A stretch of DNA of 63,837 bases, filler included, from Globobulimina sp. (lineage: Eukaryota): assembly GCA_003354225.1 (NCBI GenBank). It is 54 parts of 54 records of this genome, joined end to end, with 100 filler letters (N's around TTAATTAATTAA, not from the genome) between each part and the next. Parts side by side here need not be neighbours in the genome. Positions count along the whole stretch, not along the records: positions 60,389 to 61,471 come from PIVH01023999.1; 53 more parts are not named here. One strand, 5' to 3'. Within the stretch, counting starts at the first letter, position 1; each line of letters begins with the position of its first letter. The notes under the pieces were generated by a model. It worked only from the letters and a program-made list of their open reading frames with translations. It made no database searches and was not told the origin of the DNA. The position numbers and the translations under genes were made by a program. Shown here piece by piece: positions 1 through 63,837 of this stretch.

Positions 1-177
1 CTGCAAAATTATATAGTTCAGCACCGTCTAATTTTTTCTAATTCTTCTATTAGGTAATAGGTATAGATATACATAAAGAACAATACCTGAGCTCGGTAGG
101 TGCTGTACTCATAGGGTACTCAAAAAGAACCAGGTTTCAGCTTGGTTACATATTCTTGTTATTTTAGTATTCTTGTG

Positions 178-344
178 ATATCAGCAATATTGCTAAAAAT
201 ATGAAATCGTTGAAAATTGTAAAATTCCGATGAAAATATCCAAATTAACTAAGAATTCTGATGATTTTGTCGTGATTCAGAGAAACTTTCGTCGGAATTT
301 TGCCATTTGTGACAATTTCATATTTTTACCAATATTCCTAATAT
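178..344. mobile_element. Degenerate MITE-like fold-back element
   Basis: Arms 178-235 and 287-344 are roughly 80% reverse-complementary (atatcagcaatattgctaaaaatatgaaat... / ...atttcatatttttaccaatattcctaatat). Confidence 0.6.
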
Positions 345-356
345 TCTATAAATAAT

Positions 357-559
357 TACAGTAGTGTTCCCGATAAGATATACGCATATGATTAGCTAAT
401 ATATATTAGCTGTAACTAATGCATATTAGTACTCATATATATTAGTTATATTAGACCTTGACAGGTCCACCATTTAGTAAATATATTAGTTACAGCTATA
501 TTACAGCTAATATATATTAGCTAATCATATGCGTATATCTTATCGGGAACACTACTGTA
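357..559. mobile_element. Tc1/mariner/pogo-type MITE with perfect 57-bp TIRs and TA target duplication
   Basis: TIRs 359-415 and 501-557 are exact reverse complements starting CAGTAGTGTTCCCGATAAG; TA at 357-358 and 558-559. Confidence 0.9.
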
Positions 560-750
560 TTTTTGACAGTTTTCATGATTTGCATACATTTGACACTGTC
601 CATAAACCCAATGCACCAATCCTGATTTTTTATTGTATACCGAGTCTGAAAAAGAAGCTGTAAAATATGGATCTCTACTCGAAGTAAACAGCATGCATAC
701 TTACAAACATATTACTAGTATTATGACATCATCATACAATCGAAGATGTA

Positions 751-864
751 TACTTTAGAATAGGACCTGTTTCAAACACTGCGTTTTAGAAAAATTTTAA
801 AACCTATGGAGAGGTCATCACCATCTCCTAACTATGTGTTTCAAACAGGTCATATTCTAAAGTA
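751..864. repeat. Inverted repeat (29-bp arms), possible small MITE
   Basis: tactttagaataggacctgtttcaaacac (751-779) matches the reverse complement of 836-864 at 27/29 positions. Confidence 0.65.
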
Positions 865-1085
865 AATACATACAGCTTCTTTATATCATTGCTAAACTTA
901 TGGTGTATAACACATTGCGTTGAGAAAGGGTATCCGAGCGACCTGAGATTGATATTTGATGGATTCGTCCGTGAATTTCATATTGCTGGATTTTGACTTT
1001 TAATATCTGTTTTGTGTTCTTTAATACCATTTGTTTGACCTTCCAAACGTTCAGCTATCATCGCAGGAAATTCCATGACATAGAT

Positions 1086-1185
1086 NNNNNNNNNNNNNNN
1101 NNNNNNNNNNNNNNNNNNNNNNNNNNNNNTTAATTAATTAANNNNNNNNNNNNNNNNNNNNNNNNNNNNNNNNNNNNNNNNNNNN
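1086..1185. other. Artificial contig spacer (N-run + TTAATTAATTAA + N-run); first of 53 copies, recurring every ~1184 bp
   Basis: Identical 100-bp block with stop codons in all six frames; flanking segments are 1085-1083 bp in descending order. Confidence 0.99.
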
Positions 1186-1254
1186 AAATATTTTATTGCT
1201 TAAATATCTCCAAAAATCCGGTCAAGATTTGTTATTATACAATTTATATAGTTT

Positions 1255-2226
1255 CTATTTGGTGAAATAATCAAAATTCTCCCAGAATTTGGTTTGCTGC
1301 TTATCGTATTCTGTTGGCTTAGTATTTGGATCAATTATTTGTTTCATTTCTGCCATTTTTAATCGTTGCGCTCTTTGCATTCCATAAATACGTTTTGTTC
1401 TATTGATACCATACTTTTTTTGTTTTAACTGAATCAAATTATTCATGTGGTCATATTTAAATTGTTGACATATTTTCTTTTGATATTTTGCATTTTTCAT
1501 TTTCCTTAGTTTTGAATTTTTTAATTCTATTCTTAATTTTCTTGCTTTTTCAATATAATCCACTTTTACAGCTTCTCTGTCTTTAACAATCAGAGTCTCT
1601 GTGATATCAAACTCAATTCCTGTGGTCATGGCATCCAATGCGTATTTTGCATGACTACCCATATCAAAATTGTTTTTATTTTTATTTTTCAAACTATTTA
1701 TTCCCTCTTCAGGCCGGGTATAATGTATAGTTTCTTCAATATCGACACGTTCAAATTTCGGAAATTCAGATTCCGGATCAAATTCTCTGCGAAATGCACT
1801 AAATTGCTGATTGGGATTTTTTCCAATTGGCGATTGTATCAATGCGATATGCGATGATCTGGCAATGTCTGTTGTTGTCGCACAACATTTATTATTATAA
1901 TTCTTATTTATTATAATATTTCTCGATGGTTTAACGTATCCTTTCTGCGCAATATAACCAAATTTACTATTTATGTGACTAATTAATATATTTACTTGTT
2001 TCTCATTTTCTCGTTTTATTACAAAATGCTCTTCTTCCGCTTTGTCGTGTTCTTCCACTCCATTTAAATAACCATTCTCTACCAAGTCGGTCAAAACATC
2101 ATTAATTTGTAATCCATTTGGCAATGATACAATAACTCTGTTAAAACCACCCAAATTTGGAGCTACCATCACATTGTTTGGATCATTCTCGTTTTTATCA
2201 TTAAAACCCGATACTACAGTTCCCAT
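1255..2226 (-). CDS. Hypothetical protein, Lys-rich C-terminus
   Basis: 323-aa intron-less ORF filling the contig; no recognised motif. Confidence 0.55.
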   Translation of the reverse strand: MGTVVSGFNDKNENDPNNVMVAPNLGGFNRVIVSLPNGLQINDVLTDLVENGYLNGVEEHDKAEEEHFVIKRENEKQVNILISHINSKFGYIAQKGYVKPSRNIIINKNYNNKCCATTTDIARSSHIALIQSPIGKNPNQQFSAFRREFDPESEFPKFERVDIEETIHYTRPEEGINSLKNKNKNNFDMGSHAKYALDAMTTGIEFDITETLIVKDREAVKVDYIEKARKLRIELKNSKLRKMKNAKYQKKICQQFKYDHMNNLIQLKQKKYGINRTKRIYGMQRAQRLKMAEMKQIIDPNTKPTEYDKQQTKFWENFDYFTK

Positions 2227-2912
2227 TTAAAGAGCATTTGAACAATAAAAAACTGTTTTTATACTAGAAANNNNNNNNNNNNNNNNNNNNNNNNNNNNNN
2301 NNNNNNNNNNNNNNTTAATTAATTAANNNNNNNNNNNNNNNNNNNNNNNNNNNNNNNNNNNNNNNNNNNNATTTGCTGTTTCCAAACAAAATGCATTGGC
2401 CTTTGTTGCAGGATTTGTCATTGCAAAATTTATAGCGTTTATTGTAAATATATTGAATCCTAATTTGTTTTGATTGAACGATATATTCCAATAGATGTAT
2501 ACTAGTATTTTTCTTTTGGATTTGTTCTAACTTTGTTGTGTTAGCACTGCGCACCGTGGACTTACGCGTGTTTCTTATCGATACAGTGTTTCAATAAAGT
2601 TATCAGCTTACTTCAATTCTAGGAAATGTCCAACCCTCACAAGGTTATTCAAGCAAAAATTCGAATAGTTCTAAATATGTACAAGACATAAGTGCCAGAA
2701 CAACAACATTGCACAATCATGGACAAAAAAACTAAATAAGTATGGTCGAGCGGTAACACAAAAACAAAACTATGGTCATTATTCAATCAAACACAAAAAC
2801 CAAAAATCAAAAGATTTAAAAAAAAATTCAATGCACAACATCAGTGTCAGATAAAACACCAAATCCAGTTAAAATTTTTTTTTTGAACTAAAACAATAAT
2901 AATACATTAATA

Positions 2913-3338
2913 TTAATATAACACTGCAATAATAAATATAAACGCAATCGCTATTACGCTATTACCGCCATTTCTGAATCCAGCACCAATGGTATAATCC
3001 GGATGTGAACACGTTAACACTTCAGAATAATAATTTTGATGATTCCATTGTCGTTTATCACATCCATTTGGTTTATACAACGGGAAAATCCCCGTTTGAT
3101 TTCCCGTACAATTAAATTCATCCCATCGTTCGAGATACGCCGCGTCTTCGTTACATGCGGCATTATACCAATACCATTTTTTATTTGTGCCTCTCCCCTC
3201 AAATCCTTTAACGCACTGATTCGTAATCGCTGGAAACGTTTTATAAAATCTTTTGGACTCATCCCGTACACAAACTTCCTCCTCGGTGCCATTAACAATC
3301 TCAGTGGTCATCATTCCTAGCGATAATTTTATAATCAT
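2913..3338 (-). CDS. Cys-rich surface protein with C-terminal hydrophobic (TM/GPI) tail, 5'-partial
   Basis: Spaced Cys residues; ends VIAIAFIFIIAVLY. Confidence 0.5.
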   Translation of the reverse strand: MIIKLSLGMMTTEIVNGTEEEVCVRDESKRFYKTFPAITNQCVKGFEGRGTNKKWYWYNAACNEDAAYLERWDEFNCTGNQTGIFPLYKPNGCDKRQWNHQNYYSEVLTCSHPDYTIGAGFRNGGNSVIAIAFIFIIAVLY

Positions 3339-3651
3339 ATACTTTTATTTCTGACCGCGAAGATAGCCAAAATAAAAGGATAGTTCGTATAAAAAACTAA
3401 CCACTAAACCAGCTTTTGAATGCCTGAACTTTATAGCGACTTACAATAATCTCACNNNNNNNNNNNNNNNNNNNNNNNNNNNNNNNNNNNNNNNNNNNNT
3501 TAATTAATTAANNNNNNNNNNNNNNNNNNNNNNNNNNNNNNNNNNNNNNNNNNNNGATATTAATCATAAATAATATTAATATTAATAATAGCGATTAAAA
3601 TGATCTCGTTTGTTGCAAAAAATGACGGACATTTTCTGTTTTTTTGTATAC

Positions 3652-3938
3652 CAACTGTAGATTTTATGCGGCCAAAAATGACTTGAGTGAGGAAGTCGGA
3701 TTCCTCTGGATTCCTCAGACCATGACACTGAAAAGTTCATCTAGTTTTTGTTTCTTTTTTTTAGGTTGTTGCCAATTAGCAGCACCACGTTTACGGCTGT
3801 TTCTGACGCTTGGCATCCTTTAAGAGGATGCAAGCTGCTGCTACTTAAGCAAAAATGTTAGTTTCCTTACTGAAAAAAAACACTAGATTCCTCACTCAAA
3901 ACGGATTCCGGATGCCTTCCGCATAAAATCTACAGTTG
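3652..3938. mobile_element. MITE-like element with 20-bp TIRs
   Basis: caactgtagattttatgcgg (3652-3671) / ccgcataaaatctacagttg (3919-3938) are perfect; inner inverted pair ttgagtgaggaa/ttcctcactcaa; no clear TSD. Confidence 0.7.
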
Positions 3939-5271
3939 ACGTAAACTGAATAATCAACAGAAATTCATTTAAATAAGATATGTTGTCATTGGATATGGTC
4001 ATACACCCATATTTTTCCCCTTCGGAGATGCGACAAAAAAATACCACGAGATTTTTTTTTGTCAAATTTGCAATTTGATTGATTACATAATATCTTTATA
4101 TCCATACCTAATCAGATTTTAATTTTCATAAAATTCCACTCATACAATCCCTTTCAAATAACCTCTTTTCCATAAAGCTATACAAATATTGCTCCGTGAT
4201 AGCGTTTCCATAAGTTTCCGTATAATAATAAATAAAACGTTTTACTTTGACCATATAATTTTTCATCCAAAAGCTTGGCCGGCAAATTTTTAATATTCAT
4301 ATTATTATTCTTTATTATCTAAACTTTATGTATAACCATTGCCAGCTTAAACCAATTTGCCAATTTTTTGTTCTGAGTCTATTCATCCAACTCACGTCCA
4401 TATTATCCGCAGCATCGATTATATGCGATTGGTATAGCTTTTGAGTGGCCTAGAAGCAATTGGATGGTCGCATGCTGGATTGAGTCGCTTCTTCAGGTTT
4501 TTTTGTGATGTTTATGGTAAAAAAGTTTAATCCAACGCAAGCATTGCAAGCATGGGTGCGTACCGTTGGGATAATAATTTGTAAGCATTGGAAATGAATA
4601 TAGGAGATGGGTCATGCACGGATTTGAGGATGTAATATTANNNNNNNNNNNNNNNNNNNNNNNNNNNNNNNNNNNNNNNNNNNNTTAATTAATTAANNNN
4701 NNNNNNNNNNNNNNNNNNNNNNNNNNNNNNNNNNNNNNNNATGAATTCGATCTCTCGGCGAGGATCTTCTGCGACACGGTCTGAAAACTCGTTTTTCATG
4801 TCTTTGAGGCATAATTTGATGACTTCTTTCTTACGTTTTGAGCTTTTCAACGTCCCCAATAAAACCTGTTTATTTTATGTGTTGGTGCGTCGCGTGCAAT
4901 GATGGTGGCAAATTGTAATAGAATTTGAATGAACGAAACTTGTCCAAGGATGGAGGTGGCGAGGCCTATGGTGTCAGAGTATTTTTCTTTTATGTACGAT
5001 TGAGCAAAGGGCACTTTGCGCACAGATTTGGTGGCCTGGTTCTCAGCCATTTAGCTATGATTGGATCTCAAATCAATTCGATCAGAAAAATGCTGGAAAT
5101 GAAGATTTGCGATCAAACTGGAATTGCAATTGTCTGTGGTATCAACACACAACACAAGAGCAGGATGGACAAAAGGAAAGAGAGAGACGAGGAAAGATCG
5201 AGAGATGGTCGGATGATCTGTAAATATTAAATGTCAGTATAAGAAAAGTTTTCAATGAAAAAAAATCATTT

Positions 5272-5825
5272 TTAGTGGCACGCTTTCCCAAATTTTTTCA
5301 GTTTCCAATAATTATAAGGCAATGGAACAAGAAAGCCAGCCATCATTGCAAATGGAATTGAAAACAGGGTAACATTCGCAGCTCCAACAATCATATAATC
5401 GGTTATGTTCATAGCTGTTTCCATTGCAATCATGGACATTAATGACATCCCCAATGCAGTGGATGTAGCTTCTTGTAATGTCATTCCATTTTTTTTGTTC
5501 CGAGTGTATAAAATTCCTGTCTCCAACATGATGCTTGTTAACAATCCATTAAAAGTACCAAAAAATCCATATTTTGATGAATTAAATCTCAATGATAAAG
5601 CCAGAAAAAGATTGTTTGGGCTTATTTGCATACTTTGGTTTTGCCTAACAATATATCCACTATCCATCGTCAGCATACCCGTCAAACATTTAACTAAAGT
5701 CGACTTCCCTGCACCGTTGTGCCCTAAAACGGCAATGACCTCCCCTTCATTGGCACTAAATGAAATATCATCAAGCACTTTACAGCCATGTAGGCACTTA
5801 ATTAATCCAGCAACTGAAATAGCAT
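5272..5825 (-). CDS. Chimeric ORF: ABC-transporter ATPase N-terminal fragment fused in frame to a DUF4396-like C-terminus
   Basis: VLDDISFSANEGEVIAVLGHNGAGKSTL (Walker A), then GMSLMSMIAMETAMNITDY...PLPYNYWKLKKFGKACH; no ABC signature or Walker B. Confidence 0.6.
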
Positions 5826-5925
5826 NNNNNNNNNNNNNNNNNNNNNNNNNNNNNNNNNNNNNNNNNNNNTTAATTAATTAANNNNNNNNNNNNNNNNNNN
5901 NNNNNNNNNNNNNNNNNNNNNNNNN

Positions 5926-7010
5926 TAACTTATTTATATTCAAATTATCCATAATATCAATCTCAACGTTTGTATATGCGCCAATCGCATAAACTAAACC
6001 AGTGTTACTGTATAAATCATATATCTTTGAATCGCCACAAATTGTAAACTGTGTAAAATCTGCAAATATCCCATGTACCATATTGCCAGTATAGCCATAT
6101 AAATATGGTGTATTTTGCAGAAAATGCCCGGTTCCCTCGAAGTTCTCCATGTTCCCATCCCAATATTCAGTGCATAATGTTGAACCAAGTGGAGATTGTT
6201 CATGTAAGTTATAAATGGATAAAGTATCAAATTTAATATTTTCAACACCATCAATCCTGATACCCATCACGCCTTTGGCAGAATGGGTCATTCGATCGCC
6301 ATTACAACCTAGAAATGGATGTGAATGATCATCAACATCTGACCATTGGTATTTGCCCAGTGCCCAGCCACTAAACTCTTTGCCAATTACCATTAATCCT
6401 TTCTCGCCCCAATCATCAGTACACAAATCTAATGCAATGTGTGCGTCTGTCAATACATCACCAACATATTCAACGGTATTCCATGGAATATCATAATATC
6501 CTAAGTCTGTAATATCATCGCCTAATACACTGCGTGCATCTAATGCTGCATTGTACGGATTTGCATACGGCGTAATACTAAACTCATCCAAACGCAAATA
6601 TTCACGTGTTTTGTGCACTAAATCGTGGATGACCACATGTTCAATCTGCGCATTTTTAGAGTGCTTAAGTGAGGGATGGATTTGAAAAACATTTGCAAAG
6701 TATAAATTCAAAAATAAACCATACATTACCGCACCGTATGGGATACCATCTGAATTTATAAATAACTTCCTAGAAGAATCCGATATAAATGTCGTACCAC
6801 TACTCATTACATATTTAAATGCCATATCCATTTCATCGCGTAATGCCTCAATAATATCATCAATATCTGTGATCATTTTCTTTCTACCACTAAATGTAAA
6901 TGGAAACACATGTTTTTTATATTTTGCCGGATCATTCTTAATTCTTTCCAATCTCTGCAATGTAAACCTACCAAAGCCCTATTCCCCATTTAAGTATGCA
7001 CTGGTCCATG
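5926..7010 (-). CDS. Internal fragment of a large hypothetical protein
   Basis: Open frame across essentially the whole contig (~360 aa) with normal composition. Confidence 0.65.
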
Positions 7011-7556
7011 NNNNNNNNNNNNNNNNNNNNNNNNNNNNNNNNNNNNNNNNNNNNTTAATTAATTAANNNNNNNNNNNNNNNNNNNNNNNNNNNNNNNNNN
7101 NNNNNNNNNNGAAAAATAAAAATTAAACCAAAACCAAAAAAAAACAACGAAATACCCCGACAACAAAAGCAATAAAAAAAAGAAAAAGAAGTCAAAAATG
7201 TAGTATCAAGTCAACCATTGTCGTATATAAAATATACAGAATCTTTTGCATGACATAAAACGATAAATCTTTACATGAATACATGACATAATCAACAAAT
7301 AAATAAATAACATGATAAGAAATCGGCTCATTCAACAGTGAGAATTTTATTTTTTTTATTTGTTTTTTAAATAAATATTTTTCATTCGACTCTTATCCAT
7401 ACGATATATTTTATTTTTTTTTGTTGAGTTGGAAATTTTTTGTTGCATTTTTCATAAATTATTCATGGAATAAGCATAAAAAAAACAAAACAATGGATAA
7501 AGCAACTAAAAAAAAGGAGATATACAAGATACAAAAACAAAAAAAGGAAAGCGTTT

Positions 7557-8195
7557 CTATATCCGTCCATGATAAGGATTGGCATAATTGACATGCATCG
7601 GAAAAATGACATAGGCATATTTCTGTACAGGAGCTGCGGGAATAGAGATGGGATAATTAGGATAAGCCATATATGGATTTGGCTGCAAATTGAACACATT
7701 GCAATTGGGCGCGATATACTTAACATTGTTCATCACATTGCCATTATGCGACGGATACTGAGCGTGCGGGTTTTGAGTGGTCACAAATGGCGGTAAATGT
7801 GGTAAGGACTGTTGTTGGATTTTGATGATGGGAAAGGAGGATATATTCGCTATGTTTGGCACATGGAAAGAGACGGCGCCATTTTGTTTACTTTGTGGTG
7901 CCGGCGAATCGGCGGAGGATACGGAATTAGTGGCAGATGCATTGCTGTCGCGGTCGCTGTCTCCATCGTTGATATTGCCTTCATCCTTCTCCATTACTTT
8001 TGGAGGCAGTGACTTAACCACAGACTCCTTAGCAGACGCTGGCGATGGTGCTGGTGCTGGGACTTTCAAATTGGAAAATATCTGAGGCTGTGGCTGTGGC
8101 TGTCGCTGTGGCTGTGGCTGCGGAGGCCGATAAAATACATTTTGAGGCCTATTATTATATTGATTTTGAGTGATATTCATCATTTGGATCTGTTG
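7557..8195 (-). CDS. Low-complexity Pro/Gln/Asn-rich protein C-terminus
   Basis: 208-aa ORF with PQPQ repeats followed by a T-rich (minus strand) 3' UTR-like region. Confidence 0.55.
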   Translation of the reverse strand, partial: QQIQMMNITQNQYNNRPQNVFYRPPQPQPQRQPQPQPQIFSNLKVPAPAPSPASAKESVVKSLPPKVMEKDEGNINDGDSDRDSNASATNSVSSADSPAPQSKQNGAVSFHVPNIANISSFPIIKIQQQSLPHLPPFVTTQNPHAQYPSHNGNVMNNVKYIAPNCNVFNLQPNPYMAYPNYPISIPAAPVQKYAYVIFPMHVNYANPYHGRI

Positions 8196-8295
8196 NNNNN
8201 NNNNNNNNNNNNNNNNNNNNNNNNNNNNNNNNNNNNNNNTTAATTAATTAANNNNNNNNNNNNNNNNNNNNNNNNNNNNNNNNNNNNNNNNNNNN

Positions 8296-8968
8296 GGTTT
8301 AAGGTTGGATTCCTGGGTGGTGATACGGATGGTACTTCGGTTGGCGCGGTCGTTGGTTTTTGTGTTGCAGGAAGACCTGTAATGTCAATGTAAGCAGGAT
8401 ATATAAAGGTAGCACTGGCGTTCCATTCAAGTCTAAAACGGACTTGATATGTGGACCATTGTGATAGAGAGCTAGGATTGCAATCCATCCACGTAAGATT
8501 CTGCGCAGTGAGCAGTACACCATTCCAATTGTGAAGAGTCGCGACGTCTTCCCAAGCATTTTCATTGACGTCTAGTACTTGTACATATGATAACGTCGGA
8601 TTGGCAAAAACCGGTTGGTTCGCTACTTCCCAGGCGAACGTAAATGCGGATAGTTGGTAAAAATCATCAGGAGAAGGACGATTAATCGTAACCACCCCTT
8701 CAATATATGAATTACCAGTCAATTCAAATGTATTAGAAGGATCTGCGGGTTCATTATATAATTTAACAAAGAAAGGATTAGTGCTACAATCACATGGCAT
8801 TTTATCAGGAACGTCAGTACACGAAGTTAGAACAGGTTCTATTGCTCCAACATCATTTGAATCAGCTTGATTATAAAATAATTCACAATCTGCGAAATAC
8901 CAGCTAAGCGCACCATTACTTAATTGAATGGTAAATATTGCACAACTAAATAAAAATAATAAGCTCAT
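8296..8968 (-). CDS. Secreted protein with PT/PS repeat linker, 3'-partial
   Basis: Signal-like MSLLFLFSCAIFTIQLSNG; ends ...PTTAPTEVPSVSPPRNPTL. Confidence 0.6.
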
Positions 8969-9713
8969 TTTATCCACGTAGCATGGACAACTTGGACAGT
9001 TGGACTTGAGTTTTTTGTTGTTGAGGTGTATATTTTGAAAGCACAGATTTTGCTGTGCAAAAAATCCGTTGTCAGGAAAAGAACTCAACACCACTGCAGG
9101 CACCACTATTGACCAAATTTTCATTGTGGTGGTCGGATTTCAACTTTTGTTGTTGAGCTATCACCACAATGAAATTTGGTCAATAGCAGTGAATGAATTG
9201 ATGAAGAGATGTGGAAATCTGATAAACTGTAAAAATAAATGCTTCATGTAAAGTTTATACATTTGTGTTGTCACAGTGCATATACATATAATTAATTATT
9301 GTGTGTATCAGCTTTGAAATACATATTCCTTACACATCTTTAACACACAACTACTATCCAACAGAATTTCTGTTGGATTGNNNNNNNNNNNNNNNNNNNN
9401 NNNNNNNNNNNNNNNNNNNNNNNNTTAATTAATTAANNNNNNNNNNNNNNNNNNNNNNNNNNNNNNNNNNNNNNNNNNNNTAGGCAATATCAACTGATAC
9501 ACTGATGCTGGTACTCAGATCCAGCAATCTCAAATATATATATATATGTATATAGGCAATATCAACTGATACACTGATACTCTGAAACAATGTATACAAG
9601 TTGTGTGATCACGAACTAAGCCTCGATGTTTGCACTAAAAAAAACTTTTCACTGACCTCACACTTCACCATCTCCCTACTTTTAAACACTACTTCATATT
9701 TCCACTGACCTCC

Positions 9714-10565
9714 ATGTACTCTCTTTTAATATCACGAAATGGCTTTCAAGTCCTTCCTGTGAATCCAAGCACTGAATATAAACACGATATTATTATTTTT
9801 GCAGAAAACAAATATTATTTTAGTCGTTGTCGTTACTCACAAAATCGTCAGGTGAAGGTGCTAGATTACAAATGTTCCCACCCACGTTGTACATGTCCTA
9901 GTCTCAAAGTGAATTTCGAAAAAACCCATATTCTGTTGACTCCTCCCGGACTAAATGGTTACGAAGACAAAGTTGGATTGTTAATCCGATACGAACACAC
10001 ACATAAATTAAAAGATGGTACTATTCATGCTCCCACATGGACAAATTATAAATTGGCTAAAGAATGGGGTTTACGAACATTAGTATATTTTACCTCCGTT
10101 TACGGGCACGTTAGTCAAGCATGGAAGCAGTTTGGGCGACAATATCCTGTCCGCAGTCTTGTATTCAACAAAATTAGTCAAGTAGATACCATCTTATATA
10201 CCAAACGTTCCCGATACAAACCAAAATTACCCACTACAAAGGAATTAGCATTAAAGCGTTTATTAGATAAAAACAACATGGAGGCACATAATTTTTGGGG
10301 TCGTCTAAAAATTCAACACGATCAAATGGTTAATGACCCTGACATTAAAGATTTAGTTAATCTCAACGAAGAGCAACGAATACAAACGGAGATGCATGTT
10401 ATTAGGACAAACATCTCCTTACAGCAGAAACGACATAAATATTTACAATATAAATTAAATAAATTAACCGCCCCGGAATATTATCATAGCACATTGATTT
10501 GGAATGCCAGTGATGATGGCTCCATTATTATAATCGGCTCCTTTCACGGTGCCCTCCGTTTAGTT
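9714..10565 (+). mobile_element. Putative Mutator-like (MULE) transposase, N-terminal part
   Basis: WRKY/FLYWCH-like YKCSHPRC...HTH; ends in SIIIIGSFHGALRL, resembling the segment just before the MULE DGTF motif; catalytic core beyond the contig end. Confidence 0.4.
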
Positions 10566-10665
10566 NNNNNNNNNNNNNNNNNNNNNNNNNNNNNNNNNNN
10601 NNNNNNNNNTTAATTAATTAANNNNNNNNNNNNNNNNNNNNNNNNNNNNNNNNNNNNNNNNNNNN

Positions 10666-10783
10666 AGTTGATCTCAACAGTAGGAGTACCTCGAATAGTT
10701 GGTCCAATAAAAGAAGGACAACAAATAGAAATACACTGTTTTGTCGACGCATCAAAAAGAGCGTATGCAGCAGTATTGTATGT
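10666..10783 (+). mobile_element. BEL/Pao LTR-retrotransposon RNase H fragment
   Basis: VPRIVG...IEIHCFVDASKRAYAAVLY matches the Pao-type HxFxDASxxAYAAVxY motif; similarity stops abruptly. Confidence 0.8.
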
Positions 10784-11893
10784 TTCTAAATTCATTTATG
10801 ACACCGTCAAAGCACGTGGGGCACTTAAAACGCACTTTCAAAAAAATCGGCTATTTAACGCAAATTTTTGAGTTTTGGCTCATTTTCTGAATGAAATTGG
10901 TGACATTTGAGAACCGGTAACTTGGGAACGAAGGATCATGGAGACCTGAGGCTTGCACCATTCGACGCAGAATATAAAGTTGATGTCATAGCGCGAGATT
11001 TTGAGCATTTTGGACCACTTTTTACCCTATTTGATTTCAAAAAACCGTTTTTTGCACCGGTGCAAGTTAGAAAATTTTTAAAAAAACAAAAATGATCGCC
11101 TTAACGTGAGGAATCGAATGGTCTATTCGGTTTTTACTCTAGAGAAAATACCGAAAACCCGTTTTTCTTATGTTTCAACAAAATATGTAGGAAATTTTCG
11201 GTACCCTGAAAAAATTTCAGATCAAGGTCGATCTCGGTCAGGGGAACAACTTTTGTACAGAAACTTTTTTGATCTGCGCACGTTAAAAAATAGAAAACCG
11301 CCAAAAACTGCCAGTCTCACTCACTAGTTTTGAGATAGACTTTAGTATCGAAACAAAAATTAGGACCACACCGGTTCCCAACAATAATACTTGAATATTT
11401 TTACGAACATTATCCATACCGACCTTGAATATTGGCAGGTCTTGTTTGCATCTTATTTATATATAATAATAATAGGACGAGGGAAAGATGAGCCTCAGAA
11501 CAAACAACAAGAACCGAGTTAAGCATGGGCAACGGTTAAGAAAAGGGGTGCGTGGCTCCGGTAAAATCGATCGTCGACGATCGTCGACGGCCTCTGATTG
11601 GCTCTGGCACGGTGCCAAATCGTCGATTTCGCTCTATGCTACAACATATGAAAAGATTCGCCCAGTAATCGATAATTTTACACGTAAAGTACGGATGCAA
11701 AAGCTCATACCATTCTTCTTATATATTCCGGTCGATTTTTGTATGCATTTNNNNNNNNNNNNNNNNNNNNNNNNNNNNNNNNNNNNNNNNNNNNTTAATT
11801 AATTAANNNNNNNNNNNNNNNNNNNNNNNNNNNNNNNNNNNNNNNNNNNNCATAAACAGCACATTTAATTTACTTGTTATTTTTCCCGATTCA

Positions 11894-12610
11894 GTGAGGA
11901 AATTAATATTCAAATATTATTTTATCCGCAAAAAAAATGAAGTTGAGCGATTATTGTTTGTTGGACATGTAATGTTATCCAAATATTTAGCAATGGTTGA
12001 TGTTAAAAAAATAATTTGTGATAAATTTGGTGATAAAGTTCCGCGACCTTCGAAATTAATGCGACTGCGACATGTTCATATTACGTCACGTATCGATGTG
12101 TATGATTTGGAAGAAAGCAATTTTGAGCCGGTCATAAATGAAGTTTATTATGACAATGTTACTCTGAATGCAAATTGTAACAGAATTCATGGTGCTGCTA
12201 AACGATGGAAAAAAATGAAAATATGCTGTCAACAGTTGAATAAAACAGAAATATTTACGGAGAAACATAAATTGTTAAATTGTGCGAGGTGTTATGAGCG
12301 AACTTCAAATGAATGGATAATGGAGGAATTCACTGAAATGGTATTTTTAAGGCATGCAAATATTGACAATGTTAAACGTAGAATTTGTAATGAAATTGCT
12401 CAGGATTTGCAACCAAATGATATACTGATTCAAGCACATTATTATAAATATTTTAATGCAGATAAGTTATCCGATTATATTAACAAAGTAGATATCGATT
12501 TTTTGGCGAGTTTGCAATTGCGATCTAATGCAACGCAGCGATGGTTGCGTAGTCCAGATTCATTGACAGAATATCAGAGTTGCGATATTTTGTTGTTTGG
12601 GAAATTGTGA
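11894..12610 (+). CDS. Hypothetical protein, 3' exon
   Basis: 238-aa open frame starting just after a ttcag acceptor. Confidence 0.5.
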   Translation: MRKLIFKYYFIRKKNEVERLLFVGHVMLSKYLAMVDVKKIICDKFGDKVPRPSKLMRLRHVHITSRIDVYDLEESNFEPVINEVYYDNVTLNANCNRIHGAAKRWKKMKICCQQLNKTEIFTEKHKLLNCARCYERTSNEWIMEEFTEMVFLRHANIDNVKRRICNEIAQDLQPNDILIQAHYYKYFNADKLSDYINKVDIDFLASLQLRSNATQRWLRSPDSLTEYQSCDILLFGKL

Positions 12611-13035
12611 CTGTCAGAGCGGATAATTTATATCAAAATAGTTGTGATTAACTAGCTCATCAATATTTGTATTTTGTTTATGTTGGTTCCTTTTCTGCCT
12701 TTTGGCTAAAATCGGTGTAATAGCAGTTCTTATCAGCCTGATCTCTGCATGATTGGAATATTATTTAGTTTCACACCCAAAGTATTCTCAAACAAAGGCA
12801 ACATTTTCATAAACACTTTCTTTATGCCATTATAAACAGTCTTAAATCTATACGGATCTAAATTTGGTATCTCAGACATTGTACACTCAGTTTCATTCAC
12901 TTCAAATCGCGTCGCAATCCATTTATGATAATTATNNNNNNNNNNNNNNNNNNNNNNNNNNNNNNNNNNNNNNNNNNNNTTAATTAATTAANNNNNNNNN
13001 NNNNNNNNNNNNNNNNNNNNNNNNNNNNNNNNNNN

Positions 13036-14028
13036 CATCCAACTCGTAACTTATTTACATCCTTTCCAAGTTCAGCATCCACAGCATCTAATTTCCATTG
13101 TAACTTTACTTTACCAAAGACACTCTGCACCGATACCAAAATTGGGGCCGGTATTTTTGTGAAATGACCGGATTGGTTTATAACTTCAATTACTTTCTGA
13201 GAATTACACATAAAATCAATATTGCAACTCTTAATTAATGAATTACCTTTTTTAACGACTCCCATTTCATTCACAATCTTGCCAACACTTAATATATTAT
13301 CCTTTCTCCGATCAATTGCATTAAAATCTACTTTTTTACTGACTGCTGTATAACAACTGTCAATATGCTGCGTATATTATGTTAGAATATGTATAAGTTT
13401 GTAACACATAACAAGTCTTAACAGATGATGCAATAATTGAATTCGCTTTGATTTGCTCGTATGCTTTATCTAATTTTGCCAATTTCTTATTAGAAATTTC
13501 TTTCAATTGCACCAATAACAATTCTTGTCTTTTAATCACTTGCTTTACAATATCACCATATGTGGTTGCTATTAATTTCGAACATTTTTGCACCTCAATT
13601 TGTATACCTGTGTAAAATAAAAAGTTATGTGAGCAACGTGTGTGTCATTTGGCATATAAGATCCGTACTGTTTTTGGCATCATTGATATTGGTCATAGAT
13701 TCTTCAATCTCTTTAAACTTTGCCTCCATTTCCAAAATTACTTTTCGTTCCTCGGGATCCACCAAAACCTGAGGTAATATTATAAGTATAATATATATTA
13801 ATTGTTAGGATATACATTTAATTTATTTCTTGTTGGCTGCGGTACATTCTTTATAATCATTTGAAATTTGATTCTCTCTGTGGTTGATAAACCAATTTCG
13901 TTGCTTAAGTTTTTTAATTCTTGTTTATCGTTCACGTCAATCTCTTGCAAAAATTCGCTGTCAATAATGTGAACGTACGGAAATTGTATATCAACATCTA
14001 TACACATTACAAGAGAACACAGTAACAC
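13036..14028 (-). CDS. Multi-exon coiled-coil protein (SAM-like start, FN3-like strand at the end), partial
   Basis: Successive minus-strand ORFs separated by short AT-rich intron-like gaps. Confidence 0.4.
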
Positions 14029-14220
14029 TTCTTAACAAATCGTTACCGCTTAAAATTTTGGCAACAAAAAATTGGAGCACACAACAAGTTTTAACTTGTA
14101 ATATAAAAGAATTTGCACTANNNNNNNNNNNNNNNNNNNNNNNNNNNNNNNNNNNNNNNNNNNNTTAATTAATTAANNNNNNNNNNNNNNNNNNNNNNNN
14201 NNNNNNNNNNNNNNNNNNNN

Positions 14221-14983
14221 CACAACATCACATTTCCTCTTATTTGTTATTTGCATCACTTTCTCGTAAAAACTTGTCTCTTTATACATAATCACATAAT
14301 CTGCACCATTTTCCAATGCTATTTGTCTCTTTCTTTCATTGCTCACCGTCGTTATAACACATTTTGCGCCACATATTTTTTTACATATTTGAATCAGTAA
14401 ACCACCCGTTCCTCCAGCACCGGCATGTATTAATACCGTATCTTTGTTGGACACTTTGTATAAATCACGACATAAATAATGTGCAGTTAACCCTTGTGAC
14501 AGTATGGATGCTGCGTATTTATACACTGATAATTCATCAGTGTTGCTATCGAATAATATTTGAGGTATTTTAATAATATTTCGATTTCTTATTGAAGTCA
14601 CGAGATGTGTTGAATAGGAACCAATGGTGCTGTCCCAACATACTCTGTCGCCCATTTTATATGTGTTTCTTGCATTTTTTCCGACTGAAATAATAATTCC
14701 TGATCCTTCTAAGCCAAGTCTGGTTACACCAGGATATAAACCGCTTGGTAGAATTTAATGTTTTATTATTGATGTGTGTTTGGATGAATATATAAAGTAT
14801 ACCTTCGGTGATATGTATCAATAAAGTTTACACCGCAAACTTTGACTTGAATCACAACTTGATTGTCTTTTGGTGGTTTTATTGTATATCTCTCATATAA
14901 TAACTAATCGGCACCACCTTTATTGAGTTTATTCTGTACTTGTTTTTAAAAAAAATATTGATTTCAAACAATACCTTTGTCAT
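14221..14983 (-). pseudogene. NADPH:quinone oxidoreductase (zeta-crystallin/MDR family), 3'-partial, with an in-frame TAG
   Basis: GVNFIDTYHR|SGLYP...LGLEGSG...GLTAHYL...VLIHAGAGGTGGLLIQ; GT-AG intron 14744-14802; TAG at 14904-14906 in GGAD*LLYE. Confidence 0.8.
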
Positions 14984-15404
14984 TTTCTCGAACAACAACA
15001 CGATACCCAGTTCTCGAAGACATGCTATATTGTTATTCAACAAAAAAACTTTACTTTCGCTTCATGTCTTCAAAACACTAAGAAATCATCAAAACAGTTT
15101 CATTGATTATTTACTTATTGTATGTCAAATTGACTATGTCCAACTAAGTGATTTTCGAGACCGTTACATTTCATGTCTCCAATGTCTACACTTGTCTTTT
15201 AGATTGGCGATCCTAAATATGATTCTCATTAATTAATTTCGTCTAAAAGTATCTACGACGAATCAAAAAGTATCAACGACGTCCCGATTTACTTTTTTCA
15301 AGAANNNNNNNNNNNNNNNNNNNNNNNNNNNNNNNNNNNNNNNNNNNNTTAATTAATTAANNNNNNNNNNNNNNNNNNNNNNNNNNNNNNNNNNNNNNNN
15401 NNNN

Positions 15405-15977
15405 ATTGGATTTTATATTCCTTTTTGTAATATGGTAGCTCCAATGTTTGAAGAAAATGCTGATCAACAAAATAATAATAATAATAAGTTTTGTTCATTT
15501 ACAAATACAATAAAATTTATTAAACCATATTTGAGTATGATTACTGTCACAAAATGCTGTATGTTGATATTATCCGTTTTTATATTCAATAAAAACCACA
15601 ATGTTTTTGCTATTCTCATATCGCAATGTATAATAATGATGGTATTGCTATGTATGACATTGATGTGGTCATTCTCCAATTTGTCTAAATATGGTTTGAA
15701 TGACAATGAACCAGCATTTCCATTTAGTGTCTCAATGCTGCGTTTATTTGGATTCTTTTGTTGTATCATTGGATGTGTTGTAAAAATGTTTAATTTGGAT
15801 TTGCTGATTTTGTGTAGCATTATTCTCATCTCTGCAATCATTGTAATCATCATTTATTTGAAATGTCATTCCGATTTTAATAAACCTTTATTTACAAATG
15901 ATGAGGATATCGGCTTTTTTGTTCAATGTAATAATAAAACACAATCAATGAAAGTCATTCATCGACATCAAGATTGA
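15405..15977 (+). CDS. Multi-pass membrane protein C-terminus
   Basis: Several hydrophobic helices in a 181-aa ORF. Confidence 0.5.
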   Translation: MGFYIPFCNMVAPMFEENADQQNNNNNKFCSFTNTIKFIKPYLSMITVTKCCMLILSVFIFNKNHNVFAILISQCIIMMVLLCMTLMWSFSNLSKYGLNDNEPAFPFSVSMLRLFGFFCCIIGCVVKMFNLDLLILCSIILISAIIVIIIYLKCHSDFNKPLFTNDEDIGFFVQCNNKTQSMKVIHRHQD

Positions 15978-16304
15978 CAGTTATTCTTTAATCTTTATAC
16001 GATTATTTTGTTCACCTTTTTATCGTCTCTGACAACTAGTCAACTGTCAGAATGTAATGGGTTTTCATCTAACCACTTCGTTTTTACTTGCACTGAAAAA
16101 TCATTATGTCATGGAATTGCACCTTGTGTACATTTCAAAACCATGGAGAAAAATATTGCACAATGTGTGGTAAATCAAGACCGGTGCAAAGTAATGTTGC
16201 TAAGCAACAGGTTTGTTGATTGATAATTTGATACAATTTATTTATATTAAATATATTTATCTCCTCGAAAGAAACAATCACAACCACCTTCATTCGAAGC
16301 ACAT

Positions 16305-16488
16305 ATGTCGTTGTCCGAGGCGCAGCAATTATGTGTTTATGATAAAATTGATCATCGATCTGACAAATTTCTTTATGGAACAGTATCAGAAAAAAAAGGG
16401 ACAAAGTTAAAGATTCATTATGATGGTTGGTCACAAAAATGGGATGTTTGGAGTGATTATTCAGAGGAACTACAGAATTTTGCAAAGG
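16305..16488 (+). CDS. MBT/Tudor-like (Royal family) domain, N-terminal fragment
   Basis: GTVSEKKGTKLKIHYDGWSQKWDVW motif. Confidence 0.6.
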
Positions 16489-16588
16489 NNNNNNNNNNNN
16501 NNNNNNNNNNNNNNNNNNNNNNNNNNNNNNNNTTAATTAATTAANNNNNNNNNNNNNNNNNNNNNNNNNNNNNNNNNNNNNNNNNNNN

Positions 16589-17022
16589 GGTGTAAACGCC
16601 AGGTCTTCTCGAGCTTTCGTTGCTGAGATATTGGGTCTCGAAACGAAAATGACCAAAATTTGGCACTTTGCCAAATAAGCAAATTTTTCACTGAAAAGTA
16701 CTCTCCTGGGATAATTTTTGCCGCAGAGTTCATTTTTGATACTCCTAAGGTCCGCTGGATTCAATAAAAGGCATAACATATCATCTTCCTGCCTAAATGG
16801 ATTTCTTGGATGTAACAGATACCGCGACCCTCGTTTATGCCTTTTATTGTATCCAACGGACTTTGGGAGTACAAAAAATGAACTCTACGGCAAAAATTAT
16901 CCCAGGAGAGTGCTTTTCAGTAAAAAATTTGCTTATTTGGCAAAGTGCCAAATTTTGGTCATTTTCGTTTCGAGACCCAATATCTCAGCAACGAAAGCTC
17001 GAGAAGACCTGGCGTTTACACC
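16589..17022. repeat. Long imperfect fold-back (~190-bp arms, ~55-bp spacer)
   Basis: 16589-~16777 is the reverse complement of ~16833-17022 with scattered mismatches; mirrored ORFs appear in the track. Confidence 0.9.
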
Positions 17023-18309
17023 AATCGATGCGCAATGAAAAGTTGTTTATTCGCGCGACTATTTTGAGCAGTTTGGAGCATGTTTTGACCGTTTTGCCGC
17101 GGAAAAACCGTTTTTGGCACTTTTTGACCATTTTTGGCTCTGACAGGGTTCCGCAAAATGGCTGTAACTCTGGTATGGTTGGAGCAATCTAACTCAAATT
17201 TGTTTTGGAATATCCCCGAGACATATGCTATCGATCCTGTGATTTTCATAAAAATTGGTCAGTTGCCAAAAAAAACTCTTTTTTGACATATTGCCAATTT
17301 TCCAAAAATTTGGGAATTTTTTTCAAATTTTGAAAAAATTGTCACGGAAAAAATTCTCCTGGTCCTAAGGAACATTTTGGTGTATAAATGTCTAGGGTTC
17401 TTTTGCTAGTTAAATATAATTTGCAAAAAAAACTTTTTCGCCAATCTTTACTAGACAGACTTTAGTTTTGTGGTGATCACTGTGTGTGAAAATTGCACGT
17501 TTGAATTGAGTAAGGTTACGTGTTTTTAAATCACGTACCTACTGTAAGTAGGTATGTACCATATAAATTACGACGGCTAAATTTTTACAAAATACACCAA
17601 AGAGCGACTTTTGAAGCAGTTATGGTTTGTGAAACGTTTATTAACTACGACGGCTAAATATTCTAACAAAAANNNNNNNNNNNNNNNNNNNNNNNNNNNN
17701 NNNNNNNNNNNNNNNNTTAATTAATTAANNNNNNNNNNNNNNNNNNNNNNNNNNNNNNNNNNNNNNNNNNNNAATAAATTTGCAAAATATAAGCACGCAT
17801 TGTGCGGTATCAATGGTATCATATTTAGATCCATGTTATTGCCAACAAATTCTTTCCTATTCTTAGCAGTTAGGCCAAATGTTACAGTCTTTAAATCATT
17901 GTCTATTTTATATATTTTACGACGTAAATCTAATATCATATTAATATCCAATTTATTGCTATTATTTGTGGTTAATAAGCATCTAAATTTGCCATATTCA
18001 CTTTCGACCTCTTGAACATTTGGTTCATGGCAATTAAAATAATCGTCATATGCAATATTATTATAACCGTACCACGAGGCTGGATTCAAACCGTTTAAAT
18101 TGATACCATTTGCATGGAAATCGGGGTCAAACTCTTGAATGCCATCAAATTCGTGTTTGGAATGTAAGGAAAAGTCAAATGGATCGCGTTTACTATCGGT
18201 TTCTCGCGGATTGAAGGTTGAAAAAATATTCTCCGACGGTGGTGGAACTGAGGGAGTGTTCTACATAAAACATGAAATAAAATATTATATATAGAATATT
18301 CCATAAATT

Positions 18310-18856
18310 TCATACCTCAATTAATTGATTGATGACATTCTCTCGAATATCTTTGGCAGTTTGTATTGAAATGGATGGAAATTGCATTACAATGTGCTGC
18401 GGTGTGGGTAATTGCTGTCCATTATATTCTAATATTTTATCATAAATCCATTGTGATATATTATCATTGATATTGACATCAATCGTTGTGATATCTGTGG
18501 TATGCGTTGAGTCTGTTACTTGTTTCGCGAATTCTTTGTATTTTTTTTTATTGTCAGATTTTTTTGTTAATCGTTGAGATTCTGGCATATGTGTCTTTTT
18601 TTGTGTTTGTTGAGTTTTGTCAAGATTTGCTGTAAACGGTCGTATTTTTCCAGGCTCAAATAATTCAGATTCAATGCGTTGTTGCATATCGTCAGAAATA
18701 TTATCTGTTTGTCCACTTTGTTGTTGTGGTGGCTGTGGTGGCTGTGGTGGTGGTGGTTGCTGTGGTTCTTGTTGTTGAATAAGAGGATGATGAGCTAAAT
18801 CCAATTGAGTTGGAATTGGCAATGGTTGTTGAGTCAGTGGTATTGCTTTTGGTTTT
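18310..18856 (-). CDS. Gln/Pro-rich hypothetical protein C-terminus
   Basis: 170-aa ORF. Confidence 0.4.
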
Positions 18857-18956
18857 NNNNNNNNNNNNNNNNNNNNNNNNNNNNNNNNNNNNNNNNNNNN
18901 TTAATTAATTAANNNNNNNNNNNNNNNNNNNNNNNNNNNNNNNNNNNNNNNNNNNN

Positions 18957-19660
18957 TGATTAAATGTTGGACCTGGACTGGGATCATTTGTTGGAATAAA
19001 TGTTGGATTTAAACTAGGATCAGCTGTGGGAATCAACATGGACAAACTGCCATTGTCTCAGAACAGTGCATTACTGAGCGATCGCATGAAATACAACATG
19101 GACAATCCCACGAACAGTTACCTGACGGATAGGTAATGCCATACAAAATAAGTTTGCATCGTGCAATGATGCTCCACTACTTCCTTTGATACGACATTGT
19201 TTAACATCTCCTTTTTTGTTATCAAAAACAATAATTTATAAGTGCGTGGATAAGGGATAATGGATATACCTTTGCAATGAAAATTGGCATTATAGCAAAC
19301 ATTTGTGTTTCCATTGGTACAGTCAAAATAACAGTCATTGACTGTGCCATCAAAATCGGAGATGGTTAAACCGTATGAAGCGTAGTTCGGTGGCAGTTGG
19401 TTGCCACAATGATATTCGCCATATTTGCATCCATTAATTCCGTTGCAATCAATATGTGTAGTTGGTGCTGCTGAATATACTTTGCCATTTGAATGATCTC
19501 CGCTTACAGTTACTGTGCAAGATGTTGCTGTTTTAGTGCATACGGGAATGATACCACTTGAAGGATCATTCCAGGTGCAATCTCCAGACGTGCATACACT
19601 CAGTGTTTGGGCAAATATATTATATACAATAGATGAAAACAACAATACAAAGAATATCAT
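18957..19660 (-). CDS. Secreted Cys-rich protein with PT-repeat linker, intron-containing
   Basis: Signal peptide MIFFVLLFSSIVYNIFA; many Cys; PT-type repeats at the contig end. Confidence 0.6.
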
Positions 19661-20184
19661 TTGTTGACAGTAGTGTTATACAAAGGAAAAAGTGTGTTGT
19701 AAAGTTTTCGTTATTTCAATTGTGCAAGGCTGGATATATAAAGTTAAAGTTATGCTTCATGTCATTTTAAGTCAGAATCGAGTCATGATGCATCGAGTTA
19801 ATAATCACAAAATCCTGCTGCAAATTTATTTGTGTTGAAGCAATATTTCGCATTGTCATTGTATTTAGACATAATTATACCGAAATTAATTTCTGTTTGA
19901 TTTATTAATCCATCATATTCTGTCATGAATGTGTTTCTTGCCATTAAATTTAAAAATGTGTATAATTTATGTTGAATATAAGTGTATCCAGCATACGAAT
20001 GAAGACATGTTGGTGATAATCCATATCCAGCTAAATATATNNNNNNNNNNNNNNNNNNNNNNNNNNNNNNNNNNNNNNNNNNNNTTAATTAATTAANNNN
20101 NNNNNNNNNNNNNNNNNNNNNNNNNNNNNNNNNNNNNNNNTTTTTAAGATATGCCACAAATTATTAATAATTAATTATGATAGG

Positions 20185-21110
20185 ATGAAAAAGTTTAATA
20201 GAGGACCACAACTTCCTATCAGAAGCAATGACGGAACACAAAAGAATGTGTTTATATCACGTTTAGTTCTCATGTCATTTGATCCAAGAGATAATATGGC
20301 TAAATTATTTGCGAGTCATTTGGATGGCGACAAGTACAACAATAAATTAACAAATTTAAAATGGTCGGAGAAGCGAAATACAAAGCCGACAGGTTCTCGT
20401 AAATCACCAATTAAGTTACAATCAAATGTAAATGGAGTGTTGGAGTTTGGAACTATCAAACACTGCAAGGAATATTTATTCACAAACAATATTGGTGTGT
20501 CAACATCCTGTATCTCTAACTGGTGCCGAGATAAAACACACAAACATATGGATATCGTTTCACATATCAAAATCCGGAAAAATATCAATATCAAGTTGAA
20601 GATAAAGAGAATGAAATTTGGAAAATGTTTGATATATCACTTAGAATGCATTATTATGTGTCTTGTTTTGGGCGTATTAAATCAAAAGTGATCACATCTG
20701 GTCGTGAACAACTTATGTCTCTCACACTGAATGGTGGATATTATCGTTTTCGGAGCAGCAGATGCTATGTACATAGAGTTGTTGCCAAATATTTTGTGGA
20801 GAATCCAAACAGTTATGATATGGTTGATCATATTGATGCAGATGTTTCTAACAACAACGCATTAAACTTAAGATGGGTAAAAGATCAAAAACAAAATCAC
20901 GAGAATCTACAATCTCGAAAGAATAAATCTATTGATATTAAAATAGAACAAATATCTTTGATCGACAGGTCTCTCATAAAAGTGTGGGAGAGAGCATCCG
21001 TTATTCATAATGAAATTGGGTTCCATTCTGGGTCCATATTGAATGTGTGTAGGAAAAAACAAAAGACAGCTTACGGTTTTGGTTGGCGTTTCGTTAGTAG
21101 TGTCACTTAA
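20185..21110 (+). CDS. Tandem HNH endonuclease with NUMOD4/NUMOD1 DNA-binding modules; one frameshift near 20545
   Basis: SHLDGDKYNNKLTNLKW; YVSCFGRIKS; HRVVAKYF...VDHIDADVSNNNALNLRWV; SILNVCRKKQKTAYGFGWRF. Confidence 0.85.
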
Positions 21111-21440
21111 CAGTTTTTAAACCATCCACAACATGAACGCGTTGAGGCTTTGTACTCGGAGGACACGTGTCTTGCAACATGTATGATTTGATCACAACAT
21201 GTGCGGCACCGCAGCCGGCACGATNNNNNNNNNNNNNNNNNNNNNNNNNNNNNNNNNNNNNNNNNNNNTTAATTAATTAANNNNNNNNNNNNNNNNNNNN
21301 NNNNNNNNNNNNNNNNNNNNNNNNATTTACGCTCAAAACTCCTTAAGGCTCAATCACCGCACTCGAAATAATGTGAGCTCAGCTGAACTCATGTGAAATC
21401 TGACTAGTTCAGAGTCAATATAAACGCCGGATATCTAATA

Positions 21441-22408
21441 TTGTGTTTATATGAGAATACAAAATATATATTTTCAGTTTTATTTATTTATGTAATATCA
21501 ATGGTTGGCATTTTATTTGGTATCTGGTTTATTTCATTAACCAATGAAGGAAGTGGTGATTTTGAAGTGGATAATATATGGGATGGACTGAAATATGTAT
21601 TTCTAGTATTCCTCGGCAGTGCGGATTTAGGCGGAGTTGGTGGCCAAACCATTGGTATTGTATTCATGGTTGGCGTTACGTTGTTTGGTACACTGATCCT
21701 TACAAATTTACTCATTGCATTGATGGCGACAGAATATGACCGGATGATGGAACAGGCACAGCAGGAAGTTGTATTTAATCAAACTGAGTTAACCTTTGAT
21801 TTATCCACGAGGTTACGGTTAATGCCACCGCCCTTAAATATAATTGTTATTGCATTCTGTTTTGTGGTCTGGTGTATCAATTTTATATTCTCAACGGTAA
21901 TACATCCAAAATTGAATATTTATGCTTATTTAAATCATCATTCATTTAACATTCTTCTGCAGTGCTATATGTATGGCTGGCCAGTATTGGTCACAATTAT
22001 ATTATGGATAACATTTATAACAGGCATTGCAGTAAATGATAAAACAGGCGATATCATTGCTATTATAGCAGCAGTATTAATGCTTTGTTTTTGGGCAGCT
22101 TTTCTTATTTATGTGTTTTCAAAAGAAATGGAACCTGTAAAACATTTTCAATTTATGACAAGAAAAGAATTATGTAAATGGTTTTGTGGTTGTGATGATG
22201 GAAGGTTTAGCGGCAAATTACATAGGATTTGTTTTGCTGAGTTGCGGGTTTCAACTAAATCACGATTGGGCCATACAGTGAAAGGTATTACTATGGCACA
22301 ATATATTGATGAGTATGAAATGGAACATAATGCAATAAATGCCGACGATAAATCATTATTGAAACAACTGACCACAAATACATTATTTTGTAGTAAATGT
22401 TATAAACC
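21441..22408 (+). CDS. TRP-like ion channel, pore/S6 region and C-terminus (partial)
   Basis: Pore-helix-like segment, S6 LILTNLLIALMATEY, then MPPPLNII. Confidence 0.7.
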
Positions 22409-22716
22409 NNNNNNNNNNNNNNNNNNNNNNNNNNNNNNNNNNNNNNNNNNNNTTAATTAATTAANNNNNNNNNNNNNNNNNNNNNNNNNNNNNNNNNNNN
22501 NNNNNNNNCTGGAAGCACTTAGGGCACTGGCCCAAACAAAGAAATATAAAAAGTATCGTATAAAATATTCTTCCTCTGGAAAAGTTTTATGTTTCCAGTA
22601 AAATTAACCTCAATTACGCAAGTTTCTTAATAAAATCAGAGAGTTTACTTTTAGACAAAGGGATTGATCACATTTTTGCAAGGAAAAAAGGGAGCAGAGT
22701 ATTAGAAAATTGTTTG

Positions 22717-22770
22717 GCATAACAAGCCAATTCAGCGGAGCTGAACGCCCGCTGATTGTAGTCGTTCCGC
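22717..22770 (+). mobile_element. Integron attC-like recombination site
   Basis: R'' GCATAAC, 5 bp, L'' AATTCAGC ... L' GCTGATT, 6 bp, R' GTTCCGC; L''/L' pair with one extrahelical base; lies 16 bp before the lysE ATG with AAGGA RBS. Confidence 0.7.
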
Positions 22771-22786
22771 TACACAAGGAAAATAT

Positions 22787-23407
22787 ATGTTTGATATACA
22801 AAACTATGGCAGTTTCATCATAACCATTGTTCTCTTTCAAATCATTCCGGGGGCCGGAACGATTACTATTTTGAATGCCACCGTGCGAAATGGTATCGGT
22901 ATCGGAATGAGTGCGGTCTTCGGAACTCTGGCAGGTGATTTTATATACATGGTTGCTGCAGTCCTCGGTCTGGCAGCAGTATTGAGTGTTTACCCCGGCA
23001 TACTTGCAAGCGCACAATGGGCCGGCACTGTTTACTTGTGCTGGATCGGCTGGAAACTTCTGCGGATATCAATGACAGAGCAACCAACAAATGTAGCATT
23101 GATGCAGGGAAGTTGGGCTTATTTTCGACAAGCACTCGCTGTCTGCCTCACCAACCCAAAGGCTATTATGTTTTTCATGGCCTTTTTTCCGTTGTTTCTC
23201 AGGCCTGAAGCTAAACCGGCAACTCTTTTCAGTCTAATGATGCACGTTACTGCCATCAGCTTTTTATACCAAACTTGTTTAGTGCTTGTTGGCAACGCTG
23301 TAGCCCGGCGACTTTCTCAATGGCAATACGCACGTTTATTGGCCAGTCGTTTGGCTGGAATAGCTTTTATTGGGTTTGGTATTAAATTAGCATTCAACAA
23401 TCGGTAA
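22787..23407 (+). CDS. LysE/RhtB family amino-acid exporter (bacterial)
   Basis: IIPGAG, AGTVYLCWIGWKLL, CLTNPKAIMFFMAFFPLF motifs; 206 aa; Shine-Dalgarno upstream. Confidence 0.92.
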   Translation: MFDIQNYGSFIITIVLFQIIPGAGTITILNATVRNGIGIGMSAVFGTLAGDFIYMVAAVLGLAAVLSVYPGILASAQWAGTVYLCWIGWKLLRISMTEQPTNVALMQGSWAYFRQALAVCLTNPKAIMFFMAFFPLFLRPEAKPATLFSLMMHVTAISFLYQTCLVLVGNAVARRLSQWQYARLLASRLAGIAFIGFGIKLAFNNR

Positions 23408-23460
23408 AACTGTCGAACCAATCGGTAAAACTGCTGAACCAATCGGTAAAACTGCTGAAG
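23398..23460 (+). repeat. 3 x 21-bp tandem repeat overlapping the lysE stop codon
   Basis: caatcggtaaaactgtcgaac / caatcggtaaaactgctgaac / caatcggtaaaactgctgaag. Confidence 0.9.
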
Positions 23461-23692
23461 CAGGCATTTCGCATAAGAGGAAAACTCTTAAATCCTGAAT
23501 TGTGATTTGATTATAAATAACTGAATAATTAATTATAAAATCAAGGAGAGGGTCACATGGCTATATTCCGGATTCTAATAATTGTTCTTTTTNNNNNNNN
23601 NNNNNNNNNNNNNNNNNNNNNNNNNNNNNNNNNNNNTTAATTAATTAANNNNNNNNNNNNNNNNNNNNNNNNNNNNNNNNNNNNNNNNNNNN

Positions 23693-24776
23693 TCAACTAT
23701 TAACATTTTGACATATTTCAACTATTTTTAACTATTTTGCTCAAAACATTCCATTCATCCTGTAAAAACAGTCGCACGGAAATTTACTTTTTTTAAATGC
23801 CCATAACTCTGGACTAGGTTTCGCTATTAAAGTCCGGTTTGTTGCGTTAGAGTAACCAATGGTTTGTAGTTTTACAAAATTACTTTAGTGTGCCAGAACA
23901 TTACCCATGTTAAGAAATACAAGCAGTTGGTTTCAATCGTAATTTATTAGTGAGTCTATCTCAAAGGTTCAATATGATATGACAAATATTTTGCTCAAAC
24001 CATTCCATTCATTCTGTAAAGTCGACAATCGAACATTTTACCCCAAAATGCCCAATAAATGTCTTTTGGACATTATAGAAAGAATGGAAGAATGCGTTGA
24101 ACAAAAGGGTTGTCCAATTGAGATAGACTTTGGTAATAAATTCCGATTGAAATCAACTGCTTGTATTTCTTAACATACGTAATTTTCTGCCACACTAAAT
24201 TACTTTTATAAAACTTCAAACCATGGAATATCTAACGCAACAAACCGAACTTCAATAGCTAAACCCAGTCCAGAGTTATGGTCATTTAAAATAAGTAAAT
24301 TTCCCCCTTATTTGTAGATTTATGACAAAGGCTAATATCAGGAATGGATTAAAACAAAACAGTAAAAGTGAAGTTAGGTAGAAGTACAGGGTGTCGCACG
24401 GAATTTTACTTTTTTTAAATGCCCATAACTCTGGACTGGGTTGACCAAATTAAATTAGTGTGTCAGAACATTACCCATGTTAAGAAATACAAGCAGTTGG
24501 TTTCAATCGTAATTTATTACTGAGTCTATCTCAAAGTTTCAATATGACAACTATTTTGCTCAAAACATTCCATTCATCCTGTAAAAACAGTCACACTGAA
24601 ATTTACTTTTTTTAAATGTCCATAACTCTGGACTGGGTTTCGCTATTAAAGTCCGGTTTGTTGCGTTAGAGTAACCAATGGTTTGTAGTTTTACAAAATT
24701 ACTTTAGTGTGTCAGAACATTACCCATGTTAAGAAATACAAGCAGTTGGTTTCAATCGTAATTTATTAGTGAGTCT
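23693..24776. repeat. Complex repeat: several direct copies and one inverted copy of a ~230-bp unit
   Basis: Blocks such as cataactctggact...cagaacattacccatgttaagaaatacaagcagttggtttcaatcg recur near 23.8, 24.45 and 24.7 kb; reverse-complement copy at ~24120-24300. Confidence 0.85.
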
Positions 24777-24876
24777 NNNNNNNNNNNNNNNNNNNNNNNN
24801 NNNNNNNNNNNNNNNNNNNNTTAATTAATTAANNNNNNNNNNNNNNNNNNNNNNNNNNNNNNNNNNNNNNNNNNNN

Positions 24877-25334
24877 AAAATAATTATATTCATTCGAATT
24901 ATTATAAATAAGATCGGGATTATAATCATGGAACATAAGAATATGATGAATTGCTGCGTCCATTGCGATTCATCATTGTTGTTATTATAAATTGTGAATA
25001 ACATACATAACGAGGCGGTGATAACGATGATGAAATTAATAAATCCAAATATATTGTCGTTGATAGTTAGGCATTTATGTAAGAAGGATTCATTTGCATT
25101 TTCTAAATTGTCTGGTATTATTTCATTGCTTTTTATGTGCAATGCTAAATCTGAAATATTCATATCACCGTATTTTTCGTCATCTGCGGTTATATTTTCA
25201 CGATCCTTATCATCTTTCATTAATAAATATTCATCTTCAGCCTGTTTATTGTTTGGTGAGCGAGGTTGAGATGTTGTTGACTGTGCTGTGCCAAATGATG
25301 CGCGATGCGGCTTCTTCTTCTTTTTGGTAAACAT
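24877..25334 (-). CDS. Membrane protein N-terminus
   Basis: Hydrophilic N-terminus followed by two TM helices. Confidence 0.5.
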
Positions 25335-25422
25335 TATTAAAAAAAAATGATTTTCCCCAAAGATTTGAAATGAAAAAAAAACTTGTATATATACGCAGTG
25401 TTTCTAGTCTAAAGTATAACAA

Positions 25423-25960
25423 ATGTATTATGAATTAGCTACGTTTGATGAAGAACATAAGTTCAAGTGGCTTGATAAATGGATGCTATATTTCATATTT
25501 GTGACAAGATTTCCAATGAACAAACCAAGATTTGTAGCATACAATATATTTGTGGTGTTAGTTGGCGTTGCGTATTCAGTTTATGTATGGTGTATTTATT
25601 TAGTTGAAACAGATACAATTACTTTTTCTGCTGCAATATGTTGGCAATTAATTTTAATGGGCAGCAGAATTATATCAATGTATTATTACTATTTCAATTT
25701 TAACTATCCATGGTATTCACATTTGAAAAGCAAAATTAAAGTTGATAATTTTAATGGTGGTTCATTTCTCACTCACTACAGTAATAGTATTGCATTAATG
25801 TTGTTGCTGCAATTCCTAATTACCGTTATTTTTTCATTGGTGGCCTGCCTGATCATGAGTCGCCACGGTGCTTATTGGCGGATATATATTATCGAAAATT
25901 CTGTGATCGGAATAATATGGACAATTCCCAATTATTTCATGATTTTTATCCATGCTGTGA
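25423..25960 (+). CDS. Multi-pass membrane protein N-terminus, divergent from the previous gene
   Basis: Several TM helices; 88-bp intergenic gap. Confidence 0.5.
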
Positions 25961-26060
25961 NNNNNNNNNNNNNNNNNNNNNNNNNNNNNNNNNNNNNNNN
26001 NNNNTTAATTAATTAANNNNNNNNNNNNNNNNNNNNNNNNNNNNNNNNNNNNNNNNNNNN

Positions 26061-27144
26061 AGAATGGAGACGGTGTATAATGCAGAAAAGGCGGCGGATG
26101 CATTGCCATTTAATGAGTTGCCTTTGGGTGTTAAGACCGTGTTAGTTTCGATTGAATATAAATGGGGCCATTCGTTCAACGCACAATTTTGGGAATATAT
26201 TAAAGTGAATGATTTCGAAGGCGCAGTTTACGAATTACTACATTTTCATGGTGGCGCTGTAAGCAGCGCGCGATTACGATCTGAAGCAAATGTATTGACC
26301 GCATCCTTGGGCTGTGTGACCAATATCGACTGTGCGTTTTTAGTGGATGAGTCCGACAGTGTTGGTCCGCGTAATTTTGATTTAATATTGGATTGGATGG
26401 CTGAATTTGTTGGCTCCTTTGATGGAACAAATTTGAATCAAACTAATATTGATCTTGGAACAAGATTTGGTGTGGCAACATTTTCTACCATTAATAATTT
26501 GAGGGATGAGTTTTTTCTTAAATTCATATACGACCACTGCTGAGTATACAGATCGTATTTTATCAATTAATTATGACGGTGGAAGTACATATTTAGGTGC
26601 TGCATTGACACAGGTGACAGGTTTATATATTTATATTTTTAAACTATTTTAGTTTTCATCCAATATTAATATATCCAGGTCGGTGTTACTCAATTTACGG
26701 AACTTAACGGAATGCGCTCCGCTTCTGTGGGTATTCCGCGATTATTAATTGTATTAACGGATGGCAAGGCAGGCGACGATGTGGCGGCTGGTGTAGCAAC
26801 ATTGGATGCTTTAAATTTGAATTTAAATTTTATTGCCATTGGTATTGCTGATTATTCTCTTTCGCAGTTAGAGCAAATTACAACCAGTGATCATAACATT
26901 TATACTGTTGATTCTTTCACGAAATTATCCACAATTTCAGATGGTGTGATCACACAGAGCTGCTATGCTCTGACTCAATGAAATGTTGGTGATGTTATAG
27001 AGGATGTTTCTGCGGAAGAGGGTCGCACAAAATATTTCTATTTTCAACACAATAATCTTCAATATCTAAATATGGAAATAAGTGATTTAAATTTGGCTTA
27101 CAAGTTGATGGCATATCCCAGGAATTTGAACAAGCTTCGGTTGC
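26061..27144 (+). CDS. Pesticin-like lysozyme domain fused to a VWA domain (intron-containing; frameshift and TGA, possibly a pseudogene)
   Basis: FNELPLGVKTVLVSIEYKWG...FWEYIKVNDFEGAVYELLHF...RLRSEANVL; MIDAS DESDS, GGSTY, LTDG; intron 26614-26678; extra A near 26520; TGA 26979-26981. Confidence 0.7.
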
Positions 27145-27244
27145 NNNNNNNNNNNNNNNNNNNNNNNNNNNNNNNNNNNNNNNNNNNNTTAATTAATTAA
27201 NNNNNNNNNNNNNNNNNNNNNNNNNNNNNNNNNNNNNNNNNNNN

Positions 27245-28226
27245 AATGTATCTGTCCTCGATTTGTCTGCTTATAATCATCGCCGTTATTCCATTCTGGA
27301 TCTAAAAAAATCACATCCACACTGTTCAACTCATTATGCAATTCATTAAAATCCATATTATAAAAATGATATTTCTCCTTCTCATTGCAAATAAAAGCAT
27401 GCTCCGCAAAGACCCGCATATTATGTTTCAATGCGTGGTATCTTTCCGCGTCCAGCTCATTTGCATAGATTTTATGATTTTGGCCTGAAAATATTTTAGC
27501 AAAAGAATACGTATTACCACCAATGCAAGCTAAGCCATCCAATATTTTTAGGTGTGTCTTGTTGTTAAATTTCACATTTTTACTCGCGAAATATTCGTTT
27601 AATAGCAGCTTAATAACGAGCGAGATTTTATGTGCAATGGAATTGGATGTAATAAAAAAGGAGGTATCTCTGCAGAAATGTAACTGTGATAATACCGATT
27701 CATTGCCGCTCAAATCTGTCCATAACTTCTTCATTCTGCATCGTTCCACATAGTTATAATTCATATCGTCATTGTTATTGTTATGGTGGTTGTTATTGAA
27801 TGATCTCCGGTTATCATTTTGTCTCTGTTTTCTTGTGGTGATCGTATTGTTTTTATTTGGGTGTAATAATCGTGTTTTGGGCGTATGTCTGATGGATTGT
27901 AATGATTTTGAATTATTATTGTTGTGCTTGTTGTGGCTGATTTGATCATGGAAGAAATTACGTGGTGTACTAAAAGAATTGAATGATTTGCTCTGTGATG
28001 GTCTGCTAATCGAATGAGTGTTGGAATTATTATTATTTGTGTTTTGATTTAAATCATTTGATGCATTGTTGACAACAATACGTGCACGTTTTGATGGTCT
28101 GGATGTTGAGTGACCCGTTTTGTTGTTGTTATCGTTCTTACCCAATGCAAATATTGCTCGTTTAAACATCATCATTTGTTGAGCGTTACGTTTGCGTGGA
28201 TTCCTTTTATTGCTGGCTTCACTCAT
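27245..28226 (-). CDS. RNA cap guanine-N2 methyltransferase (TGS-like), 3'-partial
   Basis: KILDGLACIGGNTYSFA (motif I), ANELDAERYHALKHN, VIFLDPEW..GDDYK; Asn-rich N-terminal extension. Confidence 0.75.
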
Positions 28227-28600
28227 TTTGCAGATAGTTGGGCGGCGTTTTCAAAAAGATTTTCGAACTTTGAAAGAGTAGCTAAGTTGAACGAAAGTAT
28301 AGTTGAACGAGCTTGGTAGGTTAAGTTGNNNNNNNNNNNNNNNNNNNNNNNNNNNNNNNNNNNNNNNNNNNNTTAATTAATTAANNNNNNNNNNNNNNNN
28401 NNNNNNNNNNNNNNNNNNNNNNNNNNNNGAAATTACTAAAATTGTGGAATCTGGATTGTCTTTTCCCTCTTTTTTGACTTAAAATACAAAATACCACAGT
28501 TTTTCAAGATTTCAATAATTATTCCAATTTCTACAATTATTCAGAATACAAATATGTAAACCCTTTCGAAAATCGTAATATTGCTTCAGTTCCAGTTAAA

Positions 28601-29491
28601 CTAAAGATGTAGTTTCTTTTTCTGAATTTGATTTGCTTGAAACCAGAGATATAATTCAACAGCGATCATATTAAAAACCCAACATGACCATGTTGCTGCA
28701 GTGTACGCAGATTCATATTTAATATATTCTGGTAATGGGCGTCCCCATGGATCATATTTTGCTGTATCTTCACCATAAAACCCGTATGATGGACCATTAT
28801 CAAACCCAAAAACAAACAGCAAGACCCAAAACCGAAACATTGCTGGACTTAGCATTAAGCCATAACTTCGTAGCATCCACATTCTATGTTTTCCAATGCG
28901 ATGTTTTTTATCTTTTTCATTCTCATGTTCGTGTTTAAATACTTTAATTAGTTTAATATAATAAAATCCAATCATTGTACTACAAAACCATAACATACTT
29001 GCAACCATTAACGATAATTTGGTGGAGAATCCACCAATTTCGGCATTAAAGGCCATTGCAAATGAGCCAATGGATGAAAAAAAAGTGCAAAATACATAGA
29101 TTCTTCCAAAGTATTTATGTAAATTACTAAATTGTCTCCTTAAAGGACCACAAACTTGGAAACTACCAATTATCTGACTCCTGAATGTGTGTATCACAGA
29201 TTCACAGTTAACCAATTAAAATAGTTGACGTATAACTACAAACCAAAAAGCGGGAATTATATGCAGGAATACCAAGAATTTTTCATCTTTGTAATGGCGT
29301 TGACGAAAATATATCTCATTGAATGAATAATAGAATGAAGCTAAAACACACATAAATATAGATAGTGATAACAAAACAATCCATATTAACCAACGGCACC
29401 AATGCCATTCGGGAAATAAGTCCTTTACAATGTCTATGGCTTTTGATTTTGTTTCAGTTTTGCTATCATAAGGTTGGGTCAAATGTTGCAT
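28601..29491 (-). CDS. DUF2306-type membrane protein, 2 exons
   Basis: LHIIPAFW|SQIIGSFQ...LHKYFGRIYV...HRMWMLRSY; GT-AG intron 29181-29243. Confidence 0.8.
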
Positions 29492-29612
29492 CTCAACTAC
29501 GCTGCTTGACCCNNNNNNNNNNNNNNNNNNNNNNNNNNNNNNNNNNNNNNNNNNNNTTAATTAATTAANNNNNNNNNNNNNNNNNNNNNNNNNNNNNNNN
29601 NNNNNNNNNNNN

Positions 29613-30074
29613 TATGCCTGCTGCAGCCCAATAGGACTGTTTTTCCTTTGCCTTGTCAGCTGCATGACTATGTTTTACTGGTTGATAATGGGTATGTTCA
29701 TGTTTGTGTATATATGTACTACCATCGTTATCGGTATGTGCGTGTGCATGTACATGGTTATCACGTCTGTAGTTTATAACTTTTATCAATGCCCAGATAC
29801 CTATTACTACCAAAAGGATACCTACAATTTTTTCACTATTGTGTGAAATGAAATCAATTGGTATTAATTCTCGGAAAAAGAAGAAAACTAAACCTATTAG
29901 TAACATTCCAGCAACATGACCGATACCCCATGACATACCAATTAGCCATGGTCTGAATTTGGCATTAAGCGCCAATGGGCTTACAGCCGCTAAATGATCA
30001 GGTCCAGCAACAACATGGATAATTGATGCTAATATGCCAAATAATATCGGAAAGCTTATTAATGTTTCTGCCAT
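29613..30074 (-). CDS. Nickel/cobalt transporter, UreH/HoxN-like (bacterial), 3'-partial
   Basis: HVVAGPDHLAAV, WGIGH, His-rich loop. Confidence 0.8.
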
Positions 30075-30194
30075 CAGAGTATTGTTAAATAGTGATGCAA
30101 AGATAAGTCTATTTGTTAATTAATTCACAACAAAAATTAAGTATTTTTAGTGAAAAAAACAAAGTATTTTTGTTTGATCAAATAAAGTGGGTCC

Positions 30195-30696
30195 ATGCAA
30201 CGATTTTTTATCAAACTGGCTTATAATGGAGCAAACTATCATGGATGGCAAATGCAGGATAACGCACATTCTGTTCAGTCGGAAATAACAGAGAAGTTAT
30301 CTTTACTATTAAATGAAAGTATAAGCATTGTAGGATGTGGCAGAACTGACACTGGTGTTCATGCACGCGAATTTTATGCACATTTTGAGTTGCCTGAATT
30401 AAAACTCCATGAGAAAGATCTAATTTACAAGCTAAATAGTTTTCTCCCCACCGATATTGTTATCTACAATATTTATGAAGTTTCAGCAAACCTTCACAGC
30501 AGATTTAATGCAATAAGCCGGACGTATAAATATTATATTTCTCTGATAAAGAATCCATTCACTCAAGATATAAGTTATTATTTTAACGGAACTCTTGACG
30601 TGGATGCGATGAATAGAGCATGCTCTTTTTTGCTTGATCAAAAAGATTTCACAAGGTTCTCAAAGTTGCACACGCAAACTGCCACAAACTATTGTG
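30195..30696 (+). CDS. truA: tRNA pseudouridine(38-40) synthase, 3'-partial (Bacteroidota-like)
   Basis: YNGANYHGWQ, GCGRTDTGVHA, HSRFNAISRTYKY. Confidence 0.95.
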
Positions 30697-30796
30697 NNNN
30701 NNNNNNNNNNNNNNNNNNNNNNNNNNNNNNNNNNNNNNNNTTAATTAATTAANNNNNNNNNNNNNNNNNNNNNNNNNNNNNNNNNNNNNNNNNNNN

Positions 30797-31245
30797 GTCG
30801 CAATAATAAGTGCTGCCAATAGATAATAATATGATAAATATGATATATGGATGGCATCTTCATCGAATTCTCAGTCGACATCATTTGAATCTGTGGTCAT
30901 GGAATGTATATCGTAGATGTAAATGAATAATATTATATTTACACCAAATTGAATGATCGATGTTACCATTGCTGCGCAAAATAATCCATTATAAAATGAT
31001 GCTTTCTCCATCAAAAATATTACTAATGAGAATAATAACAATAAGGCATTCAAATCTGAGAATACTATTAAGGAGATTGGAAGTGACCGCTTCACATTCA
31101 TTGGATGAATGCAATCCTCATTACCATATTGTATTACATCTAATGTCCACAGTGAGCCCAATGTGCAACAAATTATCCATGCTGTCCATGTGACATATAT
31201 AATTATACCAAATATACAATGGACGAAGTTAATATTCAACGGCAT
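30797..31245 (-). CDS. Multi-pass membrane protein; frame continues past a TGA at 30871-30873
   Basis: Three TM helices, then DVD*EFDEDAIHISYLSYYYLLAALII to the contig end. Confidence 0.45.
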
Positions 31246-31980
31246 GGTGTGTTAATTATAATATCAGTAATGACTAGCTTGAAGATTAAAAACAGCACAA
31301 CCTCAGATCATCGAAACTGTCTACTGATCGCTCTGAACCTAGCACAATCTAAGCACATCGATTTTAATATCAAAAACACTATAAAGTCAATGATCCAATA
31401 ATAGTAAACAAGAGGGTCCATTTTCTTATACCAGGTCATGTATTTTGGTGATCGGATTTTTACTTTTGTAGTTGATCGGACTTCAACTTTTGTAGTTAAT
31501 CGCTCACCACAATAAATTAGCTCAATAGTTGTGACTGCACTGCAGTATGGGAATGATGAGGGAATAGTCTCATACATTTAGATGGACCCTAATAAAAGTC
31601 GGCAGCAGTGTTATACATCAAGCAAATAGACAAACGAAGATTCCATTATTTATTGTGTCAATGTACTGAATTAGCACATTATACATTAATTATGATGATG
31701 GATGGATCAATTCTATGTAGTGTATGGTTGTTTTATAAATGCATCAATTTCCATTCAAATAGCGAATTATATCAAATACATTTTAAAAAACAATATACAT
31801 GACATCAGCGTTGACCAATCGAATCCTTTATTAACGCAAGCTTAAGTCATAAACAAAGTTTGAAGCTTTGATACACAGACNNNNNNNNNNNNNNNNNNNN
31901 NNNNNNNNNNNNNNNNNNNNNNNNTTAATTAATTAANNNNNNNNNNNNNNNNNNNNNNNNNNNNNNNNNNNNNNNNNNNN

Positions 31981-32446
31981 TGTGATTATTGCAAATGCAA
32001 TTCGATCCGCATTGTCGCACATTAAATTTGTGTTTGGATAAAAGGTTGTGGGATAGAATTGAGCAATTAAGTGTAAAACAATTGTTTTCTTGGCTACAAA
32101 GTGCAAGGATACATATAAAAAATGCAGCATTTATGCGCATATGATATAATTTTATTATTTTAAATAAAATGTCCTTGCAAAAACAAGCCCTCACACAACA
32201 TATACAGCTCCATCATATTCAATCAATAATATATGATTGATATCCAATATATTCTCACTTTTTCCTTATTTCCCAACAAATAATTCTGTCACTTTTCCTT
32301 ATCAAACTGCCCAGACAAATATCTTTTATCACCATTTTTCACTTTCTTTATCCACCCACAACATTTTATTCTATCCCACAACCTTTTATCCAAACACAAA
32401 TTTAATGTGCGACAATGCGGATCGAATTGCATTTGCAATAATCACA
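31981..32446. repeat. Perfect 79-bp inverted repeat
   Basis: 31981-32059 is the exact reverse complement of 32368-32446. Confidence 0.9.
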
Positions 32447-33554
32447 AATATAATCAATACCACAAAAATAAACAACGTATCACGCAATTCCTCCATGAAT
32501 TAATGTCCATACAATTGGGATTCAGCAAACCTGGGACATGGTCATGCTTTAGGATTGTACACAAAATGTGTAAATGTTTGTTTTTCCAAGCATAAAACTC
32601 CAAAAAGCTAAAATCAAGTAACAAATCATGTCACAGTCAGCCTCTCAAAAGTCGTGACACCAAAGTTAATGTAAAGGGATGCTATGGTTATTGGACATTC
32701 TTATTTTATGGTCAAAAGGATTCCAATATTACGCGTTGCTGAAATAAAGTGATTTCCAATTGGAATCCGTTATATGCGTTGTTTTGATAGGAAGGAGAAG
32801 GTCGTGGAACAAAATTTTTCGGGGGAATCCCCATCAAACACATCAAACAATCTAAATATGATATTTATATTGGAAAAGAAGGGTATCATTTTTTTTATGA
32901 AACCCTTTACAATTATTTGAATGCATAAATAATGAAAATAACTTACACAATGATCCAACCCCCATTCACTGAACACATAAAAAAATGTTGATTTTTTTAT
33001 AGATTTTCCCTTTTAAATGAACCAAATGTAATATAGCATTTATCATTCAATACTGAACCTAATTNNNNNNNNNNNNNNNNNNNNNNNNNNNNNNNNNNNN
33101 NNNNNNNNTTAATTAATTAANNNNNNNNNNNNNNNNNNNNNNNNNNNNNNNNNNNNNNNNNNNNGCCACACTTGAATTCCATACCAAATAGATACAATAA
33201 TAAAAATCCATACAAATATTATTCCATAACTTGTAAACCCTAAACCGTTTACCCACCGTAATCCTAAAACTATATTTATATTTTCTGTAAACTGAGTAGC
33301 CGCCATGGGTGTAATACAATAACTATTAAATGTATCGTTCCAATCTAATGCAATTTTAGTGACATTAATGAAACTTGACTGTGCAAAAAAAAACTTTCGA
33401 GATTAATCTAATTTATATCAGATCCATTTATCATCAAATATATGATTCCTTCACCTACGAATCATATATCCAGGAATTTCAACTTAAAAACTATAAACAA
33501 AAAAACTGTACAAACAAAATCAAAAATAAAATTATATAATATTACACGTTATTT

Positions 33555-34248
33555 TTATGTTGAATTATCTCTCATTTCCTCATCGTATGAACTTAATTGT
33601 TTTAAAATAATGTTTTTTGGTGTCGGCGAACTGGCGAGCTCAACGTCAGAGGTTTGCGAACTGCCTTTATGAATTGAGCCGACATGTAATTTATTCAATT
33701 TTGCTCGCAATCCTTTCATATATTTTTTGACCGCTTCACCCTCATCATTTTTATTGACATATTCCTCGCCGTCCATATCCCGCCAAATGGCGAATAAACG
33801 CGGCAATATCATCACCGCACAACAAAAATTACAAATCATCAATAAAATAAAAGAAATAAAAGAATAAAAAAAGATGGAATTCGTGGGCGAATCGACGGTG
33901 ATAATGGAAGAGATTGCCAACGTTACAAATATTAACAACACAGAGATGATCATACACATCAAAACCTGCAAACCTTCGTTAAACTTCATCATCGAAACTG
34001 TGCTATACACCGAGATGGATAAAATGATACAATATAACGAGAATATTAATTTCGGTACACCTAAGACAATAAAATAAATATAACCGAATGGTTGCGGCGA
34101 ACAGGAGCCCCATTAGGTGGCGGCGTGATTTATTATCTCTCCCTCGCCATATTTGCGCCAATACGGGATGGCTGCCATCAAAATTATGCACAAAATCGAG
34201 TCAAAACATATAAATATCACATTGCCAATCACTATGCTCCTCAGCGGC
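33555..34248 (-). CDS. Family C-like 7TM receptor, C-terminal part
   Basis: TM5-7 pattern: KFNEGLQVLMCMII...VMILPRL, followed by a cytoplasmic tail. Confidence 0.55.
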
Positions 34249-34411
34249 NNNNNNNNNNNNNNNNNNNNNNNNNNNNNNNNNNNNNNNNNNNNTTAATTAA
34301 TTAANNNNNNNNNNNNNNNNNNNNNNNNNNNNNNNNNNNNNNNNNNNNTGTTAACATGAATATATTATTTATTTTATATTTTGCAGTGATAATTTTCCAT
34401 TATCTTCATAC

Positions 34412-35076
34412 AGAGGAAAGTCGAAGCATTATCTGAGAAAAATAATGAATATAAACAAGTTGAGCAATAATATACAACCACAATAAAATAAGCACATCAC
34501 ATGAGATAAAATGAAAAGGCAAATTTAAGACTACAATCAACCATTTCAACTCTACAAACTCAAATTGAATCTTTAGAATCTCAACTCAATCAAAGCCAAA
34601 ATGAGAAAAAAAAATTACAAGTTAACAAACACAGATATGCAATAAATATATAATACCGCTACAATTTGTGTATTGTGTATATATAGCGAGATAATGGCAA
34701 GTTATTAGATGATGCGAAGGAATCCCAAATGACCATACAAGATTTAAAGAAGCATATTAAAGAGTTAAAATTAAAAAATATAGACACGGCGCGATATTTG
34801 GAATGGGGAGAAGAGGAAATATTGGGGTGGATCATGTCATTGGAGGATGGGCGGTATGCTAAATATGAGGCTGTGTTAAAGGAATCGTTGAGTGACGAAG
34901 AGGTGAAAGGGATAAATTTAAGAAAAGTTGATACGGCAGATGTAAGGGGTTGGGGTGTTAAGAGATTTGATGACAAAAAAGATTTGACACAAAGTATTCA
35001 ACAATTGGTTCAACAAAATCTTAATGTGCAGAAAAATCTTGGTGTAGATGAAGGTGCATCAACTCCTTACATTTAA
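34412..35076 (+). CDS. Coiled-coil + SAM domain protein, multi-exon, partial
   Basis: YLEWGEEEILGWIMSL...EEVKGINL...VRGWGVKRFDDKKDL; short introns upstream. Confidence 0.7.
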
Positions 35077-35281
35077 TTCCCAAAAAATATATTATTGACT
35101 TATTATAGCATTTGTACATCTTTTAATTTCTATTCTCATTCTCTTTTTTTTTTATTGAATACTGTTCTATTTTTTGTATCTAGCACTCAGTGCACAATTT
35201 ATTAGCAGATTTCCTTTATATGTGCGAGGATAGAGGTGTTCTGAGAAATCAGCGTTTCGGTCAATACTAAGCTCTGTGCTG

Positions 35282-35432
35282 ATGGCACTTCCTTTCCTTT
35301 TATGTGCATTCGCTTATTTATTGTTAATCATAACAGACACAAATGGAATGATTAAGAAGAAATTTGTGAATAATATTGCATCAAAGTCTTTGTTCTGCAA
35401 TGCATGTGGAATGATAGCAGATACATTGAATC
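35282..35432 (+). CDS. Secreted protein start with CxxC (saposin/Canopy-like)
   Basis: Signal peptide, then SLFCNACGMIADTL. Confidence 0.4.
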
Positions 35433-35581
35433 NNNNNNNNNNNNNNNNNNNNNNNNNNNNNNNNNNNNNNNNNNNNTTAATTAATTAANNNNNNNNNNNN
35501 NNNNNNNNNNNNNNNNNNNNNNNNNNNNNNNNCTGATTCGCAAAGCGGAGAATCAAAAACAAAGCCGACAAACTCAGAAAC

Positions 35582-36616
35582 ATGTTGCAAAACATGATAC
35601 AAATCATTGTTATTTTTATGTCAATTACAGACTTATCCAAAAGTGTTAATTTACCAGCTGAAGTCTATCAGAAAATTGAAAGTTGGCTTCCTACCCCTTC
35701 ACAAAATGCGTATCGATTATCATCCCACTCAAGTGCTCAGACATCAAAACAAAAACACATTATCACAGATCTTCAACAATTAAAAAAAATCATAAAAGTT
35801 GGATCTTCAACGTTTAAAAGATCTTCAGCGACAATTCATAGAAACTATTTATTCGAGTTGGATAAATTATCTTTTATAAAGTTAAATAGAATGATGAAAC
35901 AAGTGAAAAACTCTAAGATTTTAAATGTGTTTATTTTCCCAAATATTGAAATTTTGAAGCATTACATCAATACACCAAAGGATGTCCTGAAATTTATTGG
36001 TGTCAACCAGTATAAATTAGATTCATTACAACTTATTTGGAAAATGACAGAAATGATCACAGGTAGAAATTTTATCAATGTGGCAAATTGTACTCTTATT
36101 ACACCTCTTTTGGATGAAATTAAAACATTGAGACCTTTGGCAAATTCGTTATTTGGAACATTAGGTCAAAGATATTTTCCAATAGGTGTTGACAGTCCGA
36201 TAGTTCCGATACCAATAGGTGCTGATATTATTGATTTTAGAAATGTTGTGGTAATAAAATATGTTTTGGATTATTTAAATGCTGATAGGTTAAATGCGTA
36301 TCAGTATCACCACCTGCATTTTCAATTCGTTGCCCAAGCAATTGAATCTGTTATTATCAATGGTAGAATTGATTTATTTCGAACCATATTACAAGTTGGT
36401 GAATATGTATTAAATTATGATTTGTTTGCCAGGTTGTTACAGGACAAAGACATGATTGATGATACAACATATCTCAAAGTTATCCAACACGTGTTTTCAA
36501 TATCTTTACAATTTAGAATTGATAAAATTGATAGCACTAAAATGGAAATGTTTTGCAAAGAATTACGGCAAATAGAAGCAAAGATAATTAAAAATGAGGG
36601 GTGGAAAAAATTAATG
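35582..36616 (+). CDS. Hypothetical protein with signal-like N-terminus and F-box-like segment, 3'-partial
   Basis: MIQIIVIFMSITDLSKS then LPAEVYQKIESWL; ~345-aa open frame. Confidence 0.55.
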
Positions 36617-36835
36617 NNNNNNNNNNNNNNNNNNNNNNNNNNNNNNNNNNNNNNNNNNNNTTAATTAATTAANNNNNNNNNNNNNNNNNNNNNNNNNNNN
36701 NNNNNNNNNNNNNNNNGAATTCGGATTAGAATGAGGATTTAGAATAAAACTTGTTTTGTTGAATTTAAGATTCCTCAATAAATGCGACGTTGTTATTCCC
36801 CAAAAGTTTCACAAACTGATAGTAAGTATACCGGT

Positions 36836-37140
36836 CAAAACAAAACACATTATAAAACAAGATAAAACATGATAAAACATATTATAAAACATAACAAAAC
36901 ATATTGTAAAACATGATGAAACAATAAAAAAACATATTGTAAAACAACATAAAACATATTATAAAACACACAAAATAATTTATAAAACACAATAAAACAA
37001 TTTCTGAAACATAGTAAAACATTTGACAAAACATAATAAAACAAATTATAAAACACCCAAAATAATTTATAAAACAAATGAAAAACAACATAAAACAAGT
37101 TATGAAACAAACAATAAATTAGAAAACACCAAAAAAACTG
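36836..37140. repeat. A-rich simple repeat (ATAAAAC-like units)
   Basis: Dozens of degenerate taaaaca units. Confidence 0.9.
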
Positions 37141-37228
37141 TAACCACTTAAGTCAACATACTGAAGTACACAAATAATGACACGAAGAGACCATATGGTT
37201 AAACCGACCATGATATAAATTATACAGT

Positions 37229-37296
37229 ATCCATGTAGCTCAATTGGTAGAGCATTGGTTTACCAAATTATGCAGGTTCGACTCCTGCCGTGGTCA
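37229..37296 (+). pseudogene. tRNA-derived pseudogene or SINE head
   Basis: A-box TAGCTCAATTGGTAGAGC; T-arm GCAGG-TTCGACT-CCTGC; anticodon stem TTGGT/ACCAA with only a 2-nt loop. Confidence 0.75.
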
Positions 37297-37900
37297 ATGG
37301 ACGTCGATCATCAATCAGTTAAGAATATACACGATACGAAAATTCGCATAATATATTCAATACAGGTAATTGGAGGATTATTGTGGAGTATTATTATGGA
37401 GTCATTGAGGAAATTGAAATTAAAATAATTGAAATTGTTGAATTTTATGTTGCCTATTTTTTGGTGTACGTTTAGAACGACGCATCGCTCCCAATATTAA
37501 TCACAACGATTTATATTCATTTTACTCACAACAATGAAACAGAATTAATACTTTTCACATTATTTCAATATATGCAGAAACACAAACAACTGACTTGTGC
37601 TTATGCAACATATTAAGCGTTACTTTTTATTGCAAGACACAATTTTACCATATAAAAAAGCGATAATAGAATTTGCGATTTACGCATCCATTAACACATT
37701 TAGAATGGCAAAAGTTAGTGGATCAATGCGAGACAAATCAATCCTTTAATATTTCATAGCAGACAATACAGCATTAATTATATCAAATTGTATTCTAATC
37801 NNNNNNNNNNNNNNNNNNNNNNNNNNNNNNNNNNNNNNNNNNNNTTAATTAATTAANNNNNNNNNNNNNNNNNNNNNNNNNNNNNNNNNNNNNNNNNNNN

Positions 37901-37999
37901 ATATATGATCAATATATTAGCTATATATTAGCATATATTAGTACTAATCATATATATTAGCTACTAATATGCGTATCTCTTATCGGGAACACTACTGTA
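37901..37999. mobile_element. Right end of a second copy of the 357-559 MITE family
   Basis: atatgcgtatctcttatcgggaacactactg + TA (37998-37999); same subterminal atatattagc repeats. Confidence 0.88.
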
Positions 38000-38424
38000 A
38001 ATCGTTGTTTTTTTACCGGCGGACCATCGACAATGTTCTCGCGATATCGTTTCCGTTTCGGTGTGGTCTGGCTACGGCTAATGAGGAATATGGAGGACTC
38101 ATTATGGTCATACAGTTGTTTATTGCGATAATTAATCCATTCCGTCAATCTCGACCGTGGTAACGTTTTAATTACATTTTGGAATAAATGTTTGGTCATC
38201 ACATTCGGATTTCTCGTTTTATATAGGTCGATTCGTGTGAAATACTCAAAGACATCCGCGGTATCATTGGGAAATCTCACTACGAACCTATCGGTTATGC
38301 TTTTTTCATATATTAATTGTGCATAATCCGGTTTTGCATCGTCGTGAAGGCCTAAGAGTGCTTCACTGAGAAATGCTGTTTGTTTGCGTTGTTGTTCTGT
38401 TTGTTTGCGTTGTTCTTCCATCAT
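38000..38424 (-). CDS. Possible retroelement Gag-like ORF, interrupted by the MITE
   Basis: Coiled-coil start, then RFPNDTADVFEYFTRIDLY...LPRSRLTEW; the frame runs into the TIR. Confidence 0.3.
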
Positions 38425-39084
38425 TTTCTATTTACACATTGTATTTATTTTATTTTTATTTCAATCTTGTCTTAAATGTGTTGAAAAATGTGGGAACGCA
38501 CAGAAACATTATTTTAGTAACACGCGCTTTATAATAACGGTTTTTCACTCCGTTTCGTACCGTCAACACTTTATGTGCCGTACAGTTACAGTACGCGGCG
38601 AGTGTTGTCAAAATATTGCTACTAAGTAGCATATCAACAGCTTCATACGTTAACAAAAGTTATCCGCGTGTTGTAAGATATACATAAACAATTTTTAACA
38701 TGCTTTAAAAGCATTTTGCCAGTTAAAAATGTTATGTTTGTCGATAGTTCGTTTTGGTGAGTATAAACTCGTGGTGCAGAATTTGAGAGATAGAACAAAT
38801 TTTATTACATACAAGCATATCTCGATTGAATTTCTTATTCCAATCGTTACTTTTACTCTTGATCATGTTTGTTGCTATGTTCTTTCTCTCTCCGTTCGTT
38901 TCAATTAAGAACGGTCGACGCACCAAATGTGGTATATCGTGACTTCTTACTAGGAATGGTGAAGTACTAATTTAAGGACTAGGANNNNNNNNNNNNNNNN
39001 NNNNNNNNNNNNNNNNNNNNNNNNNNNNTTAATTAATTAANNNNNNNNNNNNNNNNNNNNNNNNNNNNNNNNNNNNNNNNNNNN

Positions 39085-39502
39085 TACCCCATTTATTTTT
39101 GTTTACGATGTACCATGATTTATATTGGTGATTTATTTGTCGTTTCCAAGTGAGGGAAGCAATGGAAGCATGATATTGTTTATCATACAGTAATAACCAT
39201 GTTTTCATACAGAATAAAGCGAATACGGACCATATAAAAGAGCCATCCACAATATATATGATTTGCGTCAATACGGATCCCATCGATATCTGCCACACGT
39301 TTCGGCTGACTGGCGCCCAGTTGAATAATAGCCCTAAAATAGTCAACGTATTCATGTAATAAACTAATCTCTTTTGTCTATTTTTTACGATATCACTCAA
39401 ACGAAGTTGGTAGAATTTGATTAACGTATAAAAGGATATTGGTGCTAATACAAGAACTGCAACTAATACAGCAAGCAAACCAAGAACATCGAGCACATCC
39501 AT
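39085..39502 (-). CDS. Multi-pass (GPCR-like) membrane protein N-terminus
   Basis: Three TM helices; divergent from RPB4 with a 74-bp gap. Confidence 0.5.
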
Positions 39503-39576
39503 TGTGCGCTTGTATTAATTAATAGCCCCTTTACTCACTTCACATTCACATTCATAGGAAAAAGAGTTTTTTAAGC

Positions 39577-40149
39577 ATGCCTTTTTTAGAAGCAGAACCG
39601 TTAGGGTTTGGTAAAGATTTTGAGAATGCACATCCTTTATGGAACGCGGAAGTATCATTTATTTTGGATAAGTACTTGGAATCACATAACAATCAACGTA
39701 ATTCGCCCCAAAATTCAATGATTCAACGTACATTGGAATACGTACGCAAATTAAATAACTACTCAACTGCACAAAATTCGCAAGCGGCGAGAGCATTGAT
39801 GAAAAAAGGTGATAAGTTTACAGACTATGAATCTGCGTTAATTAATAATTTAAACATTGCATCCGTTGATGAAGCAATTACACTGATTCCTACATTAAAA
39901 GATAAATTCCCAAATACGGAAATATTAGCTACGCGTTTGGCCCATTTACAGGACTTTCAAAAATCAAATGATGATACAAACTATAATGTCACTTCATATT
40001 CTGCGCTGTCACAAAACTATCACAACACAAGCGTTGAAAAAACAACTGGAACAAATGACGAATCAAAGGAGAATGATGACGATATCTCTATGGTTCCTTC
40101 GAATAATTCACAAACTCCACAATCTGACATTTCAACCTATTCCAATTGA
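39577..40149 (+). CDS. RPB4: RNA polymerase II subunit RPB4
   Basis: FENAHPLWNAEVSFIL...RTLEYVRK...FTDYESALINNL...DEAITLIPTL. Confidence 0.85.
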   Translation: MPFLEAEPLGFGKDFENAHPLWNAEVSFILDKYLESHNNQRNSPQNSMIQRTLEYVRKLNNYSTAQNSQAARALMKKGDKFTDYESALINNLNIASVDEAITLIPTLKDKFPNTEILATRLAHLQDFQKSNDDTNYNVTSYSALSQNYHNTSVEKTTGTNDESKENDDDISMVPSNNSQTPQSDISTYSN

Positions 40150-40321
40150 CAATTTTAAATATTAATCCNNNNNNNNNNNNNNNNNNNNNNNNNNNNNNNN
40201 NNNNNNNNNNNNTTAATTAATTAANNNNNNNNNNNNNNNNNNNNNNNNNNNNNNNNNNNNNNNNNNNNTGTGCAAGGATGAAATGAACAAGCGAAGTTTT
40301 TGAGAGTGAAATGAAAAAGGT

Positions 40322-41071
40322 TTGAAAAGTAGCAAGTACCTGTCTTCAATGCAAGAGCGAGCGAACTATGATTGGAGAAGGAATGTGGGTAAAGAAACGC
40401 TTCGACAGATAGAGGAACTCGAGAACGCAATGGAAGCGGTAGAATGGGATGATTACACTGAAGGTGAAACAGGAGTATCATGCAGTAATCAACAATTTGT
40501 TTCTCAATCATTCAAAACATTGGATTGGCAAAACTGTGTTCATCAAATTACAAATATTGATGCTACTTTTTGTGATATAAAGCCACAAAGCAATGTAATT
40601 GTAATAATCAATGAATACAATACAAACAAAATCAAACATTCAGTACAGAGTTCATTATATTTATTTGGATTAGATGTGTTTACTGAAATCGTAGTGGATT
40701 ATTTATTTTATAATGAGCAAAATATTTTGAATGAATTGCAATTCAGCCAAAATACATTGAGGTTTAACAAAGATAATGTTTTAAATGAATTAATATTGAT
40801 AATGGCTGTATTAATAATTGATAAAACATCTGATAATTGGTTTGCAATTCCACGCAGAAAATGTGATATTTGTCCAAAATATTCCAATGTTCATGTTAAT
40901 TTTTCTGGGAATTGGCAAAATACTTATAAATGGTGCATTTTTTGGATTTTTGTTGAGCTCAATGAATTTCATTGCATTTGCAAAAAATATATACAATATT
41001 TCTGGAACTTATCATGTTTCACAGTTCATATTTCCATCGAAGAGGAATTAGCTGAATTAGAGGATGACTAA
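40322..41071 (+). CDS. Hypothetical protein C-terminus
   Basis: 249-aa ORF. Confidence 0.45.
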   Translation: MKSSKYLSSMQERANYDWRRNVGKETLRQIEELENAMEAVEWDDYTEGETGVSCSNQQFVSQSFKTLDWQNCVHQITNIDATFCDIKPQSNVIVIINEYNTNKIKHSVQSSLYLFGLDVFTEIVVDYLFYNEQNILNELQFSQNTLRFNKDNVLNELILIMAVLIIDKTSDNWFAIPRRKCDICPKYSNVHVNFSGNWQNTYKWCIFWIFVELNEFHCICKKYIQYFWNLSCFTVHISIEEELAELEDD

Positions 41072-41624
41072 ATGTAAATTGATTTCTTTTGCTTTCGACC
41101 ATGGCAATTCTAAGAAATGTTTTCATTTTGGTGGCATTTATGATTGCATTTAGCATTGCATCATTTTTTATTGACAGTGATTTTAAGATTTTCACGAAGT
41201 AAGTTAGCTGTAAAAGAAAAACAACCCCTTCACATATTTGGGTTAATGCTTCACAAGCGGTAAACCAAAAACTGTCGCAATCGAATGCCTTTACAAGACG
41301 AGACACTAAAAATACTGCAAGCAGAAGTCTCAAAATGCAGTGTTCCAAATGANNNNNNNNNNNNNNNNNNNNNNNNNNNNNNNNNNNNNNNNNNNNTTAA
41401 TTAATTAANNNNNNNNNNNNNNNNNNNNNNNNNNNNNNNNNNNNNNNNNNNNCATCAAAAAAATGATAATACAATGCAATTAATAACGATAAAGGATTAA
41501 AGAAAAAATATATATCAAAAAAAAAAATATAAAAGAAAATAAAAAAAATAATAAAGGATAATAAAATTATATCACGTAAACGTACCACCAAATGCCAGCT
41601 ACATTGTATATACAACTGGACATT

Positions 41625-42536
41625 TTAATGGATAGTACAAATTGAGTCCATTGTAGATTTAGAATCAGCCGATTCAGATTGAACAATACTAATATAATTC
41701 GGCAATTGCATGCCATCCACCCCATCATTTTCATAGTCACTCTCATCCAAAATTGCCTGCAAATCAATCTCCACCGAATCCTCAAACTCCTCCTCATATT
41801 CGCCGCATTCCAAGTCATCATAATCGATGAGGATCTCCTGCTTCTCGAAATATTCCATAATTAGGTCCTTAATCTCGCTCTCCGCGTGCATGAAATCCAT
41901 CTCATGCATTCCTTCGCTTCTATACCAATGCAGAAACGCCTTCTTTTCGAACAATTTATTGAAATTCTCCCAAATCCGCTCGAAACAGTCCTTGACAGAC
42001 GTCACATTCCCGACCATCGTGGCAGAGTATTCCGCCGTTTCTGGCTTAAGTTTGATGATCGCGGTTTTGATGTTATGCGGGATCCATTCCACAAAGTGGT
42101 CATTTTGCACATTCAAGTAGTTGGAGGTTATATTTTCAATCTCAGCGCTCGAGATATTGCGCCCTCTGTACATGATAGAGGCGGACAGAAACTTGCCATC
42201 GAATTTATTTTTGTGGTGCACAGAAGTGAGCGAATAGCGAGGCTTCCAGACATTATCTGAGATTTTGGCCAAACTCTGCTTTGACAGATTATATTCATGG
42301 CCTTTTTGCATCAACGGAGCGTACGCCGACGTGAAAAAATGTAAACGTGGGAACGGGATTAAGTTCACAGCCATTTTCCTGTACGTCGCAAACATGAGAA
42401 ATGTTTCCAAAAATGATATATATACTTACCTCAAGTCACAATTTAAAACGCCAGGAAAGCGCAACGACGCCGTGACGCCGGCCATAACCAACGATAAGAT
42501 CCAACTTAAGTCGGCAAAGCTGCGGTCGTTTTGATT
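41625..42536 (-). CDS. Highly divergent beta-tubulin of the foraminiferan/retarian beta-2 type, 5'-partial
   Basis: [70 protein letters not shown]; intron 42379-42429. Confidence 0.9.
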
Positions 42537-42636
42537 NNNNNNNNNNNNNNNNNNNNNNNNNNNNNNNNNNNNNNNNNNNNTTAATTAATTAANNNNNNNN
42601 NNNNNNNNNNNNNNNNNNNNNNNNNNNNNNNNNNNN

Positions 42637-43548
42637 CACTGAAGCACCGTCACAAACAACTTCCGCAATCTCACTAACTGATAGCACAGATATTGAGCAT
42701 CCAGAATCATTTTCGACTAAAACTAAAATAGAAACAAATATAAGTGATCATAACAGTGATGATGACATAATTGATATTCCGAATAGATTTGCGAGTATAC
42801 CACAAACAAATTCTGTACAATTTTTAGTAGATTTCCAAGTAATTTATTCTGTTCATGTACCAAAGGATGAATATGATCGATGGACATTATCTCAGCGTTT
42901 GCTTAAACGAATAAATATATCGCAAGATTTACGTGTGCCATGCGATGAAAACGAAAGTGGTATGTTTGATGTTTCTGAGTTTGTGTATACTAATCAACTT
43001 AAATCGTTTTTCGTTTTTTATAAACAGCGTACGATTACGTAGAGATGAAATGTTTTTTATTAAAGAATTTTGAAAAAGTATTTGGAATAAATACTAAAGA
43101 ATTTAATCAATTTAAAAGAATTATATTGTATGCAATAGAAATATGTCCAGAAATATATTTTTTGAGTTTAAATTCCTCAAAAACAGATAGAGTTTTTTTA
43201 GGTGAAATATTGGATGTTTTAAAGAAACGGAATGAAACAAATAGATACGGCCCAGAAATATTAGACATTGAGAATTTGCCCATTAAACACAAAGGACTCG
43301 AATTGATTTGTAAATATTTAGAAGCTGATATTGAAGATACAAAATGGCTAAAAATTGGACAATGTTTTGGTTATGATATTCCACAAAATATAGCACAGAA
43401 AATTGTTAATTCATCTGAGAGAAATACACATTTGTTAAGGATGAATGTTGAATTCAATACAAAATTACATCAACATTCACAACAAATTAGTCAACATTTA
43501 AAGAAAAATAATCAGATTTATAGAAAAAAAAGAAGAATGACCATATAA
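42637..43548 (+). CDS. Hypothetical protein, probably 2 exons
   Basis: Open frame from the contig start, intron-like gap near 42960-43030, then a 167-aa ORF. Confidence 0.4.
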
Positions 43549-43820
43549 TTTATTAGTGAATTAAGTGTTATTTTGTGTATTTTTAATTTGTTTTGTTTGC
43601 ATTCGATATTGGAGTGTAATAAGATTTTAGTAACACAATTTTCCAATTTCAAGCAGTCAAATATGTTTTGCTAAAAATAGATATAGATGCTGATAAAAGA
43701 AAAAATAAAATTACATAACCNNNNNNNNNNNNNNNNNNNNNNNNNNNNNNNNNNNNNNNNNNNNTTAATTAATTAANNNNNNNNNNNNNNNNNNNNNNNN
43801 NNNNNNNNNNNNNNNNNNNN

Positions 43821-44710
43821 ATAATCCACTACATTATCACAGCAAATATTATGAATCCAATATACCCCAACAAACAATCAAAAACAACACAAAAAAAGAA
43901 AAGAAAGAGGCATTGGAACGGCAAAAAGAAGCACAAAAATCAACATTCCTATCCTACTTAAACCCGATATTTCTATTAACAAAAACATTTAATATCTGTT
44001 ACAATATAATCTATTACACATTCGACTCAATAATCCACCCTTACAAAGGCTATCAACGCCTACAAAATATGTGGAAAAGCATCAAACATTTCGTCAAACA
44101 CTTCTATGAAGCATCAAAATTAATGGGTACTGACATCAAAGCCGCCACCAAGATCCTGAGCAAAATGCGCAAAACCGGTGAATTAACCTACAGAGAACGG
44201 CGACAATTACGTAGAGTCACCATGGACGTGCTACGCTTCATTCCCATGCTGGTTATCATATTAATCCCCGCCTTGGAGATAGTAGTCCCATTCTTATTAA
44301 TCCTATTCCCCAATATGTTGCCTTCTCGCTTCCAGACTGAACATCAAAAATTGGAGCGCAGAAAGCAAATCTTAGCCTCACGCATCGGTCTAACTGCGTT
44401 TTTTGAGGACACTTTGCATGAATTTGTCAATGAGACCAAGACCAAACAAGAGTCATTAAAGTTAATTGGCAATGAAAAAATCGAATCGCTGGAAAAGTTA
44501 CTGGAGAAAGTTAAAAATAACGAAGAGATTTCCAACAATTCCATACTGAAACTGGCGAGTTTGTTTGACGACGAAATGGCTTTGGATAATGCCTCTGCCT
44601 CGGTCTTGGCCAATATGTGCCGGTATATGCAATTAAACCATTTTGGCACACAGCCGATGCTCAGAAAGAGATTGTATGATAAAATTCGGCAAATCCGCAA
44701 GGAGGACCAG
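43821..44710 (+). CDS. LETM1: LETM1/MDM38 mitochondrial protein, partial
   Basis: LTYRERRQLRRVTMDVLRFIP...FPNMLPSRF...LANMCRYM...IRKED. Confidence 0.9.
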
Positions 44711-46188
44711 GTATTATTCTGTCTGAAATTTATAGAAATTTCCTATAAATTAATATTATTCCATATTTTTGACATTATAAATTGTCAAAAATGTGCGAAT
44801 ATATCCACATTCCATGTTTGATTTTACAGCGTCAGAGAAAATTTAAAAAACACTTCTGACGCTGAACACTATAAACATGTAAATGTATCATCTCATTCAT
44901 CTGTNNNNNNNNNNNNNNNNNNNNNNNNNNNNNNNNNNNNNNNNNNNNTTAATTAATTAANNNNNNNNNNNNNNNNNNNNNNNNNNNNNNNNNNNNNNNN
45001 NNNNCGTATTAACATCAATAATATGCGAAGGCAGGGTGTGCGAAGGCGATTGTTTCTCATCTTCAGGTATTTCTTGTTGCAATTGAGGGTCTATGCTGTT
45101 TGTGGTGGCGCTTTGATGCGTGTCGGGTTCATTGGTCTTTTCATCATCAATTGCAACAATATCTTCGTCTGCGTTTGCATTCATATGTTCATTGCTGTCA
45201 TCATTATTATCCATGACCACCTCATTGCTGTCCATGGCTATCTCAGCGTTGGTGATATTATTCGAAGGTTCAATGTCTTGCTTTTCGTCGTCTTCTTGTT
45301 TTTTCTCTTCTTCATTCACATTATTGCTATTAATGAGGTTATTGTCTGTGTTGGCCACGGCAGTCATAGTCATATTCCCCATTAGATTCTGTTTTGATAT
45401 TAGTGCGAGGATATTTTTTATGAAATGTAAAATGAACAGTAACAAAATAAGTAACTTGATCTTGAAGGATGTTAAATATCGGTGATGAGGATCTAGAGTT
45501 TTGTTGCATAGTATTTGGTGTTATTCTGTTGATTTAATTGACAATAGACTCGGATTGTGATTTGTGAATGTGCAAATAAAAAAACCTATCACAAAAACCC
45601 AAAAACAAGCCAAATTTACTTATCTTGCCATACTCTCACGACATCACGACGTACACCACCCACATTGGTCACTGTAATGTACCACATGATGCATGCAAAT
45701 GTTTACGTTGTTACTGTTTTTATGACGTATGGGTAGAATTATGAACAATTAAATATATTGTATCTGCACACATGTATGAGACACCAAAAAAATCAGACAT
45801 TCCAAGTATTGATGCAGGACAAGAAGATGAAAGTACACCTTTTAAAAACTTTATGAATAGGAACCAACAAACATTATATATTTCCGACAATGCAGATAGA
45901 TTTAGGCAAATATTTAAAGACAAGCCATTATCATACAAAGTAAAATTTATAGTAACAAACGGATTGGCCAAAGATCCACAAAATAACGTTAACAACGAAA
46001 ATGAAACAAGCTCAGATGACGAGAAAATTAATGAAGTTCTTGGGGATTGCTTGCCAGAATTTTATAAATTATCAGAAACCGATCAAAANNNNNNNNNNNN
46101 NNNNNNNNNNNNNNNNNNNNNNNNNNNNNNNNTTAATTAATTAANNNNNNNNNNNNNNNNNNNNNNNNNNNNNNNNNNNNNNNNNNNN

Positions 46189-47272
46189 CAACCTCGATGA
46201 ATTATGGAGTCAAAGTTCTACCTACATTGGGAACTCAATATATTTTGTAAATAATGCTAGGTTGCGTCGATTTGATATTGGCGCCACAGATGGAACTCTC
46301 TGCGATTTGGGCACTACAGCAACCTCAGCCGTGTTGTCGCCGTGCATAACAAAATCAAAAGACGAAAAGTATATTTTTATTGTTGCTGGAGAGCCTTTGT
46401 CCGATGTTGATGATGGCTCCGTATTATTTCAAATTTATGATATACAAAACTCGCAATTTAGCACTGGTGACTCATTAAACCATAAAAGACGTTTTTTATC
46501 ATGCAATGTGTCACCGGATGGTAAGGCTTTGTATGTATTTGGTGGAGTATATGAAACCATTTCTAGTTATATGAACCCAGTAACTTCCATTGAAAAATTA
46601 GACGTTTCTGATATTGACGCAGTGAAATCAAAAAGCGTTTCCTGGGCCATTACATCGATGACAATGGGAGCAAATAAATGGTACAGTCGGAGTATTGTCG
46701 ATTATGTGAATAACTTGATTTATATTATTGGCGGGCGTACTGATGATGGGGACGGCCAGTCTCCAGAAGATTTGATACAAATTGTTAATCCAACATCAGA
46801 TACGATATATTTGTCAACAACAAAATTAAGCATAGGTAGGTCCGCTCCGTCAGTCATCAATATTGGTCAAATAGTGTATGTTTTTGGTGGTTATACTGCG
46901 AACAATGGATTATTGAATACATTTGAGACATGCAGTTTATTGGATTTATCGGTTACATCAATGCCAAGCAATGGCGTTAAGTTATTTGCTGATTGATAAA
47001 ACTGACATAAATTTAATGTTTTTATACAGCCTACATCCAATCCAAGTATCTCACCAACTAATCTCCCGACTAACGGTCCATCAAATAATCCAAGTGCATT
47101 TCCCAGCAGTGCACCAACAAAAGATCCATCGAATAATCCATCTAATAATCCAACAAATAATCCAACAAATAATCCTACAAATAATCCAACAAAAGATCCT
47201 ACAAAACATCCAACACATAATCCAACAAATAATCCAACAACAATCCACCCAACAAAAAACATTACAACAATT
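46189..47272 (+). CDS. Kelch-repeat secreted/surface protein with PTNN tetrapeptide repeats, partial
   Basis: LYVFGG, IYIIGG, VYVFGG blades; gttaag...tacag intron; (PTNN)n tract. Confidence 0.75.
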
Positions 47273-47826
47273 NNNNNNNNNNNNNNNNNNNNNNNNNNNN
47301 NNNNNNNNNNNNNNNNTTAATTAATTAANNNNNNNNNNNNNNNNNNNNNNNNNNNNNNNNNNNNNNNNNNNNATAATACGATGTTTTATTCAAAGCAATA
47401 TTAAAATTGGTAAAATATGCTGTGGTTTTGGGCATAATATATTATTATCATTAAATAACAAAGTTTTGAGCTTTTTGTGTTGTGTTTATTTATTTTTATG
47501 TTGTTTTGTCTGTCATATTCAATATATTTTAATAATAAAACATATATAGAGGGGGCAACACAGTAGCATTGCGGGTCGATAGACTCAGAGGCAAGAAGCA
47601 CAGAGGCAAGTACCCCGGAGCCAAGAAGCATTAAAAAACATTTTGTTTTAAATGCAGAGGTTTTCGGCAGAACTTCAAACGTTTCTACAATTATCTGCAA
47701 AACAATGTAAACAAAAAAATGTTCCTGAAAAACGTTTCTGAAAATGTTCTAAAATTTGTGTTTTGTTTTCGTCGTTTTACCATTAAAAAAGAAGACAAAA
47801 CAAAACAAGACAAAACAAATCTATCT

Positions 47827-48438
47827 TCAAAAAACACTGGTATGAGGGTCTATCGACCCAACCATTATTTCTTTCCCATTTGAATCCGAGATAAACCTCA
47901 CATTGTCCAATAACCATTGCCTTTTTTTAGCCATTCGTGCGGGCGACATTCGCAGGGAGAAACCTGGTTGCCACCGACGAGTCTGCCTGATTCGGACCGG
48001 ATCTTGGACCGGAGCTATATGTATCACATACAAAAAAATACTAAAATAAATGTATAACTCAAACTAAAATAAAATAAAAATACCCGGTGGCGATTGACTA
48101 TCTTCCTCATCAGATTTACTGTCTTCTTCTTCCTCATCACCTCCATCTCCACCATAACTGTCTGCATCATCATCTGAAAATGTATCTGAATCACGTAGTG
48201 GCCTCACAACGTAGCCTTTGCCACCACCGGACAATGTATTGGCCGCACAATGTATTTTTCGAATTTTGCGTTGTGGTTCTTCACTGCCATTTTTTTTATC
48301 GTCATTGGGTTGCAAAGTTCTTATCTTTCTATTTGATCGGATTGCATTTCGCCCGCCGCGTTTAAACGTGATTTTGATTTTGATTCGTCGACGTCTACTT
48401 GGACCTGGCTGATTTGTTTGCGACTGGTCATTATCCAT
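47827..48438 (-). CDS. Basic/acidic low-complexity protein, 2 exons
   Basis: RRRRIKIK basic patch and D/E tract; GT-AG intron links it to the 47827-48015 exon. Confidence 0.35.
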
Positions 48439-48591
48439 TTCGAAATGATGTAAAAANNNNNNNNNNNNNNNNNNNNNNNNNNNNNNNNNNNNNNNNNNNN
48501 TTAATTAATTAANNNNNNNNNNNNNNNNNNNNNNNNNNNNNNNNNNNNNNNNNNNNATTAGTACTATAAAATAGGATAATTCACTATTCAT

Positions 48592-49005
48592 TCAATCACC
48601 ACGAATTCGTCTGGCTAATTGCATGTCCTTGGGCATTATGGTTACACGATTTGCGTGAATTGCGCACAAATTAGTGTCTTCGAAAAGTCCCACCAAATAG
48701 GCTTCGCTGGCTTCTTGTAGGGCTTCCAAAGCGGACGATTGAAAACGTAAATCGGATCGAAAATCTTGGGCAATTTCTTTCACCAAACGTCGAAAAGGGG
48801 CTTTGCGAATTATGGTTTCTGTCGATTTTTGATATTTTCTAATTTCCCTCAAAGCGGCTTGTCCGGGTCTGTACCTTTTCCTTTTGTTCAACGGGTCGAT
48901 GGGATACTTTTTGACAGGGGCTGGTCTCTTTCGAGGTTTAACGGCTAGAGGCAATCGGGTGACAGGTGGTTGATACTTTCTGGCAGTTTGTTTGGTTCGA
49001 GCCAT
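48592..49005 (-). CDS. H3: Histone H3 variant with remodelled N-terminal tail
   Basis: [63 protein letters not shown]. Confidence 0.95.
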
Positions 49006-49070
49006 CTCTCAGAGCAAAAATAAACGAATGGCATATAGGATAGGCTAATATACTCTGGCACTGACATGGG

Positions 49071-49592
49071 CTACTTGCCAATTCTGAAGTTATATGTGCG
49101 TCGCAAATAGCTATAAATGCGAAGGGCCGTTACTCCTTCCACAAAATCGTTTTCTACACCTTTGGAATACATGAGAAATTGGCAAAGACCTTCTTTGGAA
49201 ATATCATTATCATAGGACACAGTTTTGAGCCATTGGTTTCGCAAGGTTGACAATTGTACATAATCGAGGAGTATTTTATTATGTTTTCTGTAAAAATCGG
49301 GTACACGCAACGTACAAGTATGTTCTTGGTGCAGCAAAACGTCCGGCACTAGCCGATTTCCTTCGAATTGACATTTTGCACATATTTTCTTATGAAATTG
49401 GGCAATAGAATCGTAGACAGCTTTTCCGAAAGTTAAAGCAAACAGTTCTCTAATTCGTTCAAATTCGTCATGGTAATTAATCAACGAATTCATTTTGTCG
49501 CATTTTTGATGTTCGTTTTCGCAGTCAGCTAAATCGGTTAAACTCATAACAATGGCATTTTGTCGTTTAAGTTTGGGACAAAACTCGGCCAT
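49071..49592 (-). CDS. Hypothetical protein with CxxC...HxC motif, virus/Polinton-like
   Basis: 173-aa intron-less ORF; PKLKRQNA; CAKCQ...HQEHTC. Confidence 0.6.
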   Translation of the reverse strand: MAEFCPKLKRQNAIVMSLTDLADCENEHQKCDKMNSLINYHDEFERIRELFALTFGKAVYDSIAQFHKKICAKCQFEGNRLVPDVLLHQEHTCTLRVPDFYRKHNKILLDYVQLSTLRNQWLKTVSYDNDISKEGLCQFLMYSKGVENDFVEGVTALRIYSYLRRTYNFRIGK

Positions 49593-49740
49593 CCCGCCTT
49601 TACATAGTATAATCGGCCGGCAAGGTGTGTGCAGAAAGTTNNNNNNNNNNNNNNNNNNNNNNNNNNNNNNNNNNNNNNNNNNNNTTAATTAATTAANNNN
49701 NNNNNNNNNNNNNNNNNNNNNNNNNNNNNNNNNNNNNNNN

Positions 49741-50211
49741 CTTTTATCCGCAATCATTGTCTTATGGCATGACAAAAAGCCAATGCATATTGTTAAATTA
49801 TTTGAGTTGTTTGTTGAAAAGGAATTGTTTGCATACTATGGAAATGTACGAAATGAGAGACAGATTGCAATCGATTTGCATGGCTTTCCGTTGTTGCTCT
49901 CACAATTTATTTTGCGCTATTTTTTTGGATATAAATTATTGGAGTACAATATTGATGCAATGGATTGTTTGACAATAATTGTTGGGAAAGGACAAAATCC
50001 GTCAAATGATGGAAAGACAAAAGCGTTTGTTGTGCAACAGCTGACTGCCTATACTCCACCAATAATATGTACCTTTGATGGCGGCAATGATGGCGTGTTG
50101 TTGGTACAGAAAGACCAAATAACGCCGTATATGACAGATGCAATGAATTGCGCTAAACGCAAATTGACACTGCCATCCACTGATTGGCATTTTGAGGCTA
50201 AGGATACATAA
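49741..50211 (+). CDS. Smr-domain protein C-terminus (PPR-SMR-like)
   Basis: IDLHGF...LTIIVGKG...GNDGVL. Confidence 0.75.
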   Translation, partial: LLSAIIVLWHDKKPMHIVKLFELFVEKELFAYYGNVRNERQIAIDLHGFPLLLSQFILRYFFGYKLLEYNIDAMDCLTIIVGKGQNPSNDGKTKAFVVQQLTAYTPPIICTFDGGNDGVLLVQKDQITPYMTDAMNCAKRKLTLPSTDWHFEAKDT

Positions 50212-50394
50212 TACCCAATGTATGGCGCTTTTGCGGCAACAAAACATCCAATGTGAATAATACATATAATCCGATTACAAAGCAACTTGTGATGATATAC
50301 GCTGACTATTTAAAAACCATTTTTTTTTTGTCAAAAAATTGAACGTTTAATCATTTAACTCAAATTTAATTAAATACACTAAAATCAATACAAG

Positions 50395-50824
50395 TTAGTT
50401 TTGGCATCTTTTCCATTTCTTTAATTTACTTCCAATCAATAATGGATCATCAATGGCTAAATTCAATGGATTGGGCACTTCCATATTATCAAATTTTTGT
50501 CTTTCTTGTTCTGTCAATGCATTTAAAATCATCATCACATCCTCTCCATCTTCGTCATCGTCATTATTGCCTTTCATCTCAATATCTTTTCTATATTGTT
50601 TTTCATTCATATCATTGGAATCAAAGTAATGACTCACAACTTTATCCGCCACCTCGTTTCTATTATTTTCTTTCCGTTTCTTTGTCACATCAATGGCTTC
50701 GTAGTCAATCTCTTTATCCTCAAGAAACTTTCTTATATCTTCCTCAATCTTATTCTGTTCAGATCTTAATTTAAATTCTAGCTCCAAATCATCCTCAAAT
50801 GGCGGACAGATAAACCACGGTATT
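50395..50824 (-). CDS. Acidic hypothetical protein C-terminus
   Basis: Open frame with D/E-rich composition. Confidence 0.4.
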
Positions 50825-50924
50825 NNNNNNNNNNNNNNNNNNNNNNNNNNNNNNNNNNNNNNNNNNNNTTAATTAATTAANNNNNNNNNNNNNNNNNNNN
50901 NNNNNNNNNNNNNNNNNNNNNNNN

Positions 50925-52007
50925 AATAAACTCGAAGAGGAATTGGCCAAATCGGTCATCGAATGCCGGCGCTTAGAGACCATCATCGATTCGCTCAAAA
51001 CCAAGATCTGCGAGAAAGAGATGAAGAAACATAAAAATAAAAATAAAAATAAAGTGTCCAAGTCCAAATCCAAGAAGCGGACCTTTAAAATCTTTGAGAA
51101 ATCCAAAGAACAGTTACAAAGCGAACTGTCTTCGACGCAAAACAAGCTCAAACAGGAGATATCGAATCGGGACCGCCTGAAAGCGCAATTGCAGCAAAAG
51201 TCAAAGTACAGAGATGTGCTTTTCAGCAAAGTGATCACTGACTTTATTCGCCACGAAGAGTATCGCCTGAAAATGAACAAATACATTTACTGCATTTACA
51301 GCAAAATAAACGAAGAATCCCTCATCAAAATGCATAAATTAACCACAAAATTAAAGCAAAATGTTGAGACCATCATTATTCGCAATAATTTGCAGAAATT
51401 TGTCATTGCCAATCGGTCCTCGCAAAATGTCCCAAAAATTGTTTTAGATCACGCCATTTTTAAAATGTCATCGCAAAAAGACGACGATTTATTTAACAAA
51501 ACAAGAGAAAGCATGTCAAATATATTGGCATTATACAGCAATCCCAACGAAATATTAAATAATAAGTTAATATTTGACCACAATGCAACGGATAATGTGG
51601 CATTATTAGACTCAAAAGAAAAGGAAACAGAAAAAGATATAGTGTTAAATATAAAAAATATAACAAAGATCACAAAGATGTCGCTACCAAAAATGAAAAA
51701 GGTTTCATCCAATCAACAAATATCGAAACATTTATTAGAATATGTGACCAGACACAGTATGAAAGGCGGGAAACACGCTAGAATTGACTCATTACATTCG
51801 ATTTCACGAAGTACACAACCTCGAAAATTAAATATTAAAATAAATCATATGAATAATATTAATATGAATATGAACAATATCGGCATCACAAAGATTGACG
51901 AACAGAAAGAAGACCACATACACATACAATCACAGCATGAGGAGGAGGAGGAGGATGAGGAAGAGGATGAGGATGAGGATGAGGACGACGATGATAGCAA
52001 AACAATG
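50925..52007 (+). CDS. Coiled-coil protein fragment with poly-acidic tract
   Basis: Open frame across the whole contig. Confidence 0.6.
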
Positions 52008-52202
52008 NNNNNNNNNNNNNNNNNNNNNNNNNNNNNNNNNNNNNNNNNNNNTTAATTAATTAANNNNNNNNNNNNNNNNNNNNNNNNNNNNNNNNNNNNN
52101 NNNNNNNAGGATAAAAATAACGCAAGTTTCGTTTTCAGCACACTTTTTGTGTCACAGAAAATAAACTTTGTTACTAAAAGCTCTAAACCTTACTACCTTA
52201 GC

Positions 52203-53190
52203 ATGGTCGACAATAAGCCAGACGAGAAACTGAATGAAGACGACATTAAAGACGCACGCGAATCCGCCAAAAAAAACAAAACCATCTGGGTGACAGCAGG
52301 GCCCACCAAGCCATTCGGCGTCGATTTCGTAAAAATGAAACAATTAGGAAATGCCGGCCAATATGGCGTGACCTATCAATGTAAGCGCAAAACGGATGGC
52401 CGAGTGGTCGCAGTCAAGCATTTGAACAAGAATAGATTTTATAGAATTTCCGTGCAACATCGGCACCGATATTTAGCCGCAATGTGTGACGAAATCGATG
52501 TGCTGAAAACCTTGAAACATTCGTATATTATCAAATTATTGGACGTGTATGAAGATAAGACGACGTTATATATCATAATGGAAGAATGCAAAGGCGGCGA
52601 ATTATTTGCCCGCATCTGCCAACGCGGCAAATATACAGAAAAAAGTGCGGCCTCTGTCATCAGACAGGTCCTCTCTGCCTTGCGGTACATGCACGACGAC
52701 AACGGCATTGTGCACTGCGATTTGAAGGTTTGTCTCCATACACCCTACGTTCTCTGCGTACTGTAATGCGTACAATATAAAGCCGGACAACATCTTATTT
52801 CTGACCGCCGAGGAGGACTCCCCTGTGAAAATCATAGACTTTGGAATGAGCAAAGTGTTGCCGCGGCTGCAGTACTTGACCAATCTGTGCGGTACGCCCT
52901 ATTACACGGCGCCAGAGGTGATCAAGAACCGCAAATACAACCATGCCTGCGATATGTGGAGCGTTGGCGTCATTTTATATGTCATGATCTATGGCTATCC
53001 ACCGTATGTAATATGCACTGTATACACACATATAACCACTAAGAATGTGTATATGTTTATATTTTATGTAGACCCACAGCAATATGGTCACAATGAACGC
53101 AAAGCAATCTACGATAAGATCGTGAAGGGCTTCAATCCCACCATTCGGGACACCTCCATCTATGGCTATGGCCCCTGGTTCCCGGACCAT
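52203..53190 (+). CDS. CAMK/CDPK-family Ser/Thr kinase, 3'-partial
   Basis: VAVK, HCDLK|PDNILF (intron 52728-52782), DFG, GTPYYTAPE, DMWSVGV. Confidence 0.92.
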
Positions 53191-53290
53191 NNNNNNNNNN
53201 NNNNNNNNNNNNNNNNNNNNNNNNNNNNNNNNNNTTAATTAATTAANNNNNNNNNNNNNNNNNNNNNNNNNNNNNNNNNNNNNNNNNNNN

Positions 53291-54158
53291 AACCGCTTAT
53301 CCCTCCAACTCGAAATAAATACAATATGATGAGAGTAAAATAAAATAATATCCATTGCAATGGCACTGCTTTCCTTGAAATTCCGGCGTCACTTATTCCG
53401 CGTAGATACTCCAACAAAATATAATCTAAATAAATAGAATCGCACTTCACAGATGCGGGCTTAACCTTCCTTACTTCAGCGAGGAAGCACAGTTGAATCG
53501 ATAAGATCCTTCCATGAGTTATCCACCGTATAAATAATGCAAAAAATATAAAATCCATGACATGTACACCATAAAATTGATTAGTAATCCAACCTAAAAC
53601 TAAGCCACAAATAATACTAAAAATCCACGTAATAATAAATAATTCTGTACTGAAATAATACCAATAATAACACCAATAATAAAATGTGTTCAACACTCCC
53701 GGGATACCGCTACCACCACAGACAATAAAACAATGCGGCAGCTCTAAAACTAAAACAGACAATAAAATGCTGCTTACAACGTCGACCGATGACATATAAG
53801 ACAGTTGGCGTACTAACGCACTCCACGTCGGTTGAAAATAACCCACTGACGCGTACCCCATATCGGTTGGTCCAAACCCATACACATTATATCCATAAAG
53901 GACTAATAATATTAAAATATAATAAATATAACTCAAGATTATAGTGCTGGTTTGTTTAATCTTGGTACTGAACCTACTAAAGAGGCATTTGGATTTTTGG
54001 GAATCCTTTGAAATGTTGATGAATATAAATGGCCAGGGTAATGCATAATAAGCACCTCCTGCAATGAACACTCCCGTTACAAAAAGAAAAAAAGTAAACT
54101 CTGTCATTAAAACATGAAGAGCGAGTACAGAAAGTTTTTTGTTGATGAAACATCTCAA
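53291..54158 (-). CDS. Multi-pass membrane protein, 3'-partial
   Basis: ~290-aa hydrophobic ORF. Confidence 0.45.
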
Positions 54159-54613
54159 AAACTCTCTAAGTCACAGTCACGCCAAACACACAAAAGCAAA
54201 CAAAAATTAAAAGTTAAATGAGTCCACACAGGGGGCACAAACTACATAAACATAAATAAAATAAAACCATTACCGATTTTCTATGTGGAAGTTTATTTAG
54301 CAAATGGATTATAAACCATATGACGAGACAGTAGAGACAATAGAGTGAGGACTTTTAATTAATCCACGCCTCTNNNNNNNNNNNNNNNNNNNNNNNNNNN
54401 NNNNNNNNNNNNNNNNNTTAATTAATTAANNNNNNNNNNNNNNNNNNNNNNNNNNNNNNNNNNNNNNNNNNNNAGATACATGGACTAGACACTTCGATAT
54501 GTACTGAGAAGCAGAAAAGTATAGGTGAACCTGAACCTACGGCAACACCAACTCCAGTAAATCCATATTTATGACAACCAAAGAAAACCAAAGATACTGA
54601 TGTCCAGAATTAT

Positions 54614-55556
54614 ATGAACAAGAAAAAGGAGGGAAAGAAACGTTTATCAAAGACAAAGACCAAAGAAATTATACATAATTTTGATATATTATATGCTAAT
54701 GTGTGCTCTATGAACTCTAAATCTGAATTAATATGTGATCACATTGAAACAATAAATCCTTCTGTATTATGCTGTGTTGAGACTAGGTATAAAAATTATC
54801 TGAAAATAGAAAAATATGATGAATACGATAGTTTTCATAAATTGCAAACAGGTAACAAAACAGGCGGTATAAGTGTATGGGCAAAAAAGGAAACAAAACC
54901 GAGTAGATTGGATTTGGACGATACAGAGGACGATATTTCAAGTAACTACTTGTGGGTATTATGTCAGAATTTGGGTAATACTGCCATATGTACTGTATAC
55001 TTAAGGAACCAAAGTGACCCAAATGCTAGGACAACCAATACAACTATATGCCAGAGACTGATCCAACACATAAATTGGTGTAAAATAAATAAGTACAATA
55101 CAATAATTATGGGGGATTTCAATGCCCACATTGGTAACGATAATTTTGGAATCGAAAATAATCATGAAGATATTAACAGTACTGGATTTATAGTACGTAA
55201 TTTCATCAATGATTGCAAATTAAACCTTCTGAATAATCATAAAAATGTTTCTGGTTTATGGACATGGGGGTTCAACAGAAACTCGAAACCACAAATATTA
55301 GATCTCGTTATGGCGAATGACGAAATTCACATTGACAAACTTGAAATAGACGAAGAAAATATTAAATATGGCAATGGTAATGGCGACCATTGCTTTATTC
55401 TAGGAAAATTCAAATCTAAATTCATTAAATCAATAAAATCCAAAGTGGAACATAAAAAGAGATGGGATATAAAGGACGATACAAACTGGGTTAATTATAA
55501 ATCAGAAATCATCACTAATTTAGAAATAAAATTAAGCACCAATAACGAATTAGAAA
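54614..55556 (+). mobile_element. Non-LTR retrotransposon APE endonuclease domain (ORF2 N-terminus)
   Basis: YANVCSM, CCVET, TGGISVW, MGDFNAHIG, LDLVM, GDH. Confidence 0.88.
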
Positions 55557-55684
55557 NNNNNNNNNNNNNNNNNNNNNNNNNNNNNNNNNNNNNNNNNNNN
55601 TTAATTAATTAANNNNNNNNNNNNNNNNNNNNNNNNNNNNNNNNNNNNNNNNNNNNACACATGCACCGCGCGCCCCAAAGAAAA

Positions 55685-56035
55685 CAAACATGCGCGCCGC
55701 GCGCATTCCTATCATCGTGCTCGGTGGCAAAAGCACAAAGTTTTCGTCTTCCAGCTCGGCCAGTTGGAGCGATCTTCGCGGGGCTTTGGGATGCGTCAGA
55801 GGAAGCACCGCAACTGTCGGGAGTTTGCAAAACTCTTCTGACACTATTTTGGTGTGGCGAACGGGAAGAGAACCCATTGCAAGATCGCAGGTCCGATCCA
55901 GCACGTGTCTTTCAAGGAGTACCCTGCCTTCTGCGGAAAGCGACACCTCCTGATTTGGCCTTTCGTCGAGGAATTGGGACAAAGCCGGAATAACAATCGG
56001 CGCTGCAAGCCTGGGCATCACAGCAAGGCGAAACC
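55685..56035 (-). CDS. LysR-type regulator substrate-binding domain fragment (bacterial)
   Basis: RLAVMPRLAAPIVIPALSQFLDERP...CDLAM...VAVLPLTHP...LAELEDENFVLL; GC-richer than its neighbours. Confidence 0.8.
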
Positions 56036-56042
56036 GGCGCAG

Positions 56043-56525
56043 ATGGATGGTATTGGCGGTGGTGACGGGGACTATGCGGTGTGGAATAAGGAGGCCATGA
56101 AAGAGATTGAGGCGATCAAAAGTGGCCAGTTTGCAGCCGGGAAAAAGAAGGGTGGCGGTAATGTGAAGAAACGCAAATCAGTGAAATCTTTGCATGCGGC
56201 GGCTGGGACGAAGCCGAAAGTGGATTATGGTGCGGTGGCGTTGTCGGAGAGAAAGAAGTGGGCCTTTCAAATGTGTGACAATTTGCCGACGCCGAGATCG
56301 AGAGAGGTGGCGAGTTGGTCGGCTCAGCAGATTGGCGATTTTATAGCGAAAATACCCATATTTGGCTTGAATGAGTGGTATGGAAATAAGTTTAAAGAAT
56401 GCGGCGTTTCGGGCAAAATGTTTTTGGACTGCAATGAGGATAAATTGATCGGATGGGGCATTGATAGGAAATGCCATCGAGCCAGATTCAGAGCGGAAGC
56501 ATTAGCGATGAAAAGGAGAGGATAG
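56043..56525 (+). CDS. SAM-domain protein C-terminus (eukaryotic)
   Basis: VASWSAQQIGDFI...YGNKFKECGVSGKMFL...LIGWGI...HRARF; T-rich 3' UTR. Confidence 0.75.
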   Translation: MDGIGGGDGDYAVWNKEAMKEIEAIKSGQFAAGKKKGGGNVKKRKSVKSLHAAAGTKPKVDYGAVALSERKKWAFQMCDNLPTPRSREVASWSAQQIGDFIAKIPIFGLNEWYGNKFKECGVSGKMFLDCNEDKLIGWGIDRKCHRARFRAEALAMKRRG

Positions 56526-57590
56526 TTTGATTGACGTACGTTTATTGAATGATTGTTTTATTGTACATTCAATTTTTAATATGTTTTTTTGGTGTTGTAA
56601 ATTTTTTTTTTTGTTATTAACTTAAAACTTAAATATAAGCAGCTGCCTAAACGCATTACTTTGATTCCGCAATATCGCCTTCTATCCTTTGCAATTCTAA
56701 TCGGACATTAAATTGAGTGCAGTGGATTGATTTCTTAAANNNNNNNNNNNNNNNNNNNNNNNNNNNNNNNNNNNNNNNNNNNNTTAATTAATTAANNNNN
56801 NNNNNNNNNNNNNNNNNNNNNNNNNNNNNNNNNNNNNNNCCGGAGCATTTATTGCGATGGGATTGTTAATAGCCAGACCATAGTCAACAGGTTCAAGGTC
56901 CACATCGAATACGGAACGTAATGCTGTGTAATAATATATACAATGTAATGTATTATGAAACAAATCAAATGGACCGGACATGGACATACCAGCCAACACA
57001 AAGGTGAAAGCCACAGGAATCAGTATTTTGACACACCAGGCTAAATATGCAATGTTTACAGAATATTATACATTATATTAGATTTAATAGGTGTATTGTT
57101 AACATTTTTTCCTTCGTTGACATTGGCTTTTGAAATTCTTCCATAACAGCCAATAAATCATAGCAAAAAATGATACATTTTCTGTTTCTATTAATTCCTC
57201 ATTTCTATTATGGACTATTTTGTCTGATCCATATGACGCTGCTGGATTACTGGCATTTGTTCCCTTTTATGTTGACAAAAGAAAATTAAATATGCATATT
57301 GGATATCGTTACATATTAATTATACGTTTGTAACAGGTAATAACGGTTGCGCGTGTTCATTTTGAGCATTAGAATTCATCATTTTGCAACGACACTAACA
57401 CGATTCGTTTCGAGCTTGTTATTTTTTATTGCTGTTTTCAAAATAGCAAAACTTTTTTTCCCAGCAAACACTAATATTAGTTTAGTTATCTTGCTCTGGC
57501 TGCTGAAAATAAATTGAAAGTGTATGTTTACACATCTACAATACAGGGGAAATTATTTCATACAACATCTTAAAGTATAGAGACAATTCA

Positions 57591-57922
57591 ATGTCTCAAT
57601 CATTGTCATCATCTTTATCAGTCCCAGAAGCATCCACATCAATTCCCACCGATTCATCTCATCCACACGCACCAACAATTTATTTAGATGGCAATTCTTT
57701 AACACCAGAAATGCTCTACGACATTGGCTTTAATTATCAGAAAATCGGCTTAACCCAAACAGCCATCCAAACTGTCATAGCTTCCCGCAAAATAATCGAA
57801 CAAGTCATTAAAAACAAGCAAACAGTATATGGTGTCAACACAGGTTTTGGTTTGTTTTCCAACGTCAAAATCAAGCCAGATCAATTAAAAAATCTCCAGA
57901 TCAATATCATCCGTAGTCACTC
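57591..57922 (+). CDS. HAL: Histidine ammonia-lyase, N-terminal fragment
   Basis: LDGNSLT...VYGVNTGFGLFSNVKI...LQINIIRSH. Confidence 0.92.
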
Positions 57923-58386
57923 NNNNNNNNNNNNNNNNNNNNNNNNNNNNNNNNNNNNNNNNNNNNTTAATTAATTAANNNNNNNNNNNNNNNNNNNNNN
58001 NNNNNNNNNNNNNNNNNNNNNNAGACGCAACTCGTGGAATAAGAACACTGACTGAATTTTTAGACAAACAAATTGTGAAATGTGTAAACGATTTGTTATT
58101 AGAATCAAAGAACATTCAAATTGTGGGAAGAACATTCAAACAGTTTGTGACAGATTATTCAAAATAAAAACATTGAAAGTCAAAATTGAATTGTTAAAGG
58201 TGAAAAGGAAGATGAAACGTTGATGCTGAGTTCCACGCCTTATGAAGGTGATCACATGAGGAGATGGTTTGTGTTTGTTGTAAAATGGAAAAATGCTAGC
58301 CAAATTCATTATAAATTGTAATTTGATCAAACCTAAAGTTGCCATTATTATTATCAAAGTTTTTGCAGTGCAGTGATACCATTACA

Positions 58387-58539
58387 ATGGATGCGTGGAA
58401 CTGCTCACAATGCACGTTTTTGAATCATGAATGTTTATTATTCTGTGAACAGTGCGAAACACCGAAACCGTCCAATGATAAAGACATGTCAATATCGTTT
58501 ATAAACTGCAATGACTGCAGTATCTCAGAAACACTTTGA
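58387..58539 (+). CDS. RanBP2-type zinc-finger fragment
   Basis: WNCSQCTFLNHECLLFCEQCETPKP. Confidence 0.65.
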   Translation: MDAWNCSQCTFLNHECLLFCEQCETPKPSNDKDMSISFINCNDCSISETL

Positions 58540-58604
58540 AATGTCAAACCTATCCTTTTTTGTCAAATGTGTTAATAATGCCACCACCGAGTCATTGGCC
58601 ACTT

Positions 58605-58990
58605 TCATCTTTGTTTTATTGACACTATCATCGTTGAAGGTAGAGCCCATAGAACCCGAAATATCCGAAATTTTCGTTTGAACTCGTTTGTTTTCAAATT
58701 ACTGTTCAGTCCCAAAGTCATATAATACTCAAATCCATCGATATCACTGGGAATATCGTCCGTTTTATGCTCAAAAAAATTAAGTTTTCTGGTCTTGGCA
58801 TAACAATATGAGGCATCATCTTTCTTGTGTTCTCTCACCAGTTTCTGAACATGTTTCCTTGTTCTCGTTTCAAAATAATATTCATACAACAATCCATTAT
58901 ACGTAATTGAGGAAAGGGAAGGCATTCTGTTTTGTTGAATACACTTTCTGAAATTCCCCACATCTTTGGCACCGCCAACGGACAGACCAA
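58605..58990 (-). CDS. Fragment resembling the N-terminal region of VWA-domain proteins
   Basis: SVGGAKDVGNFRKCI...PSLSSITYNGLLYEYYFET...YYMTLGLNSNL. Confidence 0.5.
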
Positions 58991-59205
58991 TAGTATTAGA
59001 CTATGTCCAACTAAGTGTTTTTCGAGACCGTTACATTTGATGTCTACTTATGTCACGAGGATTGCTTGCCAGCAGCGTGGATTAATAAATAGTCCTCACT
59101 CTATTNNNNNNNNNNNNNNNNNNNNNNNNNNNNNNNNNNNNNNNNNNNNTTAATTAATTAANNNNNNNNNNNNNNNNNNNNNNNNNNNNNNNNNNNNNNN
59201 NNNNN

Positions 59206-60288
59206 CTCTTTTCGAATTAAATAATTTTCATTTTGAATATCAATAAAAATATTCTCCGAATCAATATATTTATTATCCATATCATTCATATCTGAATTAA
59301 TTCTTTGTATTTTGACACTTCCTTTGTTAAATCCACCATCATTGTTTCGCACCAAATTAACAATCTTTCCATAATACACAATTTTACTATTTTTAATCTG
59401 TATGTCATCATTGCATTGTTGTAGTTGTAACAAAGGGTTCAAATTTCTATTTTTTGCATCTAATATAATTTTACCAATTTTCCATGCAAAATGATAACTA
59501 TTTGGAATGGCATATTTTTTAATTTCATTCCCTTTCAATGGGCATAAACTAATCGCCATTTTCATGCCTAACTCAACACATTTATATCTCATCTTATTCT
59601 CAGCGTCTTTGTTTGAGGACACTCCGTCTGCTGCTAATATCGCACTGTTTCCATATTCATCTTGGCATGATATTGGCGCTATATTTTTACCTAAAATGGA
59701 GGGTAAAATCATCTGTAACTCAGGAAAAGCTCTGCCCATAAAATCTCCATCTACCAAATCAATACTTTTCCCATATTTCTCTGCAAATTGCGCTGCTGCA
59801 ATAATTGGTGTTAAACCATTGCAACCCCCGATTTCTGCACAAATCAGTGCTATTTTATCATCGTTTTCAATGTCGATATTTAAGTGTTTTGCCATTTGTT
59901 CAATGACACCTAATAACTCACTGCCATTCATTAGTTTTTCAGCCAACATGGCCGGAGCTCCCATAAACGCCACACAAAGTACATTGCACTCTGGATCCAA
60001 TACCTCTGGTTTAACAATGCGTATTTTGCCTGAGGTATTCGTATCAGCTGCAGATTGTAAATATTGTTTACATAAAATATCAAACGGACGAGTACTGCCA
60101 CCACCACCTGTGCCAATCACACCGCATCCAATGGATAAACAATCAATATCGTCAGTGGACAATCTCCAAATCAAACCATCATCACTTACATCACGGACAT
60201 ATTCTTTCGTTTCTTCTTTGTTTTCATTTAAATTTATTTTTACTTCTTCTTGCTTATATTCTTTCTCTTTCATATCATCATTTTCAAG
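59206..60288 (-). CDS. DUF917 (hydantoinase-associated) domain protein, partial
   Basis: GCGVIGTGGGG, FMGAP, EIGGCNG, VDGDFMGRAFPELQM, QNENY. Confidence 0.88.
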
Positions 60289-60388
60289 NNNNNNNNNNNN
60301 NNNNNNNNNNNNNNNNNNNNNNNNNNNNNNNNTTAATTAATTAANNNNNNNNNNNNNNNNNNNNNNNNNNNNNNNNNNNNNNNNNNNN

Positions 60389-61471
60389 TGTTCAAAGCAA
60401 TACAAAGAGGCTATGAAGTCGAACATATTTTTGAAGTAAGCCGAATATTATATTTGGAATATTCGGCATGACCCCTTCAAAAATATATTATATACTTTTC
60501 AGTTATGGGACTATGGACCTGAAAAGGAAGACATCTTTGCCGAATATGTTTCAAGGATGATTAAAATGAAAACTCAACACAGCCCAATCCCCAGTGGAAT
60601 GACCGTCGAACAATTCTGTACCATTTGGAATGAGAGAGTTCCTGGGATGGAACTGAAACCCGAAGACTGCTCCGAATCCCCTGCTATGAGACAATCTGCC
60701 AAAATTCTGATGAATTCATTGTGGGGTAAGTACGATTTTATAAAGCTGTTACATTCTTGTTAATCTCATTATTTCAGGAAAATTTTGTGAAAGGGCTACC
60801 AAATCCGAAACCATGTTGATCAGCAACTGGCAATCATTGAAAAGACAGTTTGATGATAAAGAGAAGGAGATAACCAGAATTGAACAACTCACCGACCGTT
60901 CATTGGTGATCAGCTACAAGCAGAATGAGTCATTCATCACAGAATCGTCAATGTATAACCCGGTTATTGGTGCATATGTGACAGCCTATGCTCGAACCAC
61001 CCTCTTGGAAAACTGTTTGGAAGTTGTGGGAGACCGGGCATTGTATTGTGATACAGGTAAGTTGTCAATTATTTTTAACAACTTCGTTGGTATGAGAAAG
61101 CCTTTCAGACAGCTTGGTCTACCTCAGGATCCCTGGTGAAAGAGAACCAGTCAGAGGGGAAGCTTTGGGACAGCTCGCCAATGAACTTAAAAAAGATGAA
61201 TTCATCACATGCTTCCAATGCATAGCTCCAAAGACATGGAGGGCAGAAGTGTCTGTTAGAAAAACTGAACACCCTATTACGTGGCAACATAAAAGAACAA
61301 TAATTAAGTCAAAAGGTATTTCAAAGATTGTACATAAAATATCAAACCTTATCCTGCTACCTTTTTAGGCATACATTTGGGAGCCATCGGGTCGAGCATC
61401 AAAGAGTCATTCGATGTTAGAGAGCTGTGGAATGATCTTATCACCATGAGGCTGGTCAGCGAAGATGGAAG
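60389..61471 (+). mobile_element. Polinton/Maverick-type protein-primed DNA polymerase B, spliced (5 exons in view)
   Basis: Exons 60389-60435, 60503-60725, 60778-61056, 61109-61315, 61369-61471 join without stops: KAIQRGY..AKILMNSLWG|KF..IGAYVTAYAR..LYCDT|DSLVY..LGQLANE..APKTW..KSK|GI. Confidence 0.92.
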
Positions 61472-62754
61472 NNNNNNNNNNNNNNNNNNNNNNNNNNNNN
61501 NNNNNNNNNNNNNNNTTAATTAATTAANNNNNNNNNNNNNNNNNNNNNNNNNNNNNNNNNNNNNNNNNNNNTTGAATCTAATCCATGACACCACATTCCA
61601 TTTCCGTAAATATGTGAATTAGTGTGAATTATGTCCGATCTTTTCAGATTTCGGCACCCAAATCTTGAAAATATCACTGATATTTTGGTCTGATATTTTG
61701 TCTTTTAGAGGACAATCGGAGATATTCAACACACTAATATTTATTGACTGTTCATTGTTATAAACAGTTTCAGAAATTTCTCAACGACCTAGGCTCGATG
61801 ACATTGGTCAAAGAGATATTGGTTTTAGTTTTCAATTAGCAATCATTCGCCATCAGTATTAAAACTCCACACGGTCGAATATTGCCACCTGCGCGAGGCA
61901 GAAAAAACAATAAACCAAAATAATCATCTTCCACAATATTTCATAGTTCACACTGAATTAAGATCCAATGCACTGAAAACACACAGTAATGAAGCAAGTA
62001 ATATGCACGTTTTGCTTGCGTGTTAATCGGTGTTATAAGCAATAAATCTCATTGGATTTACCTCATCCATATTACCTTGAATATTACCTTGAAATACACG
62101 TCTCCAGTACCAGAAACAATCATTATTTGCAAATCCTTGTTTTTTACAATCTGTTTTGGTTTTAACTTTAAATTTCCCATCTTTCCATGATAAATATGCT
62201 TCACCCGCAGCTATTTTGGTATTCACTAACATTCCTGATGCTGATTTCCATTCTTTTTCATTTACAATACATTGCTTTATTATATTGTTTTTCTTCAAAA
62301 TTATCTCTATGTTTTGTTAATATTCCACCAATTTGCCAACTTACTTTTGAACGAAAACCATAAAGATAATCATCGTTGATTTCAAATCCTGATGCTTTTA
62401 ATGTTTCAGATGGCCATGGTGTTACATCATGTCGCTCTAATTGTCCTAAACCATGAATGGAGTTACTAGTGGATATTTGTCTGCATTTAATTTTCTTGGA
62501 TATTTCAATGCATTTAATTGTTCAATGTGATCATGAATTAATGTACCAATAATTAATGATAATATTTGTTTCATTATTTTTTTATAATTATTTACGATTT
62601 AACACAATACCTTACCTTATTAATTATAAGATATTTGCAATTGTATGAGTTTTGNNNNNNNNNNNNNNNNNNNNNNNNNNNNNNNNNNNNNNNNNNNNTT
62701 AATTAATTAANNNNNNNNNNNNNNNNNNNNNNNNNNNNNNNNNNNNNNNNNNNN

Positions 62755-63244
62755 AAGGAAATCTCTTCGAAACTAATACCTTTCTCAAGGGCCATTGTAC
62801 GGAAGGTATAGGCTCCCATGACGTGGATAGTACAAATAAATGAGTTTCGTCAGGGATGGAACTGTCACTTTCTAATAAACGATCAAAAAAAGCTTTTAAT
62901 CGCTCAATTCTTTCTTCGCCACCAAACGCCTGTTCTACTCTTCCTACGGTGTCTGCATAGGCATCCAAGGCGGCCACCATATCACCGTCGCCGCTACAAC
63001 CTTGTGAAGTATTTATCGAGAGATTGAGGCAGAGGTCTCTCACTTTGCCACCTAATGATTCGATTAATAATGTTCTGTCAAAATCGAAAAAAGCTACGGT
63101 TGTCGCGACGTCAACATCGAAAAGATCGCGACTGGGTTCTCCGGCATATACAGAGCTAATTGCGAATACACTCAAAGAGGCGAGAATAAGCGCCATGGGG
63201 AGTAGGGATGATACTTGGATTTGTGTAAAGTTTTTTACACTCAA
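62755..63244 (-). CDS. Secreted HAD-like hydrolase fragment, probably bacterial
   Basis: Signal peptide ...SSVYA; VAFFDFDRTL (HAD motif I); FVLSTS (motif II-like). Confidence 0.55.
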
Positions 63245-63837
63245 CTTTTTTTGTTGATTTTGGCACTTGAAATAAAGAATTAACCAAGTTTATATATTTA
63301 CCAACATATTTTCTATAGAAAAAGTAATAGACACAGCCGTTGAGTGAAATGTGCAATTCAAAAAAAAAGCCGTTGTGTGATCGGGATAAAATCACAAACA
63401 GTTCTCATGTAAAATTAATTAATTAATAACTATATCGATGAAAACATTCATCCAAAATTGTATCAGTTCTTTTTTGACAACACCATTTTACCAATGCCAA
63501 TACTAAAAGTATGATAGCGACAATAATCAGGAATGGTAAACCAATGATGCAATATGTGATTGCAAACATAAAATGAAATATAAACCGATAACACGACGGA
63601 TTAATCTTTTCTTTTCGCTCAATATCACATTTAAATGTATTAGTTAGTGCCCAAACACTGAATATATAGTATATATATAAATGTATTAAATGATGGATAC
63701 ATATTATTAATCAATAACATACCAAATACTTCCTTTAAAATTCCACCCTTTTGCAAGTTCCATTTCATTGTGGTTTGACACGTGCAATAAAGCAATCCTT
63801 TCCTCATACTCTGCTTTCATACATATGGGTAACTCCA

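Follow-up and report, generated by a model that had tools for sequence, protein, structure and literature searches.

As far as the available portions of the cited papers go, the core genes of virus-like elements of the Polinton/Maverick type are normally described as intron-free. Intact vertebrate Mavericks are described as carrying intronless open reading frames, which is said to match Kapitonov and Jurka 2006 (PMC8097293), and in a Caenorhabditis Maverick the core genes are intronless, with introns in the cargo genes only (10.1101/2022.07.12.499685). The endogenous viruses of protists are likewise said to be without introns, a statement that stands in a methods section and there justifies a prokaryotic gene caller; large surveys use such callers on this premise (PMC10120064). 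Within the text available, GT-AG sites are reported to be absent from the polinton-like viruses of Oxyrrhis (PMC12721341), and group I introns are the only introns mentioned in a survey of nematode polymerases (10.1101/2023.08.22.554363). Dinoflagellates provide the exception, with Maverick-Polinton-like proviruses that are described as populated by repeated introner transposons (PMC11957031 / PMC12166617). A preliminary description of the locus studied here held that the protein-primed family B polymerases (pPolBs) of such elements are usually compact and intron-poor, which agrees with the intronless core genes of these papers. Among the literature titles and abstracts covered, none describes a Polinton polymerase with spliceosomal introns at conserved sites; earlier annotation of such introns is possible. 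Some early Polinton annotations may show exons.

The locus presented here has motif B, motif C, the KxY region and K.KG in the same order and sequence as the pPolBs of Polintons/Mavericks. It differs from the described Maverick/Polinton genes in carrying four predicted spliceosomal introns within 1.08 kb, three of them in conserved motifs, and in reading KTW for KxY.

Structure and identity of the polymerase fragment

The fragment fills exactly one whole contig (60389-61471, 1083 bp, GC 0.40) of the window, the term used here for the whole analysed stretch of 63,837 bases. Four GT-AG introns had been proposed for it, three of them inside motif B, motif C and KSK|G, together with a single stop-free frame after their removal. 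The coordinates, lengths and GT..AG ends of all four were borne out, the spliced frame runs through 285 codons and is open at both contig ends, and the three motif junctions fall where they had been placed, with the split codons restored on splicing. Read without splicing, the contig has many stops in all three frames.

All features lie on the + strand. Partial exon a (60389..60435; first full codon at 60391) is open at the contig start, reads ..RGYEVEHIFE and is followed by intron 1 (60436..60502, 67 nt, GTAAGC..TTTCAG; junction IFE|LW). Exon b (60503..60725) ends in the motif B residues NSLWG, with the Asn at 60713 and the Gly codon beginning at its last base, 60725; this codon is split (NSLWG|KF) by intron 2 (60726..60777, 52 nt, GTAAGT..TTTCAG). 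Exon c (60778..61056) extends from the KF of motif B to the YCDT of motif C (Tyr at 61044), and its last base, 61056, opens motif C's second Asp codon, which is split (YCDT|DS) by intron 3 (61057..61108, 52 nt, GTAAGT..TTTCAG). Exon d (61109..61315) holds PKTW, the KxY equivalent (61228-61239), and KSK (61306-61314). The Gly codon of K.KG is split (KSK|G) by intron 4 (61316..61368, 53 nt, GTATTT..TTTTAG), and partial exon e (61369..61471) forms the start of the thumb region and is open at the contig end.

Intron 1 is a phase 0 intron and introns 2-4 are phase 1. The introns are poorer in GC (0.27-0.33) than the exons (0.43), the donors are GTAAG in three introns and GTATT in one, and the acceptors are TTTCAG in three and TTTTAG in one. 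A consensus donor, a pyrimidine-rich acceptor and the recovery of both frame and homology on excision are the marks of spliceosomal (U2-type GT-AG) introns, and the four introns, predicted from sequence, bear these marks and look real. What they share with one another or with other contigs does not go beyond chance words of at most 17 nt, and an introner origin was rejected, there being no repeat likeness among the introns or to the rest of the window.

Judged by profile, homologues and motifs, the fragment is a protein-primed family B polymerase (PF03175 type) of the kind carried by Polintons and Mavericks, an identity already put forward from its motifs in the preliminary description. The spliced product is colinear with 16 uninterrupted homologues, with zero gaps at the four junctions. 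Against a profile of eight pPolBs, each of which passes PF03175 in Pfam, it scored 187 bits (E 3e-59, computed for a search space of one sequence) over profile positions 927-1170 of 1250, and it was 26-38% identical to 25 homologues over 159-294 aligned columns (E 1e-24 to 1e-39). When single exons were compared with Pfam, exon b alone matched PF03175, at 23.3 bits and below the cut-off of 25.8, and an exhaustive protein search with exon c returned 61 proteins at E ≤0.001. PF03175 was present in 10 of 14 proteins scanned against Pfam, nine of which pass the cut-off, and two of the 14 are spurious repeat proteins. A close relative at 70% identity (P0002) passes PF03175 with 31.3 bits (gathering score, 25.8 bits), as do full-length distant relatives of 1248-1388 aa at E 1e-32 to 1e-49 (P0016, P0039, P0040 and P0049). 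The relatives with names are uncharacterised insect proteins, from a parasitoid wasp, a beetle and an ant, and one transcript from the protist Lithocolla.

Motif B (NSLWGKF), motif C (YCDTDS) and PKTW occur in this order in the spliced product, which restores the motif B consensus LNSxWGKF in alignment with the homologues' motif and contains both Asp residues of DTD. That the usual PKxY reads PKTW here, as had been noted, was upheld by the comparison: all 14 homologues covering the site (of 16 aligned) have Tyr, and P0001, which is 88% identical, likewise has KTW. The visible part spans palm to thumb, about 285 of roughly 1250-1390 codons. One relative (P0075) reaches 70 residues further upstream than the contig and is still short of the exonuclease motifs, motif A and the TPR insertions.

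By its family description, PF03175 extends to the pPolBs of adenoviruses, plasmids and organelles, and there is no genomic context beyond the contig. Both points leave room for a source in some other nuclear DNA virus or plasmid-like element with a pPolB, such as an exogenous virus of adintovirus-like or adenovirus-like type that uses spliced transcripts. Though the adenovirus polymerase mRNA is spliced, such a source is very unlikely: the nearest full-length relatives are proteins of 1250-1390 aa, a size typical of Polinton/Maverick polymerases, and insect or protist genome proteins, the multiple diverged copies found in one sample (below) fit integrated elements better, and codon-splitting introns inside conserved motifs and shared across copies are not a known feature of free small DNA viruses.

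Intron sites, diverged copies and selection

The close relatives are short reading frames that were predicted by prokaryote-style gene callers on metagenome contigs of 0.5-2.4 kb. These frames run into introns, so that the points at which they break report intron positions, and by this measure the intron sites are common to relatives at 61-97% identity. At the intron 1 site, P0075 (74% identical in exon b) carries an 18-residue in-frame insert. Homology breaks at the intron 2 site in P0065, P0064, P0075 and P0004 (61%); P0065, a copy that is ~97-99% identical and has the same exon frame, carries a 17-residue in-frame insert there, which is one base shorter than intron 2 of the present contig. 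The intron 3 site is broken in P0065, P0003, P0001 (88%), P0002 (70%) and P0005. The break at intron 4 is common to P0001, and a sediment copy has the acceptor TTTTTTCAG at this junction (loose end 61389). P0004 and P0005 share an extra break before YNP, an additional intron that the present contig is without. The excisions restore the motifs exactly and independent relatives are broken at the same sites, an agreement that, on this comparative evidence, is far beyond chance.

Intron 2 is precisely absent from P0002, in which NSLWGKFCER is read straight through, and, in DNA, from a contig of the sediment run X3, in which the codons for KFCERSNKT continue past 60726. P0075 has intron 2, yet 53 of 57 of its residues are those of P0002 up to the junction; by this comparison, intron 2 is either present or precisely absent inside one sub-lineage. 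This exact in-frame absence, seen in DNA, speaks indirectly for a biologically real junction, and is the pattern that would be expected from loss via a spliced copy or from a true intron gain.

The break in motif C extends to seven distant matches at 30-40% identity (P0009, P0012, P0018, P0023, P0024, P0026 and P0035), all of which lose homology right after ..DT, with Gly as the next residue. A phase-1 GT intron reads as Gly in this position, and the seven breaks therefore fit a motif C intron. Counted over the 46 scored rows, the break occurs in 12, the present sequence included; P0005 (segment <60 aa) and rows without a recognisable motif C were left out of the count, and 11 ids were excluded by hand, namely the LETM1 matches P0068-P0073, the false matches P0006, P0007 and P0063, and the near-duplicates P0066 and P0076. 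A quick-method tree of the region spanning motifs B and C (94 columns, 47 rows) supported the clade of five that holds the present sequence (97) and no other. On this tree the motif C intron takes eight changes, just one of them forced by supported branches, which fits one origin or several.

The contigs of four runs, the probable source sample (X1) and three marine sediment metagenomes, were compared with 60389-61471. X1 has 12 contigs on this stretch (two at least 99% alike, one 90-95% and nine <90%), and two different diverged X1 contigs both cover 61103-61193 in exon d, which points to several diverged copies that co-occur in X1. This follows from short contigs, and X1 also holds bacterial DNA, so that a mixture of organisms is possible. 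The sediment metagenomes contributed 47, 5 and 5 contigs, 80% to >99% alike; those at least 99% alike number 3 of 47, 0 of 5 and 0 of 5, so nearly all are other copies.

Among the best-supported 40 of 227 differences, 27 lie in the 859 exon bases and 13 in the 224 intron bases, and 22 of these 27 exon differences are at third codon positions (binomial p 4e-7). Small indels, to the extent that they are listed (12 of 36), fall without exception in introns 1 and 3, as seven deletions in intron 1 and five indels in intron 3 of sediment copies. The only exon length change among the listed differences is an in-frame +60 nt at 61130-61143 in exon d, where all three sediment metagenomes and P0001 have 72 letters compared to 12 here, for a loop after motif C that is 20 residues longer. 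Diverged copies stop aligning at the intron borders (loose ends 60497/60506, 60732, 61103 and 61389). The copies thus diverged under purifying selection for the spliced frame while the introns drifted.

Within intron 1, a perfect 10-bp hairpin can be formed between 60440-60449 and 60458-60467 (GCCGAATATT / AATATTCGGC), and a 15-nt stretch that takes in the end of exon a and the first intron base (60436) pairs with mid-intron sequence at 93% complementarity (60422-60489 region). The hairpin region is probably not conserved, as much of it is deleted in sediment copies.

A density of about four introns per kb is closer to what host genes typically show than to the core genes described for Mavericks, which lack introns. 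With exons under purifying selection, it would suit a host gene or small family that was domesticated from a Polinton polymerase, immobile and with ordinary host introns and a cellular role under selection. The sediment variants could then stem from many related species, each with its orthologue of a single host gene. Element partner genes are absent among the window frames, though this is uninformative for contigs of just 1 kb, and a study of Ginger1 provides a parallel in which conserved intron positions link the transposon gene to the domesticated Gin-1 (PMC2836005). Domestication is nonetheless unlikely. Several diverged copies occur in one probable source sample, and the variation among close relatives in intron presence, in the extra intron and in the in-frame 60 nt is what an evolving multi-copy family would more typically show; the retention of all catalytic motifs also speaks against a domesticated gene, though it fits either reading. 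Of the two alternatives that the preliminary description had left side by side, a domesticated gene or an intronised lineage, the latter is thus favoured by the diverged copies, the sediment variants and the variable introns, and the former keeps a minor share.

A dead relic would be a decaying endogenous Polinton fragment, now silent and unspliced, in which the signal of selection predates the insertion. Such a fate is common in vertebrates, where 96% of Maverick loci are degraded (PMC8097293), and just a quarter of the gene is visible here, with lesions possible elsewhere among the roughly 1250-1390 codons. Lesions had been named beforehand as the sign of a decayed copy; stops and frameshifts are absent and the motifs intact, a result that holds for about 285 codons. 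The four GT..AG pairs are also intact and of good consensus, and the copy at ~97-99% identity (P0065) combines an unchanged exon frame with an intron 2 whose length differs by one base. A relic is accordingly rather improbable.

The reading preferred here, at a probability of roughly 0.55, is a multi-copy, selected lineage of Polinton/Maverick-type polymerases with conserved spliceosomal introns, expressed via host splicing. It is supported by the gene structure, the colinearity with homologues, the shared intron sites, the purifying selection and the precise intron-less variant in DNA; splicing, polymerase activity and a place in a mobile Polinton-like element are all three inferred. Transcription would take place in the nucleus of the host and the host spliceosome would remove the four short introns and restore motif B, motif C and K.KG, and the resulting mRNA would encode the element's replicase. 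Enzymes of the pPolB type carry out protein-primed DNA synthesis, by which the element would be copied. With copying from DNA to DNA and no RNA intermediate, introns once acquired would pass to all daughter copies, and the polymerase gene would become dependent on nuclear splicing. A further-reading version, offered tentatively, is a propagating Polinton/Maverick lineage, common across benthic eukaryotes of the sea, in which several spliceosomal introns have become a stable part of the core replicase gene, one of them within a catalytic Asp codon; the motif C intron would be ancient, replication would depend obligately on host nuclear splicing, and the introns might act as camouflage against the host's silencing of intronless foreign genes.

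Assembly context and host

The window is made up of 54 pieces of 1083-1085 bp each, ordered by length and set apart by N..TTAATTAATTAA..N spacers. The pieces are separate contigs joined together, and neighbouring pieces therefore give no genomic context. Both eukaryotic and bacterial-type genes are found among them. The contig that comes next in the window carries a complete gene for the U4 spliceosomal snRNA (Rfam RF00015, 75 bits; 61756-61900, - strand), and at least part of the assembly thus belongs to a eukaryote with a spliceosome. Eukaryotic-type genes comprise LETM1, histone, tubulin, Rpb4, a protein kinase, Kelch repeats and a non-LTR retrotransposon endonuclease. Pfam matches place uninterrupted genes for a core histone (48595-49008, -), a tubulin C-terminal domain (41628-42425, -), LETM1 (43823-44818, +) and Rpb4 (39526-40146, +), and the nearest relatives of the LETM1 frame are marine/protist catalogue proteins at 46-73% identity. 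The retrotransposon endonuclease domain (Exo_endo_phos_2, E 1e-9; 54575-55555, +) fills most of its contig. Bacterial-type domains include a LysR substrate-binding domain (55659-56177, -), a LysE translocator (22745-23404, +) and DUF2306 (28604-29215, -), whose contigs are richer in GC (up to 0.47), which indicates that the assembly mixes a eukaryote and bacteria.

One tRNA was found among the window contigs, and a frame at 20535-21107 (+) matches the HNH_3 endonuclease domain (E 5e-6), on a contig that is otherwise without assignment. Of 78 window frames of at least 110 aa, 52 match no Pfam family; many contigs of AT-rich DNA are filled by such frames of 320-360 aa (e.g. 1258-2226, 5926-6978, 35537-36616 and 50925-52007), which may be genes of a fast-evolving protist or of a large virus.

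Integrase, capsid, packaging ATPase and protease were looked for among the 78 frames of at least 110 aa in the other 53 contigs, and none was present. The polymerase contig itself ends inside the gene, and its span of 1083 bp leaves element partners and TIRs beyond reach. Searches of metagenome, genome and viral contigs gave no longer locus of the same lineage. A 17-kb metagenome contig (L001) has an uninterrupted, distant pPolB at 2390-3628 that is 23-26% identical; it belongs to a different lineage, and the matched part is without introns. Among viral contigs, there were two weak matches (L002 and L003), and further searches gave none.

Marine sediments are rich in nematodes, and short introns with TTTCAG acceptors fit nematodes. 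A nematode origin had been suggested for the locus on the style of its introns, its only basis, which does not establish the attribution: the style is compatible with nematodes and not specific to them, and none of the 30 matching proteins whose names were checked is a named nematode sequence. A strict scan of the window for the same intron style found it in this contig only, and a relaxed GT..AG scan gave 65 candidates, too noisy to be used. The other clearly split gene in the window, a protein kinase (contig 52108-53190, +), has introns of a different style, with one probable intron of 55 nt at 52728-52782 (+; GTTTGT..AAAG), between HCDLK and PDNIL, and a second of 72 nt at 53008-53079 (+; GTAATA..ACAG) that is read through in frame. 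The GC3 of the spliced polymerase frame (0.45) falls within the span of 0.25-0.59 covered by 22 other long frames, and composition therefore does not separate the polymerase contig from the rest.

Significance and comparison with intron-bearing elements

The gene architecture appears real and unusual, with good comparative support, and the claim is a modest one, drawn from one 1-kb fragment and short relatives. Should a selected, intron-bearing lineage be the true explanation, some virus-like elements would have adopted the gene architecture of their hosts and would need a spliceosome, and intron positions would become markers of element history, including loss via spliced copies. Metagenome surveys would also undercount such elements, as the close relatives are all truncated frames that end at an intron. 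If the motif C intron were ancient, a large intron-bearing Polinton clade may have been fragmented by prokaryote-style callers and missed by surveys. A domesticated family would instead mean that a viral protein-primed polymerase has been kept by a eukaryote.

The closest parallels to the proposed lineage come from two described systems. The introner-bearing proviruses of dinoflagellates are likewise Polinton-like elements with spliceosomal introns and hence dependent on host splicing. Dinoflagellate introners are repeated copies, mostly younger than or of the same age as the host's own introns, whereas the four introns here are dissimilar, 52-67 nt in length and at sites conserved across copies that are 61-97% identical. 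In Ginger1 transposases, one to four canonical GT-AG introns are likewise inherited by all copies of an element that is copied as DNA, and intron positions and phases are conserved in common with relatives (PMC2836005), as is the case here for the positions. Ginger1 encodes a cut-and-paste transposase, whereas the gene described here is of the type that serves as the replicase of a self-synthesising, virus-like element.
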